Shown: positions 1 through 64,000 of the stretch, piece after piece
Layout of the letters: the number at the start of each line of letters is the position of its first letter
Numbering within the stretch: position 1 is the stretch's first letter
IMG/VR virus record: IMGVR_UViG_3300046744_000223
Coordinates: 64,001-128,000 of that record
From: a virus
Length of the DNA stretch: 64,000 bases
Strand: one strand, 5' to 3'
Notes under the pieces: model-generated
Database searches by the model: none
What the model was told of the DNA's origin: nothing
Seen by the model: the letters and a program-made list of their open reading frames with translations, nothing else
Translations under genes and position numbers: made by a program

Positions 1-213
1 CATCTTAGCAGCAGTTCTAGCCATAGCGTAGTCGCCGGTCTCATCCATTGTCTTTTGGAAGATGGAAGAGTACTCTTTACGAGCACTCTCCGCTTCCGTG
101 TAATAGTGAGAATAATTGAAGTCCCCATTCTTAATCTTGTCAAACAAGTGAGCGTTAATGGGTAAACGCTTTTTCTTTCCTTTAGTATACCATCTGAACG
201 GATTATATCCCAT
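1..213 (-). CDS. hypothetical protein, 3' end runs off the window
   Basis: ATG at 213, open frame MGYNPFRWYTKGKKKRLP... to the window edge; abuts the stop of the AAA gene. Confidence 0.7.
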   Translation of the reverse strand, partial: MGYNPFRWYTKGKKKRLPINAHLFDKIKNGDFNYSHYYTEAESARKEYSSIFQKTMDETGDYAMARTAAKM

Positions 214-215
214 GA

Positions 216-1481
216 TTAAAACGGATTAGAAATATCTTCGGTTTCAACATTGAACAAGTTATCATCTTGAGGAATTTCACCTAAGAACTTCTGAACATAT
301 TGTTTCATATAAACTCTTTCAGATTCAGCCCCACCACTTTGGTCGAACATTGGATAAACAGCCAACTCTGCAGCCTCACTTAGTGAGAACCCATCGTAGA
401 GTAGAGACCCAATCTCAACTGCGGTCCGTGTAGATAGTGCGTTAGATAACTTTGGAGACTCAGACATCAACTCGTTACGAGTCATGGAAGTCACCTCAGC
501 AACATTATTTAGAATCTCAATATCAACCGATGGGTACATCATTTGAAGTAGTTGAGTTTCCTCATCACGAGTCAAAGTATCCATTTCAATTGGAATGAAT
601 CGGTCAAGAATTGCCCGGTCAAGAGAACGTGTAGCGGTGTACTCATTACCAATGTTAGCAGAGGCGATGAACGAAACACCATCGGCGACCTTAACAACAG
701 GAGCGTCAGCAGCCTCATCGAGACGTAAGTAACGTTGACCTTGGTCAAGGACGGTCATTAGAATGTTGTGAGCCTCAGGATGGGCCCGAGTCAACTCATC
801 AAGAACAACCACGGTATTTGGAGTGGATATCGCCTTGACAAATGGTGATGGGTTAAACACCGTACCTTTCTTGGTTTCAAACTGAGTGTTCCCAATCAAT
901 GTGGTTCGTGGGTCTTGGGTAGCTCCCAAGTTAATTACAAAGGTGTTGTAACCTTCAATTGAATTGGCAGCAGCCTTAGCAGCCATAGTCTTACCACAAC
1001 CGGCTGGACCAGTCATCATAATATTCTTACCACGAATGATGTTACGAATAAGAAGTTTCCACTTCAAAGGATTCATGAACAACATCTGAGGTTTAAGACC
1101 TTCAGACTCCTCGTGAATAAACTTGAGGACATCATCTGACATCTCAACTGAAATTGGTGTTGATTGTGATTTTGGTTTATACTCCAATGATAACAACCCA
1201 CCATTTGGATTGTTGAAGTTACCAACAGGCTCAAGGTTATCTTCAACCTTTGATGATGGAACACGTGTATGTCCTAACTCACCATCGGACAATCGACCAA
1301 CGACACGAACCTTCCATCCCCACTTAGCAGGATTGTTGGCGGCCGCTCTGGCACGTTTGTAAAGAGAAGAACCCTTCTCGTTTAATTCCTCAATAAGGAA
1401 GTTAACTCCATTGGAGTCTTGAAACATTAGTTGATTGTCTACTTCTACAATCTTACCGAAAACTGATTTTTGTGACTTCAT
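216..1481 (-). CDS. MoxR/CbbQ/CobS-type AAA+ ATPase
   Basis: Walker A GPAGCGKT, Walker B VVVLDELTR, ASAN sensor, LDRAILDRF Arg finger, STR sensor II. Start moved to 1481 because the track start lies inside the promoter. Confidence 0.9.
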   Translation of the reverse strand: MKSQKSVFGKIVEVDNQLMFQDSNGVNFLIEELNEKGSSLYKRARAAANNPAKWGWKVRVVGRLSDGELGHTRVPSSKVEDNLEPVGNFNNPNGGLLSLEYKPKSQSTPISVEMSDDVLKFIHEESEGLKPQMLFMNPLKWKLLIRNIIRGKNIMMTGPAGCGKTMAAKAAANSIEGYNTFVINLGATQDPRTTLIGNTQFETKKGTVFNPSPFVKAISTPNTVVVLDELTRAHPEAHNILMTVLDQGQRYLRLDEAADAPVVKVADGVSFIASANIGNEYTATRSLDRAILDRFIPIEMDTLTRDEETQLLQMMYPSVDIEILNNVAEVTSMTRNELMSESPKLSNALSTRTAVEIGSLLYDGFSLSEAAELAVYPMFDQSGGAESERVYMKQYVQKFLGEIPQDDNLFNVETEDISNPF

Positions 1482-1498
1482 ATTTTTATATTTCTCAA

Positions 1499-1566
1499 TT
1501 ATTACTCTGTAAATATAGTGATTTAGGTTCACAACTCCAAACTTTTAATGTTAAGTTTATGTTAAC
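1499..1566 (-). promoter_or_regulatory. early promoter cassette: TTAACA-N5-TTAACA, TTTG(-33), N20, TATATTTA(-7)
   Basis: caaa 1538-1541 and taaatata 1510-1517 on +, 20-nt spacer; 30 nt identical to the copy at 1826-1855. Confidence 0.85.
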
Positions 1567-1780
1567 TTTTCATATGATAAAACCGATTGTAATAACCAAC
1601 CTCACCTACATTAACATCATTCAATGGGGTGTACCCATTATACTGATTGGTATCATACAACATTCGTTCAATCATTGTACACATACCTGCTTTGAACTTA
1701 TCATCGCAATACTCATCGGTACGTTGGAGTTGGTTGTTAACGTAATCTAAAACTTTTTTTACTTCAATTGTCTTTCTCAT
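1562..1780 (-). CDS. hypothetical protein
   Basis: ORF between two promoter cassettes; its TAA lies inside the distal TTAACA box. Confidence 0.75.
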   Translation of the reverse strand: MRKTIEVKKVLDYVNNQLQRTDEYCDDKFKAGMCTMIERMLYDTNQYNGYTPLNDVNVGEVGYYNRFYHMKS

Positions 1781-1791
1781 ATCTCTCAATC

Positions 1792-1866
1792 TTACAGTAC
1801 TAAAGTACGACATTTATTTTATAAATCCAAACTTTTAATGTTAAGTTTATGTTAAAGTTATCAACA
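1792..1866 (-). promoter_or_regulatory. early promoter cassette plus DnaA-box-like TTATCAACA (1858-1866)
   Basis: TTTG 1831-1828, N20, TACTTTAG 1807-1800, tandem TTAACA upstream. Confidence 0.85.
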
Positions 1867-3981
1867 TTAAATAGCAACTTCAAACTTCTTATTTAAGGTC
1901 TTAGCCAGTTGGGTCATATTATTGGTGTCAATAAATTCAGCATCGTTTCCATACATTTGTTTAAACCCATCAGTACCATGCCCCTCCCATTCGGATATGA
2001 AATATGACAACACCTTAACTCCAGCCTTTCTCATTTTAGACACTTGCTCTGCCGTATGTTTTCTGGCGGCTTGACCCCCATAAGAAATCTCTTGGTTATC
2101 AAAACCAGGGAAACCATCTGAGAAGTTTATTAGGTATGTGTCCACACCTGATTTGGTTTTAGTAATCTCATTCATCACAGCCTCATAACACAACCCCTCA
2201 GGAGTAGTACCATCGGATTGAATGTGTTTAAATAATTGTTGAATCTTTGAGAACTTATCTTTACGACTATCATATGCAATCAACATTAGTGGTTGACACT
2301 TACTCCAATTGCCTGGTGAGTAGTAGATACCTCGGTACGAAATAACAACATCAATGTTGTCAGTCATCGAAGCCGCCTTAGCAATAGCCACAGCAGCGGT
2401 TTGTGTACTATTCCATTTTGACCCATTCATTGATGAACTCGCGTCAATTGAAATATGTAATACAATCGGTGTAGTGTTACTTATTAAAGTTTGTTCAAAG
2501 ATATCGAAGTTACCAAACCCAATCTCATGAATCATACGACTACTCAACTTACCACTCTTCATTCGTGGGGTAGTGAGGACACGTTCCTCATTACGAGTCT
2601 TGAGTTTCTTACCAAGAATAGTACCCAACTGAATACCCTTCTTGATATACTTATCACTACTGCTGGTTCTGTATTCCGAATTAGTCAACATACCCACCAT
2701 ATCCGAATCAATTAACCCACGGGTTAAATTGTTAATAATGTAGGTTTGAACTCCATTGGAACCAACCGACCAATTACTTTTGGCGAATCCCTTACCAGTA
2801 ACCTCAGACTTGATATCAGCCTTATCTAATTGGTCAATCTTATTCTTGTCAGACTTGGAAATCTTCTTCTTCTTAACATCACCTTCTTGAAACTCTTTTT
2901 GTTTTTCAATAGCGTTATCCAACATTTTCTTTTGGCGGTCTGAGAGTGGTTCATATTGACCACCAGCTCCATTAGGATTACCTTCACCACTTGGAGACCC
3001 ACCTTGTGTAGACTCATCATCTGAATCTGAACCATCATCGGAGTCACTTGGTGATGTTTCACCATTTCCATTAGAACTCATACCATCATCAGAAGTGGGG
3101 TTATTCTCAGTGTCACCACTCATAGGTGACTCACCATTTTCACTATCACCACCTTGTGGTTCACCATCACCATTAGACGATGAGCCAGTATCACTACCGG
3201 CAACCTCAAGTTGTTTTTCAACAATCATAAGAATCTCACCAGCCACATCCATAGCTTCCCACGATGATTTTAGTCGTGATATGTTACGTAGATTAAGTAC
3301 ATTCCAAATCTCACGAAGACCTTTAAGAGCATCGAGGTCACGATTCTCGTTAGTCAAGTTGATGATACGGAACATATAAGAATCCCAATCCTCAGTACGA
3401 TACTCAGAAGACTCAAGACCTTTGTCAATTACCTTAGAGTGAAAGTACTTATCGTACATAGACTCGTAGTAACCACGATAGCCAGGCGCCGTAGTGTAAA
3501 CGTGATTATCAATACGTCTATCTTCAACGTAGTTAAGAAGTGATTTTAGATTGTTACTAACTATGTGACTAAGTTCATCAGTCTCACATTGGTAACGATT
3601 AGCCATCCACTCTTTATCAATAGTAGTGGGTAGGTAACCACGATTCATTTCCGTAAGTGTTGTAAAGTCAGTCAGTGCGATGTGAGAACCCTCGTGGAGA
3701 GCCAGACCAACAACAGGGTCGAACTCTTTATCATCTAACTTAGCCGATATAACAACCTCAGTACCATCAGTATAGGATTGGTCTCCACGACCATCAAAGG
3801 TCACAGGAATTGACTTGCCAGTTACGATGGAAACGAAGTTAGCGATACTACGTTTGTAAGACATTAACTTCATTAAGTCATTTGACTTCTTTTCTACTGA
3901 AGAAATCTCAGTATCATCGAAGATTGACTCATCAAGCCAGAACGATGAATAGGATAGATTATTTTTTGACATACTTCTCAT
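1867..3981 (-). CDS. VWA-domain protein with N-terminal HExxH metallopeptidase-like domain (CobT-like partner of the AAA ATPase)
   Basis: LHEGSH, ED.RI motif, acidic S/G/D linker, MIDAS DASSSM...T...SDG. Confidence 0.88.
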   Translation of the reverse strand: MRSMSKNNLSYSSFWLDESIFDDTEISSVEKKSNDLMKLMSYKRSIANFVSIVTGKSIPVTFDGRGDQSYTDGTEVVISAKLDDKEFDPVVGLALHEGSHIALTDFTTLTEMNRGYLPTTIDKEWMANRYQCETDELSHIVSNNLKSLLNYVEDRRIDNHVYTTAPGYRGYYESMYDKYFHSKVIDKGLESSEYRTEDWDSYMFRIINLTNENRDLDALKGLREIWNVLNLRNISRLKSSWEAMDVAGEILMIVEKQLEVAGSDTGSSSNGDGEPQGGDSENGESPMSGDTENNPTSDDGMSSNGNGETSPSDSDDGSDSDDESTQGGSPSGEGNPNGAGGQYEPLSDRQKKMLDNAIEKQKEFQEGDVKKKKISKSDKNKIDQLDKADIKSEVTGKGFAKSNWSVGSNGVQTYIINNLTRGLIDSDMVGMLTNSEYRTSSSDKYIKKGIQLGTILGKKLKTRNEERVLTTPRMKSGKLSSRMIHEIGFGNFDIFEQTLISNTTPIVLHISIDASSSMNGSKWNSTQTAAVAIAKAASMTDNIDVVISYRGIYYSPGNWSKCQPLMLIAYDSRKDKFSKIQQLFKHIQSDGTTPEGLCYEAVMNEITKTKSGVDTYLINFSDGFPGFDNQEISYGGQAARKHTAEQVSKMRKAGVKVLSYFISEWEGHGTDGFKQMYGNDAEFIDTNNMTQLAKTLNKKFEVAI

Positions 3982-3984
3982 TTC

Positions 3985-4052
3985 TTATTACTATACTAAA
4001 GTAGTGAATATATTCGATATAAACAAGTTCCTAATGTTAAGAAATTGTTAAA
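3985..4052 (-). promoter_or_regulatory. early promoter cassette
   Basis: TTAACAATTTCTTAACA, CTTG 4027-4024, N20, TACTTTAG 4003-3996. Confidence 0.85.
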
Positions 4053-4068
4053 GTTTTCTGAAACCATT

Positions 4069-4254
4069 TTACTTGCGAGAGTAAGGACCATTGTATTCAT
4101 ACATTAGACCCATTGTAGGGTGGTTAATTGTATTACCTTTGACGATAGACTCTGAGAGTTTAGCTCCCAATCTCGACATTTTCAAACCGGTGATATATAA
4201 CTTACCACCTAACATTTTTGAATTCTCTTGACTTACGTTGATTGATTTTTTCAT
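4069..4254 (-). CDS. hypothetical protein
   Basis: 61-aa ORF downstream of a promoter. Confidence 0.7.
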   Translation of the reverse strand: MKKSINVSQENSKMLGGKLYITGLKMSRLGAKLSESIVKGNTINHPTMGLMYEYNGPYSRK

Positions 4255-4289
4255 TTTTTATTCTTTATTAATTATCTCTCTTTACTATG

Positions 4290-4321
4290 TAAAGATACGA
4301 ATAAAAATCCGAAATGCCAAG
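4290..4321 (-). promoter_or_regulatory. early promoter (CTTG-N20-TATCTTTA)
   Basis: same geometry as the other copies; no TTAACA repeat. Confidence 0.75.
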
Positions 4322-4342
4322 AAGTATTTGAATTAATCTTAA

Positions 4343-4361
4343 ATTTAGAACGAATCTAAAT
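4343..4361. promoter_or_regulatory. palindromic operator ATTTAGA-N5-TCTAAAT (Flavobacterial Fur-box-like)
   Basis: 7-bp perfect inverted repeat just upstream of the -33 element; related copy at 16327-16345. Confidence 0.5.
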
Positions 4362-4404
4362 AAGAAAGTTAGTGACTTAGAAATCACTAACGATGTAACG
4401 CAAA

Positions 4405-4539
4405 CTATAAGTTTTTCTTATGTTTAGCCTTACGCGTATATTGTTTTTTACTTTTATGTACATTACCACGCATAGCCTGCCATATCTCTTGAATGGTAAA
4501 CTCTTTTTTTTGTAATGTGTCTTTTGTTTTTTTCATCAT
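4405..4539 (-). CDS. 44-aa basic peptide, ArfA-like
   Basis: MMKKTKDTLQKKEFTIQEIWQAMRGNVHKSKKQYTRKAKHKKNL; not in the ORF track; preceded by a TATTTATA motif. Confidence 0.6.
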   Translation of the reverse strand: MMKKTKDTLQKKEFTIQEIWQAMRGNVHKSKKQYTRKAKHKKNL

Positions 4540-4553
4540 GTATAAATACTAAG

Positions 4554-4574
4554 TTATCCACAAAGTTATCAACA
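4554..4574 (+). promoter_or_regulatory. tandem DnaA boxes TTATCCACA + TTATCAACA
   Basis: perfect consensus box at 4554-4562 and 1-mismatch box at 4566-4574, intergenic. Confidence 0.6.
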
Positions 4575-4575
4575 T

Positions 4576-4962
4576 CTATTTTTTAAATTTACCACGAACT
4601 CTATCCGATATAGGTATTGAATCACCATTTTCATCTACCCTTACGAATTTTATGTTTGTAGATAGTATAACTGATTGATTACCTGAGTATACGTTATGTG
4701 CTCTTGCTTCCATATACAATGTAACCGAAGTGGTCCCTATCTCAGCAACACTACCATATATCTTAATTAACTGACCCTCACGTGCTGGTCGTTTAAATAA
4801 ACACTCGTCTATCTTAATAGTAACGACTCGTGGAGTGTCACATACTTGAGATGCAAACGCAGCCCCAGCTGCATCTAACCAAGCAAGTAACTTACCACCA
4901 AATAGATTAGCATGAAATCCTAAATCAGATTTCTTAACTGGATGTGTTGATATTAATTCCAT
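4576..4962 (-). CDS. acyl-CoA thioesterase (HotDog fold, YciA-like)
   Basis: NLFGGKLLAWLD motif, VVT...F.RP...G. Confidence 0.9.
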   Translation of the reverse strand: MELISTHPVKKSDLGFHANLFGGKLLAWLDAAGAAFASQVCDTPRVVTIKIDECLFKRPAREGQLIKIYGSVAEIGTTSVTLYMEARAHNVYSGNQSVILSTNIKFVRVDENGDSIPISDRVRGKFKK

Positions 4963-5312
4963 TATAACTTACCATCTTTTTTCATTTGTTCTCGAATCTT
5001 AGTAGCTGATATGTCGGATACCTCTTGTGGTGGCACGTGTTCATTTATGTCATAACCCACACCTCTACCATAGTTAACCGATTGTATGTCAGGAATAATA
5101 ACAGTTTTAATTCTACCTTGAGTTATCAAGTCGTAGTGAATGTGACCCAATCTCATTTGTATACGTTTAGCGGTCCATGGGTTATTCTCATCAACCTCCA
5201 CATCTCGTATAGCAAGACAAACGTTATTACCTTTATTTAACTCTTGGTCAATTAACCATTGATGACCTTCGTGCCATGGTTGCCACCTACCTATGAATAG
5301 TGAATACTTCAT
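4962..5312 (-). CDS. HxGH-family nucleotidyltransferase (cytidylyltransferase/NMNAT/ATP-sulfurylase-like)
   Basis: GRWQPWHEGH and ISATKIR motifs. Confidence 0.85.
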   Translation of the reverse strand: MKYSLFIGRWQPWHEGHQWLIDQELNKGNNVCLAIRDVEVDENNPWTAKRIQMRLGHIHYDLITQGRIKTVIIPDIQSVNYGRGVGYDINEHVPPQEVSDISATKIREQMKKDGKL

Positions 5313-5721
5313 TTAATGATTCAGTAACTGATTTGTTTGTTGTGTTAATTTTAATATCAGAGTCGTTGAATTCAAAATCAGACGCAAAGTAATCTTCACG
5401 ACCCCTCGTTTCAGTTGTATGTACGTAATAGTAATTAATATCTAAATCCCTTAGCTCATCACGTATATCATTGTAAGGAGCAACAACTGATACGAATACA
5501 TCGTACCCTTTGTATTCTAAGAATCTTGCTATATTATTAACATTACGTAAGTTATTCAACCTACCTTCTTTTGAGTAATCTTTATTATTAAAGATAGTTC
5601 TCATTTCATCACCATCAATATGTATGTGTTTCTTAAACTCCAATTGAGGTGAGTTACTTATCATAGCTTTAGCCAGTGTGGTCTTACCACTCCCTGGCTG
5701 TCCATAAAACCAATGTATCAT
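5287..5721 (-). CDS. cysC: adenylyl-sulfate kinase-like P-loop kinase
   Basis: GQPGSGKTT, IDGDEMR, YSKEGRLNN, V.PY...R. Confidence 0.75.
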   Translation of the reverse strand: MIHWFYGQPGSGKTTLAKAMISNSPQLEFKKHIHIDGDEMRTIFNNKDYSKEGRLNNLRNVNNIARFLEYKGYDVFVSVVAPYNDIRDELRDLDINYYYVHTTETRGREDYFASDFEFNDSDIKINTTNKSVTESLNEVFTIHR

Positions 5722-5728
5722 ATTCTTA

Positions 5729-6013
5729 TTAAAGTGGTGGTCCTAATAACCACTCTTTTATTTCTTCTCTTGCTGAGTTATCTATTTGGTCTTCCCAAGC
5801 ATCACTCCATTCTTTGTGTAAGTAATCTCTATGATGTGATAACAAGTCATCACCCCTATCAGTGTATGCAATTATACCCTTCAATACAGCGTATGACTTC
5901 TTCTTCTCAGTTACATCCCAATCAGTATTTTCTATAAGAGTATACATCATCAGAATTATATCAGATACGTCTTTCTTATTCCAAAGTTTAGATATGTGTT
6001 CTTGCTTGTTCAT
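5729..6013 (-). CDS. hypothetical protein
   Basis: start moved to 6013 because the track start overlaps tRNA-Gly. Confidence 0.7.
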   Translation of the reverse strand: MNKQEHISKLWNKKDVSDIILMMYTLIENTDWDVTEKKKSYAVLKGIIAYTDRGDDLLSHHRDYLHKEWSDAWEDQIDNSAREEIKEWLLGPPL

Positions 6014-6025
6014 TAAGAATCTTAG

Positions 6026-6098
6026 AGCGAAAGACGAGATTCGAACTCGCGACCCCCACCTTGGCAAGGTGATGCTCTACCAGCTGAGCTACTTTCGC
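6026..6098 (-). tRNA. tRNA-Gly(GCC), canonical
   Basis: GCGAAAG/CTTTCGC acceptor, anticodon loop TTGCCAA, TTCGAAT T-loop. Confidence 0.95.
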
Positions 6099-6104
6099 TT
6101 ATTG

Positions 6105-6176
6105 AGCGGAAGGGTGGCTCCGCCCCACCATCTTTGAACTGGATGTTCAACGAGTTTCTCTTAACTCCTCTTCCGC
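6105..6176 (-). tRNA. non-canonical tRNA-Gly(UCC)-like RNA, copy 1
   Basis: perfect 7/4/5/5 cloverleaf; anticodon loop CATCCAG; T-loop GGCGGAG; A8, U14, A33. Confidence 0.85.
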
Positions 6177-6181
6177 ATTAT

Positions 6182-6241
6182 AGAGAATGATAACCCGTAG
6201 CTTAAATTGAGCGGCCTTATCCCAATCTTTAACCATTCTCT
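6182..6241 (-). ncRNA. structured 60-nt spacer RNA between the two atypical tRNAs
   Basis: AGAGAATG/CATTCTCT closing stem, internal GATAA/TTATC and GCT/AGC helices. Confidence 0.4.
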
Positions 6242-6244
6242 TTG

Positions 6245-6316
6245 AGCGGGAGGTTGGTACTGCCCCAACACCTTCTATCTGGATGATAGACGACTTTCTT
6301 TTAAGTCTTCTCCCGC
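6245..6316 (-). tRNA. non-canonical tRNA-Gly(UCC)-like RNA, copy 2
   Basis: perfect cloverleaf; same CATCCAG loop; T-loop GGCAGTA; stems covary with copy 1. Confidence 0.85.
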
Positions 6317-6328
6317 GTTATTGTTTAT

Positions 6329-6360
6329 ACAATATACAACAATTTTTTGAATAAAACAAA
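6329..6360 (-). promoter_or_regulatory. promoter for the Gly-tRNA sub-cluster (TTTG-N20-TATATTGT)
   Basis: same geometry as the other early promoters, 12 nt upstream of copy 2. Confidence 0.7.
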
Positions 6361-6389
6361 TAAAATATAAAATACTTGACTGCGAATTG

Positions 6390-6474
6390 CGGAAGATATA
6401 GGATTCGAACCTATGGTACATTGCTGTACGCTGGTTTTCAAGACCAGTGCATTCGACCACTCTGCCAATCTTCC
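6390..6474 (-). tRNA. tRNA-Ser(UGA)
   Basis: GGAAGAT acceptor, CTTGAAA loop, long variable arm, TTCGAAT. Confidence 0.95.
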
Positions 6475-6483
6475 TAACGGATA

Positions 6484-6741
6484 TTATCCCTTTAATACTT
6501 GTTTGTCGTTATCATCAAACTCACCATACTCTTGGCCAAAGTTATCACGTAGTGTAGATAGTTTATCAGTAGCATCAGTCAATTGTGATACTAACAAATC
6601 AATCTCTTCAGTATGTTGTGGGTGTTCTCCGATAGCTACCGGATTTTCAAAGTAGATAGAGATACGTGCTCTTGAATCCATAATCTCTGCCGTGTACTTT
6701 GATTCCAATGCTTGGAATAATCTTCTTGAAATTTTACTCAT
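6484..6741 (-). CDS. conserved phage hypothetical protein
   Basis: NPVAIGEHP motif typical of large-phage proteins; TATTTATA upstream. Confidence 0.75.
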   Translation of the reverse strand: MSKISRRLFQALESKYTAEIMDSRARISIYFENPVAIGEHPQHTEEIDLLVSQLTDATDKLSTLRDNFGQEYGEFDDNDKQVLKG

Positions 6742-6795
6742 AACGTTTCTTTTTTAATCTTATATAAATAGTCTACCCAATTTTAGTAAACTTAG

Positions 6796-6866
6796 TTATC
6801 CGACAAGGACTCGAACCTTGAATGTCTGTACCAAAAACAGAAGTGTTGCCATTACACCATCGGACA
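6796..6866 (-). tRNA. tRNA-Gln(UUG)
   Basis: TGTCCGA/TCGGATA acceptor, loop TTTTGGT, TTCGAGT. Confidence 0.93.
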
Positions 6867-6870
6867 ATTG

Positions 6871-6942
6871 TACTCGGTAGGGGAATCGAACCCCTCTTTT
6901 ATGGATGAAAACCATAGGTCCTAACCGATAGACGAACCGAGC
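6871..6942 (-). tRNA. tRNA-Glu(UUC)
   Basis: GCTCGGT acceptor, loop TTTTCAT, TTCGATT. Confidence 0.93.
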
Positions 6943-6948
6943 AAATAA

Positions 6949-7030
6949 GAGTAGTCGTTAGGATACGGAGTCCTATTAATAGTAACTTACATTTACCCCT
7001 GCAGAGGTGTACTAAACTTTTTACCCACTC
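6949..7030 (-). ncRNA. tRNA-sized structured element, not a canonical tRNA
   Basis: GAGTGG/CTACTC terminal stem, TAGGA-CTCCGTA-TCCTA hairpin, ACCTC-TGCA-GGGGT hairpin. Confidence 0.35.
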
Positions 7031-7034
7031 TATG

Positions 7035-7108
7035 TGAACCCGACAGGATTCGAACCTGTGACCGTCTGCTTAGAAGGCAGATGCTCTATCCAACTGAGCT
7101 ACGAGTCC
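7035..7108 (-). tRNA. tRNA-Arg(UCU)
   Basis: GGACTCG acceptor, loop CTTCTAA, TTCGAAT. Confidence 0.95.
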
Positions 7109-7115
7109 CCTTTAA

Positions 7116-7490
7116 TTAATATTCGTATTCTCCATGGGCCAATGCTTGAAATCCACCGGTCTTTGTCCACTCTTCATTTGGTACACCTACTTGTAGTGAT
7201 TCATCACACCCCTTAGTACGAGAATCGAAGAACTCATTCTCAACATAAGCCTCTTCCATACATAATTCATAGACCGCATCCTCACCATAGGCTTCAATGT
7301 TGGTTTTGTTATCATAGAATTCGTACTCATTCCACACTTCGTTTTGTAGATAGTTTACCAATTCTTGCTCTGAATCACCTTCATATGGTGGTTCACATTT
7401 TCTTAACGCTTCTACGTTAACTTCAATAGGTTCACTTGCAGATGAGATTGTCCAAGTCTCTACTTTACGGACATAAATCTTTTCAGACAT
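7116..7490 (-). CDS. acidic hypothetical protein
   Basis: ORF track, tight packing. Confidence 0.7.
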   Translation of the reverse strand: MSEKIYVRKVETWTISSASEPIEVNVEALRKCEPPYEGDSEQELVNYLQNEVWNEYEFYDNKTNIEAYGEDAVYELCMEEAYVENEFFDSRTKGCDESLQVGVPNEEWTKTGGFQALAHGEYEY

Positions 7491-7493
7491 AAC

Positions 7494-7811
7494 TTAATAT
7501 TTAGATATTTGATTTTCTATTTCATGCACCAACCCACTATTACTAATATGTGGTATCACTTTTTCCAAAAGTTCTTTCATAAAATCTTTAGATTTCTTTT
7601 TTGAAATTTGTTGATTAGTATGTTCTACTTGATACAAGTGATATGCCATCTCATCAATTGACTTTAACTTGTTGTAGTACTTATCCAATCGTTGGTCTAA
7701 CTTACGACTACGACTCAAATCAGTTACAGTTGGTATTGCTTTATGTAGTTCATCAATACGACCTTTGAGGTATTGAATCTCTAATAGTTTGTGTAGTTCT
7801 TGTTCATTCAT
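7494..7811 (-). CDS. hypothetical protein
   Basis: ORF track, tight packing. Confidence 0.7.
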   Translation of the reverse strand: MNEQELHKLLEIQYLKGRIDELHKAIPTVTDLSRSRKLDQRLDKYYNKLKSIDEMAYHLYQVEHTNQQISKKKSKDFMKELLEKVIPHISNSGLVHEIENQISKY

Positions 7812-7814
7812 AAT

Positions 7815-8570
7815 TTAATAATCTATACCTTCAATTGGTTCGGTTAATGAGTTGCCGGCTGATTCAAATCGAGTTTGACCAACTAAACTCACCTTGTGTG
7901 CGATAGCGTTCATATTACGTTTAAACATAGTACGCATATCTTGTCTTGGGTGATAGGTGTATGTAGATGGTAAGAATTCATCTGATACTATTATATTATT
8001 TTTTAATGTATCTAAATTATATTCTATAATCTTACGTAGTCCTTCACGTGTAATTACATATGAATGTGTGTTATATGAATAACCAGGACTTACCCAATTG
8101 GCCAACCCCACATTACTATCACTAACCCCATCCATATTAGGTACTAACGTTCTTGATAAGAAAGCTAAATCCCAATCATAGTCTTGGAGTTCATCAAATG
8201 ATTCCCATGGAAACTCCGTAATGGGTTCGAAGTCATCTTCTAATATCAGTATAGTTTCATGTCCGTTCTTATATGCATCTTCCCATACTCTTATATGAGA
8301 ACACATACCACCAGCTTCACCAACAGTAACATTTCTATTGTAAAATAAATTACCATTTGATTCAGAATTAGCAACCCAATCTTTATAGAAACTCACACCA
8401 TGACTATCTCTAAGTTCATCGGTAGATAATTCTTCACGACCATTTACACCATCAATTATATGGTACGTTGTGTGATTAGGTAAGGATAACGCGTTCAATC
8501 TTTTTAAGATACTATTATAATTATCAGCGGATTGGTCAATTGTAATTATATAGACTTTATCTATCGTCAT
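7815..8570 (-). CDS. glycosyltransferase family 25
   Basis: DGVNG, GE.G...SH..VW, ILILEDD, THSYVI. Confidence 0.88.
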   Translation of the reverse strand: MTIDKVYIITIDQSADNYNSILKRLNALSLPNHTTYHIIDGVNGREELSTDELRDSHGVSFYKDWVANSESNGNLFYNRNVTVGEAGGMCSHIRVWEDAYKNGHETILILEDDFEPITEFPWESFDELQDYDWDLAFLSRTLVPNMDGVSDSNVGLANWVSPGYSYNTHSYVITREGLRKIIEYNLDTLKNNIIVSDEFLPSTYTYHPRQDMRTMFKRNMNAIAHKVSLVGQTRFESAGNSLTEPIEGIDY

Positions 8571-8734
8571 ACTATCCACACTTTTTAACTGAGTACAATT
8601 TATCAAAAACCTCTAATTCCAATAACTTACCTTTGGCAAATAAACTTCGTGCTTCTTCTAATGAGGATGCGTCACACGTATAAATTGATTCTTTAGTCGA
8701 ATCGTTAATTGAATAAAATGAATACTTACTCATA

Positions 8735-9064
8735 TTAGTTTTTCTTTTTAAGTTCAGTTATTAAATCAATGACAAAATCACCAGCATATGTTTTACCACC
8801 AACGTTCCAATCAGAGTTCATAGTAGTAGTGTATTCGGTATCATACGTCTTCCAATCGTAGATAGTAAATATTTCACCATCTGAGGTACGTTGGAATACC
8901 CATTCTTTTTGAATCTTACCATCACCACTTTCGTTTGAGAATGTTGGGTCACCAAAGGTGGCAACGAGTTGTTTGTAGTTCCAACCAATTAATCGGTCCT
9001 TTAGAGAAGTGTTACCAACTAATTTAAGTGCTGATTTTTCATTTGTGATTTTATTATATTTCAT
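8735..9064 (-). CDS. conserved phage hypothetical protein
   Basis: FGDP...DGK...EW...FTIYDWK...WNVGG motif. Confidence 0.75.
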   Translation of the reverse strand: MKYNKITNEKSALKLVGNTSLKDRLIGWNYKQLVATFGDPTFSNESGDGKIQKEWVFQRTSDGEIFTIYDWKTYDTEYTTTMNSDWNVGGKTYAGDFVIDLITELKKKN

Positions 9065-9086
9065 ATTTCTCCAATGTTTATCCCTA

Positions 9087-9141
9087 CCAATATACGAATA
9101 ATATTTTAAACTGCAAAATTAGATTGTTACTAAATTGTTAA
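9087..9141 (-). promoter_or_regulatory. early promoter cassette
   Basis: TTAACA/GTAACA repeat, TTTG, N19, TATATTGG; contains the stop of the FkbM gene. Confidence 0.7.
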
Positions 9142-9677
9142 AGTTTTATAGCGTACCAATTACGTTCATCAATCTCCACGTGATACCCATTGACTTTTAA
9201 TAACTCCATTATATCAGCTTCCCATCCATTTAAAACAAGATGTTCGGATTCAAACTTTATGTATTTAGGTTTACATCGGTGCCATGGGAACATACGTAGT
9301 ACTTCACCATCATAACCCTCAGTATCTATTTTTAGATAATCAATTTCATCAATATTGGTTAATTTAAACAATGTATCAAAGCACATGGTTCTAACCTCAA
9401 TCGGTATAGTAAGATTTACATTAGAGTTTTCGAGTAAGGTACTCATACCTTTGAAGTCTGAATCTTTTTCTATAACCTCATCGCTAGCCATATACATAGT
9501 AGCCAACCCATCAGTTGGGTATATTGCTGCATTTACATAGTGTATGTTTTCTTCGAACTTTATATTGTTAAAGTATTTTGGTATAGGTTCCATGACCACA
9601 CCATGCCAACCATGGAACGACATATATGATAGTGTATCAAAATCACATGAACCTATTTCTAAAAAAGTCTTAGTCAT
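9138..9677 (-). CDS. FkbM-family methyltransferase
   Basis: EIGS, MEP, IDYLKIDTEGYD. Confidence 0.88.
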   Translation of the reverse strand: MTKTFLEIGSCDFDTLSYMSFHGWHGVVMEPIPKYFNNIKFEENIHYVNAAIYPTDGLATMYMASDEVIEKDSDFKGMSTLLENSNVNLTIPIEVRTMCFDTLFKLTNIDEIDYLKIDTEGYDGEVLRMFPWHRCKPKYIKFESEHLVLNGWEADIMELLKVNGYHVEIDERNWYAIKL

Positions 9678-9915
9678 CTTTTTTCGTAAATGATTTTATA
9701 AAATTATACCAGAATATGGTAGAGTAAACTGGCCAACCACAAAGTATAACCACTCGTTCAAGATTGCTCAAACCAACTGTACCTCGTATCTCAGATACTT
9801 TATTGGTAAAGAAATCAATTATAGCTAAATTGATAACACCAACTATGACATACCATTTTAATAAACTAAGAAACATATGTACTATTGTATATAGACTCCC
9901 AATTCTCTTTTTCAA
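9670..9915 (-). CDS. small membrane protein
   Basis: two hydrophobic segments, WP motif. Confidence 0.6.
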   Translation of the reverse strand: MKKRIGSLYTIVHMFLSLLKWYVIVGVINLAIIDFFTNKVSEIRGTVGLSNLERVVILCGWPVYSTIFWYNFIKSFTKKDD

Positions 9916-10180
9916 TTATATCAACCTGCTCCCATTCGGAATCCCAATCAATTCCAAATATGTTAGATTGTTGTTGGTGTTCAGTGAACTCATTTAAGTA
10001 ATTCGTATTATTGTACCATTCACGTAACACTTCCTCAAGACTACCATAATCATCTACTACCTCATCTACATTATTATATCCATAGTCCATATAATACGAC
10101 ATAAGTTGTGACTCGGTTGGTCTTATAAGTTCAGCTTTACGAACTTTAACAACAGCATAGTATTTCTTTTCGCTAGTCAT
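9866..10180 (-). CDS. hypothetical protein
   Basis: ORF track. Confidence 0.65.
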   Translation of the reverse strand: MTSEKKYYAVVKVRKAELIRPTESQLMSYYMDYGYNNVDEVVDDYGSLEEVLREWYNNTNYLNEFTEHQQQSNIFGIDWDSEWEQVDIIEKENWESIYNSTYVS

Positions 10181-10653
10181 GAGTTATTTCTTTATTCAGT
10201 ATCTCTTCTTGCCAAGGTTGTAGTTTAGGTAATTCAGCTGAGTTCGTTGGTGTATCAACCCATCCGTTTTCTTCCAACAACACTTCGGCTATAATTTCTT
10301 GATTTTCATCATCTACTATAAACAAGTCAATGTTATCTCTATCCAATAGAGACTTTCTATAACCAAATTCTTCCATTTGCTTTTCTTTAGTTATTACAAC
10401 TATCTTTATAATCTAAATACATTTGATATCCTCCTATCAAACCAATTGTAATCATCGGGATAAATATTGCGTATTCTAACATCTTATTTACAAAATTCTA
10501 AGTATCCTTGATGGTATGCATCAACTCTACTTAATTTATGATTCGCTTCCATTTCCTTTTTAGCCCATTCCATTACCTCATCCCTCATACCATGGGCGTG
10601 GGCCTCGATTAAGATTTCTTCAATTTCTTGTTCGTGTGTCATATCTATTTTAC

Positions 10654-11532
10654 TTAATTACTTAATGGAGCTTTAATAGGTGGATGTGATTCATATCCGA
10701 TAACTTCATAATCGAACTCACCATTTAGAATATCTACATTACTCAACTTTAACTTTGGTATACTCATATCATCTCTTTGAATTAAAGTCTTAGCGGCATC
10801 TATATGATTTTTATATAAATGTACATCCCCAAGATTACCAATCAAATCACCTGGCTTGTATCCAGTCTCTTCACATAGTAGTAGGAGTAATGTGCCATAT
10901 GATGCAATGTTGAATGGTAGACCGAGGAATGTATCCACACTTCTCTGATTCCACATCAAGGATAGTTTACCTTCTGATACATAACATTGGAATCCATAAT
11001 GACAAGGTGGAAGAATCACATCATCCAACTCACCTACGTTCCAAGCAGAAACCATATGTCTACGAGAATTAGGATTTGTTTTTAGGTTGTGTATCAACTC
11101 TTTAATTTGGTCTTTACCATTCCAATCTCTCCATTGCTTTCCATAGATAGGACCTAACTCACCCCACTTCATAGCAAATTCATCATCGGTTTTGATTCGT
11201 TCAATAAACTCATCCATAGTATCAGGCCAATTACCTTTATACTCATTAGTTTTACTAATATAGTTTTTGAAAGCATCACCATTCCAAATGTTACATCCGT
11301 TGTCCACCAAGTACTTGATGTTGGTATCTCCTTTTAAGAACCACTTCAATTCAGTCATCATTGTTTTGACTGCCATCTTCTTTGTGGTTAGGAGTGGGAA
11401 TCCATTACACATACAATATCTAATTTGTTCACCAAATATAGATATGGTACCAGTGCCAGTTCTATCATCACGTTCAATACCATCATACATGATATCAACT
11501 AAAAGGTTTTTATAAGTAGTGTCTATACTCAT
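10654..11532 (-). CDS. thyA: thymidylate synthase
   Basis: DRTGTGT, FPLLTTKK, YGKQWR, LPPCH, QRSVD, PFNIASY, DVHLY. Confidence 0.97.
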   Translation of the reverse strand: MSIDTTYKNLLVDIMYDGIERDDRTGTGTISIFGEQIRYCMCNGFPLLTTKKMAVKTMMTELKWFLKGDTNIKYLVDNGCNIWNGDAFKNYISKTNEYKGNWPDTMDEFIERIKTDDEFAMKWGELGPIYGKQWRDWNGKDQIKELIHNLKTNPNSRRHMVSAWNVGELDDVILPPCHYGFQCYVSEGKLSLMWNQRSVDTFLGLPFNIASYGTLLLLLCEETGYKPGDLIGNLGDVHLYKNHIDAAKTLIQRDDMSIPKLKLSNVDILNGEFDYEVIGYESHPPIKAPLSN

Positions 11533-11756
11533 CTCTCTTTGGTGTTAAAGAATTCAGATAAGTCATCATATAAAGATATAATTTTATTATCATTTAGTTC
11601 ACTAACTTTCTTCATTAATGAAGCTCTTAACATCTCTGTTTCTTCCTCTTTCTTAAGCATTGATTCAATCTTCTGCTCAATCATTTGTGGTGTGTCTAAA
11701 TCCATTGGTAGGGTTGCTCTAACCCATTCCAATAGTTCTTGCATTGGTGTTTTCAT
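11529..11756 (-). CDS. hypothetical protein
   Basis: MKTPMQEL-type phage ORF. Confidence 0.65.
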   Translation of the reverse strand: MKTPMQELLEWVRATLPMDLDTPQMIEQKIESMLKKEEETEMLRASLMKKVSELNDNKIISLYDDLSEFFNTKER

Positions 11757-11762
11757 CTCTTG

Positions 11763-11984
11763 TTATTCGAAATTTAATCCGTTTTCAAACATAATCTCTC
11801 TGAGTTGGTCTCTTACCTCTTGTAATAGTTTAAGGTCCTCAAAGCTTCTATCATCACTATATTTGAGTTCATTACGAAGGTATTGGTCCATCTCCCAAAG
11901 AGCCGATTGTGCTTTAGTACCATTGACTGCTAAGTCAAAGTCGTGTTGGTCTTCTGGTAAGTTAAACTCTAATGTTGCTTTCAT
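11763..11984 (-). CDS. conserved phage hypothetical protein
   Basis: MKATLEFNLPED motif. Confidence 0.75.
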   Translation of the reverse strand: MKATLEFNLPEDQHDFDLAVNGTKAQSALWEMDQYLRNELKYSDDRSFEDLKLLQEVRDQLREIMFENGLNFE

Positions 11985-12391
11985 TTCTCTACAACTATTT
12001 CGTACCCATCTTCATTGGGGATGAATCCATTTACTTTACCTTCCATGCCAAATAAAGACATATCTACTCCATTACCAATGTATGGACCACCACTTGGGTC
12101 TACCATTGTAATGGTATTCCAATCAGAGTATACCAACTCACCATATGATTGACCGATACGACTTGGAGAAACATAGTCACCATTCTCATCTCTAATTATG
12201 TCGTGTACTTCATTAATGAATTCCTTCATAGATAGTGTACCACCATCCCTCTTGTATTCATTGTATGCATCATTATACACATTAGCGACTCCAAAACGAC
12301 AATGTTTGAAGTTACCACTCCATTGGATGTTACCTTTCTCATTGTATTCAAATGTGAATACATCATTGTATCGGTTGATAAACTCTTTCAT
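11981..12391 (-). CDS. hypothetical protein
   Basis: NRY.D and VDPSGGPYI motifs; start set just downstream of the promoter at 12398-12429. Confidence 0.7.
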   Translation of the reverse strand: MKEFINRYNDVFTFEYNEKGNIQWSGNFKHCRFGVANVYNDAYNEYKRDGGTLSMKEFINEVHDIIRDENGDYVSPSRIGQSYGELVYSDWNTITMVDPSGGPYIGNGVDMSLFGMEGKVNGFIPNEDGYEIVVEK

Positions 12392-12397
12392 AATATT

Positions 12398-12429
12398 ACA
12401 ATATACAAAATTATTTTGACATTTCCAAA
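12398..12429 (-). promoter_or_regulatory. early promoter (TTTG-N20-TATATTGT)
   Basis: motif geometry. Confidence 0.7.
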
Positions 12430-12596
12430 TTATTTCTTCGGAATCCGATTGGTGGTTTCTCTTCACCTACCAATTCAACCTTACGATTTCTAATAAACAT
12501 AGTAGTAGCTTGTAGAGTCTCGACATCAGTCTCAGTCTTTACCCATTCCATAAACCACTTTGTTAACAATTTCTTCTTTAACTTGTTCATAACTTT

Positions 12597-12929
12597 TTAT
12601 TTTAGATATAAAGGACCATAAGGACCATACATTGCACTTCCTTCAATTACATTACCACGAGAATGTTTTGCAGCAGCCGACCAACCGGCAGGTTTCATCA
12701 AGTCACCTTTCTTTAGTTGGACACCCTTGTGTACAAATGGGATACGAGCAATGAACCCCCATACCGAAGTTCCTACGATAACCTTGTAGAACTTAGACCC
12801 CTTATTGATTTTGATTTCGGGAGTCGAAACGTAATTATACTTTTTGTAATGCTCAGTCAATTGGTTAACTAACTGATTCTCAAACTCTTCAATCGAGTTT
12901 ACTGGTTTGGTGTTTTCAAATACTGACAT
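12597..12929 (-). CDS. conserved large-phage early protein
   Basis: KFYKV..SVWGF..GDLMKPAGW.A.AKH.RGN. Confidence 0.75.
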   Translation of the reverse strand: MSVFENTKPVNSIEEFENQLVNQLTEHYKKYNYVSTPEIKINKGSKFYKVIVGTSVWGFIARIPFVHKGVQLKKGDLMKPAGWSAAAKHSRGNVIEGSAMYGPYGPLYLK

Positions 12930-12933
12930 AACT

Positions 12934-13155
12934 TTATTTATTCAATTTAGAACTCAACTCAACATTCAACCGAGTTTCATACTTCAAATCTTCTTGAAGT
13001 TCCATCATTTGTATGATAAGGGCTTGAATACTCTTCTCTTTATTGTTTAACATTGAAATCTTTTCTTCCAATGCCAGTTCCATCTTATAAACTTTGTTCA
13101 TAAGTTTGATTGATTGCTTTAGGGTAAGTTGTTTAATATTCTTCATATCTCTCAT
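12934..13155 (-). CDS. coiled-coil hypothetical protein
   Basis: ORF after a promoter cassette. Confidence 0.65.
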   Translation of the reverse strand: MRDMKNIKQLTLKQSIKLMNKVYKMELALEEKISMLNNKEKSIQALIIQMMELQEDLKYETRLNVELSSKLNK

Positions 13156-13222
13156 TATTACATAGTAAATATAAGGAGAAATGTCGTGATTACCAAACGA
13201 TGTATGTTAAATAAATGTTAAA
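13151..13222 (-). promoter_or_regulatory. early promoter cassette
   Basis: TTAACA-N5-TTAACA, TTTG 13197-13194, N20, TATATTTA. Confidence 0.85.
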
Positions 13223-13225
13223 TGT

Positions 13226-13753
13226 TTAGTCGAGGTGAATTCCCCAAGAGTATCCGATAAATAGAAACTTACGTTTCAATCCATATTGTAAGTGTACTCC
13301 GATATCAAGATGAGCAGGGGATGCGTCTATGGCTCTATAATAATTTGACATCTTAATCATAGAATCATCATCAGCGTATCCGTATTGTAAAATACCTCTA
13401 TAACGTTTGAATTGATGAGCGTATCCAACTGAATAGTAAAATTCTTTATATCGTGGTGTTCCTTTATATCCAATCGGTTCTTCCATATTGTTTACCAACC
13501 AAGCTAGTGTACCAGCTCGTTGTTGGACAGTTTGATTAAAACCAATATCAATCTTGGTAGGTAGGTCTAACATACCTAACTCAAAGTATAACCCACTACG
13601 TAGTGCCACACCCACTTGTGTGTATGGGTATGTGAAGTTATGGTCGGTGTAAACCCCGTGTTCGATTGATTTGATTTGGTTGACATAACTTTGAGATTTC
13701 ATAGAGAAGGGAATACACAACACAAGTAGAGTTATGTATAGTAATCGTTTCAC
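13226..13753 (-). CDS. exported, possibly outer-membrane beta-barrel protein
   Basis: signal peptide, alternating Y/G beta-strand pattern. Confidence 0.6.
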   Translation of the reverse strand: MKRLLYITLLVLCIPFSMKSQSYVNQIKSIEHGVYTDHNFTYPYTQVGVALRSGLYFELGMLDLPTKIDIGFNQTVQQRAGTLAWLVNNMEEPIGYKGTPRYKEFYYSVGYAHQFKRYRGILQYGYADDDSMIKMSNYYRAIDASPAHLDIGVHLQYGLKRKFLFIGYSWGIHLD

Positions 13754-13933
13754 TTATATAAATATAATGTGATTCGAAGATACCCTCAGTTTCTAACCAA
13801 AACTTTGTTCACTTATTTCGTTTACGTTTTATATACTTCCTTAGATTGGATATTAGATGAATAGCACTATAACCAAATAACGTAAGTTCCATTATCATAG
13901 TTAACCCACGAAGGGTGTTATCTAAAATGTATA

Positions 13934-14155
13934 TCAGAACGCCTCGTCCCACGATGCCGGTATTAGTGGTTTGATAACTCGGCCGGGATGGTCGTGGTGT
14001 TCGTCTTCAATAACTTTGGTTGTTTTCTTTTTACGAGGAGTCCGCTCACGTAACATCTCAGGACGATTCTCTTGAACCCACCTTATATACCATGGGGCAA
14101 TTCGTCTAACTTCGTCTACCGAGTAACCTTGGTATTTTCCACTCCTAAAAATCAT
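13934..14155 (-). CDS. DUF3820-like small protein
   Basis: F..GKY.G....EV....P.YI.W motif. Confidence 0.6.
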   Translation of the reverse strand: MIFRSGKYQGYSVDEVRRIAPWYIRWVQENRPEMLRERTPRKKKTTKVIEDEHHDHPGRVIKPLIPASWDEAF

Positions 14156-14272
14156 AACAACGTGTGTTTAAAATAAATTTTCATTTATTGCCCCTATCGC
14201 TTATTTGCCCTATACCCATCTAACAATAGATTCCAATACTCAACTAATAACTTTTTAATTCTTTTCATAACT

Positions 14273-14524
14273 TTAAAATGGTAAATTATCTATGGTGATT
14301 GCATGCCACTCATCATACAACGCTTTAAGGTATGAACGTGTTCGTGAATGTAATGGAGAAGGTTCATACAATGTAGCAGTACCATAGGGTAGGATTAACT
14401 CATACCACTCCATAGTACCATTTCGTATATACTCCAACGAAACCTTACCATCCTTGGTATGGATTATCATTGGGTCTTTACCCTTAACCATTCTCTCCAA
14501 TGCTTGCCATTCTTGTGAGGTCAT
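14273..14524 (-). CDS. hypothetical protein, paralog of 14556-14807
   Basis: shared MT.....AL..M and YL..LY.EW. Confidence 0.65.
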   Translation of the reverse strand: MTSQEWQALERMVKGKDPMIIHTKDGKVSLEYIRNGTMEWYELILPYGTATLYEPSPLHSRTRSYLKALYDEWHAITIDNLPF

Positions 14525-14555
14525 AAAAAAAGTGATGTAAAATTAAATTAGTAAA

Positions 14556-14807
14556 CTATTCTCTATTCTCTATATAGGTATTCCATTCATTATATAGAAC
14601 ACGAAGATAATTTAAGTCATATCCAGTAACACGTTTACCCCTCCGTAAGGTTACATAGTGTGTAGGGTACTCTAACTCGTAAGAGTCATTCGATAACCTA
14701 TTGACTCGAACCCTTCCAATGTCCAAGTCACAAGCCCACCAAGTAGTTCTTCTGAACATAGAACTCGATGTCATCTTCTTTAAAGCGTTCAATTGTTTAT
14801 CAGTCAT
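14556..14807 (-). CDS. hypothetical protein, paralog of 14273-14524
   Basis: shared MT.....AL..M and YL..LY.EW. Confidence 0.65.
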   Translation of the reverse strand: MTDKQLNALKKMTSSSMFRRTTWWACDLDIGRVRVNRLSNDSYELEYPTHYVTLRRGKRVTGYDLNYLRVLYNEWNTYIENRE

Positions 14808-14991
14808 AGATACCCATATATAACTCTCTATCATACGTAGACACACGATAGGTTTGTAGTAAAACGCCTGAGACCTTAGTAACCTTCCATCCTAATCGTT
14901 CCATTCTAACTCTGAACAACCACGAAAAAAACACAGGCACCTTATAATACTTCCAATACTTCATAATCCAAAATTATTTAACAACCTCTAA

Positions 14992-15273
14992 TTACCAATT
15001 TGTTTTACCTGTTTCACTATATGATTTCTTCATTAAGATTCCACTCGTTGCGTACAACATAGATAGTAATTCTTTTCTATCCATACCCTCTAACCTTTCG
15101 ATTACCTCAGTCCCAAATACAACCTTCTTTAGTTCTTCACAATATCTCATAGTTCTCAACTTCGCTCTTGGGGTTTTGGCCATTGCCACTCTGATAGATG
15201 AGTGAAGTAAAACTAACTCTTCCTTTGGAAGTTCAGCGGCCGAACTCTTAAAACTTTCTTTATTATAAATCAT
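14992..15273 (-). CDS. hypothetical early protein
   Basis: first ORF after the promoter at 15321-15352. Confidence 0.7.
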   Translation of the reverse strand: MIYNKESFKSSAAELPKEELVLLHSSIRVAMAKTPRAKLRTMRYCEELKKVVFGTEVIERLEGMDRKELLSMLYATSGILMKKSYSETGKTNW

Positions 15274-15320
15274 ATCTTACTTTTTAATTGATGAGGTTAA
15301 CTCTAACCCCTTTTACTATG

Positions 15321-15352
15321 TAAAGATACGAAACTCGTTCCACTCTACCAAA
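15321..15352 (-). promoter_or_regulatory. early promoter (TTTG-N20-TATCTTTA)
   Basis: motif geometry; TTATTAACA box at 15378-15386. Confidence 0.8.
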
Positions 15353-15639
15353 CAATACCTCTGAAAGTATCACCAAGTTATTAACAAGTATTACCCATAT
15401 ATTAACATTAGGTATTTTATTATCACCTCACTTTGGTGAATCCAAGCGTGGAGGGGACTTTATTTCCAGCCAAAAAAACCAGGCTCGATAGGAAAACCGA
15501 CCCCAGCCCCATAAAACAGCTCCATCTTTTTAGGGTTACGTTAAAATGCCCCCACCCCCCACACGAGTATCTTTCATCACCTATAATGGTTTACGGGGGT
15601 GGAACGGCTTAGATTAACTTAATTAGAGGTCTCTTCTCT

Positions 15640-15843
15640 TTATATCTGAAAGGTGGGAGCACCATTCACGCCTGGGGTGAAGGGTTGTTGATTCTCTACT
15701 ACGTACTGACGAGAAACGAAGTGGTTCATCTTCTTCATACAATACTCTACCTCTACCCAATTGTTTTGACTAATGGCATATTGTAGTTTACCATTCCAAT
15801 ACTGAATCTTTGGGATATACCCATTAGGATACTCTCTTCTCAT
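15640..15843 (-). CDS. hypothetical early protein
   Basis: ORF track. Confidence 0.65.
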   Translation of the reverse strand: MRREYPNGYIPKIQYWNGKLQYAISQNNWVEVEYCMKKMNHFVSRQYVVENQQPFTPGVNGAPTFQI

Positions 15844-16029
15844 ATACTATGTATTTAGCTATTAATTATTTACTTCACTTTTATTTCACGAACACAGGCA
15901 AGTGCCCCACGGGGTTTCTTCTGATATAGTGGAGTAACACTCACATAGGTCACACCAATAAACTTGCTCTTGTATATCCATATCTCTCACTTTGAATTGG
16001 GAGAGGAATACCCCCTCACTCCTACCCTA

Positions 16030-16096
16030 CTAATATAACACAATAAGTTGGGATTGCCAAACTATATATGTTAATTAATTGTTAAAGTTATTAACA
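16030..16096 (-). promoter_or_regulatory. early promoter cassette plus DnaA-box-like TTATTAACA
   Basis: TTTG 16061-16058, N20, TATATTAG, tandem TTAACA. Confidence 0.85.
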
Positions 16097-16279
16097 TTAC
16101 ATCTTCAATATTAGCTCTTTACCATCATCAGAGAACTCACTATCCTCAGCTTCCTTACGAAACCTCCAATAGAGATACCCTATACACGTGTCTATCTCCT
16201 CATCAGTAATAGATGACTCCTTAGTAAATGAAACACTCTTTAATCTTGAATTGTATTTAACCTTTATATCTTTTAACAT
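16097..16279 (-). CDS. hypothetical early protein, possibly leaderless
   Basis: ATG 4 nt downstream of the -7 box at 16284-16291. Confidence 0.6.
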   Translation of the reverse strand: MLKDIKVKYNSRLKSVSFTKESSITDEEIDTCIGYLYWRFRKEAEDSEFSDDGKELILKM

Positions 16280-16283
16280 ACTA

Positions 16284-16315
16284 CTAAGATACAACAATAT
16301 TCTTTAATATCCAAG
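16284..16315 (-). promoter_or_regulatory. early promoter (CTTG-N20-TATCTTAG)
   Basis: motif geometry. Confidence 0.75.
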
Positions 16316-16423
16316 CCATTCACCTTATATGGAACGATTCTAAATCATTCCTTAACCCCTGTAAACACTAGGGTTGAGAGGAATTAACATTTGTTAACTA
16401 TTTTTTTTATATATACCCCCCCA

Positions 16424-16455
16424 CTAAGATACGAAAAATAACCCATATTGCCAAA
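16424..16455 (-). promoter_or_regulatory. early promoter (TTTG-N20-TATCTTAG)
   Basis: motif geometry; most upstream of the tandem promoters. Confidence 0.75.
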
Positions 16456-16466
16456 TATTTAGCCAT

Positions 16467-16659
16467 AAAGTTATCCACATCCCATTGTTAATAACTTTAA
16501 TAGTTACAATTGTAACACTTTGTTTCATTTGTAAGTCGCGGCTAACCATTGTAAGTCTATTAACAAATGTTAATATATGGTCAATATTCAGGCTTGGTGG
16601 CTCGGACTACCCACATTTTACCCTAAAAAAGTTATCCACAAAGGGCTGTTAATAACTTT
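16467..16659. repeat. two copies of AAAGTTATCCACA-N6-TGTTAATAACTTT (inverted DnaA-box pairs)
   Basis: 16467-16498 and 16628-16659, identical except for the 6-nt spacer. Confidence 0.85.
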
Positions 16660-16862
16660 CCTGTCAGAAATTTTGCTTGCTCGCGCGAAAGACACATAAT
16701 ACCAGTCTAATTTGTGGTAGTTAAGTAATAGTACCCTTTTCTGAAAGTGTGTTTGTGTTAATTGTGGTAAAAATGAATGATTGAGGGCTGGAAGGGGTAT
16801 ATGTTACTATCCTTACATTTTGTTATAAATCTAACACATTGTTTAAAAACTACACATTTTGT

Positions 16863-16914
16863 TAAGTGACTGATAGAAAATGTGGTAAAGTGGGGGAAAG
16901 TGGGGGTAAATGTG
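16863..16914. promoter_or_regulatory. IHF-consensus site and MraZ-box-like GTGG repeats
   Basis: reverse complement TATCAGTCACTTA matches WATCARnnnnTTR; AAAGTGG at 16887 and 16897 (10-bp period). Confidence 0.45.
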
Positions 16915-16968
16915 TAGTTATTTTACCCTTGTACGGACCACAATAGTAATCATTACCCTTATGAGCAT

Positions 16969-16990
16969 AAAAAAACCCCTATAAAGGGGT
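16969..16990 (-). terminator. intrinsic terminator
   Basis: ACCCCT-TTAT-AGGGGT hairpin followed by a U-tract on the minus strand, downstream of the Smr gene. Confidence 0.8.
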
Positions 16991-17071
16991 CTCTGAATAT
17001 TTGGTGGAAATTACACTAGCACTCTCCAGCTCTGATGTCCTCTGATAAGGTACGATAACCCTACGATGACC

Positions 17072-17293
17072 TTAGTGAGCTAATATAATTCTACCATAGT
17101 TATCAGAGGTTCGATAGAACTTAAATAGGTTTAACCTTAGAAACTCCTCTACTATATCTATCATATAGGTTGAATTGCCTGTTATTATCTCCCAGCCTTC
17201 CGTATCGTGATACCCTAATAGAGACCTTTCTAAGACTTCTTCTACGTCTCCATGCCTTACTCCATGTAAGTCTATTATGTTCTTCTTATTCAT
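17072..17293 (-). CDS. stand-alone Smr-domain protein
   Basis: IDLHG...IITGNS...N.G motifs. Confidence 0.85.
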   Translation of the reverse strand: MNKKNIIDLHGVRHGDVEEVLERSLLGYHDTEGWEIITGNSTYMIDIVEEFLRLNLFKFYRTSDNYGRIILAH

Positions 17294-17499
17294 TATGTGG
17301 AGAGAATCTTTTAACCTTATCCTTATAGTTGGTTATAGAGTTCCCTATACTTAAAAGGTTATCTACTATAACTTCATAATGGGGATGTTCTTTGTCTATA
17401 CTATATACATGGTTATCTTTAATAACTCTGATTCTATTATTACGTTCGTCTATTTGTATATCCATAAGATTTAGCTGATTTAGTTTTATATCACTTTTT

Positions 17500-17784
17500 T
17501 TAATACTCGAAGTCATCATCATGATACTCTTCCGTTGGACTTGGTGGTAAGTCATCAAAACTTTGAGATGGGGGAATCTTGTCAAGAAGGTCATACTTTG
17601 AATTTAAGTATCTATATCCACTCAAATCTTGCAATTCCTTATATACGCTAAAATACTCCAATGACATAAACGAACCATCTCCACGTAGAGGACTATTATT
17701 CAAAAAGAATTGGATTGTCTTATTCGTGTGTATGACGTTTACCCATACCTTTGTTCTTTCTCTTGGCATTTCTTTACTCATCAT
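17500..17784 (-). CDS. hypothetical protein
   Basis: ORF track. Confidence 0.55.
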   Translation of the reverse strand: MMSKEMPRERTKVWVNVIHTNKTIQFFLNNSPLRGDGSFMSLEYFSVYKELQDLSGYRYLNSKYDLLDKIPPSQSFDDLPPSPTEEYHDDDFEY

Positions 17785-18021
17785 GTGTTATTTTATATGT
17801 GTATATTATCAATAAACCTAATACTATTAGTGCAAACATAATTAACCTTTATAACCTGTTATCCGGATACCATTCATCTAAGTCATCTAACCCGTGTCCA
17901 AGGGTTGTGTTGAAGTCCTGTAATTCATTTAATATAGAGGGATTTGGAAGTTTATCTTCCAAATTTTTCTTAGTCACACGAAATCGTTCGTGTCCATCTC
18001 GATGTGGGTCGGTCTGGCTTT

Positions 18022-18225
18022 TCATTGGTTACTTTGGATGTCGTTATATATATCTTCTTGTGTAATATCGAATGATATATGTGGCTTCTCCGAATACTCT
18101 AATTGACGTGACCAAACCGTTGGTATATCTTCTTGGAATTCTGCGATGTGATTGATTGGGGTGTTGTTCTTGTTACCGAATGTCTTCTTTGTGAACTGAG
18201 AGATAAGTTCGTAGATGGGTTTCAT
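18022..18225 (-). CDS. hypothetical protein
   Basis: ORF track. Confidence 0.55.
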   Translation of the reverse strand: MKPIYELISQFTKKTFGNKNNTPINHIAEFQEDIPTVWSRQLEYSEKPHISFDITQEDIYNDIQSNQ

Positions 18226-18232
18226 AATGGTG

Positions 18233-18634
18233 TTACTCCTGTGGTTTTAAAAATATGTTGTATGACCTCTTTATTATATGTAGTATTTCTTTACTTATTG
18301 GAGTCAATTTATAGTGTTTTATTTCTTTAAATTTCACGAATTTTACTGATTTGTGTTCATTTAGTGTTGGCTTCCCACTTTCATACTTCAACATATAAGG
18401 AATAACCTCTATATCATTGATAATTCTTGTAGGTAACTCATGCCATATAAAGACCTCTATATCTAATTCTTCTCTCCACTCTCGTTTGATTGACTCGTCC
18501 GTATTTAAATCAGAATCATCAACCTTCCCACCTGGCAATTCCCAATAGTCTGGATATGAGTTGTTATCTGACTTACGTTGTCCTATAAGGAATGTATCAT
18601 AATCAAATAAAAATCCAGCTACTACTTTTAACAT
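18233..18634 (-). CDS. Nudix hydrolase, MutT-like
   Basis: WELPGGKV...REWREEL Nudix box. Confidence 0.9.
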   Translation of the reverse strand: MLKVVAGFLFDYDTFLIGQRKSDNNSYPDYWELPGGKVDDSDLNTDESIKREWREELDIEVFIWHELPTRIINDIEVIPYMLKYESGKPTLNEHKSVKFVKFKEIKHYKLTPISKEILHIIKRSYNIFLKPQE

Positions 18635-18793
18635 CTCTCTATCCCCAATGCATTATAGTCAATTGGTAATCCATATTCGGTATATGTACTACCCATTACT
18701 TTTAATATAGACATCATTTTCTCTGGCTCGGTATTCCATAATAGAGATGCCATAAAATGCTTTCCCATCATAGAACGGGTATTTGTTTGTTCA

Positions 18794-19711
18794 CTATCGA
18801 AGTAATACATTTATCTTCTCCATTTTACCATTACTATATCTAACTACGTATAATCCACCATTATTTAGTGTTTTTATATCACTTCCCATATAGCGACCAC
18901 TCCAATCATACACTTTATATCGTGTATCTCGATATCCGATATTTTCTTCAATATCAAGTGTGGTTTGTGTCACTACAAATGTCCATTGAATCCGTTGGCT
19001 GGTGAGTAGGTATCCACTACGATATTTATCAATCTGAAATCCATAACCCACTCTTCCTAAAGTTGTACCTACAAATGTAATTGAATCATTATTAGCTGAT
19101 ATATTAGTTGATGTCTGTGTTTGAGGTACGAATACTCCATTTGAATAGGATGAATAGAGTTCGGTCATATATAAGTTGACTGAATCATTGTCATCATGTC
19201 CAAAATAACAATTAAAGATTCCCCACACCGGCTTCATAACATTCACACTATTACTCTGAACATTAATCCACATTGGGTTTTCCATATATGGTGTTGTGTT
19301 GTTTGGAACGTGCCAATAGTCCGTTGATATGACAAACTCTGAATTAGTAGAGTTAGTTGAGTTATTTAAGATTGACCAACAGCAATTGGTATATATAAAT
19401 CTATATTTGTTCGAATCTAAATTAATATAATCACTTCCGTAGTTTGCGGTGTTAAATCCTTGATGTGTGCCATTGTTGAATTTAGTAAGTGTAATATACC
19501 CATCCAAGTCATACGACCCTTGGGAATCCATCTCCCATATTTCTAAAGTTACATATTGTGGAAGTGTTGGGAATTGGTCACCTACAATATACATCCCAAT
19601 GGAAACGGAGTCTTGACTCTTTTGAGCAACTTGGATGATACCCCCCATAAAGTGAGATGCGTTAGCAGTTATACTTACTACTAATGTAATTAAAACTATT
19701 ATGTTTTTCAT
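18794..19711 (-). CDS. secreted Bacteroidota-type protein with degenerate T9SS-like tail
   Basis: signal peptide then ASHFMGG, NCCW, C-terminal YDWSGR...GLYVVRYSNGK..K. Confidence 0.7.
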   Translation of the reverse strand: MKNIIVLITLVVSITANASHFMGGIIQVAQKSQDSVSIGMYIVGDQFPTLPQYVTLEIWEMDSQGSYDLDGYITLTKFNNGTHQGFNTANYGSDYINLDSNKYRFIYTNCCWSILNNSTNSTNSEFVISTDYWHVPNNTTPYMENPMWINVQSNSVNVMKPVWGIFNCYFGHDDNDSVNLYMTELYSSYSNGVFVPQTQTSTNISANNDSITFVGTTLGRVGYGFQIDKYRSGYLLTSQRIQWTFVVTQTTLDIEENIGYRDTRYKVYDWSGRYMGSDIKTLNNGGLYVVRYSNGKMEKINVLLR

Positions 19712-19941
19712 AACTTTTGGTTACTGCTTTTAAATCTAATTGATGTTGTGGTCTTCTCGTGTTTGGTTTTACGACCTTTGACCCTCTTTCTCCACATCTT
19801 AAATGATGACTCTTTCATATGAGTTCTCATTATCTTACGAACCTCATTCTCTTTGATACCAAACTGAAATTCTATGGCTTCAAAGGGAGTTCTATCTTCC
19901 CATGCCATTTCAATGATTCTATCTATGTCGTCTGATTCCAA
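19708..19941 (-). CDS. DUF2805/TIGR03643 family protein
   Basis: RIIEMAWEDRTPFEAI...WRKRV.GRKTKH. Confidence 0.88.
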   Translation of the reverse strand: MESDDIDRIIEMAWEDRTPFEAIEFQFGIKENEVRKIMRTHMKESSFKMWRKRVKGRKTKHEKTTTSIRFKSSNQKL

Positions 19942-20514
19942 TTATTTTAAATCCTTCCGAATATCTTTAATAACACGTTGTAAGTAGGACTTACGTTTTT
20001 TATCTGAAACGAATGGTACTGACCAAAATTGTTTTGTTTTTAACCACCTTGATGGTGACCATCCAAATACAAATGTGTATACACCCATAACTAACCGAAG
20101 TTTAACTGAGTTCAAGTAAAGTGTAAGTACTGGAAGTGCTGGTGCTCCGTGGGTGATGTAAGTTCTAACTATCTTATCTTTTAAGAATGGTTTAGGGTAT
20201 GCGTACTTACCAATGATAGGTACAAACTTGTATGCGAATCCTGGAGAAAATACTTCATCAAAGAATACTTCCAACCTCGGAGTCAATCTAAACCACCATA
20301 CTGGCGATACAAAATAGATTCTATCAGACCACGTAACATCTTCTTTATAACGATTAATTATATCAGTTCGTGGTCTCTCGAAGTTATCAGCGTATAAATC
20401 TGCTACTCTAATTTCTTCACTTTCTACATTCAATGTCTGTAAAATAGTTTTGTAGATACCATTATAACAAAATGAATTCTTATCAGGATGTGCTATTACT
20501 ATTAAGTTTTTCAT
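19942..20514 (-). CDS. NAD(P)H:quinone oxidoreductase (flavodoxin-2 family)
   Basis: AHP...SF, DLY, PVWW, FFDEVF.PGFAY. Confidence 0.88.
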   Translation of the reverse strand: MKNLIVIAHPDKNSFCYNGIYKTILQTLNVESEEIRVADLYADNFERPRTDIINRYKEDVTWSDRIYFVSPVWWFRLTPRLEVFFDEVFSPGFAYKFVPIIGKYAYPKPFLKDKIVRTYITHGAPALPVLTLYLNSVKLRLVMGVYTFVFGWSPSRWLKTKQFWSVPFVSDKKRKSYLQRVIKDIRKDLK

Positions 20515-20517
20515 GTT

Positions 20518-20754
20518 TTAACTACACTTACCCTTAATTTCATTATATAGCTCGTCTGCATACCCCACGGGATCTTCGATGTGCTGAGCAGTAGATTCCA
20601 TTTTATGAATCAAGCAATTTTTAAAATGTTTACCACTTTTACCTTTTAGTAAAGTTTCTATTGCACATGCTTTCATCCATCCTCTTGGGTCGTTCCCTTG
20701 AACAGATGTTCTTACGTTATTAATTGCTTCAATACAAACTATTGGATTTGCCAT
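20518..20754 (-). CDS. hypothetical Cys-containing protein
   Basis: ORF track. Confidence 0.6.
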   Translation of the reverse strand: MANPIVCIEAINNVRTSVQGNDPRGWMKACAIETLLKGKSGKHFKNCLIHKMESTAQHIEDPVGYADELYNEIKGKCS

Positions 20755-20757
20755 AAT

Positions 20758-20955
20758 TTATTTGTTTTTGTTTTTCATTCCAAAGTAAGTTCCTAATATT
20801 CCTATTATACCTGTGATTGATATTTGTATCAAATGTATAATTGATTCATCTACTGACCTGTTTTCTTTTAGAGAGATAATAAAATCCCCTATTATTAACA
20901 TTCCAAGTAAAAGGATTATACCTACTGATAAAAGAAATACTATCTTATCTTTCAT
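20758..20955 (-). CDS. two-TM small membrane protein
   Basis: two hydrophobic helices, basic tail. Confidence 0.65.
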   Translation of the reverse strand: MKDKIVFLLSVGIILLLGMLIIGDFIISLKENRSVDESIIHLIQISITGIIGILGTYFGMKNKNK

Positions 20956-21239
20956 ATTATGTTCTCGTTATTCAAAACATAATTAATTACTGAGGTCGAT
21001 GCGCCTGATTTTATAAAAGGGTCTAATCTACTCATTGCATCAGTAATATCCTTAGCAATAATCTGAGTAGTCTTTAATTTACTATTATGTAAGTAAATAC
21101 ATTCGTAGATTAAATGTTCTTTGATTTTAGATGTCGTAAGAACATTTATCTCCAATACAGCAGTAGTTCGCCCATTGTCTAATAACGTTTCTATTAGCTC
21201 CGACTTATCTCGTTTGTATTTTGATTTTAAACTACCCAT
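20952..21239 (-). CDS. hypothetical protein
   Basis: ORF track. Confidence 0.6.
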   Translation of the reverse strand: MGSLKSKYKRDKSELIETLLDNGRTTAVLEINVLTTSKIKEHLIYECIYLHNSKLKTTQIIAKDITDAMSRLDPFIKSGASTSVINYVLNNENII

Positions 21240-21241
21240 CT

Positions 21242-21976
21242 CTATAATTTATATCCCAATGTTATTGCCCAAGTTGGGAGTGTTATATAAGTACCATCTG
21301 CGCCTTGATATCCAAGTCCTACTTCACCTGATAATGTAATACCATCCCAATTGGCTTTGTAACCACCCATTAATGATAGATTACCACCATAATAGTTTCC
21401 ATTATCATAACTTCTTGCTCTAGCTCTTACACTTGCGTATCTACCAACCATACCTGTTTTAGAGTAAAACCTAAAACCAACCATACCTGATGTTGCTTGT
21501 AAATCAAATAAAGTACTTCTACCTGATGAGAAGTCAAATAAGAACGATGATTTACATGATGTACTTAATTCAAGTCCAGCGCCGTAGTAACCATTGAGTA
21601 ATGTAAATGGTCTTATGTTTAACTCAAACTCAGTAAAACATTGCTGACCCTTTCTATATCTCATTTCGTTTCTTGTAGGTGGAGTGTAATAACGACCTTC
21701 ATAAACGTTATCTACATTATTACCCCTATCGTAACGATAATAGTCTCTATTGTAATCATTCTCACGTTGTTCATCACGATAGTTTATATCCTCGACTTGA
21801 GTGTTGTTTTGAACTGGATTGCTTGGTGTAACAATCGGTGTACTATTTTGAGAATTTACAGGAGTTATTTCATTGCCTGTTGATTCAATCTTAGTATTTG
21901 GACTACTATTAGGTTTGTTCTGACCCACTACACTTAAACCCAGTCCAAGTGTTAGTAATAGTATTAAATTTCTCAT
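21242..21976 (-). CDS. outer-membrane beta-barrel protein (DUF3575-like)
   Basis: signal peptide, low-complexity linker, amphipathic strands ending LGYKL. Confidence 0.65.
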   Translation of the reverse strand: MRNLILLLTLGLGLSVVGQNKPNSSPNTKIESTGNEITPVNSQNSTPIVTPSNPVQNNTQVEDINYRDEQRENDYNRDYYRYDRGNNVDNVYEGRYYTPPTRNEMRYRKGQQCFTEFELNIRPFTLLNGYYGAGLELSTSCKSSFLFDFSSGRSTLFDLQATSGMVGFRFYSKTGMVGRYASVRARARSYDNGNYYGGNLSLMGGYKANWDGITLSGEVGLGYQGADGTYITLPTWAITLGYKL

Positions 21977-22566
21977 TGTGCTATAATAAAGTTAAACCAA
22001 TCCTGCCCTGCTACATCCGTATTAGGAAAGTAAAATTGATATATTTTGTTATCAAATGATATGGTTTTTGTAAACCCAATAGGTATAGCAGCGCCAGCTG
22101 GTACTCTATATGGAGTCTCTCCAAAATCCACCTCAACACTAACCATTACTTCAAAGAATTTAGCAAGGTTACGTTCGAAACGTTCCAACTCTTTCCATGG
22201 ACCACGATTGAGTCCTTCATGTTGTAATGCACAATTTAGATATGAGAATGTTTTCTTTAATGTTTCTCTATCACAATTGAATGCGGCCGCGGGTGCTAAA
22301 TGACCCCTATCCCATTCATTATTTTTGTAGTCATTATTATCTGATGTATTTACTGAATCATTAGTATAGAAGTCTAACCCACCTCTACTAACACCACCTG
22401 ATGGGCATTGTACTATATACGTCAATTTAAGTGGTTGTTGATAATCTTCAGAATATACTACTGTATATATGTCACTTTTTATTGTTTTTCCAGTCTGCCC
22501 ATGTGAGGTAACCGAACCAAGCAATAGTAATAATAGTAACGATAATCGTGTCAATGATGTTTTCAT
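21973..22566 (-). CDS. exported DNA/RNA non-specific endonuclease (NucA/EndoG family)
   Basis: WDRGHLAPA, N...Q...LNRG.W..LE; signal peptide. Confidence 0.92.
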   Translation of the reverse strand: MKTSLTRLSLLLLLLLGSVTSHGQTGKTIKSDIYTVVYSEDYQQPLKLTYIVQCPSGGVSRGGLDFYTNDSVNTSDNNDYKNNEWDRGHLAPAAAFNCDRETLKKTFSYLNCALQHEGLNRGPWKELERFERNLAKFFEVMVSVEVDFGETPYRVPAGAAIPIGFTKTISFDNKIYQFYFPNTDVAGQDWFNFIIAQ

Positions 22567-22579
22567 AGGATTCCATTTT

Positions 22580-23143
22580 CTATTCATCTTCGTTTTCTTC
22601 AGTATATATGTAAGTTGCATCTTCAAGTGCTTCGTCACGACATGATATCATTGCATCCGATACTTGGTCGTAAAAAATGTCAAGTTCATCATCATCATCG
22701 GTTTCGGGATATTCAAGTGTAGTGTCTTGATAGTCGTATAGACCTTCTAATTTAGATATTGCTGCACCACCAACAAAGTTATATCCCTCGTCTTCATAGG
22801 TCGCAGTCAATACAACGTCTTCATCAATTTCTTTAAGAATGTCATATAAACGTTCAAATGCTCCTGATGACCAATTCCAAGCTGAAGTTGTAGACATCTC
22901 AAATTCGTCATCTTCTAAACAACTAACATCTTCAATGTAACACCATTTAGCACCCATTCTTTCGGTGAATATACCCCTATCGTAATCTTCATCCTCATGA
23001 CCAGGCCATAGTAAGTCGTGAAAGTTTATCTCTTCACTATAATTCCACTTACCTTCTGGTAGAGTGAACATTTCTTTGAGTTTTTTAAATACTTGGTCAT
23101 TTCCTTTATGAACTTGAATCCAAGTTTGAACGTGATTTGCCAT
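22580..23143 (-). CDS. YubB/DUF1281-like ferredoxin-fold protein
   Basis: MANHV, GAKW, TSAW, YEDEG.NF.G. Confidence 0.65.
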   Translation of the reverse strand: MANHVQTWIQVHKGNDQVFKKLKEMFTLPEGKWNYSEEINFHDLLWPGHEDEDYDRGIFTERMGAKWCYIEDVSCLEDDEFEMSTTSAWNWSSGAFERLYDILKEIDEDVVLTATYEDEGYNFVGGAAISKLEGLYDYQDTTLEYPETDDDDELDIFYDQVSDAMISCRDEALEDATYIYTEENEDE

Positions 23144-23144
23144 A

Positions 23145-23342
23145 TTAGTCTTCTATTAGTTCTGGCCATTCTGAATCTTCCAAGGCCTTGTCATTTACTA
23201 ACTCAAACTCTACCTCTTCAAGAACTTCATCTTGTAGGTCTTCATCATCTGACTTCCATTTTTCTACTTGTTCGGGAGTTAATTCCTCAGTCTCTTCCCA
23301 TCTGTAATCAGTATAGGTAACCAATTTTCTTAATCTTGCCAT
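23145..23342 (-). CDS. acidic hypothetical protein
   Basis: ORF track. Confidence 0.65.
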   Translation of the reverse strand: MARLRKLVTYTDYRWEETEELTPEQVEKWKSDDEDLQDEVLEEVEFELVNDKALEDSEWPELIED

Positions 23343-23426
23343 TTATTCTTCGTTTTTAGTTGAACTTGTTTGCTCCGTTGTGATGTCTTCATCCCAATAG
23401 AGGAATATTTGATTGGTATTCATAGT

Positions 23427-23458
23427 CTAATATACAACATTATTTTTTATTATCCAAA
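23427..23458 (-). promoter_or_regulatory. early promoter (TTTG-N20-TATATTAG)
   Basis: motif geometry. Confidence 0.7.
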
Positions 23459-24156
23459 CTTTTCTTATCTTCTAATAAGATTTGTTCATCTTTTTTTGGT
23501 TTAAGGTCTGGTGGTAAATCCGATTCTTCAACATCCCAACCAGTTTGCTTTTTTATGGTACGTAATACGTCCAACCTATCATCACGTGTGCCCGTACCCC
23601 AATACCATGCTAATGTTGATTTTTTATGTGATATACTTTCTTCTAGCTTTTTTAGATTCTTCAAAAGAATATCTTCGTCATCATCATCAAAATCATATTC
23701 TACATCATATTTACCAGCAAAATTAAGTAAAGTAGCTAAATCTAACTCATTAAATGCGTTGGACACTCTTTGAAACTCGGATTCAGTACCACCCTTATCA
23801 GGATGTGTGGCTATTGCTACTTTTTTATATAACTTCTTAATCCTATCAGGTCTATTTTTAATCTCAACGAGTCGTTTCTTCTTTTTTTCAGATTTCTCTC
23901 GTTCTACTCGTTTATTATCCTCTGCCATATCTTCGAACGACATACTTGGGGCTTCGTGTCGAACCTCTCCAGTTTCTTCATTTACCCAAATATGTCGTTC
24001 TTTAGCAGTAGGTGTACCTTTTTTAGGTTTTTTGTAGTATTTTTCGAAATAAAATTCAAAATCTGATACATACTCATCGAAAGACTCAATGGTATCCTCT
24101 TCTTCAAGTTTTAAATACTCATACTTTAAGTTATATTTTTTAAGCTTCCGATTCAC
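23440..24156 (-). CDS. J-domain co-chaperone
   Basis: IKKLYKKVAIATHPDKGG...FQRV..AF. Confidence 0.88.
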   Translation of the reverse strand: MNRKLKKYNLKYEYLKLEEEDTIESFDEYVSDFEFYFEKYYKKPKKGTPTAKERHIWVNEETGEVRHEAPSMSFEDMAEDNKRVEREKSEKKKKRLVEIKNRPDRIKKLYKKVAIATHPDKGGTESEFQRVSNAFNELDLATLLNFAGKYDVEYDFDDDDEDILLKNLKKLEESISHKKSTLAWYWGTGTRDDRLDVLRTIKKQTGWDVEESDLPPDLKPKKDEQILLEDKKSLDNKK

Positions 24157-25723
24157 TATCCTCTACCTCATTGACAATCATACATTCCGTGGTTAGTAAT
24201 GTAGATGCTACTGAGACAGCTTTTTCAAGTGCGGTTCGTGTTACTTTGGTTGGGTCAATTACACCCACTTCTAACATATCACACCATTGTTCAGTCACTA
24301 CATTATAACCATAAGTAGTTTGAGTTTCACCTTCTGGTGTATAAGTTAAACCTGCATTTTCTAAAATAGAATTAAAAGGTGAGTAACAGGCAGAACATAC
24401 AATATTGAATCCAGTTTCTTGGTCGGCTGATAATCTATCAACACCCATATGTATTCTATCACTTGCATGGATTAGAGCCGAACCCCCACCTGGCACAATA
24501 CCTTCTTCAACTGCAGCTTTTGTAGCAAGTAGAGCATCATCAATTCTATCTTTCTTTTCCTTCATCTCGATTTCAGATTCAGCACCTACTCTGAGAACTG
24601 CAACACCACCACTTAATTTAGATAATCGTTTGTGTAGTTTTTCTTTCTCATAGTCTGAACTTGATTCTTCGATTTCATTCTTGATTTGGTCAATACGGAG
24701 TTTGATATCATCCGATTCACCAGCACCACCAATGATTACTGATTTAGATTTACTAACCACTACTTTGTCAGCTGACCCTAAGTCATCCATTGTGATATCT
24801 TCCAACTCTTTACCAACACCACCAAACAAAGTAGCGCCGGTTAGAGCAGACATATCTCTCAACATCTCACTACGTTCGTTACCGAAGCCAGGTGCTTTGA
24901 TAGCAACACATTTTAAGGTTTGACGTGCTGAATTAACTACCATTGTAGCTAGCGCTTGCCCATCGACTTCTTGAGCAATTACTACAATTGCCTGATTCTT
25001 ACTTGATACACCCTCAAGGATACCAACGATGTCATCCATTTCTGAAATACGACCATCGTACATAAGAATCATAGGGTCTTCTAATTCAGAAGTCAATTTG
25101 GTTTGATTGTTAATGAAATAATGTGATAGGTATCCTTGTTCAAATTCCAATCCCTCTACAATAGTCAGTTCGTCATCACTTGAATTGCCCTCTTCAACAG
25201 TAATTACCCCATCACGACCAACTTGGTCCATTGCATCGGCAATCATAGAACCAATCACCGAATCACCATTTGCTGAGATTGTTGCTACCTGTTTGATTTG
25301 GTCGTTAGTTTCTACTTTAGTTGAAATGGTTTCAACAAGATTATTAACAATACCTTTTACTGCAGTATCCATCCCACGTTTCAATTCAATTGGGTTAGCT
25401 CCCTTTTCAATTGCATCCATACCTTTTTTAAAGATATCACGTGCAAGTACAGTTGAGGTAGTTGTCCCATCACCTGCGTTGTCAGCAGTTTGTTGAGATG
25501 CTTCTTTGATTACCTTAGCACCCAAGTTTTTGGTTGGGTCTGTAAATTCAATAGACTTAGCTACTGTAACCCCATCCTTTGTAATATGTGGTGTTGTATC
25601 AGTTTCAATAATCACGTTACGACCACGTGGTCCTAATGTAACTACAACTGCATCTGCTAATGCATCTACACCTTCTAAGAGTTTCTCTCTCGATGTCTTT
25701 CCGTAAAATACTTCTTTACCCAT
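24140..25723 (-). CDS. groEL: chaperonin GroEL
   Basis: TLGPRGRNV, TKDGVTVA, GDGTTT, EEGIVPGGG, IDPTKV. Confidence 0.98.
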   Translation of the reverse strand: MGKEVFYGKTSREKLLEGVDALADAVVVTLGPRGRNVIIETDTTPHITKDGVTVAKSIEFTDPTKNLGAKVIKEASQQTADNAGDGTTTSTVLARDIFKKGMDAIEKGANPIELKRGMDTAVKGIVNNLVETISTKVETNDQIKQVATISANGDSVIGSMIADAMDQVGRDGVITVEEGNSSDDELTIVEGLEFEQGYLSHYFINNQTKLTSELEDPMILMYDGRISEMDDIVGILEGVSSKNQAIVVIAQEVDGQALATMVVNSARQTLKCVAIKAPGFGNERSEMLRDMSALTGATLFGGVGKELEDITMDDLGSADKVVVSKSKSVIIGGAGESDDIKLRIDQIKNEIEESSSDYEKEKLHKRLSKLSGGVAVLRVGAESEIEMKEKKDRIDDALLATKAAVEEGIVPGGGSALIHASDRIHMGVDRLSADQETGFNIVCSACYSPFNSILENAGLTYTPEGETQTTYGYNVVTEQWCDMLEVGVIDPTKVTRTALEKAVSVASTLLTTECMIVNEVEDSESEA

Positions 25724-25726
25724 AAC

Positions 25727-26335
25727 TTATTTGTCCTTCTTTTTTTGTTTTTTTCTTGCTTTTCTAATTTGTTCAGCTCTCCACTCAGGCTGTCTGCCTC
25801 TGATATTACCTCGGAGGTTGTGATAACAATTGTAACATAAAAATCTTATATTTTCAAGTTTATGATTTGTCCAATCATCATCCATGTGGTCTAATACTAA
25901 TGGAACGTTTCCATCCGTAATTCTACTTTCACTATACCCACAATTATGACATTCATGTGGGAACTCTGGCATATTATCTGCGTTATTGATTAATCTCTTC
26001 TTTAAGAAATGTACACCATAATCAGGATATTTACCATCCAAAATGTCTTGAAGCGCATATCTACCTTTTGAAACATTATATGGCTTCTTTACACCTTCAC
26101 CTTTTTGGTTCTTATGTAGTTCATACAAAGTTTTACCAGTATCATCGTCTTTGTATAATTTGGAATATTTCTGATAAGTAGTAAATGATACATTAAGGAA
26201 TCTTGCAGCAGATGAGTTAGATTTGGAGTTCTTCATCGCATAACGGATTTGAGCTTCAGTAAGGTTAAGTGGAGTTCTTCCTTTACCTAAAACATAACCA
26301 TTTGGAAGTTTTGTTCCTTTTTTGTAACTACTCAT
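25727..26335 (-). CDS. HTH + HNH endonuclease-like protein
   Basis: AARFLNVSFTTY HTH; CHNC...LDH...N...LCYNCY. Confidence 0.75.
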   Translation of the reverse strand: MSSYKKGTKLPNGYVLGKGRTPLNLTEAQIRYAMKNSKSNSSAARFLNVSFTTYQKYSKLYKDDDTGKTLYELHKNQKGEGVKKPYNVSKGRYALQDILDGKYPDYGVHFLKKRLINNADNMPEFPHECHNCGYSESRITDGNVPLVLDHMDDDWTNHKLENIRFLCYNCYHNLRGNIRGRQPEWRAEQIRKARKKQKKKDK

Positions 26336-26358
26336 TTGTTTCCATTTTTATATAAGTA

Positions 26359-26577
26359 TCATTGAGAATACTTATTAATCAACCTTTGTAAAAATTGAAG
26401 GTCTCTTCTTCTTAGTAATTGGCGATTTTGTTGAACTCTATCTGTAAGAGTTAGTAACTTACGTTTCTCGTTATAGGCAGTTATACCTTTTATATGAATT
26501 GGATTCGAGTATACGATTTCAGTAACTTCATTTAGAATCAACGTGTGTCTAACGAGTTCACTTTTTACTATTTCCAT
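26359..26577 (-). CDS. hypothetical protein
   Basis: ORF track. Confidence 0.55.
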   Translation of the reverse strand: MEIVKSELVRHTLILNEVTEIVYSNPIHIKGITAYNEKRKLLTLTDRVQQNRQLLRRRDLQFLQRLINKYSQ

Positions 26578-26912
26578 AAGATTTGTATTGATACTATTGT
26601 AATTGCCAGAATTAATGATATAAGTGTTTTTAGAGTAATACCCTCATTCATAAAATACCAAGTTAGAAATGTGAATCCAAATATACCACTACCAAAAGCA
26701 ATAAACCTACCAGGCCACAATGCACCATCATAATACTCAGCTATCATACGAGTAGCCATAATAAATATGTAACTTATACCCGTACCAGCCACGATGGACA
26801 CTATCAGTGGGTTTTTTTTAAACCATGGCCATACGAATTGTCCGTTGGTTTGAAACCATATTAACGATTGTCCTATTATAAATAGAAGTGTTCCTATTAA
26901 TAGATTTCTCAT
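26568..26912 (-). CDS. 4-TM SMR/DMT-like membrane protein
   Basis: four hydrophobic helices, E.IT.K motif. Confidence 0.65.
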   Translation of the reverse strand: MRNLLIGTLLFIIGQSLIWFQTNGQFVWPWFKKNPLIVSIVAGTGISYIFIMATRMIAEYYDGALWPGRFIAFGSGIFGFTFLTWYFMNEGITLKTLISLILAITIVSIQILWK

Positions 26913-27080
26913 CCCTCATCTAAACCTTCAGTATTATCGTATGCGTTTGGTGATGGCATTCCCGAGTAGTAACACCATTCCCCAAAACCCTCTTCTTGAT
27001 AATCATCATCAAATCCTTGATTGTCTGGATGTAATAGGTCAATACCCTTTGACATTTCGTCATCAATCCAACGTTTAATC

Positions 27081-27365
27081 TTACTCATTGATTACCATTA
27101 GAATTTCTTGTTCACGATACATATTGTACTTCTCACCATCCAACTTCATTTGGATACCAGTATTTGGTACAATTACTCTATCACCTACATTTAAAACCAT
27201 AGGTATCAATGTACCATTGGCTGTGTAGATACCATTTCCAACTGATATTACTTCACCATGCATTTGTTCTTTAGAGTCTGATGGTTTGTAGAGTCCACCT
27301 TTAGTTTTCTCTTCTTCTTTGATAGTTTTGACTAACACATAGTCATTCAAAGGTTGATACTTCAT
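27081..27365 (-). CDS. groES: co-chaperonin GroES
   Basis: PLNDYVLVK..EEKTKGGL..GEVISVG.G..VGD.V. Confidence 0.95.
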   Translation of the reverse strand: MKYQPLNDYVLVKTIKEEEKTKGGLYKPSDSKEQMHGEVISVGNGIYTANGTLIPMVLNVGDRVIVPNTGIQMKLDGEKYNMYREQEILMVINE

Positions 27366-27388
27366 AACTTGTTTTCCTTTATTATTTA

Positions 27389-27420
27389 CTAATATACAAA
27401 ATAAATCTGAGATTACCAAA
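27389..27420 (-). promoter_or_regulatory. early promoter upstream of groES
   Basis: TTTG-N20-TATATTAG. Confidence 0.75.
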
Positions 27421-27748
27421 ACTTTTCACCATTAACAAATGACTTTTGGTTAGATATAGCTTTCTTCAATTCAGATTTATTAACTTTTTTCTTAGTGGTA
27501 TGTTTATTCTTTAAACTCACCACCTTTTTAGATACTACCTTACGTTTAATACCAAAGTGTTTCTCATTATACATATCAATTAAACCTTGACCACCCATAC
27601 CCATTGCAATAATATTGGTATCATCTGGTAAGTATTTAGTTGAACGAACGTTATTAACTTTATCAATATGGTCATCGAATATATCCATTTTTGGCTTTCT
27701 ACACCGCTTTGGTATATGTACAACTATTGTTTTTAAGTTATCTCTCAT
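27413..27748 (-). CDS. basic hypothetical protein
   Basis: ORF track. Confidence 0.6.
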   Translation of the reverse strand: MRDNLKTIVVHIPKRCRKPKMDIFDDHIDKVNNVRSTKYLPDDTNIIAMGMGGQGLIDMYNEKHFGIKRKVVSKKVVSLKNKHTTKKKVNKSELKKAISNQKSFVNGEKFW

Positions 27749-27984
27749 TACTTCATATTATTACTAAGTATCTCCTTTAGTGCCCATAAATCGTTTAGTG
27801 ACCGGAATCTGACATCTGTATCAATTATCTCGACATACATTCCTTTAGAATTCCACTCATCTGATGGATTTGTAATTAATTCAATACCATTCCATGTTGA
27901 TTCATAGTAATACCAGTCCCCAACATCCGAATCATACTCATCAAATCTATCAAATCCAAGCTCTATTAAATCTTCTTTAGTCAT
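27748..27984 (-). CDS. hypothetical protein
   Basis: MT.EDL.ELGF motif. Confidence 0.7.
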   Translation of the reverse strand: MTKEDLIELGFDRFDEYDSDVGDWYYYESTWNGIELITNPSDEWNSKGMYVEIIDTDVRFRSLNDLWALKEILSNNMK

Positions 27985-28085
27985 CCATTCTCCTTATCGT
28001 GAAGATACGATAATACACGTATCATACCATAAGTAGTAGAACCACCAAGTATTCCGATAAGTAATAGTAATAACCAATCCATAGT

Positions 28086-28274
28086 TTAGTCCATTTCATC
28101 TTTAGGGAACCTACTATAATTGCCCATCCCATCATAATCAGATGGGTTAGGTTGATTATGTCTTTGGTAGTAATCTTCTTCTTGCTTTTTAGAACCATTA
28201 TTAATGTTCCAAATAGTAAAGTACATATACAATACAAAAATTACAAAACCTACAAAATACATTGAAAAGCTCAT
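28086..28274 (-). CDS. small membrane protein
   Basis: TM helix + DYDGMGNYSRF. Confidence 0.65.
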   Translation of the reverse strand: MSFSMYFVGFVIFVLYMYFTIWNINNGSKKQEEDYYQRHNQPNPSDYDGMGNYSRFPKDEMD

Positions 28275-28474
28275 AACTATTGTATTTCCGTGTTCTTAAT
28301 TTTGTCTATTAGTAGATAGAATAGGATTAAGGTACTTGGCCAGTGTGAAGAGTATTGTGCTTCTTCAGTACGACCCATCGAACCTAACGCTACTGAATAG
28401 AGTAATGCGATTAATGCGATTAGGGCTGGTGCCCATTTGGCTAACTTTTTCATATATTTATTTGTTTTTAAGTT

Positions 28475-28828
28475 TTATAGTCCGTAACCTTCAATACCAT
28501 TGTTTTTCTGAACCTCGATAGCCGTAGCACGTTTCTCGTTCGGGTTCTTAGTACTTGTATTGTTGATTAAAATACGCTCACTACGACCAATACCCATTAC
28601 CAATTGGTGAAATGGAATTCCTAACAAGTCCATCTCTTGGATGGTAGTGTCTCTTAGTTCTTCTGGACGTGCAGTAGTCAACACAATGTGGTGACCTTCT
28701 TTGAACATCTTAGTTAGAATCTCAACAGCGCCAGGTAGTGCTTTGGAAGTGAACGGGTCAATATTTTCGAATTGTACTTGGTGAACTAAAGTCCCATCAA
28801 TATCGCTGAAAATAGTTTTTTGTTTCAT
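28475..28828 (-). CDS. HAD-superfamily phosphatase
   Basis: DIDGTL, LTTARP. Confidence 0.85.
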   Translation of the reverse strand: MKQKTIFSDIDGTLVHQVQFENIDPFTSKALPGAVEILTKMFKEGHHIVLTTARPEELRDTTIQEMDLLGIPFHQLVMGIGRSERILINNTSTKNPNEKRATAIEVQKNNGIEGYGL

Positions 28829-28846
28829 GTTTATTATCTCTCTCTC

Positions 28847-28912
28847 TTATTACAGGTGTAATATACGAAATATATTCGACATACACAAGTTTTTATGTTA
28901 ATTTATTGTTAA
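28847..28912 (-). promoter_or_regulatory. early promoter cassette
   Basis: TTAACA x2, CTTG, N20, TATATTAC; contains the stop of the SWIM gene. Confidence 0.8.
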
Positions 28913-29089
28913 GTTTGACATCTTTTCTGATAGTCGTTTCATATGTTTACAAGGGGTGTATCTACGGAACTCACGTGCCGGACACTCACAATCTACAATC
29001 TTCCAGTTCTCAACTGATACATTGTAGTATTTTAATTTCTTGGTCTTCTTATCACGAGACCCCATTTCTCTATACTGCCACTTCTTCAC
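28898..29089 (-). CDS. SWIM zinc-finger protein
   Basis: CEC...CKH. Confidence 0.75.
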   Translation of the reverse strand: MKKWQYREMGSRDKKTKKLKYYNVSVENWKIVDCECPAREFRRYTPCKHMKRLSEKMSNLTIN

Positions 29090-29378
29090 CTTCTGTTCGA
29101 ATTAGTTCATACAAAGATTCCGTACTCAAAACTGATGGTTCACTCCATTTAAGTTCGTGGTCACGATACTCAAACTTCTCAGCAATAGTTGATTGAGCAT
29201 CAACCAACTTTGTTAGATGTTCTTCTAACTTATCAGAATACAACAACACATCCGAATCGACATCGATTTGGAAATCATGCCCACCTTTGGGTTTCCAATG
29301 TGGAACTTCGCCGAAGCCTTCCGGACCTACGTTATAGTTTTCGTAATACTGACAACCAATTATTATTTTACAATCCAT
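29070..29378 (-). CDS. conserved phage hypothetical protein
   Basis: QYYENY...HWKPKGG. Confidence 0.7.
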   Translation of the reverse strand: MDCKIIIGCQYYENYNVGPEGFGEVPHWKPKGGHDFQIDVDSDVLLYSDKLEEHLTKLVDAQSTIAEKFEYRDHELKWSEPSVLSTESLYELIRTEGEEVAV

Positions 29379-29381
29379 ATT

Positions 29382-29573
29382 TTATTTTTTAATACCTAAT
29401 GCGAATAAAACACCACCGAAAAACCCTAAGAATGCAAATCCCATTTCGTTTAAGGGGTCTTGGAAGTGAACGTAGTTTTGAATGTTACCATTAAGTGTTA
29501 ATACACCCAAACTTAAAAACATTAAAGAAGCAACTAAAAACTTAAAATCAATTTTATTTATCATATCTCTCAT
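29382..29573 (-). CDS. two-TM small membrane protein
   Basis: hydrophobic helices. Confidence 0.65.
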   Translation of the reverse strand: MRDMINKIDFKFLVASLMFLSLGVLTLNGNIQNYVHFQDPLNEMGFAFLGFFGGVLFALGIKK

Positions 29574-29640
29574 TATTACAATACTAATATAGTGATTATT
29601 TAGTCAACCACCAAACTTTTAATGTTAAGAAATTGTTAAA
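29573..29640 (-). promoter_or_regulatory. early promoter cassette
   Basis: TTAACAATTTCTTAACATTAAAAGTTTG-N20-TATATTAG. Confidence 0.88.
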
Positions 29641-30181
29641 GTTGAGCCACTGCTCTTTCAACAATCTTTTTGTTAGAAACGTATTGTGTAGTATCCTCAA
29701 GAGTTCTACCAAGATTCGTTACCTCATTGACAATCCACTCAACTGTTCCGAATCGTGGTGTGTTACTAACGTGGGTGTATTTACATCCACCCTCAATGTG
29801 GTTTCCGTTGTCGGTTTCGTAACTTGCGTTTCGAGTTTCGTACATATCAATCATACCATTGAAACTACCATACTTGAACATCTCAACGAAGTCTTTGATT
29901 TTCTTAAAGTCTTCTTGTGGAATTGGTGACCCATCTTTCATAGTCACATAAACATTTAGTGAGTTACCCATACTAAAGTGTTCTGCTTTGACCTTACAAA
30001 GGTAGTTCTTGTTGATGGTCTTAACGTATTGTTTAGTCATCTGACCACCCTCAGTTGGCCCAATATTCAAATACTTACTACCTTCGTTCTCACCATAGGT
30101 GTAAGTTCTTAGAGCAGTCTTACGAACGTTGTAACGGACTCCTTGGAAGTCAACTTGGATGTTTGGATTTTCTTTCTTCAT
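29636..30181 (-). CDS. hypothetical protein (LPD29-like)
   Basis: FSMGNS..V, F.YG.FNGM.D.YE. Confidence 0.6.
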   Translation of the reverse strand: MKKENPNIQVDFQGVRYNVRKTALRTYTYGENEGSKYLNIGPTEGGQMTKQYVKTINKNYLCKVKAEHFSMGNSLNVYVTMKDGSPIPQEDFKKIKDFVEMFKYGSFNGMIDMYETRNASYETDNGNHIEGGCKYTHVSNTPRFGTVEWIVNEVTNLGRTLEDTTQYVSNKKIVERAVAQL

Positions 30182-30198
30182 AACTTTTATATCTCTTA

Positions 30199-30265
30199 TT
30201 ATTACAGTACTAATATAGTGATAATTTTTGATATCACCAAATGTTTAATGTTAAGAAATTGTTAA
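30199..30265 (-). promoter_or_regulatory. early promoter cassette
   Basis: TTAACAATTTCTTAACA, TTTG, N20, TATATTAG. Confidence 0.88.
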
Positions 30266-30510
30266 GCTTTCAACCACATCTCGTAGATGGTGGTGTAACT
30301 TAATCGAAGTTGTTTTGCCAACTCTTGAAACACTCGTTCTCTGACAACAGTATCGGAGATTCCAAGAAAGTCGTAGACAGAACGTTTGGTTTGTAACATC
30401 CAAAGTAACCCAACGAAGGTTGAGTTCTCGTTAATCTCATTACCCAACTCATCACTTGGGTAGTTGTCTAAGTAAAATTCTTTAATTGTCATAAGCTTTA
30501 TCTCTCTCAT
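30262..30510 (-). CDS. conserved Bacteroidota-phage hypothetical protein
   Basis: YP.DELG.EI..D..VRERVF..L. Confidence 0.7.
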   Translation of the reverse strand: MREIKLMTIKEFYLDNYPSDELGNEINENSTFVGLLWMLQTKRSVYDFLGISDTVVRERVFQELAKQLRLSYTTIYEMWLKA

Positions 30511-30577
30511 TATTACATAGTAAATATAGTGAAAAAGTAGTAGTTACACAAGCTTTTAATGTTAAGAAATTGTTAAA
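30510..30577 (-). promoter_or_regulatory. early promoter cassette
   Basis: TTAACAATTTCTTAACA, CTTG, N20, TATATTTA. Confidence 0.88.
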
Positions 30578-31220
30578 TTTTTGTTGGGAAAGTTTTGACT
30601 GACCTGATGTTTGCGTCAGTCTTTGGACTACAATCCCAAATGTGGTCGTAGTTATCCCACTTACCATATCCTAAATTATCATAGTCTTGCCTGAATCTAT
30701 CATATACCAACTCTCTGAGTTCTTCCTCATCCCAAGTTGTACCCAATGGTATTTGTGTGGGTCTTCGATTACTACGAGTGAACTTAATCTCCATATCATC
30801 ATCCACGAATGGAAGTTTACGAAGGTCGTCTTCTACTGATTCCGCGTGAATGATATAGTCAATTGGGTAATCTGATATAATTCTCCACTCGGACCAAGCC
30901 ATGCACCTCTCATCAGTAACACCCTTGAGTGCTGTTAATGGGTCTGGTGTATTGGGTTTTAATTCGGTAGTGTCGTTTAGGTCATGCTTCCAATACGAAA
31001 TCCACCTATAATATGGATGTCTGACATTAGCGATGTATAGGTAGTCACTCGGACATTCATCGGGCCATCCTTGAGTATGAGTGAATATCATATCAGGATT
31101 GTCTTTATTTGGTAGGTGAGGATTTAGGTCTGAGTGTTCTCTAAAGAAATCTGCAGTTGCCCTACTTGCTACCTTGAATGGCGCAACCCATACAAACTTA
31201 TGTTTATGTGAGTAGTTCAC
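30573..31220 (-). CDS. sulfotransferase (Sulfotransfer_2-like)
   Basis: 5'-PSB KVASR, 3'-PB VRHPY.R.IS.W, DYI...E....D, C-terminal D...LGY. Confidence 0.75.
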   Translation of the reverse strand: MNYSHKHKFVWVAPFKVASRATADFFREHSDLNPHLPNKDNPDMIFTHTQGWPDECPSDYLYIANVRHPYYRWISYWKHDLNDTTELKPNTPDPLTALKGVTDERCMAWSEWRIISDYPIDYIIHAESVEDDLRKLPFVDDDMEIKFTRSNRRPTQIPLGTTWDEEELRELVYDRFRQDYDNLGYGKWDNYDHIWDCSPKTDANIRSVKTFPTKI

Positions 31221-31804
31221 TAATATTCAGTATTGAAAAAGAATGTCTGAAATAATCTACCATCTTCTTTGTTAGTACCAAAGTAGTCTAATGATATATG
31301 AAACAAATCACCTCTATATAACACTAATCTATTATATTTATTAGCAATTCTATCTGTCATTTCCCACTTTGTCATATCTTGGGAATCCTTGTAGACTACA
31401 TTAAGTAGTTCATCGTCAATTGTACCATCTGATAACTTAGGTGACATTTCCAATCCAGTCTCTTTGTGTCTAAACAATCCAGTTCCACCACTTAATGGTG
31501 CATTTGGTGTAAGATATACTAATGCAGCCCACGTTGTTGTTTGGTCAGCATGAACCCAAGAGCGGTCTCTTTGAGTAGTATATTGATACGCGCCATTATA
31601 TTCATCGGTTGCCCAATATGTAATTTCACCTACCGTGGGTCGTATTAGTGAATTTATGTATTCCTTGATAGTATCGTTAGCAAATGACTTTGTTCTGTTG
31701 CCCGGATAATTACCGGTGATACCAAATTCTTGAGATAATGCAAAGGCTCTTACATCATCTACATTCGTATAAAAATCATCTACGATTAATGAATTTACTC
31801 TCAT
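31220..31804 (-). CDS. 2OG-Fe(II) oxygenase (DUF6445-like)
   Basis: VDDFY, YPG.R, HAD, VYL, GGT, NRLVLY...H, R.FQ.FF. Confidence 0.85.
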   Translation of the reverse strand: MRVNSLIVDDFYTNVDDVRAFALSQEFGITGNYPGNRTKSFANDTIKEYINSLIRPTVGEITYWATDEYNGAYQYTTQRDRSWVHADQTTTWAALVYLTPNAPLSGGTGLFRHKETGLEMSPKLSDGTIDDELLNVVYKDSQDMTKWEMTDRIANKYNRLVLYRGDLFHISLDYFGTNKEDGRLFQTFFFNTEY

Positions 31805-31822
31805 AACTTATTTTTAGTTTTA

Positions 31823-32752
31823 TTACATATTTTTAGAAATGACTTCAGGAGCGTTATCTTTTATCCAATCAAATAGTTTGCTTTTCCAAACTTTTTCTGG
31901 TAAGATTGAACCACCTGCTTTTTTGACTGGAAGTGCAAGGAATCCTTTTACAGCACCCTTGATTGTTTTACCATCCCCATCCGTATAGAATACAGTATGT
32001 TTTGGGTTGTTTAGGATAACGTCAACTCTACCATTCATTCCTTTTGGTAGTGCTCGTGTAACTAATGACCAAACTGTATTTGAAGCACCTTCATGTGTTT
32101 TTAGAAGAATATCTTCAGGTACCATACGTTCTCTATTTTTATTGTTTTCCATTGCTGTTACATAATTTGTAAGAACCCAAGTCAAGTGAATGTTCTTAGA
32201 ATCATAACCTGCTTTTTTCAATAAAGGAAGTACATCAGTAATATCACTTAAATCTTTTGCCGTGATATCAAACATAATGTTAGGAAGTGTCTCTGGATTG
32301 TTTGTAGCAGCCAACATATTCTCTAAAGACTTATCTTTAATACCCATGGCCTTTACCAAATAATGTAGTGTTGCCACGTGGTCTGGATCTTTTAGATTAA
32401 GATTACGAAGAGTTTGCTTACCACCCCTTGGCAATTCGGTGTTAAATACCTTGTTAACAATCTCCATATCCTTTGGTTTTATCTTCTTACCATACTTTTT
32501 TAGGATATCTGAAACTGTGAGTTTACCCATTCTATTTAAGACTTGGAGTTGTTTTTTCATTTCATCGACATCACGAACTTTAAATCCAGCTGAGTCTAAG
32601 AAGTTGGAACTGGCAAATCCCTTACCACTTCCAGCACCACCTGCCAAGAATACTACTTGACCATATGGTTTTCTATTGTTATATGTAATGAGTTTCTCAT
32701 CGAGTTGTTCCTCGGTGATTACTTCCTTTATCAACTTATTAATCAAATTCAT
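31823..32752 (-). CDS. zeta-toxin/PNK-like P-loop kinase
   Basis: LAGGAGSGKG, DVD, FDIT, N..RER.VP. Confidence 0.8.
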   Translation of the reverse strand: MNLINKLIKEVITEEQLDEKLITYNNRKPYGQVVFLAGGAGSGKGFASSNFLDSAGFKVRDVDEMKKQLQVLNRMGKLTVSDILKKYGKKIKPKDMEIVNKVFNTELPRGGKQTLRNLNLKDPDHVATLHYLVKAMGIKDKSLENMLAATNNPETLPNIMFDITAKDLSDITDVLPLLKKAGYDSKNIHLTWVLTNYVTAMENNKNRERMVPEDILLKTHEGASNTVWSLVTRALPKGMNGRVDVILNNPKHTVFYTDGDGKTIKGAVKGFLALPVKKAGGSILPEKVWKSKLFDWIKDNAPEVISKNM

Positions 32753-32753
32753 A

Positions 32754-32960
32754 TTAGTCCTTTGTTGGAAAGTTTTTAGGGTCTCTACCAGTTTTGTATG
32801 GAAACATTCTATTTAGCTTGGATTGTCTCGATTTACACCCACAATCATCCGCACCAACTGCATCAGCAATTGATTCTGCTAACTTGTCTAATTTAGTAGC
32901 AGATGTTATTTTTGCAATTGTATCACCCAATCCTTGGGATTTAGTATCCTTCATAATCAT
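32754..32960 (-). CDS. conserved phage hypothetical protein
   Basis: GLGDT...CGC..RQ.KLN..FPY. Confidence 0.75.
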   Translation of the reverse strand: MIMKDTKSQGLGDTIAKITSATKLDKLAESIADAVGADDCGCKSRQSKLNRMFPYKTGRDPKNFPTKD

Positions 32961-33180
32961 TTTCCAATCTTACGTTATAACCTTCTTTTACTAAAGCTTC
33001 TTTGACAAGTTCTAATGTAGAGAACTCACCTATCTTTATTTCACACTTACCAGTTCTATGTACTAATTCAGCAATAGATGCTCCATGTAAGTCTGAATAA
33101 CCTAAGTAACGTTTTAAAACAAACACTACGTCTTCAAACGAGTGGATATCATCATTTAATAAATATAGTCGGGAATCCAT
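32941..33180 (-). CDS. clpS: ATP-dependent Clp protease adaptor ClpS
   Basis: LLNDD.HSFE.V...L...A...A..VH..GKC.IK.G. Confidence 0.85.
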   Translation of the reverse strand: MDSRLYLLNDDIHSFEDVVFVLKRYLGYSDLHGASIAELVHRTGKCEIKIGEFSTLELVKEALVKEGYNVRLENDYEGY

Positions 33181-33368
33181 TAAAGGTCAAAATATATAAC
33201 TTGTTTTATATCGTATTCGGATTTTAGTATGTGTACGTAACTTGATACCTCTCCCTCGGAGCAAATTTCAGCCCTTACATTAGTACCATCTTCAGTTTGA
33301 ACATACATCAATGTATTACCATCTAAAGTTTCTACTTCACTACTAAGTCTTTTTATTATTAGATTCAT
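33180..33368 (-). CDS. hypothetical protein
   Basis: ORF track, translationally coupled. Confidence 0.6.
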   Translation of the reverse strand: MNLIIKRLSSEVETLDGNTLMYVQTEDGTNVRAEICSEGEVSSYVHILKSEYDIKQVIYFDL

Positions 33369-33549
33369 TTTCTCTCTCCATAACTAACCGTAACTCTTGT
33401 AAGTTTTTACACTTTTCATATTCTTCGATATTAGTGTAATACTCAAGTAGGTTATCTACTATGTTTAACTTCATTTCACTATGAACGTCCGGATTGTATA
33501 GTATAATATCATATACTTCGTCTATTGCCGATTGTTCGTAGTTAATCAT
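33343..33549 (-). CDS. small UVR (UvrB/UvrC coiled-coil) motif protein
   Basis: L.YY...EEYEKC..L..L. Confidence 0.65.
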   Translation of the reverse strand: MINYEQSAIDEVYDIILYNPDVHSEMKLNIVDNLLEYYTNIEEYEKCKNLQELRLVMERENESNNKKT

Positions 33550-33582
33550 ATAATCATAAATAGTTTTGAGAAAGTTAGTAAA

Positions 33583-33960
33583 TCACATAAAGTTGGATTT
33601 TATAATGTATCCGAGTACACCTATCATTGAACCAAATAAAATCCATAGAGCTTTGGTAACACCATCCTTCCAATCTTTCATTTTTTCAAATTCGGTTAGT
33701 ACGCCATCATAGTACTCTTGTTTGTCTTCACGGTCATATCTATATACCGTGTTTTTATTGACACGTACTATTACACCATCTTCAGGATTTAAGAGTGTAA
33801 ATTTTATATCAGATACATCAGTCTTTAAGTCTGAATAATCTTCTTTCATCTCGTTAATACTCACTTCCATGCGTTTAAGTTCACCATTTGGTAACTTACC
33901 CTTCATTTCAGCAATTTCTACAAGAATTTCTTTAAGTATATCTTTTTGCGTATTAGCCAT
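33583..33960 (-). CDS. coiled-coil protein with C-terminal TM helix
   Basis: heptad repeats plus a hydrophobic C-terminus. Confidence 0.7.
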   Translation of the reverse strand: MANTQKDILKEILVEIAEMKGKLPNGELKRMEVSINEMKEDYSDLKTDVSDIKFTLLNPEDGVIVRVNKNTVYRYDREDKQEYYDGVLTEFEKMKDWKDGVTKALWILFGSMIGVLGYIIKSNFM

Positions 33961-34005
33961 TTACGTAGTCCTAATTGAATTAAGTAACTTATGGTTATAA
34001 ATAGT

Positions 34006-34575
34006 CTATATGATATCTAAGAATGTGTTAGATAGGTAATTTTCTATTAGTTCAGTCTTTTCATTAGAACTGAGATGTTCTACTGCGAGTACTGACTTAA
34101 CTCTGACATTAGGATATTTCTTTTGTAGATTGCCCACTGCTCTTACATTCTTAATGGAGTCATCCATAAATGCGATGTCAGTATATCCTTTTTTGATATG
34201 TTTTTCAATCCAATCTGCTTTGTCCTTTGGATTGTTAGATGCGAGTGCTACTGGATATACATCCATCCCATACTCGTCTTTAAAGAACTTTCGTATAGGG
34301 AAACCTAACTTACGTGCAGTTAAGATTGTTACCTTCTTAGAAGGGTTCTTTAACATACGCTGGAGTAGTTTGAAGTTCTTCTTAATAACTTGTGGTTTGT
34401 TCAACATACGATTGAAGTCACTAAAGTCATACTCGTCACCAGATTTTTCGGTATACTTTGCATATTCCTCTGGCGATAGTGTGGTCTTAGTCCCATCTTT
34501 GTGTTTTACATAGATGTACGACACTGTTGTTGCAAGTGTGTCATCAAAGTCAAAAACTCTTAATACTTTAGCCAT
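34006..34575 (-). CDS. HAD phosphatase (Swiss-army-knife RNA-repair-like)
   Basis: FDFDDTL, ILTAR, K, FMDDS..N. Confidence 0.85.
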   Translation of the reverse strand: MAKVLRVFDFDDTLATTVSYIYVKHKDGTKTTLSPEEYAKYTEKSGDEYDFSDFNRMLNKPQVIKKNFKLLQRMLKNPSKKVTILTARKLGFPIRKFFKDEYGMDVYPVALASNNPKDKADWIEKHIKKGYTDIAFMDDSIKNVRAVGNLQKKYPNVRVKSVLAVEHLSSNEKTELIENYLSNTFLDII

Positions 34576-34576
34576 A

Positions 34577-35341
34577 TTACTTCAATTTAGGGAGTCCACC
34601 AATCTTTGGGATTCGTTTCTTCCACTTCTTATAAATTTCTTTTCTCTTCTCAATTGTGATTACATCATCATCAACCAACGAGTCTAAGTAATCATCAACC
34701 ACTTTTTGGTAGGGTTGTTTCATTGTCTTTGCTTTAGAGTACAATCCGTGGATGTTTGCATCTACCTCTTTTGGTAGTAAGAAGTATTTGTAATACAATT
34801 TAGGATTAGACCGAATCTTTCGTCTCATCGCAGTATCACCTCTCATCCTCTTACCAGACTTCTCTGCGCCGGAACCCTTACCATGTGTTAGGTGTTCTAT
34901 CTCATGTCTTACTAAATCTCTGAGTACTGGCTGTATCTTTGAAAATACACTACCATTAACATCATCGGAATGAATACCAATATTTACTTCCAACGATGGG
35001 AAATCCTCATCTGCTTCAGCTGAACCATCTATAAAGAACTTACCTGGCTCTACACCATCCTCAGTTACTGCGAGCTTGAGTTCAACCTCAACACTAACAC
35101 CACTAACTTTATCAGTGTAGTCACCAACATATAATGTTCTATTTTCACCTTGAAATAGGTTTTGCATTGTACCTACCATTGGCATTGGGTCTTTACGAAC
35201 ATCATACCCTTTAAACTTCTTTGGCTTCTCTTGAGTACCACTACCCTTAATAGCATTCTTGATAGTTTTGAATACGTCTTTATTGATTTCACCCGTGAGT
35301 TTATCGTACATTCCTTCTAATATGAGTTGTTTTAATTTCAT
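34577..35341 (-). CDS. HExxH zincin-like metallopeptidase
   Basis: VRHEIEH, Y...P.EVDA. Confidence 0.7.
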   Translation of the reverse strand: MKLKQLILEGMYDKLTGEINKDVFKTIKNAIKGSGTQEKPKKFKGYDVRKDPMPMVGTMQNLFQGENRTLYVGDYTDKVSGVSVEVELKLAVTEDGVEPGKFFIDGSAEADEDFPSLEVNIGIHSDDVNGSVFSKIQPVLRDLVRHEIEHLTHGKGSGAEKSGKRMRGDTAMRRKIRSNPKLYYKYFLLPKEVDANIHGLYSKAKTMKQPYQKVVDDYLDSLVDDDVITIEKRKEIYKKWKKRIPKIGGLPKLK

Positions 35342-35362
35342 TACTAATATACGAATAATTTA

Positions 35363-36070
35363 TTAAATATCCAACTTTTTGTCGGAAGATTTGAAATCTT
35401 TTTTACGCATCACTGTTTTTGCGATTGCCTTGTTTGCCTGCTTCATAAATGGAATGTTAAGATTTGTTCTATCATCCACAGCCACCAATGAGTTATACTG
35501 ATTTAAAAACTCAACAAACTCTTTCTTCTTCTTACTCAATCGCTTAAAGAACCCTATGAGTTCTGCTTGTGATATCTCTTTACCATTACGGGGGTCGTTC
35601 AATCTATCAAAGAAATGTTTGTCAGTTAGAACTACATCTACTGGATTAAGTTTCTTATCTGCGAATTGGTCAATCTTCTGAAGGTCTCCCATTGGGATTT
35701 CGTTGATAGTTGATTCACCTACATTGAGTCGTTTATAACTCTTATCTGCTTTGTCGTATTTCTGATTGTCGTGACCACACTTATGACAAATGTATAAGTC
35801 ATCACCACCATCTTTTTTCATCCAAGTCCAACCACAATTGTCACACTCAATCTTATCAGCTAATACAGCTTCTTCTACCTTATCTATAATACGATACTTT
35901 AGGAGTGGTCTACCATTGATTGTGATGTCACCCTTTTCATTCTTACCGATTGACTTAACTACAATACGTTTGTTTTTGAATTTACCACCCAAAACAGTAT
36001 CACCTACTTTAATTGGTATTTTGATATCTTCGGTAATTCGAATGCCCATATGTTGTTTGTATAGTGACAT
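35363..36070 (-). CDS. multi-module protein: SH3-like, Zn ribbon, HFFDR module
   Basis: IKVGDT.LGGKFKN; CDNC...CHKC; HFFDRLNDPRN. Confidence 0.7.
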   Translation of the reverse strand: MSLYKQHMGIRITEDIKIPIKVGDTVLGGKFKNKRIVVKSIGKNEKGDITINGRPLLKYRIIDKVEEAVLADKIECDNCGWTWMKKDGGDDLYICHKCGHDNQKYDKADKSYKRLNVGESTINEIPMGDLQKIDQFADKKLNPVDVVLTDKHFFDRLNDPRNGKEISQAELIGFFKRLSKKKKEFVEFLNQYNSLVAVDDRTNLNIPFMKQANKAIAKTVMRKKDFKSSDKKLDI

Positions 36071-36714
36071 TATAGTAGTTTTACTTTTTTTAAATACTTA
36101 AACATCTCGTTACCAAGTTTCTCACCAAACTTTGAGTCTGATGGGTAGTGAGCTCTTGCCACATTTCGTGAGTATGATATGTCTTTTGCCAAGTCCATCA
36201 AATTGTGCTGATGTTCCGGATACATATCACTCAAAACCGAACCAATTAACACACCTTGAGTTGAATGTCCACTTGGATATGAGGGAGTATTCATAGAATC
36301 TAACTCAGTATCCTTCATTGGTACATTTACCATTGAGTGTTTTGCCAATTGTTTGGGTCTTGGTCTATTATATAAGTATTTAAGTTTAGTTATGAAAATA
36401 CGAGAATCGTCAAGTAATATATCCACTAATCCTTTTGGATAATCGATTTCTACTGTATTACAATAGTCTTTGAATACGTTAGATATATCATCCATTTCTT
36501 TTACGAAGGAATTATCCATCGGAAGTTTAGCAAGTTGGTAAAGTTCCATCTTCGTTTTAGAATTATCATTACCATGTGGTGGTTGACCCGCGAATTGCTT
36601 CCATTCAAAGTCAGCCAACATAGATGGAGTTTCCCTCATCACCTTCAAGTGTTTAGGGTCAATCTCATCGGAGTACCCCATTGACTTGAGTTCTATTATA
36701 TCACTAAGTTTCAC
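36070..36714 (-). CDS. PAP2/haloperoxidase-superfamily phosphatase
   Basis: K...NRPRP, PSYPSGH, SR...AHYPSD. Confidence 0.9.
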   Translation of the reverse strand: MKLSDIIELKSMGYSDEIDPKHLKVMRETPSMLADFEWKQFAGQPPHGNDNSKTKMELYQLAKLPMDNSFVKEMDDISNVFKDYCNTVEIDYPKGLVDILLDDSRIFITKLKYLYNRPRPKQLAKHSMVNVPMKDTELDSMNTPSYPSGHSTQGVLIGSVLSDMYPEHQHNLMDLAKDISYSRNVARAHYPSDSKFGEKLGNEMFKYLKKVKLL

Positions 36715-36720
36715 TTTTTA

Positions 36721-36966
36721 CTATTTTTTAGCAAACTTTTCTAAGCCTGCGATGCCAAAACAACCAAGTGTTATAAACACAAATGAGTTGTATATGAATT
36801 CTTGAACTACCAAATCTTTACCTAAGTAACCAGTAATTAAATCGGCAGCTGCGAATATTACCATTACTGCAAATGATAGAAATCCTATTACATTTTTCTC
36901 GTTTACATCATTGTCATCTTTAAAAATGTCTTTAAAAGCCATAATCTTTCTCCAAATTGTTTTCAT
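36721..36966 (-). CDS. two-TM holin-like membrane protein
   Basis: two TM helices, basic C-terminus, TATTTATA upstream. Confidence 0.55.
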   Translation of the reverse strand: MKTIWRKIMAFKDIFKDDNDVNEKNVIGFLSFAVMVIFAAADLITGYLGKDLVVQEFIYNSFVFITLGCFGIAGLEKFAKK

Positions 36967-37005
36967 GTAATGTAACTCCTTATTGATTATAAATATGTAT
37001 AGATA

Positions 37006-37335
37006 TTAAAACCCACTTAGTACAAGTTCATCTATTGCATCTTGTACTTCTTCTTTTGTAGCACTAAGTTTAAAACTCAAGTCAGCTTGATATCTTTTTT
37101 TAACTTCATCGTACTGAAGTATTACGATAGTAGGTACTACTACTACTTGATATTCTTTTTGTAGTTTGGGGTTTTTAGCGATATCAACGAGTTCTATATC
37201 ACAATCCTCTAAATCATTAATCCATTTAACTGAATTAGCTGAGTTCCAATCTGCATTAAAGTGTATTACAACTATCTGAGCATTTGATATAGTGGTCATG
37301 AATAGTAATGATAATATTAGTAGTATCTTTTTCAT
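37006..37335 (-). CDS. exported thioredoxin-fold protein lacking CxxC
   Basis: signal peptide, FNADWN in place of WCxxC, VVPT cis-Pro motif. Confidence 0.75.
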   Translation of the reverse strand: MKKILLILSLLFMTTISNAQIVVIHFNADWNSANSVKWINDLEDCDIELVDIAKNPKLQKEYQVVVVPTIVILQYDEVKKRYQADLSFKLSATKEEVQDAIDELVLSGF

Positions 37336-37336
37336 G

Positions 37337-37621
37337 TTACCTCAATTGGTCTATTTTTTCTTCAATACGTTTGATGTCTTCTTTTATCTCAGTAACATCA
37401 CCTTGTGTATTTAGAATTGTGTTACGAATCATCTGGTCTTTCATATCAAATTCCATCCGTGTTACCTCTGGATCGGGTGGTATTGGTAATTCTTTTGCAT
37501 CTTCTATATCAGATTGTAATGTAAACCACATACCTACAACAGTTGCAACAAAGAATAGAATAATTCCTATTGTTTTTAAATCTAAAGTAATTTGAGTTCC
37601 CTCATCTAACTTCTTAGCCAT
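37337..37621 (-). CDS. TM + coiled-coil protein
   Basis: RMEFDMKDQMIRNTI, paralog of the next gene. Confidence 0.75.
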   Translation of the reverse strand: MAKKLDEGTQITLDLKTIGIILFFVATVVGMWFTLQSDIEDAKELPIPPDPEVTRMEFDMKDQMIRNTILNTQGDVTEIKEDIKRIEEKIDQLR

Positions 37622-37624
37622 AAC

Positions 37625-37858
37625 TTACCTCGCCTCTTTTGTTTTTTCAATTTTTCTTTGAATTTCTATAATTTCACCATGGATGTTACGTATGTTATTT
37701 CTAATCATCTGGTCCTTTAAGTCATATTCAATCCGTGATATATAATTATCTGGAATCTTAGATTCTACATTTGATATCTTTAAATGTATAAATATTATAT
37801 GAAGTATTACTATGATACTCAATAATATTGTCCCTATATTTCTTTTTAGATTTTTCAT
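37625..37858 (-). CDS. TM + coiled-coil protein (paralog)
   Basis: RIEYDLKDQMIRNNI. Confidence 0.7.
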   Translation of the reverse strand: MKNLKRNIGTILLSIIVILHIIFIHLKISNVESKIPDNYISRIEYDLKDQMIRNNIRNIHGEIIEIQRKIEKTKEAR

Positions 37859-37862
37859 AATG

Positions 37863-38942
37863 TTATAGTATAATAAAGTTTATGCCGGTTGAGAATTCAT
37901 ACCAACTACGATTCCAATATTGATGATATCTACCTTCAGTAAATATACCCAATGACTTGTTGAATCGGTATCCAAGAATTAGTCCACCTGAATAATCTAT
38001 CCATTGCCCATTGTGAAATTTATGGTAACTATAATCATCGTCTAAGTCAAGGTGATATGGTAACAAGTTTGCCCACGAGTGTAACCAAAAGTTTTTAGAG
38101 TATTTGTAATAATCAAATCCTAATACCAATGAGTGTTCCCATTTGTTAGGTAACTGATTTCTTTGGTTATTAGCATACTCTGAAAGTATTTGTGGTACAA
38201 CCACTTCTTCGAATACTGCGGTACTATTAGCTACTATTTCACCATTAGGATTTGTATAAACATCACCCAACCCCAATGTATTCCAATTGTACCCCATATC
38301 GGTAGCTATTTTCATCCATGGGATACTACCATCAGGTCTTATACAATCGGCAAATGGGTCGAATCCATATGGTTCTGAGATACGTTGCATTGCACCTATA
38401 TTAATTGAAAACTTTCTATTGAACTTATGTCTAAGTCTTTCTGAAGACTCGAAATAACCAATATCAGCAAACCCATCCTCTAAGTATTCTACTTTAAATA
38501 CATAGTTGTCTGCAATGTATCTTACAAAGTGGTCTTGATTTAAGAACTGCTTACCTTGTTGTCTTCTATAATCAAATTCGAACAAATACTCGAATCCACG
38601 TGATTTACTTCCTATGGTTGCTGCATCTGAGAATGAGTTTTCAGTACCATTCTTAAACCTATTCTGAATATTTGGTTCATATCCAAATCTCTGAATCTTT
38701 CTCAATCCGAATACTGCTGAGTAATCGTAAGGAGTTACAGTTGTTGTCGTACTTAACCCATCCGTAACTGAGTATGTGGTAATATCCGAAATCGAATTAT
38801 TACCATTATATGCACCATAGAATGTAGCAAACTTAGTAATTTTATTTAAATTCTTTTTGAAATCACTAAGTGTTGATTTATCATCTTTAGTTTGTGCTGA
38901 CATTGTAAGAGGTAATATCAGTAATAACAATAACTTTTTCAT
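37863..38942 (-). CDS. outer-membrane beta-barrel protein
   Basis: signal peptide, aromatic amphipathic strands, terminal GINF strand. Confidence 0.7.
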   Translation of the reverse strand: MKKLLLLLILPLTMSAQTKDDKSTLSDFKKNLNKITKFATFYGAYNGNNSISDITTYSVTDGLSTTTTVTPYDYSAVFGLRKIQRFGYEPNIQNRFKNGTENSFSDAATIGSKSRGFEYLFEFDYRRQQGKQFLNQDHFVRYIADNYVFKVEYLEDGFADIGYFESSERLRHKFNRKFSINIGAMQRISEPYGFDPFADCIRPDGSIPWMKIATDMGYNWNTLGLGDVYTNPNGEIVANSTAVFEEVVVPQILSEYANNQRNQLPNKWEHSLVLGFDYYKYSKNFWLHSWANLLPYHLDLDDDYSYHKFHNGQWIDYSGGLILGYRFNKSLGIFTEGRYHQYWNRSWYEFSTGINFIIL

Positions 38943-38943
38943 A

Positions 38944-41901
38944 TTAATCTTCCTTTACAATTTTTTTATTAAATCGTGTACCATGGTGTTCAATTGATAG
39001 GAAATAAACACCATTTGCTAATGATGACATATCAATTGTTCGTTCTTTAGAATTTTCAACAATCAATTTACCCATAAAGTCGTATAAAGTATATGTAATA
39101 TCCAAGGTAGTTCTGATATTTAATGTATTTGTTGTTGGGTTAGGATACACAACAATATTTTTAAAGTCAATATCATCAATACTAAGAGTACCATTGACAG
39201 TAGCACAATAATCATACAGATATTGACAATCAGTGTCCCACGAATTAGTACAACAATACTCGTCTACATCAATTACCCAAGCGTAACATGGGTCATTTAA
39301 CCAATATGGGTTACCAGGCCCATCTATACACCCAGCATCATATAAACATGCCGTAGTGTCAGAAACATTAGCATTTGGGTTATAATTATGAGCATTTGGG
39401 TCAGTACAACCATATATTGGGGTAATACAACTACCATTATCAGTATTAGCTAATGGGTTGTAGTTAAGTGACGTTGAATCAGTACATCCATAGATAATTG
39501 GAATACATGGGTTTGAAAAATCAGTAGCCGATACTTGATTTGTATTAGCATCAGGATTATAGTTAAATGAGTTAACATCCATACACCCATAAATGTAAGG
39601 AACACAAGTTCCATTATCAGTATTAGCTAATGGGTCAAAGTTAAACGAAGTTGAATCAGTACAACCATACACTCTAGCGATACACGACCCGTCATCCGTG
39701 TTAGCTAATGAATCGTAATTATAAGATGTTGGGTCCGTACACCCATAAATTACAGGAACACATGAACCATCGTCCGTGTTAGCTAATGCATTATAATTAA
39801 ATGAGGATGGGTTTGTACAACCATAGATATAAGGAATACAAGTACCTGACGTATTTGCTAATGGGTCGTAATTCCACATTGTTGAATCCGTACAACCTAC
39901 TTTAATAGCTATACAAGTATCAGGCGTATTTGCATTAGGGTTGTAATTAAATGACAATGGATTCATACATCCTAAAATAACAGGAATACACCCACCATCA
40001 TCGGTATTAGCTAATGAATCGTAATTAATAGATGTTGAGTCGGTACATCCGAATACTTTTTCGATACAAACATCACCAAATGTTGGTTGTGAATCAACTC
40101 TTTGAATTATGGGGAATTGTAATGTAGTTGCTCCCCAAAACGGAACATCTACAATAGTATCACCTTCAGGACCATACAACGTATATGCTATCTGAGCGAT
40201 TGAGTTTTGAGATTGAGTCGTTGTAAATAGGTACAAATCAATTGGTTCATAGATGTTTAAAGGTACATCAAACGTTAATTCATAACCATCATTTGGTCCC
40301 ATTTTAAATTGAGGAGACAAGTTATCACCTTGTTTGATACCTAACCAAGTACCACCCCAACCATTTGAGGCGCCATCTTTTATTTTTAAGGTATAATCGC
40401 CAGTCATTATCTCACTGGTGTTAGCGGTATCTACATAGTTGAATGCTGACGTGTCAGTACATCCTACTATTCGGGCTGGCCCACACGTACCCGTGTCTAT
40501 TGTAGCACTTGGATTGTATGTGGTTGAGAATGGATTCATACACCCATAAACATCAGCTGCGCCGGAGGAACATATCCCTCCAGTACTAAATTGTGGGGTC
40601 GTAAATTGATAACCAAAGTTACCACTTGGAATTGTATCGGATAACGACCATAATAGATTACCTGAACAATCATATACTTTTAAATCACCATCTACTTGAC
40701 CACCAAATAAAGTACCATTTAAACCATCACCATAAGAATCGTTAATTACAATATCTACTAATACATTTGTATCAACACAAATGTAATGTGATATAGCTAT
40801 ACCTGGTGATGCGCCAGAATACGTCCCTTGAGATGCTGTATATACTGCTCCGTTATTGTCATAAAGAATCCAACTTGATTCACTACCATAGTTATCGGGA
40901 GTGAATTGTACGTCTAAGTAAGTTTCACTTGAAGAACAAGAAAGTGTATCTGCTGGATTCCCTATACACTTCCCATCACTTATTGTAGCCCATGGGTTGT
41001 ATTCGGCAGAAGTGGTATCAGTACATCCTATAATATCAGCACAATCTAAACACTTTTCCCAACAATTAGTATCTAATACTACTGATGTTCCATCTACAAT
41101 AAGATTTCTATTTGTAAACCCTGCGGCATCTAATAAGAAACAAGTAGCGTATGGGTTTTGATTGTTTTGCATATTTGGTGGTAACTCTTGGTCAACCCAG
41201 TTATCAACTGAGTACTTCCATAACCAACCTGGATTGTTTAGTATATCAATAGTACCTGTCCAAATACCATCACCATCTGAATCAGATAAAGAATCCGCTA
41301 TACCACTCCAACTATTAAACTGCCCACTTACATAAACTTGAGAGAACGTGTCATTATAAGAGTTCATATCTACTGCAAAAGTTACAGGATATTTACATTG
41401 ACCATTATTAATATTAGCATTAGAGTCGTAAGTTGAAGATAATGTATCCATACAACCTGCAAATGGTGGTGGTTGTGATAGGAGATTGACAGTTGTATCG
41501 TATGAGTAAACTGAGTTTGAACCACTAAATAACCCTAATGTCATTGGGTCTATATTTACAAATGTATCTTGAGTTGCGTTTCGTAACCATACAACCGGAG
41601 GTACACCTTGGTTATCCCACCATCTAGTTCTATTAGAGTTAAGTATTATCTTAACATCACCAGTATCACAATTTAAAATAGTGTAGTTGTAAGTACTTGG
41701 ATTAGTTAAGGAAACGTAGTCTTTGTAGTATAATGTATCGTTACCTTGCTTTATTAAAATTGACTGGTCGTTTGAATATACATTTCCACTGGTGAATATG
41801 TATCTACCAAATTCTACTCTTAACTCAAACCAACTTGTACCTTGTGCTAATGTTACAGTTGGTAATAACAATAGTAATAAATTAATTAAATACTTTTTCA
41901 T
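38944..41901 (-). CDS. large secreted Cys-repeat protein with T9SS type A C-terminal sorting domain
   Basis: signal peptide, CBM48-like VYVSGQFNSW..D.DGDG.W, about 13 GC[TM][DN] repeats, YPNP...G.Y....K..K CTD. Confidence 0.88.
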   Translation of the reverse strand: MKKYLINLLLLLLPTVTLAQGTSWFELRVEFGRYIFTSGNVYSNDQSILIKQGNDTLYYKDYVSLTNPSTYNYTILNCDTGDVKIILNSNRTRWWDNQGVPPVVWLRNATQDTFVNIDPMTLGLFSGSNSVYSYDTTVNLLSQPPPFAGCMDTLSSTYDSNANINNGQCKYPVTFAVDMNSYNDTFSQVYVSGQFNSWSGIADSLSDSDGDGIWTGTIDILNNPGWLWKYSVDNWVDQELPPNMQNNQNPYATCFLLDAAGFTNRNLIVDGTSVVLDTNCWEKCLDCADIIGCTDTTSAEYNPWATISDGKCIGNPADTLSCSSSETYLDVQFTPDNYGSESSWILYDNNGAVYTASQGTYSGASPGIAISHYICVDTNVLVDIVINDSYGDGLNGTLFGGQVDGDLKVYDCSGNLLWSLSDTIPSGNFGYQFTTPQFSTGGICSSGAADVYGCMNPFSTTYNPSATIDTGTCGPARIVGCTDTSAFNYVDTANTSEIMTGDYTLKIKDGASNGWGGTWLGIKQGDNLSPQFKMGPNDGYELTFDVPLNIYEPIDLYLFTTTQSQNSIAQIAYTLYGPEGDTIVDVPFWGATTLQFPIIQRVDSQPTFGDVCIEKVFGCTDSTSINYDSLANTDDGGCIPVILGCMNPLSFNYNPNANTPDTCIAIKVGCTDSTMWNYDPLANTSGTCIPYIYGCTNPSSFNYNALANTDDGSCVPVIYGCTDPTSYNYDSLANTDDGSCIARVYGCTDSTSFNFDPLANTDNGTCVPYIYGCMDVNSFNYNPDANTNQVSATDFSNPCIPIIYGCTDSTSLNYNPLANTDNGSCITPIYGCTDPNAHNYNPNANVSDTTACLYDAGCIDGPGNPYWLNDPCYAWVIDVDEYCCTNSWDTDCQYLYDYCATVNGTLSIDDIDFKNIVVYPNPTTNTLNIRTTLDITYTLYDFMGKLIVENSKERTIDMSSLANGVYFLSIEHHGTRFNKKIVKED
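39330..40060 (-). repeat. tandem coding repeat of about 25-26 aa (GCTDxxSxNYDPxANTDDGSC)
   Basis: nine consecutive degenerate units in the translation. Confidence 0.85.
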
Positions 41902-41950
41902 AATAAATTCCGTGGATGATTTACGTTACTGTTATAACTATGTAATATTA

Positions 41951-42832
41951 CTATAAAGAGATTAACATATCTAATAGTTCTTGTTGTGGGAACATATCAA
42001 ACTTATCTTTACGTGTATTAGTATGAGTCCACATACCCTTTACTCTACCATAGTATGCATCTTCATTGAATTCAAATCCACCTGCACCTTTTTTCTTTAC
42101 TTCTTCTACTAATCCGTTTCTTACATCAATGTTATCTCTCTCACCAATCCATAGAATCCACTTTCTAAGTGCTTCGATTTGGTCATCGGAATATTTGTGC
42201 CAAGTTTTGAATCCTCTAAATGGGGTGTCTAACTCAACCAACTGAGATTCATGAACTCGTGTACCGGCATATGTTTTACCATCTTTAATCCAGCCAAAGT
42301 TACACACTTCAATTCCTACTGAATGTGTGTGCATATGTTGTGACCCATTTTTACCTAAGTGCCACCCATAACCACCTTGAGGAAATGCTTGTACCATTAC
42401 ACCATCATAGTCTTCATTGTTACCTTTTACTGATGGACCACCTAATACAAATTCAGTTGCTACTGCACCACGAGAATCTCTACCCCATTGGTCGATACAA
42501 TTGAATGGGTTGTGCCACCCTGCAGTATGATGTAAGAATATATACTCTTTATTGGTTGGGCCTGATTTATACTCACCATTAGGTAAGTAATGTCTATTAA
42601 CGATTAGACAATTTTCCGTTTCGAATGTCTTTTCTGAGTCATCAGTAGTAGCCAAACCCATACAATCCCAAGTGGAAGAACCAACAATACCATCAGCAAC
42701 CAAACCATTGATTTTTTGGAATTCTTTAACTGATTTCTCAGTTCCTTTACCGAATATACCATCTGCGCCAATTTCTAAAAACTCTTGTAATAATTTAACT
42801 TCGTTTCCTTTTGAACCTACTTTTAGTAACAT
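41951..42832 (-). CDS. N-acetylmuramoyl-L-alanine amidase with peptidoglycan-binding domain (endolysin candidate)
   Basis: DGIFG..T...V..FQ...L.ADGIVG; LHHTAG, GIEV, H...RKDK.D. Confidence 0.9.
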   Translation of the reverse strand: MLLKVGSKGNEVKLLQEFLEIGADGIFGKGTEKSVKEFQKINGLVADGIVGSSTWDCMGLATTDDSEKTFETENCLIVNRHYLPNGEYKSGPTNKEYIFLHHTAGWHNPFNCIDQWGRDSRGAVATEFVLGGPSVKGNNEDYDGVMVQAFPQGGYGWHLGKNGSQHMHTHSVGIEVCNFGWIKDGKTYAGTRVHESQLVELDTPFRGFKTWHKYSDDQIEALRKWILWIGERDNIDVRNGLVEEVKKKGAGGFEFNEDAYYGRVKGMWTHTNTRKDKFDMFPQQELLDMLISL

Positions 42833-42833
42833 A

Positions 42834-42989
42834 CTATTTTCCTTTTTTACGGCCGGCACAATGTGCTTTTTGACTAAAGCCTTTTGGGTTATTACAATCT
42901 ATGGATTTTTTATATGAAGCTGACCACTTCTCATCAACCGATTTGATTAAACGTTCAAGTGCTTCTTCATATCTACTCAATCCACTCAT
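42834..42989 (-). CDS. 51-aa conserved phage peptide
   Basis: VDE|KWSASYKKSIDCNNPKGFSQKAHCAGRKK; not in the ORF track. Confidence 0.7.
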   Translation of the reverse strand: MSGLSRYEEALERLIKSVDEKWSASYKKSIDCNNPKGFSQKAHCAGRKKGK

Positions 42990-43242
42990 ATTACATATCC
43001 TTATATATAAGTATCTACAAATTCCAAAGGAATTATCCAGTCACTTCCGAATGGGTCTGATACTCTAAGTTCTTGCTTTTGTTCGTTGACCGATATAAGT
43101 GTCAGTCGTTCTCCCCCCAACAGACTTCCCTTGTGATTGGAGAAAGTTTTCTTCATTATTAGCTTTCTTCCTATTTGATTTTGTAAATTTTTCATATCGC
43201 TCATGACTATCTACATAGTCTTCTAATTTATTAAGGTCTATT

Positions 43243-43488
43243 TTACCCATTTTGGATTACCTTTAACTTTTTAATTTTGTCCAAGAATTCTTCTACGGAA
43301 TAAGATTTAGATTGTTCGTCTTTGATTGTCACTTCAGATAAAGTGTCCGGATACTTTTCTACCAATCTTACTAATATCTCAAACCCTTGGTCTGCCCAAA
43401 AGTTTTTGAATGAAATTTCACCTAAGACATTAGTTGAGAAATCAACTGATTCTTCGGTGTCTCCTGGTAGTAATATAAAGTATCTCAT
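43243..43488 (-). CDS. hypothetical protein
   Basis: ORF track. Confidence 0.7.
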   Translation of the reverse strand: MRYFILLPGDTEESVDFSTNVLGEISFKNFWADQGFEILVRLVEKYPDTLSEVTIKDEQSKSYSVEEFLDKIKKLKVIQNG

Positions 43489-44690
43489 AGATTAATTAAC
43501 TCAGAATCGTAATGTTTTACACGATTCACATTTATATTAAATATGTCTAATTCATACTCACCATTAGAAAAATCGTTAAAATCTAATATTTCTGATAATT
43601 GTTGGATGTAATTAAATGCGTTTTGTGTAAATTTATTTGCATCAAATCTAACAATTATATCTGAATCTACTTCTTGGTTGATTCTATCACTCAAGTTGAA
43701 TTGAGTATTTGGTTGTTCTAATTTGATGTATTCATCGATTTTTTCTTGTGGTATGTCCACATGGATGTTACTACACCAAGGTTCTAACATACTCAACAAT
43801 TGTTCGTTAGCATTGAAAACTCTGAACTCCACGTTGTATTTGTGAGGAACGATGGGTTTCATTAACTTATCGTGTTTACAAAAGTGTCCCCACTTTCTTA
43901 GAAAGTTACGAGTAGAACGTTCGTTTTGTGTTAACCACTCGCCAGTCTCTCTATTCTTCATAAAGACCTCACCATTTGGATTACGCTTTGCCCCATCTGC
44001 AAATCTACTGCCTCTACAAGTCATATGATATACAAACCCATCCCAAGTCTGAATAAACTTATATCCATTCAGATGGAATCGATTAAAGATATCAGTATCT
44101 TCTTTTGATTGGGGTGCAAATAACGGGTCGTGCCCACCAATAGAAGTAAAGTCTTCTTTAAATAAGAACCATGGGGCAAATATACCCTCAGTAGTTTTAC
44201 CTTGTTTTAACGATGGTAATTGTTCTAATAGATTATCTTCTAAATCAACAAACTCTTCCGGCTCAATACCAAAGTCCAAAAGAATCTTTTCAGGACCATC
44301 CGGATGTAATGGTGGTTCGATACGAGTAAGTGATACCACACTTAGAGGTTTAATGTGTTCTAATACTGATTCAAGAGCGCCAGGACATAAATACATATCA
44401 GCATGATATATACCTACAATTGGCGTGGTAGCTACTTCGTTGATTAATCTATCGTATAGAATAGTATGACCCAATCGCGTTGGTCCTTCGTTTCGTATTG
44501 CCTTGAAGTTTGGGTCCGTGTCCATCATTTCTTGACACCACTCCCAAGTTCCATCGTTACTGAAATCATCAGCAACACATATTGTTGGCTCTGACCCACC
44601 ATTCTTTCTGATTGAATCGTATGACCACTTTAGGTACTTTAAATTATTACGAGATGGTTGGATAAATGATATATCTGATTTATTTAACAT
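43485..44690 (-). CDS. glycosyltransferase family 2
   Basis: DDFS.DGT, HADM, IGGHD..F...EDTD. Confidence 0.88.
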   Translation of the reverse strand: MLNKSDISFIQPSRNNLKYLKWSYDSIRKNGGSEPTICVADDFSNDGTWEWCQEMMDTDPNFKAIRNEGPTRLGHTILYDRLINEVATTPIVGIYHADMYLCPGALESVLEHIKPLSVVSLTRIEPPLHPDGPEKILLDFGIEPEEFVDLEDNLLEQLPSLKQGKTTEGIFAPWFLFKEDFTSIGGHDPLFAPQSKEDTDIFNRFHLNGYKFIQTWDGFVYHMTCRGSRFADGAKRNPNGEVFMKNRETGEWLTQNERSTRNFLRKWGHFCKHDKLMKPIVPHKYNVEFRVFNANEQLLSMLEPWCSNIHVDIPQEKIDEYIKLEQPNTQFNLSDRINQEVDSDIIVRFDANKFTQNAFNYIQQLSEILDFNDFSNGEYELDIFNINVNRVKHYDSELINL

Positions 44691-45631
44691 AATATTTTAT
44701 TCATTTTAGTTAAAAACACATTCTCATGGAAGTGTTTGTTGTAATTATTTAGAGCCGATTTGGAACATTCATTATAGAAGCCCTCATCATCTCTAAGTTG
44801 TTTTGCTAAACTTCGTGCACTTTCTAAATCAAATCTATCAACCGATAGCATGGGTTGAGATAATCGTTGTGTATCAGCATCAACATAACCTATACATGGT
44901 ATACCAAGAAAAGAACAATTCAATGAAAACGTACCTGCAGTGATGTTAGGCATTAGATGCACCGCGTACTTATAACTTGATAGGAGTTTCATCCACTCTG
45001 AAAATGTAACGTGTGGTAATACCTCTACCAATTGGCTTTCGTTTGCAACTGTTCTCATTTTAGGTACTGATATTGGTTTGTTAAACTCACTCGATACCAA
45101 GTAAGAATCAAACCCACCATACCAAGAAGTGAAATTACCACCCATCATAACCTTTTCTTCTTTTGTAGTATCTTTTAAATATACAAAATTATCTTCAATA
45201 ATCAAAGTGGGGATTGTGTGAATTTCTTTATCAGAAGAGGTTATACCTTTAAAATAGTTAAAATCCGTTACATTTTCAGTAAAGATACCATCTACTTCTT
45301 GTAATAAATTATAATGCCAAATCTGATGATGAAGTTCTTTTGTTTGATATATTTGCGCGGTTGCCTCTTGCATAAACCAAATCTTCTTACCAAACTCCCT
45401 CAAATCTGATACCAACTTTTCTTTTTGGTATACAAAATCTCTGAGTTTATCAGTCTTACTAATGAGTAGAATGATATGGTCGTATTCAGATTGTAATTGC
45501 TCCATCTGATAGAAACAATAATGGTCTGCGTTTAGAGCACAAAATTGAGCAAACTCAGTTCTCATATGTGGGTGGTCTCTACCCACCTTACCAGTAAATG
45601 GTAACTCCGATATAAATGCTATTCTCCCCAT
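44684..45631 (-). CDS. GT-B glycosyltransferase-like protein
   Basis: G.F.L.C..LGIPCIG C-terminal pattern. Confidence 0.6.
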   Translation of the reverse strand: MGRIAFISELPFTGKVGRDHPHMRTEFAQFCALNADHYCFYQMEQLQSEYDHIILLISKTDKLRDFVYQKEKLVSDLREFGKKIWFMQEATAQIYQTKELHHQIWHYNLLQEVDGIFTENVTDFNYFKGITSSDKEIHTIPTLIIEDNFVYLKDTTKEEKVMMGGNFTSWYGGFDSYLVSSEFNKPISVPKMRTVANESQLVEVLPHVTFSEWMKLLSSYKYAVHLMPNITAGTFSLNCSFLGIPCIGYVDADTQRLSQPMLSVDRFDLESARSLAKQLRDDEGFYNECSKSALNNYNKHFHENVFLTKMNKILC

Positions 45632-46386
45632 AATTCCTCGTATGCTCTTTTTATAAAGTATGATGAGTTTCTATTCAATCCATTTTTAGGAATTGCATTA
45701 AAATGATATACCCATGCTTGTTCGTATAGATTATCCATACCATCACCCCACCATGATTGGCCAAAGTTAAGTAGGTTCTTACTCGACATATGGTGTAGAT
45801 TGAATGTGGCAGGTAACATCTTCAAATCAATTCCTTGAGTTTGTATCAGATAGTTTATAACAGTTTGGTCAGTACCCAATCCTGCTTTTTGCTTTTCTAC
45901 CAAAGTATCTTGATTTTTAAAATAAAAGTCTAATACGTAATCAAAGAATTCTCTATGGGATTCGTTTACAATTTGAAATCCACCATTGAAATACATACCC
46001 CTATCCAACTTGTAGTCATCAAACATATCTTTGTAGTGTCTTAATGACCTACCAGTCCATTCCCAACATCCCAAATCAAGAACGCCCGTGTATTTACGTT
46101 CGTTCATTTCAAAGAAATTAGGTGTATCCGGATGGACTATTGTATCAGAATCAACCATTAGAACTTGGTCAAACTCTATATCATTATGGTCAAGTATTTT
46201 AAATAAGTGATATCGTTGCCATGGGATAGTCATCTCTTCCCAAGTATATAACGCAGTATCCCAAATTACAACTTCAGCATTATTTTTCTCGGCCCACTTC
46301 TGCCAAGATTGAATACTGTAATTGTATGCGTGGTGCCTTCCACGACCTGCATCAATTGCCGGTATGAATATTATGTTCTTTTTCAT
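45619..46386 (-). CDS. GT-A glycosyltransferase (GT8/GT34-like)
   Basis: VDSDT, YFNGG, DQTVIN, HF. Confidence 0.85.
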   Translation of the reverse strand: MKKNIIFIPAIDAGRGRHHAYNYSIQSWQKWAEKNNAEVVIWDTALYTWEEMTIPWQRYHLFKILDHNDIEFDQVLMVDSDTIVHPDTPNFFEMNERKYTGVLDLGCWEWTGRSLRHYKDMFDDYKLDRGMYFNGGFQIVNESHREFFDYVLDFYFKNQDTLVEKQKAGLGTDQTVINYLIQTQGIDLKMLPATFNLHHMSSKNLLNFGQSWWGDGMDNLYEQAWVYHFNAIPKNGLNRNSSYFIKRAYEELWGE

Positions 46387-47218
46387 TTATATAACTTGTT
46401 ATGTAATTATCTATATCCTTAGTTGGCATCCAACCAAGTATTTCATTAGCAAGTGTATCTTCACAAAGAGTTACCAATGCTTCACCTGGCTTATCATCTT
46501 CATAAACAATATCATCATAGTTGAACATATCTGCTATGTCTTTAACAGAGTAGTTTTTACCTCTACCAAGTTCAAAGTCATACCCATATGCCCCTTGTTC
46601 CATAATCTTTACTAATGCGTCTACGATATCGTCAATATGAGTAAAGTCTCTACGTTTAGTTCCATCACCAAAAATAGTAAGCGACTTCCCATCTTCAATT
46701 GCCTTTTCCCATTTACCAATTAAAGTACAATACCCACCATCTTTTAGATGATGTGGTCCATATACATTGTAAAATCGTGTAATTGATGATTTCAACTCAT
46801 AATGTTTCTGATAAAGTGAAATGATGTCTTCACCCACATCTTTTGAGAATGTGTATGGATTCTTAAATCTACCACTATGTTTTGATGATGAACCAGCGTA
46901 TATGATTGGTACGTTATTATTAGCACACCAATCTACCAAGTTCAGAGTTCCATTTGCATTGGTAGTAAAATATTCTTTGGGTAATTTGAATGATGGTTGG
47001 ATACGGGCAATTGCTGCCAAGTGAAATACAACATCAACATCCATAAACTCAGTAATGTTTCTGAGGTCGTGGTTTAGATACTTACATCCTTTTTGATGAT
47101 TTTGTACATTACCAGTATAATAATTGTCGATAGATACTACATTGTGTCCATCTTTCAATAATCTTTTGATGAGGTTTGTTCCTACAAAACCTGCACCACC
47201 TGTAACTAATATTTTCAT
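46352..47218 (-). CDS. NAD-dependent epimerase/dehydratase
   Basis: TGGAGFVG, YTFSK, RFYNVYG, RDFTH. Confidence 0.92.
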   Translation of the reverse strand: MKILVTGGAGFVGTNLIKRLLKDGHNVVSIDNYYTGNVQNHQKGCKYLNHDLRNITEFMDVDVVFHLAAIARIQPSFKLPKEYFTTNANGTLNLVDWCANNNVPIIYAGSSSKHSGRFKNPYTFSKDVGEDIISLYQKHYELKSSITRFYNVYGPHHLKDGGYCTLIGKWEKAIEDGKSLTIFGDGTKRRDFTHIDDIVDALVKIMEQGAYGYDFELGRGKNYSVKDIADMFNYDDIVYEDDKPGEALVTLCEDTLANEILGWMPTKDIDNYITSYINEKEHNIHTGN

Positions 47219-47853
47219 TATCCTAATCCTTTCCAAGTTGCACCATTACCAGTATAGTAGTGATTTACTTCAACTTTTGGTGTATATAAATATGATTTAC
47301 CATCTTTTAAAATATCAATTGCCCAATATCTATCTTCTTTTGTAGATAATTCCTCATCAAACGGAGTTTCTATCAAATCAGACTTATTGTAGAAACAAAA
47401 CGCATTATGTAAAAATGGTCTATCTTCAATAGTAGAATGCATATTAACCACCTCACTATCTACAAAATGAGACCATATATATCTCTTGTTAATTTTCTTT
47501 CCACGATATATTGGAATTTGATTACCAAATACTGCTGAATGAAACTTTAGTAATGATTGGACCGATTTCAAATCCATCTTAGTAATTTGAGAGTGTGCTG
47601 ATAGTATCAATATAATATCATTACTACACATATTGACTGCCACATTCAACGATTTACCTGGTGTATAGTTTTCTATATTAGAGGTTATTATATTGAGTCG
47701 TGTATTGAATAGTGTAACTACATCCATAGAATCATCAGTAGAGTTGTTATCCATCACAATCACCTCTGCATTAGGAATGTGGTCACATATAGATTGTAGT
47801 GTAAACCCAATATATTCACCCTCATTTCTATTTCTAACTATGATACTTATCAT
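47218..47853 (-). CDS. glycosyltransferase family 2
   Basis: SII...[13 protein letters not shown]....ED. Confidence 0.85.
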
Positions 47854-48656
47854 TTAAATATCCTCGATAATGTTGTATAATCAATAGCTTGTGCTGGGTC
47901 ACTTATAGACATATCTGGATTGGGGTGTGATTCTATAATCAACCCATCAGCACCAATGGCCATTGCAGCTTTAGATACCGGCTCTACAAAATTACGATAT
48001 CCAGTTGAATGACTTGGGTCATATATGATTGGGATGTTAGTAAACTCTTTCAAAGCAGGAATCATCATAAGGTCAGGTGCCCAACGTGTTGTTGGGTGTA
48101 TGTGTCTATAAGATGGCATTCCAACTACACCTCTAAGACATATAGCAACATTTCTATTACCACCTACTAAGATTCGTTCAACTGCGCCTAAGATTTCATC
48201 AAGAGTTCCCCAAGTACCTCGTTTGAGTAATACTGGAGTATCTTGCTTTCCAAGAGCGTCTAATAGTGTATAGTTCTGAAAATTACGAGTTCCTATTTGA
48301 AATACATCGGCAACCTCACCAACTTCATCAATCATACTCGCATCCATTACTTCAGTAACAATTGGGAGTCCAGATTCCTTCTTAGCAATCGCCAACAACT
48401 CAAGACCTTCTTTACGAAGACCCTCTTTCCACCCATTAGTTTCTTTTGTGATTGGGAATGTACATGGTTTGTAAGCACCTGCTCTTAGAGCATCCGCGCC
48501 ACATCTTTTCATATCTTTTGCAATCTCAATGATTGACTCACCCTCAACTGAACAAGGACCTGCAATCTTGAAGTAATCCCAATTGAAGGTTTCGTTTGGG
48601 TCGATTGAAATGTTTAACTTACCTTGGTCTTTTAGTGACTGAATGTATTCGTTCAT
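47850..48656 (-). CDS. type I-beta DAHP-synthase homolog with altered aldose-phosphate motif
   Basis: [24 protein letters not shown]; KPCT in place of KPRT; no regulatory domain. Confidence 0.85.
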
Positions 48657-49195
48657 TTGTAATATTGTTTTACTTTTTCTAAATCATCTTCAGTATGGAT
48701 ATCAGTAGCAGTTTCCTTTACACATCCGATTCGGTAACTAACTTTACCTTGTTTGAGTAAGTCGTACTTGAATAATCTCATTGCACCACTCCTACGATAT
48801 GTGTCATCTACCGTAATGATATCATCATACTTATTGTCAATCATATAGTCAAGACACTCATCAAGAGTGTTGACTCGATTGGGGTTATCTGGTTGTAATC
48901 CAACTACAATATCATACTCTTCTTTGATTTCATTGATGATGTGTTCATACACATCTACGACCTCAACATCCCCACACAAATCAGCAGGCCTCTTGTGGAA
49001 TCTTACTTCGTATTTATTACAAATCTCCTCAACAACATCACTCTCAGATGATACGATAACCTCTACATGGTATTGACTTGCGTTTGCGTAATCAACTGAA
49101 TGTAGGAACATGGGTTTACCATCAATCTCTCTAATGTTCTTGTGTTTTAGTCTTTTAGAATCCAGCTTTGCTGGAATTATTGCTAGTACTCTCAT
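48653..49195 (-). CDS. CMP-ulosonate synthetase (NeuA/KdsB-like) 1
   Basis: IIPA..SKRL..KN, LQP, DIHT.DD. Confidence 0.88.
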
Positions 49196-50115
49196 AATTT
49201 ATCTATACTCCATTTATATGCTTTGGTCTGACCTTGTATGGTCATTCCTCCTGTATGTGGTGTAAATATACAATTTAATTTTGAATTTTCCAAATTAAAG
49301 AATGGTGATTTAGATGGGTCACCAAACTCATTTTCGATAACATCAGTACCATACCCCCACAACTTACACTCGTGTAGTGCCTTTATGATATCAGTTTCAT
49401 TTACAATCTCACCACGGGATGTATTTACCAAGAACTTAACACCACGTGAAAGTAAATCATAATCAATCATATGTCGTGTTTCGTTTGTGACGTGTACGTG
49501 AAGTGATACTGCGTCACATATGTCAAACAACTCTTCCAATGTGTCAATATTAGACTCATCTGAATATGGGTCGTGGATGTAAACCTCAGCATCAAACGCT
49601 CTACAAAACTTAGCCATCATCTTACCCAATCTACCATAACCAACGATGCCAACTTTGTAGTCTTTCATTTGCTGGCCTACAAATGGTAGGTAATCCCAAC
49701 TTTTATCTCGTTTGGTCACATTGTTTGACATTGTGATGTTTCTCATCAAGTCAAGGAGTATCCCAAACGCCAATTCTGAGGTAGATGGTAGTTGATTGAT
49801 TAGTTCGAAGTCGTTTTTATGACATTGGATTTCAATACCCACCGATTCACAATATTCTAAGTCAATGTGATTTAGTCCGGTAGATGCGGTATTGATAATA
49901 CGAACCATAGTATTCCGTAACAACCCCTCATCAATTTTGTAACTTTGTTGATTTGGATTGCAGAATATAGTATCAATTGGGTTGTTAAGTAATAATTCTC
50001 TAACTTGGTGCCGTGTCCCATATTCTAACATAAAAACATCACCTTTTGAATCTAACAACTCAACTACCCCATCCAAATGGGTTACGGGAGTAACAACTGC
50101 AATCTTATTTTTCAT
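49192..50115 (-). CDS. D-isomer 2-hydroxyacid dehydrogenase
   Basis: GYGRLG, NTSRG, DV..E, TPH.GG. Confidence 0.9.
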   Translation of the reverse strand: MKNKIAVVTPVTHLDGVVELLDSKGDVFMLEYGTRHQVRELLLNNPIDTIFCNPNQQSYKIDEGLLRNTMVRIINTASTGLNHIDLEYCESVGIEIQCHKNDFELINQLPSTSELAFGILLDLMRNITMSNNVTKRDKSWDYLPFVGQQMKDYKVGIVGYGRLGKMMAKFCRAFDAEVYIHDPYSDESNIDTLEELFDICDAVSLHVHVTNETRHMIDYDLLSRGVKFLVNTSRGEIVNETDIIKALHECKLWGYGTDVIENEFGDPSKSPFFNLENSKLNCIFTPHTGGMTIQGQTKAYKWSIDKL

Positions 50116-50768
50116 TACATTGATTGTAAATCTTTCTCAAATAACTCAATACCCGTTGTAGTCAATGCGTGTTCGAACATTTGTTCAAGTACTTTCAATG
50201 GTACTGTGATTACATCAGCTCCTGCTTTTGCTGCTTTGACAACGTGCATTGGATGTCTTACACTTGAAACCATAATGTTAGTGTCAAACGAATATCTCTC
50301 GTTAAAGGTTTTTACCAACTCACCAATAAACAACATAGCATCATGACCCGTGTCATCAAGTCTACCAACTAACGGACAAATGTAAGTGGAATTAACATTA
50401 GCACATAGTATAGCCTGATTATGTGAGAATATCAGATGCATATTTGTTTTATCACCATTACGTGTTGCAGAATTACAGGCGTCAATACCTGCAGGTGAGA
50501 ATGGAATTTTAAAAACCAAATCAATGTCATTTGATTTTGCTTTTAATCGTTCGATATTAGATAAGATTTCATCCTTAGTAGTACCCCATGCTTCAACGTG
50601 AATTTCACCAACTGGCATAACTCCTCTGATTTTTTTAATCATATCGATGTCGTCATCCATACCATGTCGTTTCGCCAAAGTAGGGTTCGTAGTAACTCCG
50701 GCTAATATACCCATATCTGAGTATTTTTGAATTGAACTTAATTCTAAAGTGTCTAAAAATACTTTCAT
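50115..50768 (-). CDS. transaldolase/FSA (TalC) family
   Basis: GVTTNPTL, FKIP, P.VGRLDD, GAD..TVP. Confidence 0.9.
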   Translation of the reverse strand: MKVFLDTLELSSIQKYSDMGILAGVTTNPTLAKRHGMDDDIDMIKKIRGVMPVGEIHVEAWGTTKDEILSNIERLKAKSNDIDLVFKIPFSPAGIDACNSATRNGDKTNMHLIFSHNQAILCANVNSTYICPLVGRLDDTGHDAMLFIGELVKTFNERYSFDTNIMVSSVRHPMHVVKAAKAGADVITVPLKVLEQMFEHALTTTGIELFEKDLQSM

Positions 50769-50779
50769 AATTTTACGTT

Positions 50780-51250
50780 TTATTTAATTGATTTTAATGT
50801 TACTTTTAACTGACCTTTACGTCTATCCGTAGTAAACTTTTGAGATACCATCTCGTAGTTACAGGTTATGCCATACGTATGTGCTATTCTATAATGATTT
50901 GATTTACCATTGATTCCACCATGCCACTTTGAACAAAAGTAACCAAACGACTCCTCATTAAAAACTCGCTTGTGTGTTGGGTCTGCTAATGCCATTGCAG
51001 ATGCTTCATGAGGTACTACGATATCTATCGTACCACCTGGTTTTAGGATTCGCCACAACTCATTCATAACAAAAATAATATTATCAATGTGTTCTAATAT
51101 CATAATTGCTTTGATTTCACTAACCGTATTATCATCGAGTGGAATTCCCTTTTCGATATCACAACAAATATCTGGATTTACTGATGGGTCAATATCAACA
51201 TTTAAGAATCCTGGAAACTTTTCTTTGTATGAACCTAAGTTTAATTTCAT
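50780..51250 (-). CDS. class I SAM methyltransferase
   Basis: LNLG, LEH, RILKPGG, DPTH. Confidence 0.85.
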   Translation of the reverse strand: MKLNLGSYKEKFPGFLNVDIDPSVNPDICCDIEKGIPLDDNTVSEIKAIMILEHIDNIIFVMNELWRILKPGGTIDIVVPHEASAMALADPTHKRVFNEESFGYFCSKWHGGINGKSNHYRIAHTYGITCNYEMVSQKFTTDRRKGQLKVTLKSIK

Positions 51251-51846
51251 AATTTTATTTTTTTTAGTGATAACAAATGATATGGATTACTATGTGCTTT
51301 TCTACCTGGCTGATACCACTCATCTACAACGTCAAATCCATTCTCGATTAGTTGACTACTGAGTAACTCTCCATCAATTTCCCAATGTTTATGATGTTCA
51401 CCTTTTAGACTTTTTGGTGTTTTTTGCATATGTGGGTGTGAAACTATCAAATGACCACCTAACTCTAATAACTCATAAAACTTCATACAAGTTTCAATTA
51501 GAGGATTCTCTAAGTGTTCTAATGTTTCTAAACTAACGATGACATCAAACTTACCATTCACATTATTCTGAAAATCAGATTCTAAATCAATTACATCGTA
51601 TGTTATATTTTCAGCACCCCAATACGTTCTACAATATTCTAATGCTTCTTCTGAGTTATCCAATGATAATACTGACTTGGCACTTTGTGCTAAAATATTA
51701 GAACCATACCCAATCCCACAAGCTGCATCTAATACGACATCACCATCACTAACAAACTTATTAGCAAACCGATACCTTTCTACGTGTTTTGGTTCAATTT
51801 CTTGAATATTTTTACCTATTTGGCGTTCGCCATTGAATCCATCCAT
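51247..51846 (-). CDS. class I SAM methyltransferase
   Basis: H..RY.FA, VLDAACG.GYG, SLETLEH. Confidence 0.9.
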   Translation of the reverse strand: MDGFNGERQIGKNIQEIEPKHVERYRFANKFVSDGDVVLDAACGIGYGSNILAQSAKSVLSLDNSEEALEYCRTYWGAENITYDVIDLESDFQNNVNGKFDVIVSLETLEHLENPLIETCMKFYELLELGGHLIVSHPHMQKTPKSLKGEHHKHWEIDGELLSSQLIENGFDVVDEWYQPGRKAHSNPYHLLSLKKIKL

Positions 51847-51855
51847 AATTTTATT

Positions 51856-52164
51856 TTATATTTCTTCTATTCTTTTTGTTTTGTCACAAATCAATAAGTC
51901 GTATGGTGGTTTCTCACCTACACTCAGGTGGTGATATTTACATCCCCAATCATCCAATTGCTTCTTAGTTACATCATACCAATCAATTCCCGTAGTACTT
52001 CCACGAGCGGTCCAATAGGTTATAGTATGACCTTCATCATACAATATACGAATTTTTTCTATATTTTCCAAATTTGGAATAGCTTCTGAGTAATCTGGAT
52101 TTATATAAGTTCTATTTTCATAAAAACATATGGTCTCATCTATATCAACGTATATATTCATCAT
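51856..52164 (-). CDS. small HAD phosphatase (capsule-biosynthesis type)
   Basis: DIDETI, WTARG, KP.YD..ICD. Confidence 0.85.
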   Translation of the reverse strand: MMNIYVDIDETICFYENRTYINPDYSEAIPNLENIEKIRILYDEGHTITYWTARGSTTGIDWYDVTKKQLDDWGCKYHHLSVGEKPPYDLLICDKTKRIEEI

Positions 52165-52973
52165 CTAATAACTTTACATATATTATTTAACATTGTTTCA
52201 AAATCACTTAATTTAATTGAGCTTGTTCCATCCGATAGTGCGTTATCTGGATCATCATGTACTTCTAAGAACATACCATCTACACCTACGGCTGCAGCAG
52301 CCTTTGCTAATGGTTCTATAAAATGTTTATTAGACCCACTGCTACCACCAGAACACCCTTTTTGAACTGCATGAGTTGCATCAAATATAACGGGAGCGTA
52401 TTCTCTCATAGTTACTAAGTTTCTCATGTCCACTACATAGTCACCATACCCAAAGGTATTTCCACGTTCGGTTAGAACAACTTTGTTATTATCAGATGAT
52501 ACTACTTTATCAACCACCCTCTCCATATCCAATCCATTTACAAATTGTGCTTTTTTAATATTTACTGGAAGGTTTGTTTTTGCAGAAGCCACCAATAAAT
52601 CAGTTTGTCTACATAAAAATGCTGGTATTTGTATTAGGTCAATTGAATCTTTTAATACATCAGCTTGCCATGGTTCGTGTATGTCAGTAGTTACTGGAAT
52701 ATCTAATTCAGTACGGATTTTATTAAATATACGAGATGCTTCTTCAATAGAAACTCCTCTGTAGTTTTGTAACCGAGTTCGATTTGCTTTATCAAAAGAT
52801 GCTTTAAAAATAAAAGGAATACCCAACTTAGAAGTAATACGTTTTAACTCACGTGCCATATGTAAGGTATGTTCTTCACTTTCTATGACACATGGGCCGG
52901 ATATCAATACAAATGGCAATGATTCGCCAAATGTTATACCATCTCTTATTGTAACTGATTTAATTTTTTTCAT
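52161..52973 (-). CDS. kdsA: KDO-8-phosphate synthase
   Basis: GPCVIES, KASFDKANRT, QIPAFLCRQTDL, ERG..FGY, DATH. Confidence 0.95.
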   Translation of the reverse strand: MKKIKSVTIRDGITFGESLPFVLISGPCVIESEEHTLHMARELKRITSKLGIPFIFKASFDKANRTRLQNYRGVSIEEASRIFNKIRTELDIPVTTDIHEPWQADVLKDSIDLIQIPAFLCRQTDLLVASAKTNLPVNIKKAQFVNGLDMERVVDKVVSSDNNKVVLTERGNTFGYGDYVVDMRNLVTMREYAPVIFDATHAVQKGCSGGSSGSNKHFIEPLAKAAAAVGVDGMFLEVHDDPDNALSDGTSSIKLSDFETMLNNICKVIR

Positions 52974-53613
52974 TTGCTAAACATTCTGCTATTTTAAAAT
53001 CACTTGGTGTATCAATGTCCCATGCTTCCAACATATCAACTGTTTTAATATATGGGTTGAAGCCAATTCTTCTTTTGTGTTTCTTATACATATCCTTCGA
53101 GAATATATATAATCCGGAGTTTTCAACAATAATTGGCTTTAAGTCTTGAGTACGACTAATAGTTGAAGACATATTATAATTTAAGGGATTACCATCATAC
53201 CAACAAAAATTGTTTACTTCATATGCTAAAAATGCCGAATCGTATTCGTTTGACTTTATTTTGTCTATCATATCTACTATGGTAGATTGTTTTACGAATG
53301 GGGAAGTTACTGATAAAAATACAATATAGTCTGTATTTATATCATCTATAACCGAATCCAATATATCGTTAAATGTAACATAGTCCCCATCAAACTTGGT
53401 ATCTCTTTTTAAGAATGTATAGTCTAAACTTGGATTTATGTAATCCACAACAGTGTCATCACTACAATACAAAAGTGTATCACTAATATCAGAAATTCCT
53501 GCTGCCTTGTCCACGCATATATTAACTAACGGATTACTATTAAGTGTCTTTATACTTTTTTGTGGTAATCGCTTACTATTTAGTCTAACTGTTATGTATG
53601 CTGTAAACTTCAT
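52960..53613 (-). CDS. CMP-ulosonate synthetase (NeuA-like) 2
   Basis: SKRLP.K, TSPF, RTQDL, E.SG.Y, DIDT..DF. Confidence 0.88.
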   Translation of the reverse strand: MKFTAYITVRLNSKRLPQKSIKTLNSNPLVNICVDKAAGISDISDTLLYCSDDTVVDYINPSLDYTFLKRDTKFDGDYVTFNDILDSVIDDINTDYIVFLSVTSPFVKQSTIVDMIDKIKSNEYDSAFLAYEVNNFCWYDGNPLNYNMSSTISRTQDLKPIIVENSGLYIFSKDMYKKHKRRIGFNPYIKTVDMLEAWDIDTPSDFKIAECLANEKN

Positions 53614-54326
53614 TTTTTTCTTGTTCTTAGGTTATCATATTCGAATGGATTTAGAAGCATTATTTTATTTTCAGAAATCCAGTTTTGTACAAAGTCCATT
53701 TGTCTAAATCTATGCTTATCACCTTTAAAGTAATCTTTTCGATTCTTTTTGTGTTCAGCATCTTCTTCTTTATTGTAAAAGTTTAAAGCCCTGTCATCCT
53801 CACCACCTTCTAGGTAAAAGGTATGTCCTATAATTGTTATTTTAGAAAAGTTAATAATTGCCCTATCTAATGTAATTAAACCAGTACCAACTCCTATGAA
53901 CTTTCCTAAAGCTTGATTTTTTTTATACTTATGTCTGAACTCCTTACCACCATAGTGTTTCGTTAAAAACCCCCAAGTATCACTATGTACATTTACATTA
54001 TCAAACTCATGGTATCTATGACTCATCTCGTGACCTACATCATCTTTTCTTGGCCAAATTGTAAGCGGTTCGGATTTGATTGGATGAAAATAATCCCATC
54101 TATAATTGCCAGTAGTAGACCAAATATCTATTTTCCTACCTGTGTGTTGATACATACCATCGAAAAAACATTTATTTACTCTAATTACAGTTTTAAACTT
54201 ATCAATATATTTACCAAAATTATAACAATTCAAAGATGGGCTTGTACCAACTACTATTACATCGGTTTGTGGTTCAAATGTCTCAAAGTAGTTGTCTAAC
54301 TTTTTAATATTGTCCAAAATCACCAC
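53610..54326 (-). CDS. GT29 (sialyltransferase)-like glycosyltransferase
   Basis: sialylmotif-L-like VVG.S..L....G..ID.F..V.R.N...G.K; TGL. Confidence 0.75.
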   Translation of the reverse strand: MVILDNIKKLDNYFETFEPQTDVIVVGTSPSLNCYNFGKYIDKFKTVIRVNKCFFDGMYQHTGRKIDIWSTTGNYRWDYFHPIKSEPLTIWPRKDDVGHEMSHRYHEFDNVNVHSDTWGFLTKHYGGKEFRHKYKKNQALGKFIGVGTGLITLDRAIINFSKITIIGHTFYLEGGEDDRALNFYNKEEDAEHKKNRKDYFKGDKHRFRQMDFVQNWISENKIMLLNPFEYDNLRTRKK

Positions 54327-54862
54327 ACCATTACTTTGTTATTCTCAATAAGGGTATTTACATAATCTATTTCAAGATTCCAACTATGATTGCCAGGTAT
54401 ATCTGATGACCCCTCTACTCCCCAATAATGATTAGTCTTTCCAAAATCAAATCCAACCAAGTTTAACACCTCATATGTATCTAACAAATAGTTAATTGTT
54501 AGAATGCCAGTAGACATTTTTTTAGAACCTAATTTGAAATCGGATATGTGGTAATCAAATCCATCATAGTTACTCTTTATATCCTCCAATCTACCAACTC
54601 GCTTATCAGTATTAGTAATCGTGGTAGTTTTAATTAAGTTTGGGTGTTGGTTTTTTATACTCTCTATGTTATTTACATAGTAGTTTCTACTATCGGTAGT
54701 AAGTGCATTGTTAAGTATCCAATGAGTACATTTGTTACCTATATAATCTTCAAATCCACGTACTCTGAATCTATTGAATCTATAAACGTGGTCGTATGAA
54801 TCAATCAGACTACCATGCTTTTGGGTTGTGTCGGCATTACCTACTAAGATACATTTATTCAT
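54320..54862 (-). CDS. GT29 (sialyltransferase)-like glycosyltransferase
   Basis: CILVGN..G..IDSYD.V.RFN..IG.K; STG; GFD..HY; H....E. Confidence 0.82.
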   Translation of the reverse strand: MNKCILVGNADTTQKHGSLIDSYDHVYRFNRFRVRGFEDYIGNKCTHWILNNALTTDSRNYYVNNIESIKNQHPNLIKTTTITNTDKRVGRLEDIKSNYDGFDYHISDFKLGSKKMSTGILTINYLLDTYEVLNLVGFDFGKTNHYWGVEGSSDIPGNHSWNLEIDYVNTLIENNKVMVW

Positions 54863-55539
54863 TTCTTACCTGTGTGCTTTCCGGTTTGTAAAAAATATTC
54901 ATTGTCTCTACTATCACCTTTCAAAAAGTGATACTCAAATCCAAGTTTCCACATAACATAGTCAAAACTTAATTGGTCTCTACGTGAGTTATACTTTATT
55001 TCATCCCACCATGCTTCCATAGATTCAATGACGTGTTCATCATTATGATTTCTTAATATAATTGGATTTGTAGCTAACCCATTATTTTGTGGATATCCCT
55101 CATCTAAGTATCTCTGAACTTGGGTATACATGGTTTGTGGATTGTCCTTGTAATTACCACCATTAGACTTACCCAAACTCATTATTGCCTCATACTCTTT
55201 GTAAATACAATCTCGTGGGTCCAGTCTTGTTTGATTATGGTCAAATACCTGATACGGGTGTTTGTTTACCAATGGTGTAAAATCTTTTCTAACCAATATA
55301 TTACCATCAATCCATAACGAACAATCGTATTCTGATAAATATCTATGTGGTAATATTTTGTATTTTTTAGCGTTACGATTTGGGTCTGAATATATTGGTG
55401 TAGATTTAATAATCTTCCAAGTATCCGATTTTATATCCATATCAGTAAAGCATATATAATCAACACCATCTATTATTTGTTGATTTTCATGTAGATTATC
55501 ATACCCACCAAAGATTGAAGTATAAACGGCTATTTTCAT
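54859..55539 (-). CDS. DUF616 (MUCI70/TOD1-like) glycosyltransferase
   Basis: YT.IFG.YD, KILPH, WIDG, RDQLSF. Confidence 0.85.
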   Translation of the reverse strand: MKIAVYTSIFGGYDNLHENQQIIDGVDYICFTDMDIKSDTWKIIKSTPIYSDPNRNAKKYKILPHRYLSEYDCSLWIDGNILVRKDFTPLVNKHPYQVFDHNQTRLDPRDCIYKEYEAIMSLGKSNGGNYKDNPQTMYTQVQRYLDEGYPQNNGLATNPIILRNHNDEHVIESMEAWWDEIKYNSRRDQLSFDYVMWKLGFEYHFLKGDSRDNEYFLQTGKHTGKK

Positions 55540-56384
55540 ATGTAATGCTCACTTCTTACTAAGTTAGAGCCAAGATTGGGTCTAGCTACTGTGTATGTTG
55601 GTGTATAATTTGCAATCGTATCATTAACACCGGTCTGATTACCAACGTTAAATTTAGCCTTGCTTTTGATATATAATTGAATACGTGTGTCAACGTGTCT
55701 GAGGTCTAAACACTTTTTATATTTCAATCCAAATTGATTTTTTGTAGTCCAATAAAACATTGGTAATTTATATTCATTGATTTTTGATTGGATTTTCTCA
55801 ACTCCAGTGCCATCAAATCTATTTGATATCAATAGAGTACCAAAATCACCATTAACGTGTTCTCTAATAATAGAATTACCCAACTCTCTTTCAGAATCAG
55901 ACCAATAAACTTCCGGCTCAATATCGTCAAAAGAATCAAATTGCCAAAACTTTAATATTTCTTCCATAAGTGGGATTTTATAAACACCTAAGTCATCATA
56001 TATTCTATAATGGTCATTGAATACCTCCCCTTCAAATGAATCTACAAATCCATCTATATATGGGTTGTTGTCAAAAATAGTATGAACCACTTGAAACGGG
56101 TCTGACCATGATGACCAATTTTGCTCTAAGTGACCAAATAACTCTCTTAACAATTTTGGTGATGGTATCCAAACCTTACAATCAGGATATTTTTCTTTTA
56201 ATTTACGTGGAAACGCAGAGATAATTCCCCAATCCCCAACACCAAAACAAGTTCTTAGGATTACAAAGTTTTTACCTTCCAAGTATTCATCAGGAATATA
56301 GGAAGGGTCACTTAAAGGAAACCCTAACTTATCAACCTCTTGTATAGGAAGTACTTTATTATCGAATGTTCTCCAAAATACCAT
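55536..56384 (-). CDS. GT9-like glycosyltransferase
   Basis: GVGD..I..A.PR.LK..YP, NNPYID. Confidence 0.65.
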   Translation of the reverse strand: MVFWRTFDNKVLPIQEVDKLGFPLSDPSYIPDEYLEGKNFVILRTCFGVGDWGIISAFPRKLKEKYPDCKVWIPSPKLLRELFGHLEQNWSSWSDPFQVVHTIFDNNPYIDGFVDSFEGEVFNDHYRIYDDLGVYKIPLMEEILKFWQFDSFDDIEPEVYWSDSERELGNSIIREHVNGDFGTLLISNRFDGTGVEKIQSKINEYKLPMFYWTTKNQFGLKYKKCLDLRHVDTRIQLYIKSKAKFNVGNQTGVNDTIANYTPTYTVARPNLGSNLVRSEHYI

Positions 56385-57220
56385 TATGAAACTGCCCTTC
56401 CTTCCATACCTTCCCAATCCTTATCAGTTCTAACCTCTTGATTAGTTTTCTCAGTAGCCGATAGGACATTGTTTGTTGTGTTTAATAATTCCGTAAGTTT
56501 CAACATAGCTGATAAATCTTTAGGGAAACAATGTCCACCAAATCCTAAATCACCATCAGGACCAGGAACAGCCCAATGTGATTTACCTAACCTATCATCA
56601 TATGTCGCATATTCTACAACCTTATCATAGTCCAATGATAGTTTATCACATACTTGATAAATCTCATTTGCAAAAGAAACTTTTGTAGCTAAGAACGTAT
56701 TAGTTACATACTTTACCATTTCTGCGTGTGTAGAGCCAGTCTTTATGATTGGTGTGGTAGGAAAAACTAAACGATAGATTTGTTTAAGTGGAGTGGTTCC
56801 TTTACGTGGGCCCCCTAAGATAATCTTTGATTGGTTCTCAAAGTCTTGTACTGCGTTTGCTTCGGTTAAGAATTCCGGATTGAACACAATTGTGATACTC
56901 TTAAAGTTATTGTTAAACATCTCGGTTGTAGTTGGTGGAATTGTAGATTTGATAACCACAACAACATCCTTACCTACGTTATTGATTTGAGACAATACCG
57001 ATTCCACAATTGAAATGTCACACGACCCATCAACTCTCTTCATTGGAGTGGGTACACATACAAATACAACATCCGAAGCTTCGACTACCTCTTTTAGGGT
57101 ATCCGTAGTTCTTTTAGACCCATCAAGGTCATAGGTTAAAACGCTAAAATAGTTTTTAAACTTTTGGTAAATGGCATTTCCTACAAAGCCTTGACCCACT
57201 ATTCCAATATTATATTTCAT
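56384..57220 (-). CDS. UDP-glucose/GDP-mannose 6-dehydrogenase family (short form)
   Basis: GQGFVG, CVPTP, KST.PP, NPEFL, GFGGHCFPKD. Confidence 0.9.
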   Translation of the reverse strand: MKYNIGIVGQGFVGNAIYQKFKNYFSVLTYDLDGSKRTTDTLKEVVEASDVVFVCVPTPMKRVDGSCDISIVESVLSQINNVGKDVVVVIKSTIPPTTTEMFNNNFKSITIVFNPEFLTEANAVQDFENQSKIILGGPRKGTTPLKQIYRLVFPTTPIIKTGSTHAEMVKYVTNTFLATKVSFANEIYQVCDKLSLDYDKVVEYATYDDRLGKSHWAVPGPDGDLGFGGHCFPKDLSAMLKLTELLNTTNNVLSATEKTNQEVRTDKDWEGMEGRAVS

Positions 57221-57271
57221 AGATAAATTGTAAAATTTTCTTGTGACACACGATTCGTTTCCAAAATGGAA

Positions 57272-57898
57272 TTACACGAGGGTGTCGTAATATTCGTTTT
57301 GCTTTTCTTGTCGTTCGATTTGCTTTGGGTGATATAGGGAAAGTTCTTCCATCCAAGGTAAGTTTGATATAGTATCATACCCAACGAGTTTCTCGTGTAC
57401 CTTATTTTCCCAACGAATGTTATCTGAGTTTTTGTAGATTCTCCATTGAGGGTCTGGAAAGTTTACCCAACCCTTATCATCCACTCTCCAACCCCACTTC
57501 TGAATGTGTTCTGATGTAAGTCCTTCTACCGTGTTTACACGTGGTACGAGAATCACATCTACATCATTTGCTTCTAAGATTGCGTGGATATTGTCCATGA
57601 GGGTCTCATTAGGATACTCATCTGCGTCAATCTGAAAAATGTAATCACCATCACAATGTTTGGTAAGTTCATTCTTTAGATTTGCGAAGTGTCCATCGAA
57701 CTCATATGGATGCCATAGGAATAGAGTCTTCTCTGCATTCATCTTACGGAGATATGTTTCTACCATTGGGTCACCATTCTTAGAGTCCCATAGAACCACA
57801 ATCTCATCATGAGGTTGTTTTAGTGTGATTAACTTTTGTAGTAAGGTTTGAATCTCTAAGAACTCATTACATACTGTGACTGCGTAACTGATTTTCAT
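57272..57898 (-). CDS. glycosyltransferase family 2
   Basis: IDADE, W...VHE. Confidence 0.85.
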   Translation of the reverse strand: MKISYAVTVCNEFLEIQTLLQKLITLKQPHDEIVVLWDSKNGDPMVETYLRKMNAEKTLFLWHPYEFDGHFANLKNELTKHCDGDYIFQIDADEYPNETLMDNIHAILEANDVDVILVPRVNTVEGLTSEHIQKWGWRVDDKGWVNFPDPQWRIYKNSDNIRWENKVHEKLVGYDTISNLPWMEELSLYHPKQIERQEKQNEYYDTLV

Positions 57899-57901
57899 AT
57901 C

Positions 57902-58399
57902 TTATATTCCTTTTAAGAAGTCCGGAGTGTCATCCTTTTCAAGACTATCTTCTTGTCTACGTTTTGCTTTAGTATCTATCTTATCGAAGATACCATAATC
58001 ATAGTTATATACCATAACAGTTGATATATTCTTTTCAACTAATGTACGATAACCACCCTTTAACTTCTTATTTCTAATCTCATTAAGGTAAAATTGTTTA
58101 GAGTTTACATCAAGATTTAATTTAGTCAAATCCAACTTTTTTACTTTCGAGGTTGAACTGATTACTTCATTTAATGAAGATGCCATTTTTAGCATTTGTG
58201 GTGGTGCGATGTGTTTTAAGTCTAAACAATGAAAGTATGTTTTAAACTTTGGCTGTAACACGAATACATAATAATCTCGAGCCTCACCAGATACTTTCTT
58301 GTATCTGATTTTAGCTACCATACCTTTCTCTAATTTTGACTTAGGTATACGAGTAGCGTCAGCAATTCGATTTCTATGCATTGTCGTGTAATCAGGCAT
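57902..58399 (-). CDS. hypothetical protein, weakly like T4 gp2 DNA end protector
   Basis: G...IRY...VL...HCLDL.HI.P...YRT pattern. Confidence 0.35.
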   Translation of the reverse strand: MPDYTTMHRNRIADATRIPKSKLEKGMVAKIRYKKVSGEARDYYVFVLQPKFKTYFHCLDLKHIAPPQMLKMASSLNEVISSTSKVKKLDLTKLNLDVNSKQFYLNEIRNKKLKGGYRTLVEKNISTVMVYNYDYGIFDKIDTKAKRRQEDSLEKDDTPDFLKGI

Positions 58400-59718
58400 T
58401 ACTCACCTACTTTCTTTAGTTTTGGTAATTTTAATTCAGTTGGCGTGTCTTTCTTTTTCAAAGTTGGTAACGTTAATCCAACTTGTTGTGGACCATCACC
58501 TACTTTGTAAATGTCAAGTATTTCGGACAATTTACTTGACATATTATCAAGTGTAAAGTTGTCTTTTACATACTTACGATTCTTACGAGACTTCTCAACT
58601 GCTTTCTTATAATTATCGTAGATTGTTTTTAAAGTATGAGCTGCGTCATTATAATTAATTGTAAACCACTTGGACTCTTTCCTAATCCAATTGTTTGATG
58701 CTGATTTGTCTACATTTTGAAGTTCACCACCAACTAAGAAATTAAAATCTGAATTCAAGAAATCTATATGACCACTCCAATTTGATGCAATTATTGGTTT
58801 ACCACTAACACAAGCTTCTAATAATGGTCTACCAAATCCCTCACCACGTGTAAATGATACGTGTGCCTTTACCTTTGGGTGATTATACAATGAATTCATC
58901 TCCTCATCTGAAAGGTCACCATCGAGAATATAGATGTTTGGTAGTATCTTTGAATCAATCATACCTTTAATCATTTCGATTCTCTTTCTCAACTCATGTA
59001 CATTTGTGATGCCAGGCGCCGTGAGAGATGTCTTTAGAATAAGTGCTGGTGTATTCTTTTTGTTTTTAAACGTATTTAGGAATGTGTGAATCAAACCACT
59101 TACGTTTTTTCTATCATGACCTATGTTACCTTGTAACCAATGACCAACAAATAGATATGTAAAAGATTCTTTCACATTACTTAGTACATCATTAACAGAT
59201 TGATGAACTTCAGATTTATTATCGTAAATCTTAGGGTCAAATCCTTCGAATAAAACTTCAACCGGCTTTGTTAGAGATGTTTGACCTACCTTTTCTTTGG
59301 TTTTTTCATTTATTTTATCATAAACCACTTCGAGTGTTTTCTTAGAGTGTTCTGATGAAACCAATGTAAGGTCCATACGATTACACCCATCAATAAATTC
59401 AGCAGATGCATCGGTAGTTTCAATAACAGCCGATACCCCAATGTTAAAGTGACCAACGGGTTGGAACTCACTTGGAATTGTAATCTGCATCCACACGTCT
59501 GGCTTCTGATTTATATTACCACTAATGAGCCTTGATGTTAAGTCTACATCTTCCGTTGTGAGTGCATTTTGAGGTGTATTACCCCATCGTTGTGGTAAGA
59601 TTTTTATATCCCACTCTTCACCTTTGGTTTGAATTAACGAACGGACTAAATCTCTCGAACGGGCACCATACCCACTTCTCGTTGCAATAGGGCAACTAAC
59701 TACACATAACTTTTTCAT
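58399..59718 (-). CDS. glycosyltransferase family 4
   Basis: SGYG, RKN, GEGFGRPLLEA...KPIIA..WSG. Confidence 0.9.
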   Translation of the reverse strand: MKKLCVVSCPIATRSGYGARSRDLVRSLIQTKGEEWDIKILPQRWGNTPQNALTTEDVDLTSRLISGNINQKPDVWMQITIPSEFQPVGHFNIGVSAVIETTDASAEFIDGCNRMDLTLVSSEHSKKTLEVVYDKINEKTKEKVGQTSLTKPVEVLFEGFDPKIYDNKSEVHQSVNDVLSNVKESFTYLFVGHWLQGNIGHDRKNVSGLIHTFLNTFKNKKNTPALILKTSLTAPGITNVHELRKRIEMIKGMIDSKILPNIYILDGDLSDEEMNSLYNHPKVKAHVSFTRGEGFGRPLLEACVSGKPIIASNWSGHIDFLNSDFNFLVGGELQNVDKSASNNWIRKESKWFTINYNDAAHTLKTIYDNYKKAVEKSRKNRKYVKDNFTLDNMSSKLSEILDIYKVGDGPQQVGLTLPTLKKKDTPTELKLPKLKKVGE

Positions 59719-61124
59719 ACTGAATAAATCTCAAATCTTTTACGAGGTGTCCAATTTTCAAGACAACCATCAATTGCGTCAATAAACTTACCACCCATAT
59801 TTTCGGATGCCATCCCACTCTCACCTTGAACCCACTCATGTCCAATATGTCCCACGTATTCTAAGTGGTCTCTACCATCTTCAAGAGCGTTTCCTAACTT
59901 CTCAGCTACATCCATAAAGTCACATCTATCATCGAATATGTATGGTGTTTGTGGTGAACCTTGTAGTGACCTATTAGATGGCCATACAGGATAAACCCAA
60001 CTACCACGTCCTAATAATTCATACTTAGACCATTTTCTTCTATCATGTAGTGACCCAATCTCAACATAATCTTCAGCAGTTAGAATTTCACCTTCCAAAT
60101 CAAAACCACATTGGTCTTGAAGACCACCTGTTACGTTGACTATAATTGGTGTACCAGCTCTCAATGCTTCACAAGAGGCGAGTCCGAAACCTTCATTAGA
60201 AGCTATGTTTAGAATGATATCACCTGAATTGTAATATAGGTTTAAATCTTCGGTAGTGAATTTAGCATCAGTAAATTTATAATCACCATAGTGACCATTG
60301 TGTTTGATTACCTCATTCAAGTCAGTTCCATTGTCATCACTTCGTTGAGTATGGAAGAATAAACATACCTTCTTATCCTCATGTTGTTTTGCAAACTCAT
60401 TGAATGCAAGAACTACATCACCTGGTACTTTTCTACGAATATTTCTATTGTTCCATAGAACTACAAAGTCGTATTCGTTTAATCCAAATCTGTTTTTGAA
60501 TTCCACTAACTTTGCGTCATCCGATGGTAATGGTTTGAAGTGTTTGGATACTCCATGTGGGATATATTTGTATGCCCAATCGTCCTTCGCCATACCATAC
60601 TTCTCAAGAGTTCTCTTGTTTATACCATAGGTTTGTTTTGAGATTGACAATAACATATCACACGATGCATAAAATGGTGCATTCCACATTGGGTCTGGTA
60701 ATGAGTCCCAAATATTGTAATACATAATAGGAACGAACTCTCTTACTTCATGCTCCATATCGTACAACCACTTCCAAAAACGTGGGTCAGTGAAGTGTAA
60801 GATTGCATCAGGTTTCTCAATGTTAATAAGTTGCCTTAATATTTCAGGATTCCCATATCCGCTACTTGCGTATATTTTGAGTGATGCATCTTCTACACCA
60901 GTTTCCTTTTGTGTATCAGCTGAAACATCAAACATCTTACCCTCTTCGGGATGTTTTAGTGCTGCCCCAAGTTGAACCCAATCATACTTATGAATTGTTG
61001 AAAAAACAATCTCTTTTGATTGTGTTGCTATACCACTATGTAATCTGAGGTCATCCGAAAGAAGTAGAATCTTTTTCTTCTTCGGTTTAGTTGGGTCTAC
61101 TTTTCGTAGTTTTGGTAATTCCAT
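59715..61124 (-). CDS. glycosyltransferase family 4
   Basis: PHG, NRN.RRK, NEGFGL...EA...GTP. Confidence 0.9.
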   Translation of the reverse strand: MELPKLRKVDPTKPKKKKILLLSDDLRLHSGIATQSKEIVFSTIHKYDWVQLGAALKHPEEGKMFDVSADTQKETGVEDASLKIYASSGYGNPEILRQLINIEKPDAILHFTDPRFWKWLYDMEHEVREFVPIMYYNIWDSLPDPMWNAPFYASCDMLLSISKQTYGINKRTLEKYGMAKDDWAYKYIPHGVSKHFKPLPSDDAKLVEFKNRFGLNEYDFVVLWNNRNIRRKVPGDVVLAFNEFAKQHEDKKVCLFFHTQRSDDNGTDLNEVIKHNGHYGDYKFTDAKFTTEDLNLYYNSGDIILNIASNEGFGLASCEALRAGTPIIVNVTGGLQDQCGFDLEGEILTAEDYVEIGSLHDRRKWSKYELLGRGSWVYPVWPSNRSLQGSPQTPYIFDDRCDFMDVAEKLGNALEDGRDHLEYVGHIGHEWVQGESGMASENMGGKFIDAIDGCLENWTPRKRFEIYSV

Positions 61125-61180
61125 TCGTAACTATTTCCTTTTTATTTAGTTATAAATATACAAAATATATTTATTAAATC

Positions 61181-63016
61181 CTAATTTTTAAAATACATCA
61201 TATCGTTGATTACTAATATATCAACATCAGACTCATCAAATAATTTCATTGCATCTTCGGGCGTTTCCACAATAGGTTCACCTTTTACATTCAGTGAAGT
61301 ATTTAGTACAACTGGCACACCAGTTATGTCCTTAAATTTAGAAATCAAATCGTAAAATATAGGGTTATGGTCTCTTGTTAAAGTCTGAACACGTGATGTA
61401 TTGTCTATATGAACTGCTGATGGTATTTCTTGTGGCTTTCTACATGGTACAGTATGTAACATAAATGGTGACTCAAAATCCATATTGAACCACTCCTCCT
61501 TATCTTCGGTTAACACTACTGGCGCAAATGGTCTAAACCATTCTCTGAATTTAACTCTTGAGTTTAGAATATCCTTCATCTCTTTATTACGAGGGTCACT
61601 TATAAAAGAACGATTACCCAATGCACGTGGACCTACTTCAGAGTGACCTTGATACCAACACACAATTTTACCATCAGCAATATTTTGAGCAACTACATCC
61701 AAATCTAATGGAACTGCATTTGTGTCAGTTTCAGGTTGGTGGTCATATGTAACACCTAAATAAGCAAGTTCATTTGTAGTGTAGTTAACACGTTTACCAC
61801 CTAAATTAAAGTGATAGTAAAACAATGCCGAACCAGCTGGTATCCCATCATCACCACACGCTGGGAAAAAGTGTATATTCTTAAATTTTGTTTCTTTTAA
61901 TATCTTATAATTTGCGTTACAATTTAAAAATGTACCACCGGCTAAACACAAATTACCATCGTTGAAATTTTTAGTATCTTCATATAATTCATTGATATAC
62001 TTAATAAGAGCACGTTCTAATAAATATTGAATACTTGCAGCAATATCCATGACTTCTTGAGAATCTGATTCTTCTTTTGAATACACTGTTTGGTATATTC
62101 TATTTATAAACTGATAACCTGGTTCTTTATTTACGTACTCTTTACGTGCTGTACTTATGAATGGGTATCTACCACTGATTTCTGAAAATAACCAATCACT
62201 ATATCGGTGATATTCAGTACTAATTTGATTAAATGGGAGACACCACTTTTCCCACTGCTCCATGGTCTTACCATTTACATTACCGAATGAAGATAATCCC
62301 ATTAATGTACCTGCTTTTAATGTTCCCGGCCCTAACCCACAAAACTCAGTAGCTACATCATAGAAGTTCCCCAACATAAATTCAGGAGATTTAAAAGATT
62401 GTAGTATACTACCATTACCAACCATTGAGGTACTACAATTTTTTGGAGTATGCATCGAAGCGTCGGCCGTAAATACAGCTGCCCTTGGAAATGGTGATGT
62501 ATAAAATGCAGCTGCAGCATGGGCAGTATGATGTCTTACAAAGCAACCATTAATTGGTCGGGTGTACCCCTCTATATCAATTATCAATGGAAATGATTCA
62601 CTATGTTGTATCACTTCAGGCCCAAATGGAGGGTCGATGTTGTCTATAAATTCCGGCAGAGATATCCCAAGCCCATCAACATATTCTGGTTTGTATGGAA
62701 ACTCATCCAAGTGGTTGAGTATTCTCGTGTCTTGTCGTTGTGCGCCAAATGTATTAAGTGGATAAACGGAATTGGTTGGGCTGTATAGTTTTATCCAATT
62801 ACAATTATTATAGTTCCAAAATGCCATTGTGATACAATCTATATCATCAATAGTCATTTCGTTTACTTGTAGAAAGTGGTTAAAGAACTCTCTACTTAAT
62901 ACTTCATCTTTCTTTACCCTACTGTATCTTTCAACGCTTAATGATGATACTAATTTGCCATTACGTACTAACGATAATGATGCATCATGGCCGGTGTGCA
63001 TTCCTATTATATTCAT
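61181..63016 (-). CDS. NodU/CmcH-family O-carbamoyltransferase
   Basis: GHDAS, ER..R.K, HH.AHA, MGL, GPRALGNRS, RE.FRPFAP, LNTS.N..GEPIV. Confidence 0.93.
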   Translation of the reverse strand: MNIIGMHTGHDASLSLVRNGKLVSSLSVERYSRVKKDEVLSREFFNHFLQVNEMTIDDIDCITMAFWNYNNCNWIKLYSPTNSVYPLNTFGAQRQDTRILNHLDEFPYKPEYVDGLGISLPEFIDNIDPPFGPEVIQHSESFPLIIDIEGYTRPINGCFVRHHTAHAAAAFYTSPFPRAAVFTADASMHTPKNCSTSMVGNGSILQSFKSPEFMLGNFYDVATEFCGLGPGTLKAGTLMGLSSFGNVNGKTMEQWEKWCLPFNQISTEYHRYSDWLFSEISGRYPFISTARKEYVNKEPGYQFINRIYQTVYSKEESDSQEVMDIAASIQYLLERALIKYINELYEDTKNFNDGNLCLAGGTFLNCNANYKILKETKFKNIHFFPACGDDGIPAGSALFYYHFNLGGKRVNYTTNELAYLGVTYDHQPETDTNAVPLDLDVVAQNIADGKIVCWYQGHSEVGPRALGNRSFISDPRNKEMKDILNSRVKFREWFRPFAPVVLTEDKEEWFNMDFESPFMLHTVPCRKPQEIPSAVHIDNTSRVQTLTRDHNPIFYDLISKFKDITGVPVVLNTSLNVKGEPIVETPEDAMKLFDESDVDILVINDMMYFKN

Positions 63017-63408
63017 TGTATAAATTTAGCAGTTTTACCATTACGACTTAATACTCGTTTAAAATGGTTGAATTCATTTTTTTTAATTTCCCCAAAGAAG
63101 TATAACTTATCTGAACCTCTGACTACACAATCATATTGATGTAAAGGCTGAGTTGGGTGATATGGCTTACCATAATATTCAGATTCCATGCCACTATATA
63201 ATGACATTATAGTATGTGCTGGATTATACTCTATATACTTAACACCTAATTCTAATGAGAACTTACGTACCCATTTTTCTATACCATCAGTGTTTCCACG
63301 TGTTACTAGTATTAATTCTTCTCCAAATTTTTGTTTTAGATTCCAAACGAGTTCTTTTACTTCACCCCTATTCTCATACGTTGGACTCCCCAGCAGTGCT
63401 ATTCTCAT
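63013..63408 (-). CDS. SLOG/YspA-like protein
   Basis: MRIA..GS..YE, RG...G.E..V...A pattern. Confidence 0.6.
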   Translation of the reverse strand: MRIALLGSPTYENRGEVKELVWNLKQKFGEELILVTRGNTDGIEKWVRKFSLELGVKYIEYNPAHTIMSLYSGMESEYYGKPYHPTQPLHQYDCVVRGSDKLYFFGEIKKNEFNHFKRVLSRNGKTAKFIQ

Positions 63409-63904
63409 ATTTTTTGAGTCTTTTTTGAACCTTCCTCCAATACTTCTTGGTTTGTTTTTTTTGTAATCCCTTCGGACCACCATTCCAACACCTAGCGATT
63501 TTTTCATATGAACTTGTTTCGTGATAATAATTTGCAACTATGTTAAACATTTGAATAGATTTATCTCTACTCCATCGGTCTTCTAATGTAAATATGTAAT
63601 CTGAACCTTTTAAATCCAAAATTCGGTTAACTTCTTTTAACATTATTGGTCTAATTTGAAGAACACCAACAGCATCTTCTTTTTTACAATATGCAGACGT
63701 GTCACCACGACTTTCTACCCAAATGATTGCTTCTACTAAATCGTTTAGGTTTCTTAACGAAACGGGTGCTAATTGTACATTTGGGGGTGTTACTTCGATT
63801 TGGTTAATTTCTTTTAAAGGAATATTAATTAAAGATTCCTTTTTTTTAATCATGTAGGTAGATGAAATTAATAAAATAGCAGGTACTAATAGTAACTTTC
63901 TCAT
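63374..63904 (-). CDS. lysozyme/lytic transglycosylase-like protein with N-terminal anchor
   Basis: VES.G, A.G.LQI, AR.WNGG. Confidence 0.85.
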   Translation of the reverse strand: MRKLLLVPAILLISSTYMIKKKESLINIPLKEINQIEVTPPNVQLAPVSLRNLNDLVEAIIWVESRGDTSAYCKKEDAVGVLQIRPIMLKEVNRILDLKGSDYIFTLEDRWSRDKSIQMFNIVANYYHETSSYEKIARCWNGGPKGLQKKQTKKYWRKVQKRLKKYENSTAGESNV

Positions 63905-63907
63905 ATA

Positions 63908-64000
63908 TTAGGATTTGATTCTTTCCTTACGATTACACAACTCACTTTTCTTGAAAGGACAATACTTACAATTCTTGGAGTTCTTACCTGCGATAGCAGG
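63908..64000 (-). CDS. C-terminus of a PD-(D/E)XK/Cas4-like exonuclease (partial)
   Basis: ...NCKYCPFKKSELC... Fe-S cysteine motif before TAA. Confidence 0.6.
   Translation of the reverse strand, partial: PAIAGKNSKNCKYCPFKKSELCNRKERIKS

Follow-up and report, generated by a model that had tools for sequence, protein, structure and literature searches.

The two tRNA-like RNAs described here probably serve as dedicated, and probably non-decoding, glycyl donors for the Mom enzymes of the large marine phage that encodes them. They lie in the window, a stretch of 64,000 nucleotides corresponding to bases 64001-128000 of an IMG/VR virus record (172,940 bp, 35% GC, approximately 90% complete), and the genome to which it belongs is referred to below as G000. 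The original prediction, made from the window alone, had proposed that these RNAs supply glycine to a phage transferase such as Mom; this proposal is supported by the presence of mom genes in the same genome and by linkage of such RNAs to mom in many unrelated contigs.

Two Non-canonical tRNA-Gly-like RNAs in a Phage tRNA Cluster

Nearly all genes in the window are on the minus strand, including a tRNA cluster (Arg-UCU, Glu-UUC, Gln-UUG, Ser-UGA, and Gly-GCC, identified with ARAGORN and Rfam) that occurs near genes for CobS/CobT-like, APS-kinase-like, thioesterase, GT25, and FkbM-type proteins. No cultured phage close to the window was found, and a blastn search of the RNA pair against GenBank phages returned no match. 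The positions of the two RNAs, copy B and copy A, and of the other features discussed are given in Table 1.

Table 1. Features of the window, of the remainder of G000, and of two cultured SAR11 myophages; positions are those of the window unless another record is named.
Feature	Position	Strand	Basis or annotation
Copy B, tRNA-Gly-derived cloverleaf, 72 nt including U73	6245..6316	-	Fold; R2 95.5 bits
Copy A, paralogous cloverleaf, 72 nt including U73	6105..6176	-	Fold; R2 93.6 bits
Spacer between copy B and copy A, 68 nt	6177..6244	-
Promoter-like element upstream of copy B	6329..6360	-	Read from sequence
Canonical tRNA-Gly(GCC)	6025..6098	-	ARAGORN; Rfam 68.3 bits
Mom-family ORF 1, 264 aa	G000:C1:138705-139499		PF25680 165.7 bits
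Mom-family ORF 2, 253 aa	G000:C1:139483-140244		PF25680 147.7 bits
Subfamily-2 RNA, HTVC008M	91140-91213		Unannotated, between CobS and S21; R2 51.8 bits
Subfamily-2 RNA, Mosig	7779-7852		Annotated as 31-aa hypothetical protein; R2 62.4 bits

Both predicted cloverleaves are present, with copy B (6316 to 6245) preceding copy A (6176 to 6105) in the direction of transcription. The cloverleaf is the minimum-free-energy fold of each copy (-28.3 and -29.4 kcal/mol), with folding z values of -3.5 and -5.0 and none of 200 shuffles folding equally well. Copy B consists of a 7-bp acceptor, a 5-bp D stem with the loop AAAAGA, a 6-bp anticodon stem with the loop AUCCA, a 4-nt variable region, and a 5-bp T stem with the loop GGCAGUA, followed by U73 and the trailer CAA. 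Copy A contains the D stem GAGU/ACUC, the T stem GGUGG/CCACC, and the T loop GGCGGAG, and shares with copy B the CAUCCAG loop, U73, and the CAA trailer. As the original prediction noted, the stems differ by compensatory changes: six of 21 pairs (acceptor 5-68, D stem 12-23, anticodon stem 28-42, 29-41, and 31-39, and T stem 50-64) are changed, on both sides each time, and none is broken, while five unpaired positions also differ.

Both copies retain the arms of a canonical elongator tRNA (7-bp acceptor, D, anticodon, and T) but depart from its conserved core (U8, A14, G18 G19, U54 U55 C56, and A58) and do not have its 7-nt U33 anticodon loop. Every deviation noted earlier recurs in both RNAs: A8 and U14, A18 G19 and hence a D loop without GG, the anticodon loop CAUCCAG with A33 and C32/G38, a GGCRG T loop, and U51-A63. 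Both also keep G1-C72, C2-G71, G3-C70, C35, C36, and U73. Low or pseudogene-like tRNA scores had been anticipated; ARAGORN called neither copy as a tRNA in the window, and the Rfam tRNA model (RF00005) gave no match to them at the gathering score or at E<=10 in a 1.4-kb search. The neighboring canonical tRNA-Gly(GCC), likewise foreseen, lies 6 nt downstream of copy A, at 6098-6025. Its elbow is standard, and its T stem contains G49-U65, C50-G64, and G51-C63, which by the rule of PMC7826273 makes it of the high-EF-Tu-affinity type; the tRNA fits GGT, the favorite glycine codon of the phage (65.5% of use).

The spacer between the copies could form an 8-bp hairpin (AGAGAAUG/CAUUCUCU) and contains a CCGCUCAA string resembling the 3' end of the RNAs; in relatives, the spacer is 1-2 nt, 65, 77, or 92 nt long. 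The U73-C-A-A trailers of both RNAs match those of the five canonical cluster tRNAs, with N73-C-(A/U)(A/U) common to all of them. Upstream of copy B, the predicted -33/-7 element is composed of a -33 TTTG (6360-6357), a 20-nt spacer, and a -7 TATATTGT (6336-6329) that ends 12 nt before G1. In an alignment of 11 related loci, the motif TTTG-N20-TAtaTTTG is kept upstream of the first copy in most. By its sequence, this motif is of the Bacteroidota type and not of the sigma-70 type, and a scan for sigma-70 promoters did not find the element before copy B. Together, the shared trailer and the Bacteroidota-type motif fit ordinary tRNA-style expression and suggest a Bacteroidota host.

An RNA Family with Fixed Deviations

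Sampling loci anchored on an 85-aa neighboring ORF gave 22 related loci, in which 35 strong matches (81-104 bits) were obtained with a covariance model derived from the two copies. These loci usually hold a pair of orthologous "B-like" and "A-like" paralogs. After pattern scans and an nhmmer profile, the number of distinct family sequences is at least 80, and indeed more than 80; as both pattern scans gave lower-bound counts, the family is larger than sampled. This is a large and widespread family of phage RNAs, missed by gene finders and apparently undescribed. A first pattern scan, with an anticodon-arm motif, returned 115 chance matches and no relatives, and a T-arm pattern scan of genome contigs, which is uninformative on bacteria, yielded no family members among the matches listed (120; mostly high-GC chance matches).

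The homolog search had been proposed as a test for decay, and the relatives keep the same deviations with strong covariation and no random decay. Across 46 distinct sequences of the subfamily found in the window (subfamily 1), pairing is kept in 99.7% of stem cells, and 16 of 22 pairs are changed on both sides; none of 500 shuffles reaches these values, and slid controls pair at 40-49%. Independently, RNAalifold returned the cloverleaf, giving the D stem 5 bp and the anticodon stem 6 bp. On this comparative evidence, the fold is real and strongly selected.

The alignment also revises one structural claim. The original prediction had interpreted A8 and U14 as a swapped tertiary pair; both bases are present, but position 14 covaries with position 21 (U-A in 39 sequences, C-G in seven) and A8 never changes, so the swapped pair is rejected and position 14 instead extends the D stem to 5 bp. 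Positions 32 and 38 also covary and form a Watson-Crick pair in 45 of 46 sequences (C-G 39, A-U 3, U-A 3), which gives a 6-bp anticodon stem closed by a 5-nt loop (NNCCA). Within the anticodon loop, C35, C36, and A37 alone are fixed; position 33 is U in 24 sequences, A in 20, and G and C in one each, position 34 is U in 33, A in 12, and C in one, and the loop is 4 nt or 6 nt long in some relatives.

Elsewhere in subfamily 1, A8, A18, G19, A44, G45, U51-A63, G55, C56, R57, U73, and C74 are fixed. G54 and G58 are each found in 45 of the 46 sequences, making the GGCRG T loop a constant deviation (45-46 of 46), and the rare variants U54...A58 and A54...U58 indicate that 54-58 acts as a covarying tertiary pair. 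The GlyRS identity set that was predicted to be kept (G1-C72, C2-G71, G3-C70, U73, C35, and C36) is invariant in all 46; the search patterns forced part of this invariance, and the same invariants are found in the neighbor-anchored and gp45-anchored samples.

A sister subfamily (subfamily 2) comprises 74-nt RNAs with an encoded CCA, U8, U33, and the loop UU[U/A]CCAA. Of 77 pelagimyophage loci anchored on gp45, 75 have it upstream of that gene, and it also occurs in both cultured SAR11 myophages, HTVC008M and Mosig. The elbow signature (A18, G55, C56, and a covarying 54-58) is fixed in pelagimyophages, and the RNA occurs in the same CobS/S21/Hsp20/gp45 neighborhood in several lineages. HTVC008M is listed with 0 tRNAs (PMC7029224); phages listed with few or no tRNAs, including this model SAR11 phage, therefore hold an overlooked one. 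The first 24 nt of the Mosig element are those of T4 tRNA-Gly(UCC) save for two bases in the D loop, and the two share an identical 3' acceptor strand with UCCA. This match indicates that the family descends from a T4-type tRNA-Gly, and T4 tRNA-Gly is likely the ancestral form. The complete genomes of HTVC008M and Mosig gave no Mom match even at E<=10, so the rebuilt elbow itself is not tied to Mom. A general GNAT model found nothing shared by the SAR11 phages, and an ORF of genome G003, in which a Mom-like domain scoring below threshold is joined to a nuclease-like region, lacks a homolog in Mosig.

Mom Genes and the Possible Function of the RNAs

The premise that Gly-tRNA serves as the Mom donor is confirmed in the literature: Mu Mom takes glycine from Gly-tRNA-Gly and attaches it to adenine N6 in dsDNA, and the product afterwards rearranges to 6-NcmdA (PMC13219725). 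The enzyme accepts every host tRNA-Gly isoacceptor; R111 and S124 are essential, as reportedly is R151, and the homologs in IMG/VR and ocean viromes number more than 8000 (PMC13219725). This dependence on Gly-tRNA-Gly was published in 2026, with host tRNAs assumed to be the donors (PMC13219725).

The original prediction recognized no partner transferase in the window, and indeed the two Mom-family genes lie outside of it in the same genome, as full-length tandem genes approximately 68 kb from the RNAs. Both score far above the PF25680 cut-off of 27.1 bits, and the proteins match the Mu Mom crystal chain (PDB 8bv8) with an E value of 7e-9. For the Mu residues H58, Y59, R111, S124, D149, R151, and Y159 (list taken from PMC13219725), an alignment of 12 Mom homologs shows H58, Y59, S124, D149, and Y159 invariant and R111 in at least 90%, while Mu R151 aligns with E or K. 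A scan for close relatives with the G000 Mom as query was uninformative, returning short fragments only.

All seven subfamily-1 carriers that are at least 87% complete contain two to three mom genes per genome, but these carriers are close kin and represent few independent events. Co-occurrence with transferase genes, which the original prediction suggested examining, is thus observed for Mom and not for Fem, as FemAB (PF02388) and Fem-like GNAT (PF13480) gave no match in five carrier genomes. Neither an L/F-transferase nor a shared GNAT was found in the carrier genomes. These also lack a detectable GlyRS (class-II core), so charging would depend on the host enzyme, and a CCA-enzyme domain was found in G001 only among the carrier genomes searched.

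More distant members provide further evidence of linkage. Among the matches listed, six divergent members found by RNA pattern alone are located no more than about 70 nt from mom on the same strand: in L215, L231, and L381 the RNA is 4 to about 70 nt before mom, and in L159, L222 (a complete 34-kb phage), and L398 it is 7-64 nt after. In L212, L252, and L202, the RNA is 2.2, 6.4, and 8 kb from mom genes. Conversely, among 80 mom-anchored loci drawn with diverse Mom proteins, 11 contain a tRNA-Gly-like gene, compared to one of 100 control loci (p 7e-4), and ten of the 12 copies are within 100 nt of mom. Gly-like genes make up 12 of 13 tRNA-like genes in the mom loci versus two of 30 in the controls (p 7e-8). 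Many of these mom neighbors are non-canonical, with a UGCAA T loop (G55), D loops lacking GG, and anticodon loops of 6 nt or 8 nt; a mom-anchored locus from a high-GC phage (L589) combines the GGCAG T loop of the family with an NNCCA pentaloop. We found no literature on tRNA genes adjoining mom, and PMC13219725 is silent on phage-encoded or mom-adjacent tRNAs.

The genomic coupling of RNA and mom is present but not universal. Five large mom-bearing records, three of them complete, contain no such RNA, and no mom was found in the carrier fragments G006 (62%) and G007 (49%). Copy numbers are also unequal (one RNA and three Moms in G004, two RNAs and three Moms in G001), and do not support a scheme of one RNA per Mom paralog. 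Cis-regulation of the mom mRNA by the RNAs is excluded in G000 by the 68-kb distance. Because the RNAs of G000 occur in an ordinary tRNA cluster this far from mom, the link in this genome is one of co-occurrence within a phage lineage.

Based on these observations, the two RNAs are probably expressed, tRNA-processed descendants of a T4-type phage tRNA-Gly(UCC). They would be transcribed from the conserved promoter-like motif, matured by RNase P and CCA completion, and charged with glycine by the host GlyRS. U51-A63 and the geometry of the anticodon loop suggest that EF-Tu and the ribosome would use them poorly, leaving the charged RNAs as private glycyl donors for the two Mom-family enzymes. 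Like Mu Mom, these enzymes would place glycine from Gly-tRNA-Gly on N6 of adenine in double-stranded phage DNA, and the resulting modification may protect that DNA from restriction.

It is instead possible, though in our view unlikely, that the RNAs are working decoders, namely odd tRNA-Gly(UCC) species that read GGA and GGG in complement to tRNA-Gly(GCC) and whose elbow was rebuilt for another purpose, such as escape from a host tRNA-targeting factor. They fill the slot where a T4-type phage has tRNA-Gly(UCC), with no canonical Gly(UCC) present, and U34 is found in nearly all of the other cluster tRNAs. U33 occurs in approximately half of the relatives, with a loop reading CUUCCAG, the SAR11-phage subfamily has U33, a 7-nt loop, an encoded CCA, and no Mom, and GGA and GGG together account for 29% of glycine codons. 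However, both window copies contain A33, the Watson-Crick 32-38 pair leaves a loop of 5 nt, there is free drift at positions 33 and 34, some relatives have loops of 4-6 nt, and the strong EF-Tu pair is replaced by U51-A63. Minority codons would moreover receive two copies, and the fact that GGT is favored and served by the GCC tRNA argues weakly against two extra decoders. Decoding also leaves the linkage to mom unexplained. The RNAs might otherwise be glycyl donors or cofactors for some other tRNA-dependent enzyme, shared with SAR11 myophages, with Mom secondary or coincidental. That the same elbow signature is fixed in pelagimyophages without Mom, and that the RNA keeps the same gene neighborhood in several lineages, are consistent with such an enzyme; given that the searches for FemAB, Fem-like GNAT, L/F-transferase, and shared GNAT found no candidate in these genomes, and that the recurrent immediate neighbor in subfamily 1 is mom, we find this alternative more doubtful still.

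Phage tRNAs that counter tRNA-targeting defenses are a known theme, and the RNAs, which keep the recognition elements of tRNA-Gly and have lost decoding features, might accordingly be decoys that sequester a host factor directed at tRNA-Gly, such as an anticodon or T-loop nuclease, a GNAT toxin acetylating Gly-tRNA-Gly, or GlyRS. No associated defense or counter-defense gene was seen, a stoichiometric decoy would be weak against catalytic enzymes, and the adjacency to mom would again lack an explanation, all of which make this role very improbable. Rejection of both RNAs by gene finders and the short relic-like string in the spacer could point to tRNA pseudogenes in decay, remnants of attachment sites, or simple RNase P processing signals. 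The chance of this is close to negligible, as compensatory change is pervasive, identical deviations recur across dozens of divergent phages, the two paralogs are kept as orthologous pairs, and the identity nucleotides are invariant.

Returning to the glycyl-donor reading, we tentatively raise the possibility of a broader scheme in which the RNAs form a private orthogonal glycyl carrier, the elbow and anticodon loop having been rewritten so that it is accepted by GlyRS and Mom but not by EF-Tu, the ribosome, or, perhaps, host tRNA-directed enzymes. Momylation would thereby be insulated from translation, RNA and mom would constitute a two-part module moving between unrelated phages, RNA paralogs may serve Mom paralogs of different DNA specificity, and the SAR11 scaffold would feed another tRNA-dependent enzyme. 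More generally, a widespread tRNA-Gly family that is phage-encoded, missed by gene finders, and genetically coupled to mom would provide a second instance, in this case viral, of tRNA being partitioned between translation and a different pathway. It would also offer a naturally orthogonal tRNA scaffold whose elbow is rewritten, and could mark ocean phage genomes in which adenine is hypermodified.

Comparison with Known Systems

Non-proteogenic (NP) tRNAs dedicated to a non-ribosomal transferase are known from one cellular lineage, the staphylococci, where NP1-NP3 are the donors for FmhB/FemA/FemB and to which they are reported to be restricted (PMC7826273). In the staphylococcal NP tRNA-Gly, the T loop contains UGC/UGU, G19 is missing, the T stem is weak (A49-U65, U50-A64, A51-U63), and a 5-nt loop is closed by an anticodon stem of 6 bp, whereas the proteogenic tRNA-Gly has G49-U65, C50-G64, and G51-C63 (PMC7826273). 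The phage RNAs share with it glycine identity, the UCC anticodon, the lack of G18G19, G55 at the pseudouridine position (within GGC in the phage RNAs), a weak first-three-pair T stem without G51-C63, and the same anticodon stem and loop lengths. With a proteogenic T stem in tRNA-Gly(GCC) and NP-like traits in the odd RNAs, the window presents the same contrast between tRNA-Gly species as in staphylococci, and the proposed logic of both systems is a Gly-tRNA pool withheld from EF-Tu and the ribosome for use by a non-ribosomal transferase. However, the phage RNAs differ in being phage-encoded, in having A8, and in having positions 54 and 58 rewritten (G54...G58, covarying with A...U and U...A); moreover, no Fem-family gene accompanies them, and the linked enzyme modifies DNA, not peptidoglycan. 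The resemblance is thus one of working principle and not of family membership.

With phage Mu, the similarity is in the enzyme and its co-substrate: the two G000 Mom proteins keep H58, Y59, R111, S124, D149, and Y159, and the co-substrate of Mu Mom is the kind of molecule the phage RNAs would be once charged. Unlike G000, Mu has no tRNA of its own and uses any host tRNA-Gly isoacceptor; the phages described here have two or three copies of mom, which are accompanied by a dedicated non-canonical tRNA-Gly, and R151 is not conserved.

The window RNAs occupy a tRNA cluster comparable to that containing T4 tRNA-Gly(UCC) (T4t006), but in the T4 tRNA the D loop has the standard GG, the T loop is UUCGA, and the anticodon loop is of 7 nt with U33; this tRNA is a decoder and is called by gene finders. 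The SAR11 myophage RNAs share with those of the window A18 G19, G55 C56, U51-A63, and the glycine identity set; they differ in their encoded CCA, U8, U33, and 7-nt loop with a UCC or ACC anticodon, and in being single-copy, at a constant position near gp45/S21, with no Mom gene in either complete genome.

Flanks of the RNA pair

The sequence upstream of the two tRNA-Gly-like RNAs of the window contains a promoter-like motif, TTTG-N20-TAnnTTTG, which is kept in most related loci aligned over this region. This motif, of the Bacteroidota promoter type, hints at a host from the Bacteroidota. The spacer separating the two copies contains CCGCUCAA, resembling the 3' end of the window RNAs, and is possibly what remains of a third; among relatives, the inter-copy spacer is variable, ranging from 1 to 92 nt.

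Coordinates of features in the window, related virus records and cultured phages
Feature	Location	Strand	Remarks
Spacer between copies A and B	window 6177-6244	(-)	8-bp hairpin possible
TTTG-N20-TAnnTTTG motif	window 6329-6360	(-)	alignment A7
CobS-like gene	window 216-1532		
RNA, CobS-like AAA_5 ATPase (391 aa), 98-aa ORF, Mom, Mom	L620 = G012:C1:25500-30500	all one strand	
518-aa ORF, G003	L518:1363-2919	(-)	DUF7487 + PvuRts1I-like nuclease match (weak) + Mom-like domain (sub-threshold)
PolyA_pol/CCA-enzyme nucleotidyltransferase domain	G001:C1:30361-30717	(-)	112 bits; in 1215-aa ORF
Elbow-rewritten tRNA-Gly, HTVC008M	L616:3641-3714 = NC_020484.1 91140-91213		ACC anticodon; no tRNA annotation
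Elbow-rewritten tRNA-Gly, Mosig	L259:6007-6080 = MT647606.1 7779-7852		ACC anticodon; no tRNA annotation

Mom, CobS-like and other genes

The tRNA-Gly-like genes adjoining mom in ten mom-anchored loci (L593, L606, L605, L600, L547, L561, L557, L563, L586, and L603) have a 6-nt or 8-nt anticodon loop (AUUCCA, UAUUCCAA) and a T loop that is either UGCAA or canonical; ARAGORN reports three of them as tRNA-??? with a two-base anticodon. A CobS-like gene, part of the same-strand cluster of RNA and mom genes in virus record G012, also adjoins or neighbors the RNA in record G005, in HTVC008M and in the window.

Record G003 (194 kb) contains an RNA that resembles subfamily 2 and has UCAA as its tail. 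In its 518-aa ORF, the PvuRts1I-like nuclease match is weak and the Mom-like domain, at 20.7 bits, is sub-threshold. The nucleotidyltransferase domain found in G001, a sister genome, is absent from the window's genome.

Elements of pelagimyophages

In the gp45-anchored set (L421-L500), the element lies upstream of gp45 in 75 of 77 pelagimyophage-like loci. Two rare T-loop variants, AGCGUUA among the gp45-anchored loci and UGCGAUU in L166 of subfamily 1, show covariation of positions 54 and 58, with G55 and C56 unchanged. One pelagimyophage-like contig (L214) encodes both an ARAGORN-called tRNA-Gly with anticodon ACC (3359-3433) and an elbow-rewritten element (876-949).

No Mom gene was found in the HTVC008M or Mosig genome, with no match at a cut-off as loose as E<=10. 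Both cultured SAR11 myophages (2/2) contain an elbow-rewritten tRNA-Gly: that of Mosig is annotated as a hypothetical protein of 31 aa, and that of HTVC008M, a phage whose tRNA count is listed as 0 (PMC7029224), is flanked by CobS and S21.

Follow-up and report, generated by a model that had tools for sequence, protein, structure and literature searches.

A four-gene phage cassette with an arginine-less DAHP-synthase homologue as a candidate pathway for a CMP-activated ulosonic acid

Results

A coupled cassette inside a phage glycan island

Sequence comparison points to a four-gene module in a 173-kb T4-like marine phage (record of 172,940 bp) that would join PEP to a non-phosphorylated aldehyde, activate the resulting 3-deoxy-2-ulosonate as a CMP-sugar and transfer it. 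We put the probability of this reading at roughly 60%.

The module belongs to a set of five translationally coupled genes on the minus strand of the window (the whole stretch of 64,000 nucleotides that was analysed), surrounded by a 20-kb glycosyltransferase island. In order, these encode a class-5 transaldolase, TalC (P0004, 217 aa, 50115–50768; PF00923, 130 bits), a D-isomer-specific 2-hydroxyacid dehydrogenase, 2HADH (P0003, 307 aa, 49192–50115; PF02826, 131 bits (130.7), and PF00389, 26 bits), a short CTP_transf_3 cytidylyltransferase (P0002, 180 aa, 48653–49195; PF02348, 63.5 bits against a cut-off of 22.6), an Arg-less homologue of type Iβ DAHP synthase (DAHPS; P0001, 268 aa, 47850–48656; PF00793, 171 bits) and a small soluble GT2 (P0005, 211 aa, 47218–47853; PF00535, 62 bits). 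The last three are the putative CMP-ulosonate synthetase, PEP:aldehyde 3-deoxy-2-ulosonate synthase and transferase of the module. Successive genes overlap by 1, 4, 4 and 4 nt. A sequence-only reading had described five coupled genes in this order within a glycan island, and coordinates and order agree with that description; the family assignments are solid.

Directly downstream lies an SDR NDP-sugar epimerase/dehydratase (46352–47236, minus strand; PF01370, 155 bits), homologues of which are found near the cassette in IMG/VR loci L001, L004, L006 and L009–11. Upstream, also on the minus strand, are a bona fide KDO8P synthase, KdsA (52161–52973), which passes both KDO8P synthase cut-offs (NF003543, 355.9 bits against 242; TIGR01362, 345 against 314), and beside it a second cytidylyltransferase (52960–53613; PF02348, 64.6 bits). 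KdsA is the second PF00793 match of the genome and only 27% identical to P0001, 3.5 kb away. Together these two genes (52161–53613) form a Kdo-type module separate from the P0001 cassette. The island also contains GT29-like CMP-sugar transferases, which are placed with the KdsA module.

Four of the five genes are conserved across phages

The 2HADH, cytidylyltransferase and synthase genes occur in all 11 related IMG/VR loci (L001–L011). In 11/11 the gene immediately upstream of the synthase is the cytidylyltransferase, with one ORF inserted between them in a few, and the GT2 follows the synthase immediately in 8/11. Loci L022 and L023–31 show the same conservation.

TalC behaves differently. 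It is confined to near-identical genomes (nearest lineage, 93% identity) and is absent from 10–11 of the related IMG/VR records, from the 81%-identity lineage and from L028–31. The conserved unit is therefore four genes, not five: of the block proposed earlier, four members are kept in phages and the synthase–cytidylyltransferase pairing recurs in cells, but TalC drops out.

As a protein, TalC is an ordinary class-5 transaldolase, with the TAL_FSA fold, the Schiff-base Lys and a Glu instead of the Gln of FSA. It can be aligned over its whole length to 1VPX, 3R8R and 3S0C, K87 and E59 are in place, and its best PDB match is the T. maritima transaldolase (E 2e-47, vs 1e-18 for FSA); its TIGR00875 score is below the cut-off (181.9 vs 245.95). 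It resembles the short class-5 TalC known as an auxiliary metabolic gene (AMG) of cyanophages, being 39% identical to the P-GSP1 and P-SSP2 proteins, but differs in carrying Leu at the Phe/Tyr switch position and in residing in a glycan operon rather than among photosynthesis and pentose-phosphate AMGs. We conclude that TalC is a lineage-specific accessory, a pentose-phosphate AMG that is in the operon by chance and stands outside the conserved module. The pathway membership once suggested for it is not supported, as it is missing from most relatives and looks like the cyanophage AMG.

The synthase has lost its E4P-binding arginine and a second one with it

P0001 is a bare (β/α)8 barrel of the DAHP_synth_1 type, with no regulatory domain. 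[quoted passage not shown] Every residue of the metal site (C35/H216/E242/D253) and of the PEP site (R58/K63/R124/K145/R175) is conserved.

The aldose site is another matter. In the alignment, K63-P64-C65-T66-F67-P68 of P0001 pairs with KPRTSP of both archaeal enzymes; the sequence-only reading had noticed this departure from the type Iβ motif. The motif KPCT[YF]P is present in 125/125 close homologues in which it can be read, so it is not a sequence error; position 65 is Arg in 132/132 canonical representatives vs Cys in all of these 125. A second conserved Arg, R178 of ERGIR, is missing as well. The two are absent jointly in 123 Arg-less sequences, whereas canonical sequences and 8 with KPRT[FY]P keep both. 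In the T. maritima enzyme the equivalent of R65 binds E4P, according to the paper from which the roles of the metal and PEP residues are also taken (PMC6362186). Across Arg-less sequences Phe or Tyr takes the place of the Ser of KPRTS, and Cys, Leu or Ala that of the Arg, substitutions that would render the site hydrophobic. In addition, the β2-α2 and β6-α6 loops of P0001, close to the active site, each carry a 6-residue insertion.

P0001 scores below the NCBIfam cut-offs for DAHPS (TIGR01361, 235.7 vs 267.75; NF006421, 264.5 vs 335) and far below those for KDO8P synthase (NF003543, 91.5 vs 242; TIGR01362, 88.6 vs 314), and has KPCTFP, not KANRS. Nor does it belong to the NeuB family: PF03102 is only a secondary match (25.3 bits) and the SAF domain is absent.

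A genuine DAHP synthase, serving as an aromatic amino-acid AMG fed with E4P by TalC and surrounded by unrelated sugar genes, is extremely improbable. Pfam and NCBIfam do label P0001 as DAHP synthase, TalC adjoins it, and it keeps its full set of metal and PEP ligands. However, the loss of the E4P-binding Arg throughout its homologues and the scores under the equivalog cut-offs argue against this role, as do the cytidylyltransferase and GT2 on its flanks. No DHQ synthase or chorismate synthase was detected in the entire phage record, although control genomes gave matches, which extends to the whole phage the absence of other shikimate genes first seen in the window. In addition, cellular carriers of an Arg-less synthase hold a separate housekeeping DAHPS. 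The non-aromatic role that had been proposed is thus supported. By comparison, P0146, an Arg-bearing (KPRTAP) type Iβ homologue, adjoins prephenate dehydratase.

More weight must be given to a Kdo-like paralogue that uses a sugar phosphate (E4P, A5P or longer), followed by a HAD phosphatase of phage or host and CMP activation, but we consider it rather unlikely. The viral clade has new invariant basic residues, R161, R184 and H185 together with K71/K77, the latter pair within the two clade-specific insertions beside the active site; they could rebuild an anion site that binds a phosphorylated or carboxylated substrate differently. Small HAD-like genes exist in some islands (51856–52164 here; 124 aa in L028), and E4P-making TalC is operon-coupled in this lineage. 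On the other hand, cellular KPLTFP members lack both insertions in the alignment yet are associated with cytidylyltransferases, the replaced KPRTS site appears hydrophobic, TalC is missing in most relatives, and across L001–L011 the cassette has no conserved phosphatase partner. Of the earlier suggestion of an oxidised or unphosphorylated substrate, the unphosphorylated part is reasonably supported, while the indications for an oxidised one, namely the 2HADH and the SAR11 neighbours described below, are circumstantial.

Arg-less synthases form a clade with cytidylyltransferase partners in cells

Arg-less sequences (KP[CLA]T[FY]P) constitute one clade within type Iβ DAHPS (SH-aLRT 98), common in SAR11, Prochlorococcus, Thalassobaculum and CPR genomes. 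Our literature search found no work on this clade, and a 2025 review names only NeuB, DAHPS and KDO8PS as main members of the family (PMC12531865).

A gene-neighbourhood comparison of GTDB genomes placed a cytidylyltransferase homologue within 8 kb in 60/101 Arg-less loci vs 0/10 Arg-bearing ones (p = 2.5e-4); the Arg-bearing set of 10 is a small control, and the rates are lower bounds because the 8-kb loci are not centred on the synthase gene. CTP_transf_3 was nearby in every Arg-less representative with readable context. Moreover, GT2–CTP_transf_3 fusions, whose GT2 domains are homologous to P0005, adjoin cellular Arg-less synthases. This adjacency in phages and cells suggests that the earlier link between an ulosonate synthase, a CMP-transferase and a GT2 was well drawn.

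SAR11 Arg-less loci have MR/MLE acid-sugar dehydratase neighbours, and a distant 2HADH abuts the SAR11-type synthases; at 22–25% identity to the phage 2HADH, this shared partnership may be coincidental. The cellular clade is also located in loci of the pseudaminic-acid type, which contain PseG-like and PseF-like genes.

These neighbourhoods bear on the sequence-only reading's own version of the pathway, in which PEP condenses with a tetrose or tetruronate, the C4 unit coming from TalC, to give a 7-carbon heptulosonate or heptulosarate resembling Dha. Consistent with it, P0001 descends from the 7-carbon-forming DAHPS branch and not from KDO8PS or NeuB, the 2HADH and the MR/MLE neighbours fit a carboxylated substrate, and TalC is within the operon in this phage. 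We nevertheless find this version distinctly unlikely. The cassette is conserved without TalC, a 6-aa insertion reshapes the β2-α2 loop that determines substrate length, and the PseG-like and PseF-like loci suggest longer 6-deoxy sugars in the cellular clade.

The partner enzymes

P0002 has the N-terminal CTP-binding loop and QP(T/D)xP motif of a CTP_transf_3 domain and aligns with residues 6–113 of the N. meningitidis CMP-Neu5Ac synthetase (NmCSS), including IIPAK..SK..KN and LQPDNP. It is shorter (relatives, 181–202 aa) than the full-length KdsB/NeuA/PseF architecture of about 220–250 aa with its dimerisation insert, and all its NCBIfam KdsB and PseF scores are well under cut-off.

The 2HADH reaches no NCBIfam equivalog cut-off. 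Its GxGxxG glycines (G159/G161/G164) and catalytic Arg-Glu-His residues (R234, E263, H287) are invariant in 11 sequences, and it probably makes or tailors an alpha-hydroxy- or keto-carboxylate end, either on the sugar itself or on a precursor.

The GT2 is less typical, with an invariant S85-x-H87 at the DxD position in 10 homologues and a retained ED motif (E173-D174). GT2 enzymes usually take NDP-sugars rather than CMP-sugars, a habit that counts against CMP-sugar transfer by P0005. It is conceivable, though very unlikely, that the GT2-like protein instead hydrolyses a nucleotide sugar to release the aldose used by the synthase, the job of PseG or NeuC, and that another island glycosyltransferase transfers the CMP-sugar. 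The lack of a DxD would fit, as would the close linkage or fusion of the GT2 domain to the cytidylyltransferase in cells and the presence of GT29-like transferases in the island; no NeuC or PseG homologue was found in the phage. Against this, the ED motif is typical of GT2 transferases, the GT29-like genes go with KdsA, and no pathway of this kind is known to us to use a hydrolase with the GT2 fold.

Discussion

In the four-gene reading that we favour, P0001 would be a metal-dependent (β/α)8 enzyme of type Iβ DAHPS descent that joins PEP and a phosphate-free aldehyde into a free 3-deoxy-2-ulosonic acid. A phosphatase step would probably be dispensable, because the phosphate-binding arginines are lost and no phosphatase is conserved. 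The cytidylyltransferase is then predicted to turn the acid into a CMP-sugar, a step suggested by its family membership, its conserved adjacency and the GT2 fusions in cells, and the GT2 would move the sugar onto a glycan or protein acceptor built by the surrounding island. The 2HADH is the weakest step. As such enzymes require an alpha-hydroxy- or keto-carboxylate, it most likely acts on a carboxylated precursor, or on a second carboxyl end of the sugar, which it would either prepare or tailor. Since the same synthase clade and CMP-transferase partners are widespread in marine and candidate-phyla bacteria, the phage may have borrowed a cellular ulosonate pathway.

The proposed scheme has the logic of the Kdo pathway (KdsA-KdsC-KdsB-Kdo transferase): PEP and an aldose give a 3-deoxy-2-ulosonate, then a CMP-sugar, then transfer. 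P0001 shares a superfamily with the Kdo synthase, and P0002 a Pfam family with its cytidylyltransferase. In contrast, the cassette has no KANRS and no conserved phosphatase or isomerase, adds a 2HADH, and carries a GT2 instead of GT30, GT99 or GT107. The NeuB/PseI and NeuA/PseF pathways use a non-phosphorylated aldose, no phosphatase and direct CMP activation, as proposed for the cassette. P0002 aligns best to a CMP-Neu5Ac synthetase of the sialic, pseudaminic and legionaminic acid group, whose PseG/PseF-type loci also house cellular Arg-less synthases, but P0001 is of DAHPS descent and the phage has no NeuC/PseG-type hydrolase. With type Iβ DAHPS, P0001 shares fold and metal and PEP residues, and it differs in the aldose site, the insertions and its partners, where a CMP-transferase and a GT2 stand in place of aro genes.

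More tentatively, and with less confidence than in the module itself, the PEP-dependent alpha-carboxyketose synthases may comprise, in addition to DAHPS, KDO8PS and NeuB, a fourth functional class formed by the Arg-less clade. Its product would be a CMP-activated ulosonic or ulosaric acid not described before, destined for the surfaces of CPR bacteria and of SAR11 and Prochlorococcus, which rank among the most abundant bacteria in the ocean; phages of marine Bacteroidota would use it for virion glycosylation or host-surface remodelling, and in the viral and SAR11 sub-clade with 2HADH the sugar would be Dha-like, with two carboxyl groups.

Four small soluble proteins make the proposal directly testable. 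If it is true, automatic annotations as '3-deoxy-7-phosphoheptulonate synthase' are wrong in SAR11, Prochlorococcus, many candidate-phyla bacteria and abundant marine phages, and such mislabelling would skew any metabolic reconstruction that covers aromatic amino-acid synthesis; the MIT 9302 copy even exceeds the TIGR01361 cut-off. It would also mean a new substrate class for a well-studied enzyme family and would imply that surfaces of marine microbes or virions carry a new acidic sugar. Should that sugar be dicarboxylic, the finding would help to explain how Dha arises, as the first biosynthetic route to that class.

Gene organization and genomic context

Five coupled genes lie on the minus strand, which carries every gene of the cassette region: TalC (50115-50768), a D-2-hydroxyacid dehydrogenase (2HADH; 49192-50115), a CTP_transf_3 cytidylyltransferase of 180 aa (CTase; 48653-49195), a DAHP_synth_1 protein of 268 aa (P0001; 47850-48656), and a GT2 of 211 aa (47218-47853). 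Each gene overlaps the next, by 1, 4, 4, and 4 nt in turn, and Pfam together with NCBIfam assigns all five unambiguously at the family level. Coordinates, coupling, and families thus agree with the sequence-only reading, which had placed these genes in this order within a glycan island. Its remark that no other shikimate genes are present also held, as neither DHQ synthase nor chorismate synthase was found in the phage.

The cassette sits inside a glycosyltransferase island of ~20 kb, which also encodes a true KDO8P synthase (KdsA) exceeding both NCBIfam cut-offs, a second cytidylyltransferase, two GT29-like proteins, two methyltransferases, a UDP-sugar dehydrogenase, and an SDR epimerase. At window positions 51856-54862, this KdsA belongs to a separate Kdo-type module, together with a weak HAD-like ORF of 102 aa, a cytidylyltransferase of 217 aa, and two proteins of the sialyltransferase family GT29; the two methyltransferases lie between this module and TalC. 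No homologues of KdsD/SIS isomerase, NeuC, or PseG were found in the phage.

The window covers bases 64001-128000 of an IMG/VR virus record of 172,940 bp with an estimated completeness of 90%, and the phage encodes a major head protein of the T4 type, a terminase, a portal protein, and a DNA polymerase. It also carries a GroEL-type chaperonin (phrog_5725, E 3e-163) and CobS/CobT-like AAA+ proteins (window 216-3981 and 24140-25723). The capsid protein is 55–57% identical to its counterparts in Flavobacterium phage immuto and Microcystis phage Mel-JY01. In addition, a viral-type KPCTYP cassette (79% identity) occurs on a contig of the Bacteroidetes single-cell genome AG-422-M18, a possible phage-host link. 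Together with the capsid's likeness to that of a Flavobacterium phage, this hints at a Bacteroidota host. Another viral-type KPCTYP cassette (76% identity), on a 3.3-kb contig of a Nitrosopelagicus MAG bin, looks like a mis-binned phage fragment. Among cultured phages, the 3.5-kb block gave no match as a DNA query, and protein searches returned only matches of ~40% that resemble host DNA within phage records; the cassette is therefore absent from phage isolates.

The synthase has lost its sugar-phosphate arginines

Over the whole barrel, P0001 aligns with unregulated DAHP synthases of type Iβ whose structures are solved, those from A. pernix and P. furiosus (E 1e-54 to 1e-52), and scores under the NCBIfam DAHPS equivalog cut-offs. 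Residue roles for metal, PEP, and E4P ligands were mapped from PMC6362186. The metal ligands (C35, H216, E242, D253) and the PEP ligands (R58, K63, R124, K145, R175) are all intact. The arginine of the KPRT motif, the E4P-binding residue of the T. maritima complex (PMC6362186), is replaced by Cys65, and the next position, normally Ser, is Phe or Tyr. The resulting KPCT[YF]P was found in 125/125 close homologues with a readable motif.

We compared these residues across 132 canonical representatives, 25 viral sequences, and 106 sequences from GTDB genomes (among the matches listed). A second arginine, that of ERGIR at query position 178, is missing from all Arg-less sequences compared. It is Arg in 116 and Lys in 6 of the 132 canonical proteins, and it is present in all eight KPRT[FY]P sequences compared, so that the two arginines covary. 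This suggests that they would form a single anion site. The residue pattern thus establishes a predicted PEP- and metal-binding aldolase of DAHPS descent whose sugar-phosphate arginines have been lost.

The viral clade carries further changes: two six-residue insertions in the β2-α2 and β6-α6 loops, within which W76, R184, and H185 are invariant, and an equally invariant Y161R change. In the AlphaFold model of P0001 (pLDDT 87.7), low confidence is confined to the two insertion loops.

Arg-less synthases form a clade shared by viruses and cells

Homologues were sought among 1.84 billion 50%-identity representatives and placed in a tree. Viral sequences and cellular KP[L/A/C]TFP proteins formed one clade (SH-aLRT 98) nested within type Iβ DAHPS. 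Two homologues group together outside it, namely P0140 (KPCTYP) and the Arg-bearing P0146 (KPRTAP), which adjoins prephenate dehydratase.

Scanning GTDB species genomes with the degenerate DNA pattern R-[AG]-G-x-[YF]-K-P-x-T-[FY]-P yielded at least 120 loci, at least 111 of them real DAHPS homologues. About 86 of the matches listed read FKPLTFP. Their carriers are Pelagibacteraceae, Prochlorococcus (the complete MIT 9302 genome among them), Thalassobaculum, Azospirillum, Acidobacteriota, Omnitrophota, Saccharibacteria, and other CPR. In the alignment of these loci (L033-L152, matches listed), G219 is Phe in 86/86 FKPLTFP proteins and the metal-ligand Cys is Asn in 48/86. The same Cys/Asn switch separates metal-dependent from metal-independent KDO8P synthases, with Asn marking the latter.

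Four of the five carrier genomes checked have a further DAHPS, of type I or type II; in the fifth, a 0.9-Mb Uhrbacteria MAG, the Arg-less gene is the sole DAHPS gene. MIT 9302 has another DAHP_synth_1 gene. Its Arg-less paralogue (FKPLTFP; L069:2046-2948, NZ_CP138951.1) will be labelled DAHP synthase by annotation pipelines because it scores 275.9 bits against a TIGR01361 cut-off of 267.75. It is accompanied by a GFO/IDH/MocA oxidoreductase and by shikimate-dehydrogenase-like, PseF-like, and PseG-like proteins.

The synthase travels with a CMP-transferase and a glycosyltransferase

In 11 related IMG/VR loci (62–84% identity), 2HADH, CTase, and synthase always occur together (11/11), with the GT2 immediately downstream in eight and elsewhere within the locus in three. 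ORFs inserted between cassette genes in four of them (L003, L007, L009, L011) have no Pfam match. A lineage of 81% identity retains CTase-synthase-GT2, with 2HADH 5 kb upstream. In one related phage (L009:8868-11205) the synthase is followed by a class-III aminotransferase and a 388-aa CTase-containing protein, which suggests an aminated sugar variant in that lineage.

The neighbourhood search on KPCT-type synthases that the sequence-only reading had proposed found CTP_transf_3 near every Arg-less representative with readable context, usually with a GT2 as well. Since fusion proteins merged the iterated HMMs for CTase and GT2, co-occurrence within the same 8-kb block was counted by plain BLASTP with the window proteins as queries. 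Among the matches listed, homologues of the CTase and of the 211-aa GT2 were present in 60/101 and 57/101 Arg-less GTDB loci, respectively, vs 0/10 Arg-bearing loci (Fisher p = 2.5e-4 for CTase). Proteins of ~450 aa with an N-terminal GT2, homologous to the phage 211-aa GT2, and a C-terminal CTP_transf_3 recur beside cellular Arg-less synthases (L041:3003-4367, L058:3477-4841, L021:7317-8672). Such fusions are, by homology, a Rosetta-stone link between the phage genes flanking the synthase, CTase and GT2. The first of these loci additionally encodes a CTase-methyltransferase fusion. In viruses and cells alike, the genes for a CMP-transferase and a GT2 are linked to that of the Arg-less synthase.

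The nearest cellular relatives among the matches listed (63–67% identity) are on two SAR11-type SAG contigs, where an operon runs from an MR/MLE acid-sugar-dehydratase homologue through a 2HADH to an Arg-less synthase with KPCTYP or KPATFP (L140:97-2922, L116:4180-7117). Close to the L140 operon lie a NeuB+SAF synthase, a GT2, an SDR protein, and an ABC exporter.

TalC is a probable insertion

The sequence-only reading had counted TalC as a pathway member, and this part must be abandoned: TalC is absent from all 11 IMG/VR loci, including the rest of their contigs, and from the 81% lineage. Among the relatives compared it is confined to the closest lineage (93% identity), whose five-gene order is identical. 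The protein is a class-5 transaldolase that retains K87 and E59 and shares 39% identity with cyanophage TalC. It has Leu (CPLVGR) at a site where transaldolases have Phe and fructose-6-phosphate aldolases (FSA) have Tyr. An FSA-type aldolase making A5P or tetroses was considered and rejected, given Glu59 and the far stronger transaldolase matches (T. maritima Tal E 2e-47 vs FSA 1e-18). In our reading, TalC is an AMG that entered between the cassette and the neighbouring Kdo-type module; it may supply E4P in the closest lineage.

A proposed route to a CMP-activated ulosonate

In the proposed scheme, the synthase would condense PEP with a non-phosphorylated aldehyde into a free 3-deoxy-2-ulosonate. 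This would be converted to the CMP-sugar without a phosphatase step, following sialic-acid-type logic, and the GT2 would then transfer it. In the small GT2 family (window 47218-47853 and homologues), Ser85-x-His87 is invariant at the DxD position and the E173-D174 motif is retained; S-x-H might fit a donor with a single phosphate (CMP) or point to a function other than transfer.

The weakest step would be that of 2HADH, whose triad R234/E263/H287 is invariant in the alignment. Members of this family act on alpha-hydroxy/keto-carboxylates, and CMP activation requires an intact C1-C2 keto acid. Because the latter must persist, a productive 2HADH role would call for a precursor that bears a carboxylate or for a sugar carboxylated at both ends, which is compatible with the earlier suggestion of an oxidised substrate. 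An ESM Atlas look-up of 2HADH returned only viral 2HADH clusters and no functional lead. A KdgF-type cupin beside 2HADH in one locus of the 81% lineage (L028), which would have pointed to unsaturated uronates, was not supported, as the PDB matches included no KdgF structure.

As for the product, DAHPS descent favours seven carbons; against this stand a remodelled length-setting loop and the location of the cellular clade in nonulosonate-type loci.

In its operation the proposed cassette would parallel the pathways for Kdo and sialic acid. The synthase differs from those of the known routes: it lacks the defining Arg of DAHPS, the KANRS motif and score of KDO8PS, and the domain of NeuB. These three are the main alpha-carboxyketose synthases named in a 2025 paper (PMC12531865). 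Our literature search turned up no work describing an Arg-less DAHPS clade or the biosynthesis of 3-deoxy-lyxo-heptulosaric acid (Dha), and the sugar itself may realistically prove new.
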